The notes under the pieces are model-generated. The model was not told where the DNA came from. It saw only the letters and a program-made list of their open reading frames with translations, and ran no database searches. Positions 1 to 19,616 of a DNA stretch of 19,616 nucleotides are shown piece by piece (positions within the stretch are counted from its first letter, which is position 1; the number at the start of each line of letters is the position of its first letter). The DNA lies in NCBI GenBank assembly GCA_037969075.1, contig JBBKWS010000199.1, positions 1-19,616 on the forward strand, given 5' to 3'. The translations under genes and the position numbers were made by a program. The DNA comes from Bdellovibrionales bacterium. GTDB taxonomy: Bacteria; Bdellovibrionota; Bdellovibrionia; Bdellovibrionales; UBA840.

Positions 1-1169
1 GGTGTTCGCAAATTATGAGGGTGATCTCCCTCTATCAAGTTAAATCTAGCAATACGCATCTCTCTGTCTTCTAATGATGTACCTTCAGGAAAATTAACTC
101 GTAACTGTATTCGGTACCCTGATATTTCGTTCATTTTACTACTCATCGATGGGTGAATACCTTCAACAGTCCCGCCTAACATGTGTTTTAAGACGTATTC
201 ATAGGTAGGGTGACCACAATAATTATCGATACTGCAATCTTTTGGAAGATAAGCAAGGTCAAAAAACTCATCCGCTACGGGGCTTGCATGAATAGCAGGA
301 ACAATAAATAAGCGTGAGAATTTTGATTCAAACTTATCATTGAATAGAATGCGATTTGTTTTTTTACTAGGATCTTCGAGATAATAAATAGAATCATAAT
401 TTCCACTAGGTATATCAACGGCCATATCACTTTCATAATGATATTTACCAAAGACAAAAGGGCGTAGTTTTTTAAACCACACTGATTTGCCATTGCTTTT
501 TTCTTCTAGCATTCTATAAAAATTCGCAATCCCAACAACATTTAGACTTCGAATTCTGCTTGTCATGATTTCTGCTCTAGCAGCGTCATTTTTAACTAGT
601 TTCACTGTATTCTGTCTGAATCTTTCTATGGTTTTACTACCTAAGGCCATCTCTACTAGCTGTCTTTCTCCTAAAGCGCCAATAATCCCCTTACTAGACA
701 GCCTATCCATAATTTTTCCCAAATGAGGATTTTCTAAATACATACTAGCTATTTTTGATCCCCAAAAAGGTGTGCCTAAAGTAATAAATGAATCAATTCT
801 ATCAGCATATTCAGAGTGAAATTCTGGAGATTCAATAGAAGCATGATAATACCAAATAGTAGCAACCAAGCCACCTTGAGAATGAACAATAAATGAAATT
901 TTGTCTTCAGCCTTTAAACTACCCACTAATTTCTCATGCATGTAAGCATCAAACTCTTTCGCAAAATCATCTGTAGTAAGTGATTTATCTTCGGTCTTAT
1001 AACTATATATATGGGACTTAACTTTATACTCAGGTTGCCTAGATTCAAGGTCGCCAACAATAGTTTGTGGCATAGCACCAAAAGACTGGTCATTACCACC
1101 TATTCCGTGGAGAAAAAATATATGGTGATCCGCAGACCATAAGAAACTTAACAATAATAGTATAAACAT
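1..1169 (-). CDS. Putative secreted alpha/beta-hydrolase (lipase/esterase, PGAP1/DUF676-like); 3' end lies outside the window
   Basis: Manual translation from ATG at 1169 stays open to the window edge (about 389 codons): MFILLLLSFLWSADHHIFFLHGIGG...ISFIVHSQGGLVA...FITLGTPFWGS...YESDMAV...PAIHASP. The HG oxyanion motif, x-H-S-x-G nucleophile elbow (Ser97) and LGTP..GS motif are typical of this fold. The N-terminus is hydrophobic and signal-like. Absent from the ORF track because there is no stop in the window. Confidence 0.88.
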   Translation of the reverse strand, partial: MFILLLLSFLWSADHHIFFLHGIGGNDQSFGAMPQTIVGDLESRQPEYKVKSHIYSYKTEDKSLTTDDFAKEFDAYMHEKLVGSLKAEDKISFIVHSQGGLVATIWYYHASIESPEFHSEYADRIDSFITLGTPFWGSKIASMYLENPHLGKIMDRLSSKGIIGALGERQLVEMALGSKTIERFRQNTVKLVKNDAARAEIMTSRIRSLNVVGIANFYRMLEEKSNGKSVWFKKLRPFVFGKYHYESDMAVDIPSGNYDSIYYLEDPSKKTNRILFNDKFESKFSRLFIVPAIHASPVADEFFDLAYLPKDCSIDNYCGHPTYEYVLKHMLGGTVEGIHPSMSSKMNEISGYRIQLRVNFPEGTSLEDREMRIARFNLIEGDHPHNLRT

Positions 1170-1181
1170 ATGCCGTATTGA

Positions 1182-1197
1182 AGCAATCCTTATGCCA
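1182..1197 (-). promoter_or_regulatory. Putative sigma-54 (RpoN) -24/-12 promoter of the hydrolase gene
   Basis: Minus strand reads TGGCATAAGGATTGCT: exact GG-N10-GC spacing with TGGCA and TTGCW flanks, ending 12 nt before the ATG at 1169. Confidence 0.7.
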
Positions 1198-1268
1198 CGC
1201 CGAAATCTATTGTCTTTTCGTAAACAAAATAATACTGACAATATTTGGCAATATTAAAAATATTATGA

Positions 1269-2552
1269 CTAAGATTGTATTACTGAATTTTTCTTGAGAA
1301 CAAGATACATGAAAAGATTAAAAATACCTAAGAGTAGAAAAATCTCAGGGATTTTGATTTGAAATTTTAATAGCCCCATAACCAATAGAGAACTAATCAC
1401 CATAAAGAGTGCATTTAAAATATTATTTCCTGCAATCACTCTAGACAAGTGAGAAGCATCACACCACTTTTGGATTAAAGCATAGAGAGGAACTATATAA
1501 ATCCCACCCGAAGCGGCAAACAACACCATAGAAATCAATATAAACCAGTTTTTAGGAACCGACAAAAACTGAGAGACTGTATATAAGTGCATAGGCATAG
1601 CAGCATCTTTTGGACTTAAAAAATACAAAATCACTGCAAATATAGACATCCCTGCAAGACCAACAGGAACCAATCTTCCATTTACTTCATTCTTAGAGAG
1701 CTTTTCACACAAAAAAGAACCTAGGCCAATACCAACAGAAAAGCAGGCTAAAAATAGATTTACGACGTACTCATTTCCAAAAAGGTATTCTTTTCCATAA
1801 GAGGGAAAGAGTGAAAGGTAGCTCGCCCCAATAAACCAAAACCAAGAAATCCCGACTACTGACAAATACACATTTCTCTTAGATTTTATAAATGTAATAA
1901 CCTTATAGGTTTCTGAAAACACATTGTAATTGATTTTTTGTTTTGTAGCCTTGGATGGAATGTTTTGAATCTTTAATGACGACAGCCAACCAAAGATCGC
2001 AAATAAGATAATACCAAAGCAAACTATATATTCCCCGTATTCTGGGTAAGCTATAGCTCCACCACCTAAAATTGTCCCGAACAAAATGGCTAAAAAAGTT
2101 CCCGCCCCTATCAGAGCATTTCCAGCTATTAACTCTGACTCTGGTAAAATCTGCGGAACAATAGAATACTTTACAGGACCAAAAATAGCCGACTGAAATC
2201 CCATTAAAAACAAAACAAATAATAAAAAGTATATTTTCCCACTTAAAAAGCCAATTACACCCAATGACATTACTATGATTTCAAATAATTTTACCCAGCG
2301 AATCAGTTTTGATTTTTCCATTTGATCTGCAATTTGCCCAGCGGTAGCTGAAAATAAGAAAAAAGGCAGAATAAAAATCCCTGCACTCATAGTTACTAGT
2401 ATACTAGCAGGAAGATCAACGGCAGCAGCTGCTTTAAATGTAATTAGGATTACCAGCGCATTTTTAAAAAAATTATCGTTAAAAGCCCCAAAAAATTGTG
2501 TCCAAAAAAATGGGGAAAAATTTTTAGCTGTTAAAAGCTTAAGAGATTTCAT
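1269..2552 (-). CDS. MFS transporter, LplT / Aas-associated lysophospholipid transporter-like
   Basis: 427 aa with about 12 hydrophobic segments. Motifs [57 protein letters not shown] and [16 protein letters not shown] match this family. The start overlaps the fumC stop (ATGA). Confidence 0.85.
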
Positions 2553-3943
2553 GAACCAATAGGTCCAATCATACTCTCTGGTTTTACAAATTTATCAAAA
2601 TCCTCCGCAGACAGAAGACCTAACTTTACCGCTTCTTCTTTTAATGTAGTTCCATTTTGATAAGCCGTTTTTGCAATCTTTGCTGCGTTATCGTAACCAA
2701 TATGAGGGTTAAGCGCTGTTACAAGCATCAATGAATTATCTAAATGCTTTTTAATAACTGGTAAATTTGGTTCAATGCCATCGATGCAATGCAAAGTAAA
2801 ACTCTCGCTTGCATCTGCAAGCAATCGAATCGAGTTCAAAACATTAAAAACAATGACTGGCTTAAATACATTCAATTCAAAGTGACCATTAGATCCAGCC
2901 ACTCCAACAGCAACATCATTTCCTAAAACTTGCGCTGCAACCATTGTTATAGCTTCACACTGTGTAGGGTTTACTTTACCTGGCATAATAGAAGACCCTG
3001 GCTCATTTGCTGGCAATATCAATTCACCAAACCCTGATCTGGGTCCACTGCCAAGCAATCTAACATCATTTGCAATTTTCATTAATGAACATGCTAACAC
3101 ACGTAGGGCTCCACTGACTTCAACAAGTGCGTCGTGACTAGCTAGAGCTTCAAATTTATTTTCGGCAGTTATAAACGGAAGGTTTGTTTCTTTAGCTATC
3201 GCTTTCGCGGCAAGCACAGCAAAATCCTTATGGGTATTAAGTCCCGTCCCAACAGCGGTCCCGCCCAGTGCCAATTCATAAGCATAGGGAAGTGTGTTCT
3301 TTATTCGATTAATCCCATGGCGAATCTGAGTGGCATAACCTGAAAACTCTTGCCCTAAAGTAAGAGGCGTCGCATCCATTAAATGTGTTCTACCAATTTT
3401 AACAATGGATTTCATAGATTTTGATTTAGCTTCTAATGAAGAGGCTAATTTATCTAACATTGGAAGTAAGCGTCTATGAATTTCAGACACTACTGCAATA
3501 TGCATAGCTGTCGGAAACGTATCGTTCGAAGATTGACCTTTATTTACATCATCGTTTGGATGAACGGGCTCTTTACTACCCATTTTTCCCCCAGCAATCT
3601 CAATCGCTCGATTTGAAATTACTTCGTTTGCGTTCATATTAGTTTGGGTTCCACTTCCCGTTTGCCAAACAACCAATGGAAAATGCGCATCTAGTTTGCC
3701 GGCAATCACTTCGTCTGCAGCCTCTATAATTAATTTAGCTTTTTTTTCATCTAATAATTTTAAATCTCTATTAGTAAGTGCCGCCGCTTTTTTTAAGATA
3801 CCAAGGGCTCTGATCATTTCTCTGGGAAAACGATCACCACCAATTTTGAAGTTCTCAATCGATCTTTGCGTCTGTGCACCCCAATACATATCAGCTGGTA
3901 CATTAACCTCACCCATAGTGTCTTTTTCAATTCGAAACGACAT
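2549..3943 (-). CDS. fumC: Fumarate hydratase class II
   Basis: Motifs [49 protein letters not shown] and the signature [11 protein letters not shown]. Start moved from 4006 to the ATG at 3943 (MSFRIEK, 464 aa) because GGAGG lies just upstream and family similarity begins there. Confidence 0.97.
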
Positions 3944-4052
3944 GAAACCTCCAAGTTCTTCAAATCTAGATGAAGCTAGAGTAGCTATGTTTTGGAGGGC
4001 TTTCAAAATATTTTATTAGTATAAAGCTTAACGCAAGGCACCCTAGTGCATT

Positions 4053-5030
4053 CTAGAATGTATCGTCTTCTTTATAACCCTTCTCGGTGAGTTGTGAAAC
4101 AATTTCTCTAATTGTTCCTATAGAGATGGGACTATTATAAGCTTTTAACAATGAATCTAATTGTTCAGGACTTTTGACTCCAACTAGAGCTGTATCTAAA
4201 AAATCTTTCCATTGCAGAGAAAACCAAAGGGCAAATTGCTGTAAGCTATAGCCTCTCGGCTCTAATAAATTTTGCAACGATTGAACAAGCTCAAATTTTT
4301 TAGTCTTATTTTGCGATTTCCACCAAGGAGCCCACGACCTAGCGTCACTTGTATCAAACTTGCGAGACTCAGTTACCCTGCCCGTAAGTATCCCCTTATC
4401 AAAAGTACCATAGCCCATTCTGTAAATGGTGCCAGCCTTTCCAAAGCCCCCCATGCGCCAATAGGACTCGTTCCATGTAAATAAATTCCAGTTGTCTTGA
4501 AGAGCATCAATACGGCATATGCTAGATGCTTTCTTAAAGTCATCCTCATTAGTATTACATAAACCAATAAAACGAATTTTGCCTTGTTCTTTTGCCTTTA
4601 TTAAAACTTCTATAGCAGGCCTGATATCGTGTCTATCATCAGGCCAATGAATCATATATAAATCGATATAATCAGACTGTAGGTCTTTTAAACTTTGCGT
4701 GAGCATTTTAGCAATCACATCGGGATGATTGTTTTTATCTACGCGTTTCGTATCATTCCAAGTAACGCCGGCTTTAGAAACAATAAATACATCTTCACGT
4801 CTTGATCCAAATGCCTTACCAATTCGTTTTTCAGACTCACCAAATCCATATATTGGAGCTGTGTCAAACACGCGGATCCCATTATCATACGACAAATGTA
4901 GTAATTTAATGGCGTCAGTCTCGGCTATAGTGCCAAAGCCGTAGCCCCCACCCTCACCACTTATAGAAGCCGCGCCAAAACCAATAGGAAAATCAGGAAA
5001 CCCAACCATAACCAATGAATAACACGACAA
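4053..5030 (-). CDS. Aldo/keto reductase
   Basis: Motifs VFDTAPIYGFGESE, IVSKAG, SLKDLQSDYIDLYMIHWPD, GKIRFIG and KGILTGR; the Asp/Tyr/Lys/His tetrad residues are present. Start is uncertain (TTG 5030 or ATG 5009). Confidence 0.92.
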   Translation of the reverse strand: MSCYSLVMVGFPDFPIGFGAASISGEGGGYGFGTIAETDAIKLLHLSYDNGIRVFDTAPIYGFGESEKRIGKAFGSRREDVFIVSKAGVTWNDTKRVDKNNHPDVIAKMLTQSLKDLQSDYIDLYMIHWPDDRHDIRPAIEVLIKAKEQGKIRFIGLCNTNEDDFKKASSICRIDALQDNWNLFTWNESYWRMGGFGKAGTIYRMGYGTFDKGILTGRVTESRKFDTSDARSWAPWWKSQNKTKKFELVQSLQNLLEPRGYSLQQFALWFSLQWKDFLDTALVGVKSPEQLDSLLKAYNSPISIGTIREIVSQLTEKGYKEDDTF

Positions 5031-5079
5031 AAAAGAATAAACACTTAATTTATCTCAATTTTTAAGCTATAGAGCTAAT

Positions 5080-6081
5080 ATGCAAGTTCTATGTTTTGCT
5101 CACAGATTAGAAGCACTGGCTTTTTTTGACTATTCTCAATGTCAAAATCTTAGGCCGAATGTATTTAAATCCGAGGATTTTTACATCTTGATTACTAATG
5201 AGGGAATGCAGGCAGCAACCGAAAGTTTAACTGAGTTTTTGGCCCTAACTCTCGAAATTACTAGTGTAATTAATTTAGGCGCAGCCGCAGGAAACCTAAA
5301 CACTTTAAATATAAATCAAGTCTATCCCGTTAGAACACTGTATCGTCAAAAAGCAGATACAAGTATGGAGTTCACCTCATTTACTACAAAAAATGTAGAG
5401 GCAAATAGCGATATCATCAGCGCGGAAAGCAGAATTCAATCAGAAACTGAGTCTGAAAAACTTTTTTCATTTGCGCAGATCATTGACAGAGAGGCTTGGG
5501 CACTAGCATCTGTCAGTAAGAGATTTAAAAAAGATTTTTATTGCTTTAAATATATTAGTGACGATGCCACCCAAAAAGCCTGCTCGCAAGTTAGAGATAT
5601 AGCGGATAAAATTTCAAAGAGTTTATTAGAAACTTATTTAAGCTTTCAGCCAAACACTAAGACAATAAAGCAAATAGATTTGCCTGATGGCTATCATTTT
5701 ACCTTTACACAAAAAAATGACTTCGAAAAACTTTTGCAAAAGATATCTTTACAAAAAAACATTGCACCTGAAAATATTTTAACTGCCCTACCTGCATTTG
5801 ATGCTAAAAAACCAAAAGATCGCACAAAGTTATTACTAGAATTTCTTTTTGAACAACTAGATCCTTTTACGCACAAAATTCGCAATCAATTAAACCAACT
5901 AACATCACCATACCAAAATGAAAGCCTAAAGATAACTTATGATAAAACATTAGAAAGTGATGAGCTTGAATTACATCTAAAATTTTCTACACCTGAAGAA
6001 TTAAAAGCTATGATAGAGAACTTAAAAGATTTTCCTTATACATCAATACAAGAGCTCTTACGAGGCAATGATGTGGAGTAA
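5080..6081 (+). CDS. Nucleoside phosphorylase / MTA-SAH nucleosidase-fold protein with an unassigned C-terminal extension of about 140 aa
   Basis: Motifs fall in MTAN order: CFAHRLEA (GAMEEE-like), ITNEGMQAA (GIGKVNAA-like), VINLGAAAG (IINTGSAGG-like), IIDREAWALASV (VEMEATAIAHV-like) and FKYISDDA (VRAISDVA-like). Aligned by eye. Confidence 0.75.
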   Translation: MQVLCFAHRLEALAFFDYSQCQNLRPNVFKSEDFYILITNEGMQAATESLTEFLALTLEITSVINLGAAAGNLNTLNINQVYPVRTLYRQKADTSMEFTSFTTKNVEANSDIISAESRIQSETESEKLFSFAQIIDREAWALASVSKRFKKDFYCFKYISDDATQKACSQVRDIADKISKSLLETYLSFQPNTKTIKQIDLPDGYHFTFTQKNDFEKLLQKISLQKNIAPENILTALPAFDAKKPKDRTKLLLEFLFEQLDPFTHKIRNQLNQLTSPYQNESLKITYDKTLESDELELHLKFSTPEELKAMIENLKDFPYTSIQELLRGNDVE

Positions 6082-7072
6082 AATACTAATTGAAAATAAA
6101 CTTAAGGATCACCCGAGAGCCATAGAGGTTTTAAAACGATTCAGTAATAGCCCCACTGATTACATCGATTCTTATGAAAACTACTTTCAAAAGGTAAAAA
6201 AGCCCTACCTACAAAAAAGAGAGAATTTACAACTAATATTAGCAGAGAAAAAAGGTAGTCTTGTAAAACTCACTCCTGCTGCTTACGGCGTAGGAAAAGA
6301 AGCTCACTACTATTTTATACATGCTTATAACTGCATTTATGAATGCCAATACTGCTATTTGCAAGGCTACTTTCAATCACCTGACATAGTCCTTTTTATC
6401 AATCACGAAGATATTATTGAAGAGATCAAACAAATACAGGCCGAGTCTGGTGATACTGTGTGGTTTCATGCCGGAGAATTTAGTGATTCACTTGCGTTAA
6501 GTCATATCACGCAAGAGTGGCCATTATATTGGGACGCATTTAACGTTATGCCCAATGCATTCTTAGAATTAAGAACCAAATCTGCTAATATAAAAGCAAT
6601 AGAAAATTTAGAGCCCTTAGAAAATATTATTATTAGTTTTTCGCTGTCCTCTGAATCTGCCATTAAGGCCTATGACACAAAGACAGCCCCACTAAAAGCT
6701 CGTCTTCGCGCCATGCAAAAACTGATTCAAAAAGGTTTTAAAGTGGGTATCCACTTAGATCCAATCATTGCCACCGAAACTGTGGTTTCGGATTATAAAA
6801 AGCTAATTACTAACTTTAGAGAATACTTTGAACCAAAAGATATTTCATATATCTCTTTAGGAGTGATTCGCTTTACAAAAGATGTGTATCAGCAAGTACA
6901 AAAAAATTACCCTCAATCTGGCATGCTAGGAGGACCTTTTTATACTTCATTTGATAATAAGGTTCGTTACTCGCGCCCATTACGCCTTCACCTGCTAAAG
7001 TCCATTGAGACCTATTTGCACAGTGAAGGTTACAGCAAAGAGCAAGTTTACCTTTGCATGGAAAGAGACTGA
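6068..7072 (+). CDS. Spore photoproduct lyase (SplB)-family radical SAM protein
   Basis: CxxxCxxC motif NCIYECQYCYLQG (C89/C93/C96) with the flanking tyrosines of SPL, plus ELRTKS, GIHLDPII, KVRYSRPLR and a C-terminal YLCME. The start overlaps the upstream gene by 14 nt (second ATG at 6071 is an alternative). Confidence 0.88.
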   Translation: MMWSKILIENKLKDHPRAIEVLKRFSNSPTDYIDSYENYFQKVKKPYLQKRENLQLILAEKKGSLVKLTPAAYGVGKEAHYYFIHAYNCIYECQYCYLQGYFQSPDIVLFINHEDIIEEIKQIQAESGDTVWFHAGEFSDSLALSHITQEWPLYWDAFNVMPNAFLELRTKSANIKAIENLEPLENIIISFSLSSESAIKAYDTKTAPLKARLRAMQKLIQKGFKVGIHLDPIIATETVVSDYKKLITNFREYFEPKDISYISLGVIRFTKDVYQQVQKNYPQSGMLGGPFYTSFDNKVRYSRPLRLHLLKSIETYLHSEGYSKEQVYLCMERD

Positions 7073-8283
7073 AGCTTTTTTATTCTTTCAATCACAGGCG
7101 GATGAGTATACTCAAAAAACACCTTTAGCGGGTGGGGATTTAAGTTAGACAAGCTATCCACACTTAATTTTTTAAGCGCTTCTGCTAGTGCTCCTGGCTC
7201 ACCATACGTTTTTACCGCGTAAGCGTCAGCCTCAAACTCATATTTTCTACTCATATAAAGAGAAACAAGAGAAGTAAGATCCGATATAGGGCTATAGATT
7301 AAGCTAAAAAATACCAGACTAGCATAGACCGTAATATTTTCCATATTAAAAGCCGCGAATACGCTTTCATTTTTCATAAAAAGACCCATTAAAAAAAACA
7401 TAATTCCACTTGAGAAAATAGACACAACTAGATGTCTATGGATATGCTTCATTTTAAAGTGACCAATCTCATGAGCGAGTACCGCCACTAGTTCATTGAT
7501 ACTATGTTTTGAAATCAAGGTGTCAAATAATACAACCCTGCGAAGTTTACCAAAACCCGTAAAAAATGCATTTGCTTTTGATGATCTCTTAGAACCATCC
7601 ATCGAAAAAATGCCCTGCAATTGAAAGTTTTGTTTTTTTGCATACTCATTAATTGCGGATTTAAGCTCTCCATCTGGTAGGGGAATGAATTTATTAAATA
7701 GTGGCATGATAACGACAGGCGCGACAAAAGTAATAAAAATTTGAAAGGCAACAACAGCAACCCAACAATACAACCAAGCCATAGAGCCACTAGATTCAAA
7801 AAACCAAAGAATCAGTGACAATAGTATTCCTCCCAAAATGCTACCCAATGCCAGACCTAAAATTTGATCTTTAATAAAGGTTGCTAGAGTTTGCTTATTA
7901 AAGCCAAATTTCTCTTCGATTACAAATGTATGATAGTACGAAAAAGGAAGTGCTAAAGCCATTGCAGCTAATGCAAAAGCCGCCATAAACAGTAGACCTT
8001 GTAGAATAGGCAGATCCGTCATACTTTGCACCCAATTATCTAATACAGGAAATCCACCCAATACAATAAAGGTGATTAATAAGAATGTAGAAATACTTGA
8101 TTGCACTAAGCCAAATCGAGTATTGGTTTTTAAATATTCTTGTGACTTTTTATATTTCTCTTGATCATAAAGACCTTTAAACTCGTCTGGGATCTCGGCA
8201 GAAACTTTTTTTAAATTTAAAGTTTCAATGGTGATTTCTAATACGTATGAAAACAAAATAATGGCGATTACAAAATATAACAT
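7048..8283 (-). CDS. M48 family membrane zinc metalloprotease (Ste24 / CAAX protease 1-like)
   Basis: Multiple TM helices and motifs IEEKFGFNK, DGSKRSSKANAFFTGFGK, VLAHEIGH (HExxH), SRKYEFEAD and YTHPPVIERI. Confidence 0.95.
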   Translation of the reverse strand: MLYFVIAIILFSYVLEITIETLNLKKVSAEIPDEFKGLYDQEKYKKSQEYLKTNTRFGLVQSSISTFLLITFIVLGGFPVLDNWVQSMTDLPILQGLLFMAAFALAAMALALPFSYYHTFVIEEKFGFNKQTLATFIKDQILGLALGSILGGILLSLILWFFESSGSMAWLYCWVAVVAFQIFITFVAPVVIMPLFNKFIPLPDGELKSAINEYAKKQNFQLQGIFSMDGSKRSSKANAFFTGFGKLRRVVLFDTLISKHSINELVAVLAHEIGHFKMKHIHRHLVVSIFSSGIMFFLMGLFMKNESVFAAFNMENITVYASLVFFSLIYSPISDLTSLVSLYMSRKYEFEADAYAVKTYGEPGALAEALKKLSVDSLSNLNPHPLKVFFEYTHPPVIERIKKLQSLSMQR

Positions 8284-9816
8284 TTATTCCTCACTCGATT
8301 CGACTAACATATAACTTTGTACGTAAAATTGCTTTTCTTCAAGCGAGACTTGCAATTCATCTAAATAAAATGAATTTTTAAAGCTCTTTTGTAGGTATTC
8401 ACCCTCTTTAGCTGACACAGCATAGCTAAAAACCTCACTTTGCTGTGATTTGAAAAGCAAAATATAAGGTGCATCAACCTCTAGCAATGCTTTCAAAGTA
8501 TCACTAGACTTAAATAGCCTAACTCGATCTGCCCACTTATACCTTCTTCTTAAATTGAGGCTAGTGTACGTTTTCTCAAAAAATCCTTGCGGTTGGTTAA
8601 TAAATACTTCAGCTCGCACAGTATCTAGATCAAAATATTTCTCAAGCCTTGCACCAAGGTAATCACGATTCCCTCTATCGGAATCTAAAAAATTGCTTAT
8701 GCTTTCAATATCTAGTTGCTCAAAAGATTTCGGAATAACAGATATAATTCCCTCTTTTACTTGATCGTTATAATAACCTAAGCTAGGCGTCACGCTATAA
8801 CCTGTAGCAAATAATTCTTCAACTTTAGGCAGCTCATATTCATTTAATAAGGACTGATATGAATTAATAAAAGCATTTATATCTTTAGTGGTCGCAAATT
8901 CTTCGAAATGCCTTAAAAATATTTCTCGAACTTCTACGTCCATATTTTCTGCAAGTTCAAGTAGGCGCGATCCTAAATCCATAACCACCCAGTCATGTCT
9001 TTTTAAATTGAAATTTTTAAACTTTGCACCTTCTACAAGACTAGCCGCTACCTCTCTAACTCTGGTGATTAGATCTTCAATTTCAGCAACATGTAGGGCT
9101 GGCGATACCACTTTGTTCATGTACAAACTGTATGATTCAGAATTAAGCCTACCTAGTTGTGATAAACTATAGTGGTAAGCATCATCCGCTAAATCTAAAG
9201 AAAAGAGTGGCGCAGGCATTAATGATTGTTTTTTTATGGACTCTTCAATGGCAGCTAACTGTGTATTTAAAAAATCCCAGCCTAAGTCTAATAATTCTAA
9301 TCTCTTATCTGTAGATATAGCTGCCATTTTATCACAAGCCGCACAATATGACATAGGTGATTGGCTAAAAGCCTTGTGCTTCTCACATTTAAAACAATCC
9401 ATCTCATCCCAAAAATAATAAACTGTGACCGGAAGCACTTCGGCAGCCCATGCCGCTAGCGTGTGATACAAAAGACCTTGCTTGGGCTTCCATGCGTAAC
9501 CGACTAACTTATGGCAAAGCTCATGAGCCCCCCACTTAGAAGACTGGCCTGGATGAAAATTACACACCACTGAATCATGTCTAAACGACTGATATTTTAA
9601 CTCCGATAATACCCCCGCCTGCCAGTGCACCTCACCTTGTGCCGCTTGCAAATTAGGATCAAGCCAACCCTCAGGTACTGGCACGGGCCAACGGTACTCA
9701 TAATGGGCAAATAAGAATTCGTTGGAAGCCGCTAATGAGAATATACGCTTTGCCACCGAAGACCTATTATAGTCCCTAGGGTCTGCGCCCATGCTTATAA
9801 TTTGCTGATCATTCAT
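8284..9816 (-). CDS. Uncharacterised 510-aa protein with an HExxH motif and a Cys/His cluster
   Basis: Long ORF. H98-E-L-C-H102 followed by E126, and C141-x2-C144-x2-H147-x10-C158-x2-C161. Its stop directly abuts the M48 start (TAA-ATG). No family confidently recognised. Confidence 0.85.
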   Translation of the reverse strand: MNDQQIISMGADPRDYNRSSVAKRIFSLAASNEFLFAHYEYRWPVPVPEGWLDPNLQAAQGEVHWQAGVLSELKYQSFRHDSVVCNFHPGQSSKWGAHELCHKLVGYAWKPKQGLLYHTLAAWAAEVLPVTVYYFWDEMDCFKCEKHKAFSQSPMSYCAACDKMAAISTDKRLELLDLGWDFLNTQLAAIEESIKKQSLMPAPLFSLDLADDAYHYSLSQLGRLNSESYSLYMNKVVSPALHVAEIEDLITRVREVAASLVEGAKFKNFNLKRHDWVVMDLGSRLLELAENMDVEVREIFLRHFEEFATTKDINAFINSYQSLLNEYELPKVEELFATGYSVTPSLGYYNDQVKEGIISVIPKSFEQLDIESISNFLDSDRGNRDYLGARLEKYFDLDTVRAEVFINQPQGFFEKTYTSLNLRRRYKWADRVRLFKSSDTLKALLEVDAPYILLFKSQQSEVFSYAVSAKEGEYLQKSFKNSFYLDELQVSLEEKQFYVQSYMLVESSEE

Positions 9817-9822
9817 TGGTAC

Positions 9823-9851
9823 AATTTAATCCTGATTGATGCCTTAGGCAA
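9823..9851 (-). promoter_or_regulatory. Putative sigma-70 promoter for the HExxH-M48 unit
   Basis: Minus strand reads TTGCCT-N17-TAAATT-N6-ATG(9816). Confidence 0.55.
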
Positions 9852-9917
9852 GCACTGTACCTTTGTCTAATATGGATATTTTTCATGAATTGCAGCAAAG
9901 AACCGGTAAAATGAGTC

Positions 9918-10985
9918 ATGGCTAAAATACTAATAAAGTTAGGTTCCTCAGCAATCACCGATAATAACGGAATCTCTAAAGAAAAGTGTAAAAAAGTACT
10001 CGCTGATGTTGTCAGATTAAAAGAACAGAAGCATCAAATTATTATTGTTAGTTCCGGGGCCATTGCCACCGGAAAGCATTATATAAAAAACTACAATAAG
10101 AGCTTGATACACTCACAGCAGGCAGCCTCTTCGATTGGCCAACCACTACTTATGAATGAATACACGCATTTTTTTAATGCTAGTGGCATTGCGTGTGCAC
10201 AAATACTTTTGACTCATGAAGATTTCAAACGCAAGGCATCCTATTTTAACTGTCAGAAAACTCTACTTCATCTCTTAGATAATAATATTATTCCAATTAT
10301 TAACGAAAACGACGCAGTAAGTTTTGCAGAGATTACATTGGGGGACAATGATCAACTAGCAGGTCTCTTAGCCCTCATGTTAAACGTAGATACTTGCTTA
10401 TTCTTAACTGAGGCCGATGGCCTTTTAGATAAAGAGAGTAATACGATTCGGGAAATTTCTAGCGAAGAAAATTTTTCTTTTATTAAGTATCATAAAAAAA
10501 CTGCATCTGGCACTGGCGGCATACAACACAAATTAGAGGCTATTAGAAAAATCACAGATGCCGGAATTAGAGTGTGTCTAGGTTCATATACATCAAGTGA
10601 TCCTCTTATGCGTCTAATAGATGGCACAAGCGGGAGTCAGTTTGTGGCCACCCATGAGAAAAAGAGCTCTCGAGCGCAAAAAATCAGAAGCAGTGCAAAG
10701 GTTGGCTCTTATATTAAAATAGATGATGGAGCCGCAGGGGCACTAATAAAAAATGCCTCTCTGCTTCCATCTGGAGTTACGCAAGTTGTGGGTAATTTTC
10801 AGCGCGGTGATAGCATAGCCATAAGAAACCAAAAAGCAGTTATTGCCTACGGTGAAGTTGAATATTCGAGTAAAGAAATCTTAAAAATTAAAGGGAAAAA
10901 ATCAAATGATATCGCAGGTGTTTTAGGTTACCATCTAACGGATGTAATCATTCACAAGGATAATTTAGTAATGGTGAAAAAATGA
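9918..10985 (+). CDS. proB: Glutamate 5-kinase
   Basis: Motifs IKLGSS, IVSSGAIATG, QAASSIGQ, AQILLT, PIINENDAV, GDNDQLA and GTGG, with a C-terminal PUA domain (IDDGA...SLLPSGV...GNFQRGD...IHKDNLV). Confidence 0.96.
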   Translation: MAKILIKLGSSAITDNNGISKEKCKKVLADVVRLKEQKHQIIIVSSGAIATGKHYIKNYNKSLIHSQQAASSIGQPLLMNEYTHFFNASGIACAQILLTHEDFKRKASYFNCQKTLLHLLDNNIIPIINENDAVSFAEITLGDNDQLAGLLALMLNVDTCLFLTEADGLLDKESNTIREISSEENFSFIKYHKKTASGTGGIQHKLEAIRKITDAGIRVCLGSYTSSDPLMRLIDGTSGSQFVATHEKKSSRAQKIRSSAKVGSYIKIDDGAAGALIKNASLLPSGVTQVVGNFQRGDSIAIRNQKAVIAYGEVEYSSKEILKIKGKKSNDIAGVLGYHLTDVIIHKDNLVMVKK

Positions 10986-12217
10986 GTGTAACAAAAATTG
11001 CTGAAGCAGCCAAACTTTGTAGCCGAGAGCTTGTCGCCACTACCAGTGAAAATAGAAAACTTGCCTTACTAGCCATAGCTGAGGGACTAAAAAATCAAAA
11101 AAATGAAATCCTTATTATGAACCAAAAGGATTTATCAAGTGCCAATAAATTAAAACTAAGCGATGCCATAATAGATCGCCTAAAACTAACATCTGACAGA
11201 GTCGATGTAATGATTGATGCAGTGATTGCCATAGCAAAGCAAGACGAGGTTGTATTTCAAACCCTTGAAAAGATAACTCGAGATGATGGATTAATTATTA
11301 AAAAACAAAGCATCCCGTTAGGTGTAATAGGTATTATCTTTGAAAGTCGCCCAAATGTTATTATTGATTGCGCTGCTCTTTGCATTAAATCTGCAAATGT
11401 CGCCATTTTAAAAGGCGGGAAAGAAGCACAGCACAGCAACCAAATACTTGTACAAATTGTCCGCACGGCAATCAGACAGCATATACCCGTAGATACAATT
11501 CAACTTTTAAATACCAAAGAAGAAGCACAGGATTTATTAACACAAAAGAATCTAGTAGATGTTATTATCCCTAGAGGTGGAGAAAAACTAATTGAATATG
11601 TGATGGAACACTCTAAGGTTCCGGTGATTGCGCACTTCAAAGGCTTATGTCACCTATTTATAGATACTTCTGCTAATGAAGATGATGCTTATGAGGTAAT
11701 TATGAATGCCAAGTGTCAAAGACCCGGTGTTTGCAATGCAGTTGAAACATTAATATTACACCGTGACCTATCAAATAATTTTCTAAAAAAACTCAATGAA
11801 GGATTCACTGAAAATAAAATTGAAATGCGAGTTAGTCCATCCCTACGTGAGTTCTTTCCTTCATCAAAACCTGCTCACCCAGATGATTGGTCGACTGAAT
11901 ATTTAGATAAAATTATTTCGATCATTCAGGTAAAAGATATTTACGAGGCCATAGCCCATATTCAAACTTTTGGCACCAGACATACAGAGGCAATATGTAG
12001 CGAAAATAAACAAAACATAGAACTATTTTTAAATTCGGTAGACGCCTCATGTGTGATGGTAAATGCGTCGACCAGATTCAACGATGGCGGTCAGTTAGGA
12101 TTAGGAGCTGAGATTGGAATCTCAACCACAAAGCTCCATGCTTACGGCCCAATGGGAGCCAAACAACTAACCACATCGCGTTTTGTTGTTGTTGGTCACG
12201 GTCATATTAGATCTTAA
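10982..12217 (+). CDS. proA: Gamma-glutamyl phosphate reductase
   Basis: Motifs PLGVIGIIFESRPNV, LKGGKEA, IPRGGEKLI, RPGVCNAVETL and VNASTRFNDGGQLGLGAEIGISTTKLHAYGPMG; 4-nt overlap with proB. Confidence 0.97.
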   Translation: MSVTKIAEAAKLCSRELVATTSENRKLALLAIAEGLKNQKNEILIMNQKDLSSANKLKLSDAIIDRLKLTSDRVDVMIDAVIAIAKQDEVVFQTLEKITRDDGLIIKKQSIPLGVIGIIFESRPNVIIDCAALCIKSANVAILKGGKEAQHSNQILVQIVRTAIRQHIPVDTIQLLNTKEEAQDLLTQKNLVDVIIPRGGEKLIEYVMEHSKVPVIAHFKGLCHLFIDTSANEDDAYEVIMNAKCQRPGVCNAVETLILHRDLSNNFLKKLNEGFTENKIEMRVSPSLREFFPSSKPAHPDDWSTEYLDKIISIIQVKDIYEAIAHIQTFGTRHTEAICSENKQNIELFLNSVDASCVMVNASTRFNDGGQLGLGAEIGISTTKLHAYGPMGAKQLTTSRFVVVGHGHIRS

Positions 12218-12227
12218 CCCTATCCCC

Positions 12228-12256
12228 TTGCACTAAACTATAATTTTAGCTATTCT
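12228..12256 (+). promoter_or_regulatory. Putative sigma-70 promoter of the NYN gene
   Basis: TTGCAC(12228-33)-N17-TATTCT(12251-56), followed by an AAGGA Shine-Dalgarno-like site before ATG 12280. Confidence 0.55.
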
Positions 12257-12279
12257 CTATAAAAAGGAATTCATACATT

Positions 12280-12789
12280 ATGGATAAAACAATACGAATT
12301 GATCAAAGTGTCGCAATACTTGTAGACGGCAATAATATCGAAATCAGCATTCACGAAGTTACAAAAAATGATGCGGCCATGCTAAACTTTGACACCCTTA
12401 TCCCTAGATTACTCGACAATAGATCCTTAAATCGAATGGTCTATTTTAGAGAAGGTAAGCATATTTCTAATAAATTAGCTGAAAGACTTCATAACTTATT
12501 TCATGGCTCTGTTGTACCCTGCCATAAATCAGCTGATATTCCTTTAACGATTAAGGCGATGCAGTTAGCTAATAAAATTGACACCATTATAATTATGTCT
12601 GGTGACTCTGATTATGTAGAACTCGTACGGCATTTAAAGTTTGAAGGTGTAAGAGTTGAAATTGCGGCTGTAGAGACTACAACGGCTGCTATCTTAAGAG
12701 ATGAGGCTGATCACTTTCATGCATTAACAGACGAAGACTGGTTTATTTATACAAACAGTAAGCGTGGAACAGGAAACCGTAAGCGCTAA
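12280..12789 (+). CDS. NYN domain (LabA/DUF88, PIN-like) predicted nuclease
   Basis: Acidic motifs AILVDGNNI, KSADIPL and IIMSGDSDYVELV, plus GVRVEI and LRDEADHF. Confidence 0.92.
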   Translation: MDKTIRIDQSVAILVDGNNIEISIHEVTKNDAAMLNFDTLIPRLLDNRSLNRMVYFREGKHISNKLAERLHNLFHGSVVPCHKSADIPLTIKAMQLANKIDTIIIMSGDSDYVELVRHLKFEGVRVEIAAVETTTAAILRDEADHFHALTDEDWFIYTNSKRGTGNRKR

Positions 12790-14177
12790 CGGCAAACCAT
12801 TGACTTTATTTTATCAATCTTTTCATATAGAGGCTGCCAATTATCTTTAACACTAATAGCAGTCCAAATTCTTTCAATTTCTTCTATATATAAATTTTCA
12901 GAGGACTCTTTTAAAAAATAGGAGTCATTCACCTTGTTAGTTTCAATACACTTAAATCCTTTTAATAAATTATAAAACCGATTAAACACATCCCCCTTAT
13001 AAAAACCTTTTCTAGGACCTGTTAAAGCCTTATGCCCCCTTTGATCATAAGAAAACCAATCAAAAAAGAAATCCTCAAAAGGACATTTAGAATCTTCTAA
13101 AAATGTAAATGCGGATGAAAATAATTTATTGTTTTCTACGTGGTTTTCAGCCTGCAAAGAAAGCCTTGCCATAAAAATAGAAATTAGTTGATCTGAGAAT
13201 TTCTTTGAATAATTAGATATACCAACTAATAAATCTTCTCTCTCAATATCTAAAGTCGTAAAGCTAAGAAGTAATTGCTGCAAGTTCCAATAAATTACTT
13301 GCGGCTGCTTTCCATAGGCATAAAGTTGTTCATGGTCAAAGTAGGCTGCCGTAAACAAAGGATCGTAATACGGAAGAAATCTATAGGGGCCATAGTCAAA
13401 ACTCTCTCCTGTTATATTAATGTTATCGGTATTAAGTACGCCATGGACAAATCCTGCCATCATCCATTCAGCACATGTTTTTGCTGTTTCTGTAGCAACA
13501 AGAGACAAAAATAAAACAACATCATCTTTAAGATTACCACTGGTAGCAGCATTGGGGTAATACACCTCTAAGCAGTAGTATAATAATTTTTTTAGATTAT
13601 CTGTCTCATGCAAGTATGCAAGACGCTGAAAACTTCCAATGCGTATGTGTCCTTGATTTAACCTAACCAGTACAGCCGACCTTGTGGGCGATGGTTCGTC
13701 GTTTCGTTGTAAATTCTCACCAGTCTCAATGATAGAAAATGTTTTTGAGGTGTTTACCCTCTGGACTTCTAAATAGGTTGTGGCTAAAAGTTCACGAACT
13801 GCGCCTTTTAATGTAAGCTTTCCATCTCCTTGTCTTGAATAAGGAGTTGTCCCACTCCCTTTAGTCCCAAGATCATACCATTTATTTTTATGCTTTAATT
13901 GAGCAAATAAAAACCCTCTACCGTCTCCGATATTAGGGTTATAATGCATAAACTGATGGCCGTGGTACTTAAGCGCCAACGGCTTTTCTAAGTTATCAAC
14001 TAGTGGTTGAAATTTTCCAAAAACCTCTACCCAGCTAGCATCATCCATAGCAATTTCGAGTTTTTTTGCCCAATCTATATTTTGGTACCTAACTATGGAC
14101 TTTGGAAATGTAGCGGATTTTACCTCGCTGTAAAACTCACTTCCCAAGTTAAGAATTGGCTGTTTTGTTTTTAGCAT
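12786..14177 (-). CDS. selO: Protein adenylyltransferase SelO/YdiU family
   Basis: Motifs YHGHQF, GDGRG, GTKGSGTTPYSRQGDGK, HIRIGSFQ, GFVHGVLNTDN, GESFDYGPY and YAYGKQP...WNL. Confidence 0.94.
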   Translation of the reverse strand: MLKTKQPILNLGSEFYSEVKSATFPKSIVRYQNIDWAKKLEIAMDDASWVEVFGKFQPLVDNLEKPLALKYHGHQFMHYNPNIGDGRGFLFAQLKHKNKWYDLGTKGSGTTPYSRQGDGKLTLKGAVRELLATTYLEVQRVNTSKTFSIIETGENLQRNDEPSPTRSAVLVRLNQGHIRIGSFQRLAYLHETDNLKKLLYYCLEVYYPNAATSGNLKDDVVLFLSLVATETAKTCAEWMMAGFVHGVLNTDNINITGESFDYGPYRFLPYYDPLFTAAYFDHEQLYAYGKQPQVIYWNLQQLLLSFTTLDIEREDLLVGISNYSKKFSDQLISIFMARLSLQAENHVENNKLFSSAFTFLEDSKCPFEDFFFDWFSYDQRGHKALTGPRKGFYKGDVFNRFYNLLKGFKCIETNKVNDSYFLKESSENLYIEEIERIWTAISVKDNWQPLYEKIDKIKSMVCR

Positions 14178-14178
14178 T

Positions 14179-14832
14179 TTAGTCTTTAATAATTAAACGG
14201 TCCGACAATTCATTTTTATCATCATGTTGTCTTGGAAAGTGATCTGCTAATATATCGCCGCACTTTAAAATTGCATTAGCAAATGCAGCTTCAATTTCTT
14301 TTGTTTTACAACCAGATACCAATAGATCGCAAACTTCACTCCATGTACTAGCTGGCACTTTATCAGCTATTGCTTTATCTGCTAAAACTACGGCACGTCT
14401 TTCTAATAGTGATACAAATAGCAAAATCCCAGTAGCATCTTTAGTATTTCTTACGCCTGCCTCAAAAAATTCTACTTCGGCGCGCATTTCTACTTGGCTA
14501 GCCTGATCGGATGAGTTTGTTACTAGCCTTCTGATACAATCAAACCTTGAAAGCATAGCAGTCAAACCAACTGCTAAGACTAAATTAACTATGCACCAAA
14601 AATAATACATATCTAGATAAGCCATCTGCAGTGTCAGCAGATCAATAGCCAGAATGATAATAATTAAAATGCTCGCTACAATTAGTGGTACATGACCTAT
14701 AGTCGATGATTTTCTGACAAGGATCGGTATTATCTCGCCAGATGTTCTAAGCTCGGTTTTTTTAATGGCAGTGATAATAATATCTACTTTTTCTGGACGA
14801 ATATAATTTTTAGCCCAAACTGGAATCATCAT
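14179..14832 (-). CDS. TPM-domain (DUF477-like) membrane protein
   Basis: Motifs ELRTSGEI, two TM helices, TGILLFVSLLERRAVVLADKAI and HFPRQHDDKNELSD. Start moved from 14838 to ATG 14832, which overlaps the upstream stop (TAATG). Confidence 0.9.
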   Translation of the reverse strand: MMIPVWAKNYIRPEKVDIIITAIKKTELRTSGEIIPILVRKSSTIGHVPLIVASILIIIILAIDLLTLQMAYLDMYYFWCIVNLVLAVGLTAMLSRFDCIRRLVTNSSDQASQVEMRAEVEFFEAGVRNTKDATGILLFVSLLERRAVVLADKAIADKVPASTWSEVCDLLVSGCKTKEIEAAFANAILKCGDILADHFPRQHDDKNELSDRLIIKD

Positions 14833-15599
14833 TACCAACCTCCTGAGGCACCACCGCCGCTAAAACCGCCGCCGCCACCGCCGAATCCACCACTACTGCG
14901 ACCACCAAAACCACCGCCACCCCTACTACTACTGGCGCCCAATAGTAATGCCGTAAACAGAGCACTACGTGCGCCGCTGCCTCGACCTCTACCACCACCG
15001 CCAAATAAAAGCATTAGTATGAAGATAATAAAAAAGAAACCCGTAATGCCGTTTCCTTTGGGACGCTTCTGGTAGCTGTGATTATTTTTTAAAGAAAAAA
15101 TTGCTTCAACATCAATATTTGGATTCGATGCCTGTGCGATCTGAAACACCCCTAGTAAAATGCCTTCAGAAATATTACCTGCTTTAAACAGTGGGGTCAT
15201 TGCCTCCGAAATAATTCTCTTCGAGTACGCATCTGTCAGATCACCCTCTACGCCTTGGCCAACCTCGATACGCATTTGCCTTTCATCTCTAGAAATTAAA
15301 AGTAGAACTCCGTTATCTTTTTTTGCTGCTCCTAACTTCCACTTATCAACAACTTGAATGGATGCCTGCTCTATGGTTAATCCCTCTAAACTTTTAACAG
15401 TCAGTACAGCGATTTGCGTTCCACCTTGTTCTTTTAGTTTTCGTAAACTTGCATTCAGTTGATTTTTTACACCCAACGAAATCATACCAGCATAATCATT
15501 TACTGGGTTCTTAAGCGAAGGGACTACAAAATCATTCGCATATAAAGCACTACTAGCTAAAATAATTAGTGTGATAAAGAGACGTGATAACAAAAACAT
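14832..15599 (-). CDS. TPM-domain protein (YgcG-like) with Gly-rich tail
   Basis: Signal peptide, VNDYAGMI, WKLGAAKKDNGVLLLI, RIEVGQGVEGDLTD, one TM helix and the tail GGFGGGGGGFSGGGASGGW. Confidence 0.93.
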   Translation of the reverse strand: MFLLSRLFITLIILASSALYANDFVVPSLKNPVNDYAGMISLGVKNQLNASLRKLKEQGGTQIAVLTVKSLEGLTIEQASIQVVDKWKLGAAKKDNGVLLLISRDERQMRIEVGQGVEGDLTDAYSKRIISEAMTPLFKAGNISEGILLGVFQIAQASNPNIDVEAIFSLKNNHSYQKRPKGNGITGFFFIIFILMLLFGGGGRGRGSGARSALFTALLLGASSSRGGGGFGGRSSGGFGGGGGGFSGGGASGGW

Positions 15600-16183
15600 T
15601 AAAAATTAACTTCAGGTGCTTTTTCTACGTTTTCACCGGCGTCTACTGTCCATTGTGGCATCTTTTCGTGTTTATAAAATAAACTGTTTGTCCAACTTTG
15701 AGGAGGCACAGTAACTAAATTATTAAACATCTTAATAGACTCAATATAACGATTTCTCGCAACAGTGATTCTATTCTCTGTTCCCTCTAATTGCGCTTGC
15801 AGCTCGCGAAAGTTTCGATCTGCCTTTAAATCAGGGTATTTTTCAACAACAACCATCAATTTTGATAGTGCCTGTGTTAAGCTACCTTGTGCGGCTTGAA
15901 AATTTTTAATTTGATCTGCATTTAATTTACTAGCATCGATACTTGTACTGGTTGCCTTAGCTCTTGCTTCAACCACAGCCTGCAAGGTTTGACTTTCATG
16001 TTTTGCATAGCCTTTAACAGTACTGACTAAACTAGGTATTAAGTCTGCTCGACGCTTATATTGATTAGTAACTTCTGCCATTGATGCTTCCACATCATTT
16101 TTACTTTGCGGAATTGATTGGACGCCGCAGCCTATGTTTAAAATCACCCCTAAAAGTAAAATAATTCGAATTAGATTTCGCAT
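15599..16183 (-). CDS. lemA: LemA family protein (probable lipoprotein)
   Basis: Motifs QYKRRADLIPSLV, VKGYAKHE and VEKYPDLKA..NFRELQAQLEGTENRITVAR. Lipobox-like NIGC; AAGGAG RBS at 16193-16198. Forms the usual lemA-TPM-TPM operon. Confidence 0.96.
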   Translation of the reverse strand: MRNLIRIILLLGVILNIGCGVQSIPQSKNDVEASMAEVTNQYKRRADLIPSLVSTVKGYAKHESQTLQAVVEARAKATSTSIDASKLNADQIKNFQAAQGSLTQALSKLMVVVEKYPDLKADRNFRELQAQLEGTENRITVARNRYIESIKMFNNLVTVPPQSWTNSLFYKHEKMPQWTVDAGENVEKAPEVNF

Positions 16184-16285
16184 ACTGAATTGCTCCTTTA
16201 ATTATGGCCGTAATATAACAAAGAACTTAGTGAGGGGCTAGCGAAGTCTGATTGCAAAATATCTAAAAATTATATCTAATCAATT

Positions 16286-16534
16286 GTGGCTTATTTCATA
16301 CTATTGTTTTCGCTTAATTATGCTCATCAAGTAGGAATATAAGCATGGTGTATAGCTTATAGCCCTGCTCATAAAGTCTGCCTATATAAAACTGAAGCTA
16401 TTTGTAAAAATATATTGGCGAGTATCAAAGATTTTGAAGTTCACCAGTTGTTAAATCCTAATGAACAACTACCTCTTCATTTCGAAAAACAATGCGAAAA
16501 AATCAATTTTGATTTAAATAAGTCACCAATCTAG
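16286..16534 (+). pseudogene. Possible interrupted small secreted Cys-containing protein (in-frame TAA at 16340-16342)
   Basis: GTG-start frame reads VAYFILLFSLNYAHQVGI*AWCIAYSPAHKVCLYKTEAICKNILASIKDFEVHQLLNPNEQLPLHFEKQCEKINFDLNKSPI*: a signal-like N-terminus, one stop, then 63 open codons with 4 Cys and no in-frame ATG. Confidence 0.5.
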
Positions 16535-16646
16535 AATAGAAGTAATAGTTTACATAACAAAGCCTTATAATGCTCTAGAAAGATTACCATGCAGAGGATT
16601 TCACCTGGTATTTTTACTCTCACTACCATAGCTTTCTATTGGGGAC

Positions 16647-17579
16647 GTGGGGATGTTTTTTGTATTTTTGCTATTTAATTGGGGACTTTCATTTTCGGCT
16701 AAAGTTAGCTTAGATGCTCACGTACATTATCAGACCGCAGGAATTCTAAATCCAATGACTGCCGACGCAAGATTTGTTACACATGATGACACAAAAGAAT
16801 ATTACCTTAAAATTTTATCTCAGCCTTATTTAGACCGCTTTTTTTTATTGTCTGAGGCTTACATGGCCTCGAACTTAAAAGATGCTAACAATAAAAACTC
16901 TGAGGTCTACAATCTAACTCAAGGTGAGACCAGAGCCATACCGGTATGCGGACTTACTACTAAATATGTTTTTTACAAGCCTGCTCTATCACATTGCCTG
17001 AATCTTGGTTTTTCAGGTTTTAAAATGCACCTATCCTATGAGGAAACTTTTTTAGAGAATGACACCTTAAATAAAATTTATGATGCCTTAACTCAAGTCC
17101 CAAAAGATAAAACAGTCTTTTTACTGAACCACTACTATTACTCTACAAAAGACCCTATACGAAATAAAAAGCAGACAATGAATCTTCTGGCTTTGAGCCA
17201 AGAGTTTCCTAATGTGCAGTTCATCATCGCCCATGCTGCCCTTGGAAACCCGCAAATGCTTGAGGATATTGCTAATTATTACTTGCAGAATCCAAGCATC
17301 CTAAGAAATATATATCTAGAGACATCCAGTTTTATCTCATCATTTCATAGGACAGATAGTGATTTTATTAATTATTATGGCTACAGCTTGTCATACTACA
17401 GAGAACTTTTTCAAAAGTTTGGCATTGAAAGAGTTTTATATGGAAGTGATAGTTTTATCAACAACCCCATTGGTTCTAAAGAAATAGATTTTATCCTAAA
17501 TAGTAATTTCTCTTTTTACGAACAGGATCGTATTTTAGAAAAAAACGGGCAAGATTTTTTGCAATTATTAAGTCTTTAA
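16647..17579 (+). CDS. Amidohydrolase-superfamily (Amidohydro_2-like) metallohydrolase with predicted signal peptide
   Basis: TIM-barrel metal-site motifs DAHVH, GFKMH, LLNH, IIAHAA, IYLETS and RVLYGSD; hydrophobic N-terminus ending SFSA. Start is GTG 16647 or ATG 16653. Confidence 0.88.
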   Translation: MGMFFVFLLFNWGLSFSAKVSLDAHVHYQTAGILNPMTADARFVTHDDTKEYYLKILSQPYLDRFFLLSEAYMASNLKDANNKNSEVYNLTQGETRAIPVCGLTTKYVFYKPALSHCLNLGFSGFKMHLSYEETFLENDTLNKIYDALTQVPKDKTVFLLNHYYYSTKDPIRNKKQTMNLLALSQEFPNVQFIIAHAALGNPQMLEDIANYYLQNPSILRNIYLETSSFISSFHRTDSDFINYYGYSLSYYRELFQKFGIERVLYGSDSFINNPIGSKEIDFILNSNFSFYEQDRILEKNGQDFLQLLSL

Positions 17580-18775
17580 GACTGTCTTTCCATGGTAGCC
17601 ACAAAAAAACCATCGTAGCCTTCTACGTTAGGTAGAAATGTCTTTTGACCAAGAAGTTTAAAATCTGAGTTTGCTGCCAAAAATTGATCAACTTGCTTTC
17701 CATTTTCAGAGGGCAAAATACTGCAAGTTGAATACACCAAGCGACCACCAATTTTAGTCATTGAAGAGTACCTAGATAAAATATCTTTTTGTAGTTCTAA
17801 AGTATTTAAATATTCTTCTTTTGTAAGTTTCCACTTTGTATCTGGATTACGCTTTAACACTCCAAGACCGCTACAAGGCACATCTAAAACAACCACATCC
17901 GCTGTTTTTTCAAGGCGTTTAATTACTTTAGTAGTATCAATGATTTTAGTTTCAATGATATTAGCCCCAGCTCGTCTTGCTCTAATTTTTAACTGCTCTA
18001 ACTTTTTTTCATGAACATCTAAAGAGATAATTTTACCTTTATTTTGCATGAGACTTGCCATGTGTAAACTTTTTCCACCAGCACCGGCGCATGCATCTAC
18101 CACGCGCATTCCTGGCTTTACTCCTGCCGCATAAGCAACCGATTGTGACGCCACATCTTGTACTTCAAAACCACCGGCTTGAAAAACCTTAGTTCTAAAT
18201 ACATTCTTTTTAGAAGGCACTATCATTGCGTCTGGTGCATCTTCTATTGGGAGAACATCTATCTCTTCGCTCGTTAGCTCTTTAATAACTTGATCACGAC
18301 TCATTTTTAACAAATTCACTCGCAAGTACAATTTAGCTCGCTGATTCAATGCCGTGATAATTTCATCCCACGCAGGACCTAGCTCTTCGAAAGCAAGCTC
18401 GTCCATCCAATCAGGCAAGGACTCTTTTTCTGCTCGGCTTAGTGGCTTATGCATATTTGTCTTAAGTACATTAATATGAGTTTTTAAAAAATGGGTGGAT
18501 TCTTTTTTACTTAAATACCACCACACACCAAATAGGTTCAACAACACGTCATCGTAATCACTTTCTTCTTCGCCCGAAACAAGCCAAAGATAACGCCACC
18601 ATCTAACCATTTCATAAACAGCTTCGGCTACAAACTTTCTATCTCTGGAGCCCCAACGACGATTATTCTTAAATGTTCTCTCTATTACTTTATCCGCATA
18701 ATAGCCATCAACAAAAATGCTCCTTAGAGCTTCTGTGATAGCTACGACTAAATGGGTATGAATTTTTTGTGTCAT
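17576..18775 (-). CDS. RsmB/NOL1/NOP2/Sun family RNA m5C methyltransferase
   Basis: Motifs WGSRDRKF, FEVQDVASQ, VDACAGAGGKSLH, LDVPCSGLGVLKRNPD and LVYSTCS (both catalytic Cys), plus DGFF. Confidence 0.95.
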   Translation of the reverse strand: MTQKIHTHLVVAITEALRSIFVDGYYADKVIERTFKNNRRWGSRDRKFVAEAVYEMVRWWRYLWLVSGEEESDYDDVLLNLFGVWWYLSKKESTHFLKTHINVLKTNMHKPLSRAEKESLPDWMDELAFEELGPAWDEIITALNQRAKLYLRVNLLKMSRDQVIKELTSEEIDVLPIEDAPDAMIVPSKKNVFRTKVFQAGGFEVQDVASQSVAYAAGVKPGMRVVDACAGAGGKSLHMASLMQNKGKIISLDVHEKKLEQLKIRARRAGANIIETKIIDTTKVIKRLEKTADVVVLDVPCSGLGVLKRNPDTKWKLTKEEYLNTLELQKDILSRYSSMTKIGGRLVYSTCSILPSENGKQVDQFLAANSDFKLLGQKTFLPNVEGYDGFFVATMERQS

Positions 18776-18782
18776 TTATATT

Positions 18783-19448
18783 TTAAAACTCAAATACTGT
18801 ACCGAGTGCTACGTATGTACCGGAGAATTGTCCTTTACTGGTTAAAAAGATATGGTTATCAATCCCCACTTCTAGCATAATCCCCACTGTATCAAAGACA
18901 TTAAAGAATCTTGTGCCTAATAAAATTGTATAATCTAAAGACAATGAACTCTCATCATCAACTTGATCTAAAAATACTCCCAGCCCAAGGCCCGCGCCAA
19001 AATATAGTGGAAATTTAGCTCTAGAATCAGGAAATGCAACGATAGGCATCAATGAAATCTTAGATGTACTATTATCATTTATTTCAACTGATTGCCACCC
19101 GACTCTAACTAGAAAATCTGTAGAATTTACCCACTCGCCCACTCTATATGTAACTGCTGCGGTATATTTTCCCTCATTGTCTTTATCTTTAGCGCCCCAA
19201 TTATGTACTTGGGAATCAACATAGGGACCTATATGCAAAGCCAAAAAGTGTGATTCACTCCCACCACTATTTGATACAGGTCCCTCAACATCTCTTATCA
19301 TGTATTTATCAGCGGCTTTTTTGCCCGTAGGAACTTCTCTCTCCGCTCCTCTGACTACACGCCCCTTCTCATCAACTTCTACACGTTGTGCATGAGCAGA
19401 GAATCCGATCAAAAGGCCTATAATTGCGAAAGAAATGTAGTTTTTCAT
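18783..19448 (-). CDS. Predicted outer-membrane beta-barrel protein, function unknown
   Basis: Signal peptide ending AHA, alternating amphipathic strands (LYFGAGLGLG, LDYTILLGTRFF, YVALGTVFEF) and a C-terminal Phe; AGAGG RBS upstream. Confidence 0.8.
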   Translation of the reverse strand: MKNYISFAIIGLLIGFSAHAQRVEVDEKGRVVRGAEREVPTGKKAADKYMIRDVEGPVSNSGGSESHFLALHIGPYVDSQVHNWGAKDKDNEGKYTAAVTYRVGEWVNSTDFLVRVGWQSVEINDNSTSKISLMPIVAFPDSRAKFPLYFGAGLGLGVFLDQVDDESSLSLDYTILLGTRFFNVFDTVGIMLEVGIDNHIFLTSKGQFSGTYVALGTVFEF

Positions 19449-19464
19449 ATTTACCTCTAAATTC

Positions 19465-19493
19465 TTGACCTCTAGTTATTTAGACACTATTTT
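19465..19493 (+). promoter_or_regulatory. Putative sigma-70 promoter of nrdR
   Basis: TTGACC(19465-70)-N17-TATTTT(19488-93). Confidence 0.5.
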
Positions 19494-19515
19494 ACCACTA
19501 AATAAACACTAAATA
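19485..19515. repeat. Three CACTA direct repeats at an 11-bp period
   Basis: CACTA starts at 19485, 19496 and 19507; the last two copies extend to CACTAAATA. Confidence 0.6.
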
Positions 19516-19529
19516 CGGTACACAAGTCA

Positions 19530-19616
19530 ATGAAATGCCCTAAATGTGGAAATTTAGATAATAAAGTACTCGACACCAGGATGCAACCTGATGGTGATAT
19601 TATTCGTCGTCGTCGT
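19530..19616 (+). CDS. nrdR: Transcriptional repressor NrdR, 5' fragment
   Basis: Manual translation gives [29 protein letters not shown]: the CPxC zinc ribbon, KVxD(S/T)R and RRRR are diagnostic of the NrdR N-terminus. Truncated by the window end. Confidence 0.93.

Follow-up and report, generated by a model that had tools for sequence, protein, structure and literature searches.

Annotations as 'spore photoproduct lyase' (SPL) are common in organisms that do not form spores, and have been read as signs of UV repair, LUCA included. An SPL-related gene of Nautilia, located beside a short-chain dehydrogenase, was read as DNA repair in the relevant part of one report (PMC2628731), and a LUCA study points out that members of the family are also present in taxa lacking spores or exposure to UV (PMC11383801). 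For SplB itself, structures from G. thermodenitrificans (4FHC-4FHG, PMC3467042) are available for comparison. Radical SAM enzymes and nucleosidases act together in the futalosine pathway (MqnE and a nucleosidase) and in the hopanoid pathway, where, according to PMC13459092, HpnH adds an adenosyl group, HpnG removes the adenine, the ribose is opened, possibly non-enzymatically, and HpnI glycosylates the product. A further point of comparison is provided by the ParB-CTPase fold fusion proteins of a recent preprint (bioRxiv 10.1101/2025.10.10.680097), the main text of which mentions neither SPL, nor photoproduct, nor nucleosidase.

The locus studied here lies in a contig of 19,616 nucleotides from a Bdellovibrionales bacterium (the window, which denotes this whole stretch of DNA). 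It consists of two overlapping genes, ORF1 and ORF2, with both flanking genes on the opposite strand. The features are as follows.

4053-5030, minus strand: aldo-keto reductase, divergent from ORF1, likely start at the ATG near 5009
5080-6081, plus strand: ORF1, 333 aa
5080-5664, plus strand: ORF1 N-terminal domain, residues 1-195, predicted MTAN-fold nucleosidase
5671-6081, plus strand: ORF1 C-terminal adaptor domain, residues 198-333, recognized by hhalign homology and predicted ORF2 binding
6068-7072, plus strand: ORF2, 334 aa counted from the first of two tandem ATGs, predicted class A SPL-fold radical SAM enzyme with the CxxxCxxC motif kept and the hairpin tip deleted
7048-8283, strand opposite to ORF2: M48 peptidase, convergent with ORF2, 25-nt overlap

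The coordinates bore out an initial annotation of the DNA, which had described two overlapping genes with opposite-strand flanks; the overlap is 14 nt, or 11 nt if ORF2 begins at the second ATG. Its proposal of a closed two-gene unit was rejected, because the divergent reductase belongs to the conserved block, as seen in 52/80 loci. Among named homologues, those closest to ORF1 and ORF2 are found in Bdellovibrionales genomes, in which their locus tags are consecutive; a Bdellovibrionota diderm is therefore the most likely host. A promoter scan gave an outcome at chance level. The window genome (assembly 90% complete) contains one SPL-family gene and one photolyase. The initial annotation had noted no spore genes in the window, and SASP had no match in the whole genome either, at that completeness. 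For the window's barrel ORF, only a weak PagL match was obtained (E 6e-4, below cutoff).

Several other genes of the window were examined. A 510-aa ORF (8284-9816, minus strand) without a Pfam or NCBIfam match contains an H-E-x-x-H-like motif and two Cys pairs, spotted by eye. It abuts the M48 peptidase in the window and, as homologues of 56% and 41%, in two other loci (L031 and L035, respectively). It may be an unnamed zinc protein that pairs with the peptidase. A three-gene run (14179-16183, minus strand) resembles LemA and two TPM-domain proteins, which we take to be ordinary, and adjoins a SelO-family gene. The stretches 1269-4006, 9918-12789 and 16647-18775 contain an MFS transporter, fumarase, proB/proA and an rRNA methyltransferase, presumably housekeeping genes, together with NYN-domain and amidohydrolase genes.

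ORF2 matched the SPL family PF20903 above cutoff (E 3e-24). It scored 99.7 bits against TIGR04070 (cutoff 400), for which SplB from Bacillus velezensis, used as a control, scored 516.9 bits, and 66.6 bits against TIGR03886, the spore photoproduct lyase family protein model (cutoff 437.55). The structure model of ORF2 (pLDDT 88.8) resembled the SP lyase 4FHC with a TM score of 0.80, compared with 0.47 for the next-ranked structure. Residues of ORF2, numbered from the second ATG, were mapped by sequence alignment to the annotated B. velezensis SplB rather than by superposed coordinates, with the residue roles as given in the part of PMC3467042 that describes them. ORF2 keeps the radical SAM CxxxCxxC motif (C88, C92, C95) as well as Y94, Y96, S138, D139, K170 and S191, and R267, K297 and Y327 correspond to SplB R273, K309 and Y339. 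In SplB numbering, the shared positions are Y96, Y98, S142, D143, K174, S195, R273, K309 and Y339.

The residues for lesion repair differ. The position of the SplB H-donor cysteine (C140/C141) is occupied by Glu (E136 in ORF2) in 93/93 class A rows, the class to which ORF2 belongs, and the class A alignment contains no Cys near the clostridial H-donor position, in the loop around S76. By alignment, two lesion-binding positions are lost in this class (R193 to Ser/Thr, E268 to Ser), whereas the phosphate-binding R273 and K309 positions and the lesion-binding Y339 position are kept. A six-residue deletion at the tip of the beta-hairpin removes R304/Y305. Y72, H79 and the C-terminal C329 are invariant in the class, and residues 43-50 form a conserved basic patch. 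Identification of ORF2 as an ordinary SplB was rejected on the basis of the sub-cutoff score and the lost repair residues; as judged from alignment and model, ORF2 is an SP-lyase-fold radical SAM protein lacking the repair residues of SplB. It further differs from SplB in having a predicted protein partner, and in being encoded by a host without a SASP match. The retention of the phosphate-binding positions, of the Y98 and Y339 positions and of the basic patch suggests that its target is of a nucleotide type.

The SPL fold and the retained phosphate-binding residues would also be consistent with DNA repair, in which the complex mends SP or another lesion, the adaptor takes the place of the hairpin tip in recognition, and the C-terminal Cys or a tyrosine serves as H donor. 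SOS or UV induction has been reported for other 'SPL family' genes, which may or may not fall into the classes used here (PMC3323433, PMC12029717). We consider this explanation improbable, because ORF2 has lost two lesion-binding residues and has no cysteine at either of the known H-donor positions, and because the window genome has a photolyase and no SASP match.

ORF1 had no Pfam match, and all its matches to NCBIfam nucleosidases were below cutoff, including 14.9 bits for the MTAN family TIGR01704 (cutoff 73.8) and 20.1 bits for PRK05584 (cutoff 169). In the structure model of ORF1 (pLDDT 93.6), residues 1-195 superpose on MTAN (6AYM) with Z 23.1 and an rmsd of 2.5 A over 191 aligned residues, and the Chlamydia protein CT263 (4QAQ) gave Z 21.6; MTANs and CT263 are the best structural matches. 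E11, E41, R118, D136, E138 and D161 are invariant in 93/93 rows, H8 is kept in 92/93 and R137 in 91/93. E138 and D161 align with the E-M-E and S-D motifs of MTAN, and E11 is taken by us to be MTAN E12 from its motif position and the MTAN numbering. ORF1 thus shares the fold and three catalytic acids with MTAN and CT263, and its N-terminal domain is likely a nucleosidase with the catalytic acids intact, as indicated by alignment and model.

ORF1 differs from these proteins in having D-R-E in place of the MTAN E-M-E motif (91/93 rows), polar residues near the 5' pocket, and a fused adaptor; H8, E41, R118 and R137 are specific to its class. By score and E-M-E motif, both read from the sequence, it falls outside curated MTAN. 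MTAN has hydrophobic residues at three pocket positions that are His, Glu and Arg in ORF1, which argues for an adduct, rather than free 5'-deoxyadenosine, as the substrate. ORF1 is the only MTAN-like gene found in the window genome, with which a housekeeping role would fit.

These observations bear on a second explanation, the main rival to the one we prefer, in which ORF2 catalyses H-abstraction in a modification pathway shared with the GT2-family glycosyltransferase gene described below, consuming SAM stoichiometrically, while ORF1 only hydrolyses inhibitory 5'-deoxyadenosine and doubles as the MTA/SAH nucleosidase. This explanation is possible but on the unlikely side. The best structural matches of ORF1 and its being the sole MTAN-like match in the genome would be expected from it, as would the loss, in class A and the related class D, of the cysteines that let SPL recycle SAM. 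The polar or charged pocket positions of class A, with R118 and E41 invariant, argue against it.

The C-terminal part of ORF1 (residues 198-333) had no Pfam or PDB match, and no solved relative of this adaptor was found; the 37 adaptor members compared, which bear on a possible identity with the C-terminal dimerisation domain of ParB itself, have no shared Pfam or PDB match, and an Atlas search with the adaptor of a homologue returned only unnamed clusters. Comparison by hhalign with partner proteins that carry a ParB_N domain gave a probability of 97% (E 7e-11) over 122 columns, corresponding to ORF1 residues 201-319. The ParB_N domain itself is absent from ORF1, which has no Pfam match and is MTAN-fold in residues 1-195. 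The initial annotation had called ORF1 a nucleosidase-fold protein; the fold was confirmed, and covers only the first 60% of the sequence.

Modelling of the pair had been proposed in the same annotation as a check, and docking was predicted. ORF2 together with ORF1 residues 198-333 gave a binding prediction score of 0.79, compared with 0.01 for the best control; the mark set for this score is reached by 116/157 solved complexes and 2/215 mismatched pairs, a calibration that is rough here, as our own alignments were supplied. The runs agree in at least 93% of contacts, with a partner pLDDT of at least 87. On the ORF2 side, the predicted interface comprises residues 282-293 and 300-310, which flank the shortened hairpin on both sides. 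On the ORF1 side, it comprises residues 220-227, 260-267, 290-292 and 326-332, close to three conserved residues (P262, E292 and G329). The prediction supports binding of ORF2 by the ORF1 adaptor domain. Docking on both sides of the shortened hairpin is also what the DNA repair explanation would call for. The pair in this window brings two catalytic domains together in one predicted complex of ~670 residues, and offers a compact entry point to the system.

To describe the conservation of the pair, we used the best 80 of 219 confirmed relatives as a sample of GTDB loci, 9 of which are of the Calditrichota type. An ORF1 orthologue lies directly upstream of the ORF2 orthologue in 79/80 loci, the remaining locus being cut by a contig end. 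A class A enzyme is present in 88/401 Bdellovibrionota genomes, and the same 88 carry a full-length ORF1. The two genes are adjacent in 85 of these, split by contig breaks in two, and ~7 kb apart in one, with two other ORFs between them. Conservation of the pairing in other genomes, as the initial annotation had anticipated, is far beyond chance. The SPL-like branch as a whole, mostly single-copy, occurs in 180/401 Bdellovibrionota and 73/81 Calditrichota genomes. Outside these two phyla, the evidence consists of a single Fusobacterium record and a few gut contigs. No relatives turned up in viral scans, and the matches in a metagenome scan were for the most part near-copies belonging to a single gut lineage.

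The other classes of the branch have different partners. Class B enzymes are preceded by an adaptor gene in 14/15 loci first examined and 18/18 held-out loci; the last 130-150 residues of these partners are homologous to the ORF1 C-terminus, and many of the partners start with a ParB_N domain. Such partners, for which the ParB-CTPase fold fusion proteins (bioRxiv 10.1101/2025.10.10.680097) are the comparison, carry ParB_N together with the C-terminal adaptor that ORF1 also has, whereas ORF1 has a nucleosidase in place of ParB_N. In Calditrichota, classes were assigned from match starts. There, 9/9 class A and 22/24 class B genomes contain an adaptor gene, often distant from the enzyme; one was found in 0/40 other enzyme-bearing genomes, of which 14 were verified to be class C and a few have only fragments, and in 1/8 genomes without an enzyme match. 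In five class C genomes, a search for an adaptor gene gave nothing beyond two weak matches (E 0.009 and 0.05). Class C enzymes have a helical N-terminal extension, for which hhalign against the adaptor gave probabilities of 27% and 0.6%. In class D, represented by the Fusobacterium record and gut contigs, the enzyme either has a nucleosidase-fold partner or is itself part of a single-chain fusion, and an SDR gene comes next; the Fusobacterium record encodes nucleosidase and radical SAM enzyme fused in one chain, with SDR after it.

In an unrooted 42-row tree, in which the SplB branch is long, classes A and D group together with support 98/99, a topology that fits one replacement of ParB_N by the nucleosidase. 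Neither class has the CP..CC cysteines seen in B and C, a loss that would also agree with the clearance of 5'-deoxyadenosine as the only role of ORF1. The ParB_N domain of class B partners would favour DNA repair; class A has no ParB_N and class C no adaptor gene (0/40 in Calditrichota), which argues against that explanation and weakens models that need a DNA clamp. The initial annotation had taken the nucleosidase as the partner of the enzyme, and this had to be revised: across clades, the conserved partner is the C-terminal adaptor domain of ORF1.

Some features of these classes were recorded separately. Class B/C enzymes (L111-L135) have a C-P..C-C motif before the radical SAM motif and a C-terminal C-M-E, and the four cysteines could, judging from the motifs, serve as ligands of a second metal centre; of the four, class A retains just the last, and class D is without the C-terminal one. 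In many Calditrichota (L311, L315, L317, L322-L329), a ParB-like adaptor gene lies apart from the enzyme and upstream of one gene family, whose member in L315 is asparaginase-like. Of the records behind L140 and L141, the Fusobacterium 'plasmid' is 2.1 Mb and chromosome-like, and an unverified 'phage' contains bacterial metabolic genes and matches gut contigs.

A third explanation is that a housekeeping nucleosidase became fused by accident to the adjacent adaptor gene and has no functional tie to ORF2, with the reductase and GT2 genes as bystanders in inherited synteny. For the majority of class B and C genomes, nucleosidase and radical SAM gene are indeed not neighbours. We regard this explanation as very improbable, because class A has retained the fusion in two phyla and class D has it too, with three parts fused in Fusobacterium, and because the catalytic acids are invariant in 93/93 rows. 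The adjacency in 79/80 and 85/88 cases, the Fusobacterium fusion and the common branch of classes A and D support a functional tie of the nucleosidase to the enzyme.

In a 5-kb radius around the 80 loci, the reductase has orthologues in 52 cases, a protein of the GT2 family in 42, and a small 2OG-Fe(II)-like gene in 44; none of the three was found within this distance of the 9 Calditrichota loci (0/9). An aldo-keto reductase in L033 and a GT2 in L104 were rejected as paralogues (25-37% identical), so that the counts of 53 and 43 became 52 and 42 of 80, and an RmlD-like reductase after GT2 in L354 was excluded. D49, Y54, K79 and H121 of the divergent aldo-keto reductase are invariant. The 2OG-Fe(II)-oxygenase-like gene (L037:6040-6507 and 43 other loci) encodes 150-180 aa just downstream of the class A enzyme, and may represent a further tailoring step; no orthologue was found in the window genome (best 18 bits).

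The GT2 orthologue was surveyed in 301 genomes, taken as G000-G300. It occurs in 90/301, and 88/90 of these have an SPL-like gene; 170 genomes have neither. GT2 is missing from 41/129 SPL-like-positive genomes, and occurs in 2/172 SPL-negative genomes. Outside the largest family, it is present in 33/68 SPL-like-positive versus 2/166 SPL-like-negative genomes; related genomes are not independent samples, so that these figures, and those for the reductase, overstate the certainty of co-occurrence. The co-occurrence extends to class B and C genomes in which GT2 is unlinked to the enzyme (32/64). No GT2 orthologue was found in the window assembly or that of its closest relative, both of which are incomplete, whereas in both other genomes of the window's family a single block holds GT2, reductase, ORF1 and ORF2. 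GT2 is also missing in 2/5 Calditrichota tested. The tracking of GT2 with the enzyme, even when unlinked, argues against an accidental fusion with bystander genes, and a GT2 has no place in DNA repair.

The reductase orthologue was found in 67 genomes, 66/67 of which have an SPL-like gene, including 62/65 class A genomes, with a weaker copy in one further genome. Its occurrence is restricted to class A plus four genomes from the same family, and its position near the enzyme may be inherited synteny; this lineage restriction is also what an accidental fusion would predict. The two-gene module of the initial annotation had overlooked the reductase and GT2, both of which track with the pair.

Five class C genomes encode a nucleosidase of 190-206 aa without an adaptor, far from the enzyme. 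It lies at or near the reductase in 3/5 loci, two of which also have GT2, and in one complete Calditrichota class C genome a short nucleosidase abuts GT2 (L353). This association of the short nucleosidase with the reductase or GT2, even where the radical SAM gene is located elsewhere, argues against a role limited to clearing 5'-deoxyadenosine. Conversely, the generic short MTAN-like genes of relatives with class B enzymes or none (L172-L178, L182, L186, L187, L189), whose neighbours we take to be adenine phosphoribosyltransferase or methionine-salvage genes, would favour such a role. The class D nucleosidases and the short nucleosidases keep an ordinary D-M-E motif.

Two observations on GT2 are added here. 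Where it is unlinked to class B/C enzymes (L334-L345), it is often located beside SAM decarboxylase, spermidine synthase, SpoU methylase and QueF; this neighbourhood is a hint of RNA modification, or plain synteny. In a complete class A Calditrichota genome (L354-L355), the GT2 orthologue is in two frames, through a frameshift or a sequencing error.

We hypothesize that the system follows an HpnH-HpnG-reduction-HpnI-like logic on a non-hopanoid, probably nucleotide-type target, a tentative reading, argued by analogy, to which we give a little less than an even chance. ORF2 would transfer the 5'-deoxyadenosyl group from SAM to a target that is phosphorylated and of a nucleotide type. The ORF1 nucleosidase domain, docked via the adaptor, would then strip the adenine from the adduct, the aldo-keto reductase would reduce the freed ribose, and the co-inherited GT2 would add a sugar. 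The outcome would be a pathway building a sugar side chain from SAM. We infer the adenosyl transfer, the order of the steps, and the kind of target, which may be tRNA, DNA or a nucleotide-like cofactor. The proposed sequence of adenosylation, adenine removal, ribose reduction and glycosylation resembles hopanoid HpnH/HpnG/HpnI and futalosine MqnE with its nucleosidase, whereas ORF2 is built on another radical SAM scaffold and acts in a predicted, adaptor-mediated complex. Membership in either pathway was rejected, because squalene-hopene cyclase (PF13243) and MqnA/MqnD (PF02621) had no match in the window genome (90% complete), and the target would accordingly differ from those of the two pathways.

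A role for downstream sugar enzymes is suggested by the presence of GT2 in 88/129 SPL-like-positive genomes versus 2/172 others, and by the short nucleosidase beside the reductase or GT2. The hypothesis of adenosylation and glycosylation is weakened by the missing GT2 in the window and closest-relative assemblies, in 41/129 SPL-like-positive genomes and in 2/5 Calditrichota; by the lineage restriction of the reductase and its absence within 5 kb of 9/9 Calditrichota loci; by the ordinary D-M-E of class D and short nucleosidases; and by ORF1 being the sole MTAN-like gene found in the window genome. Much more certain than the chemistry is the architecture, in which an adaptor and a nucleosidase serve a non-SplB enzyme, and which we hold with high confidence.

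By the features tested, the system lies outside SplB, MTAN, Hpn and Mqn, and most likely works like HpnH/HpnG, an option the initial annotation had offered and which became our best reading. Its broader claim, of a dedicated radical SAM and N-glycosidase system distinct from ordinary SP repair, agrees with the conserved pairing, the confirmed fold, the predicted binding and the missing SPL repair residues. Its DNA-lesion reading lost ground, as ORF2 has neither the hairpin tip nor the fourth cysteine, and GT2 co-occurs genome-wide. A literature search, with supplements outside its range, found no description of the ORF1-ORF2 pair; the system is real and conserved, and apparently undescribed.

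In the SPL-like branch, the rebuilt active site, the dedicated adaptor and the downstream sugar enzymes point to a modification pathway; the window adds the nucleosidase-adaptor fusion, the predicted docking and the link to the reductase. In a more specific and rather doubtful version, the SPL-scaffold enzyme would adenosylate a tRNA or DNA base, the nucleosidase would strip the adenine, and the reductase and GT2 would leave a glycosylated C-linked deoxyribitol mark, as a widespread housekeeping pathway. If this were true, it would be a nucleic-acid modification built from the ribose of SAM, and the fusion in ORF1 would be what links the nucleosidase physically to the enzyme family.
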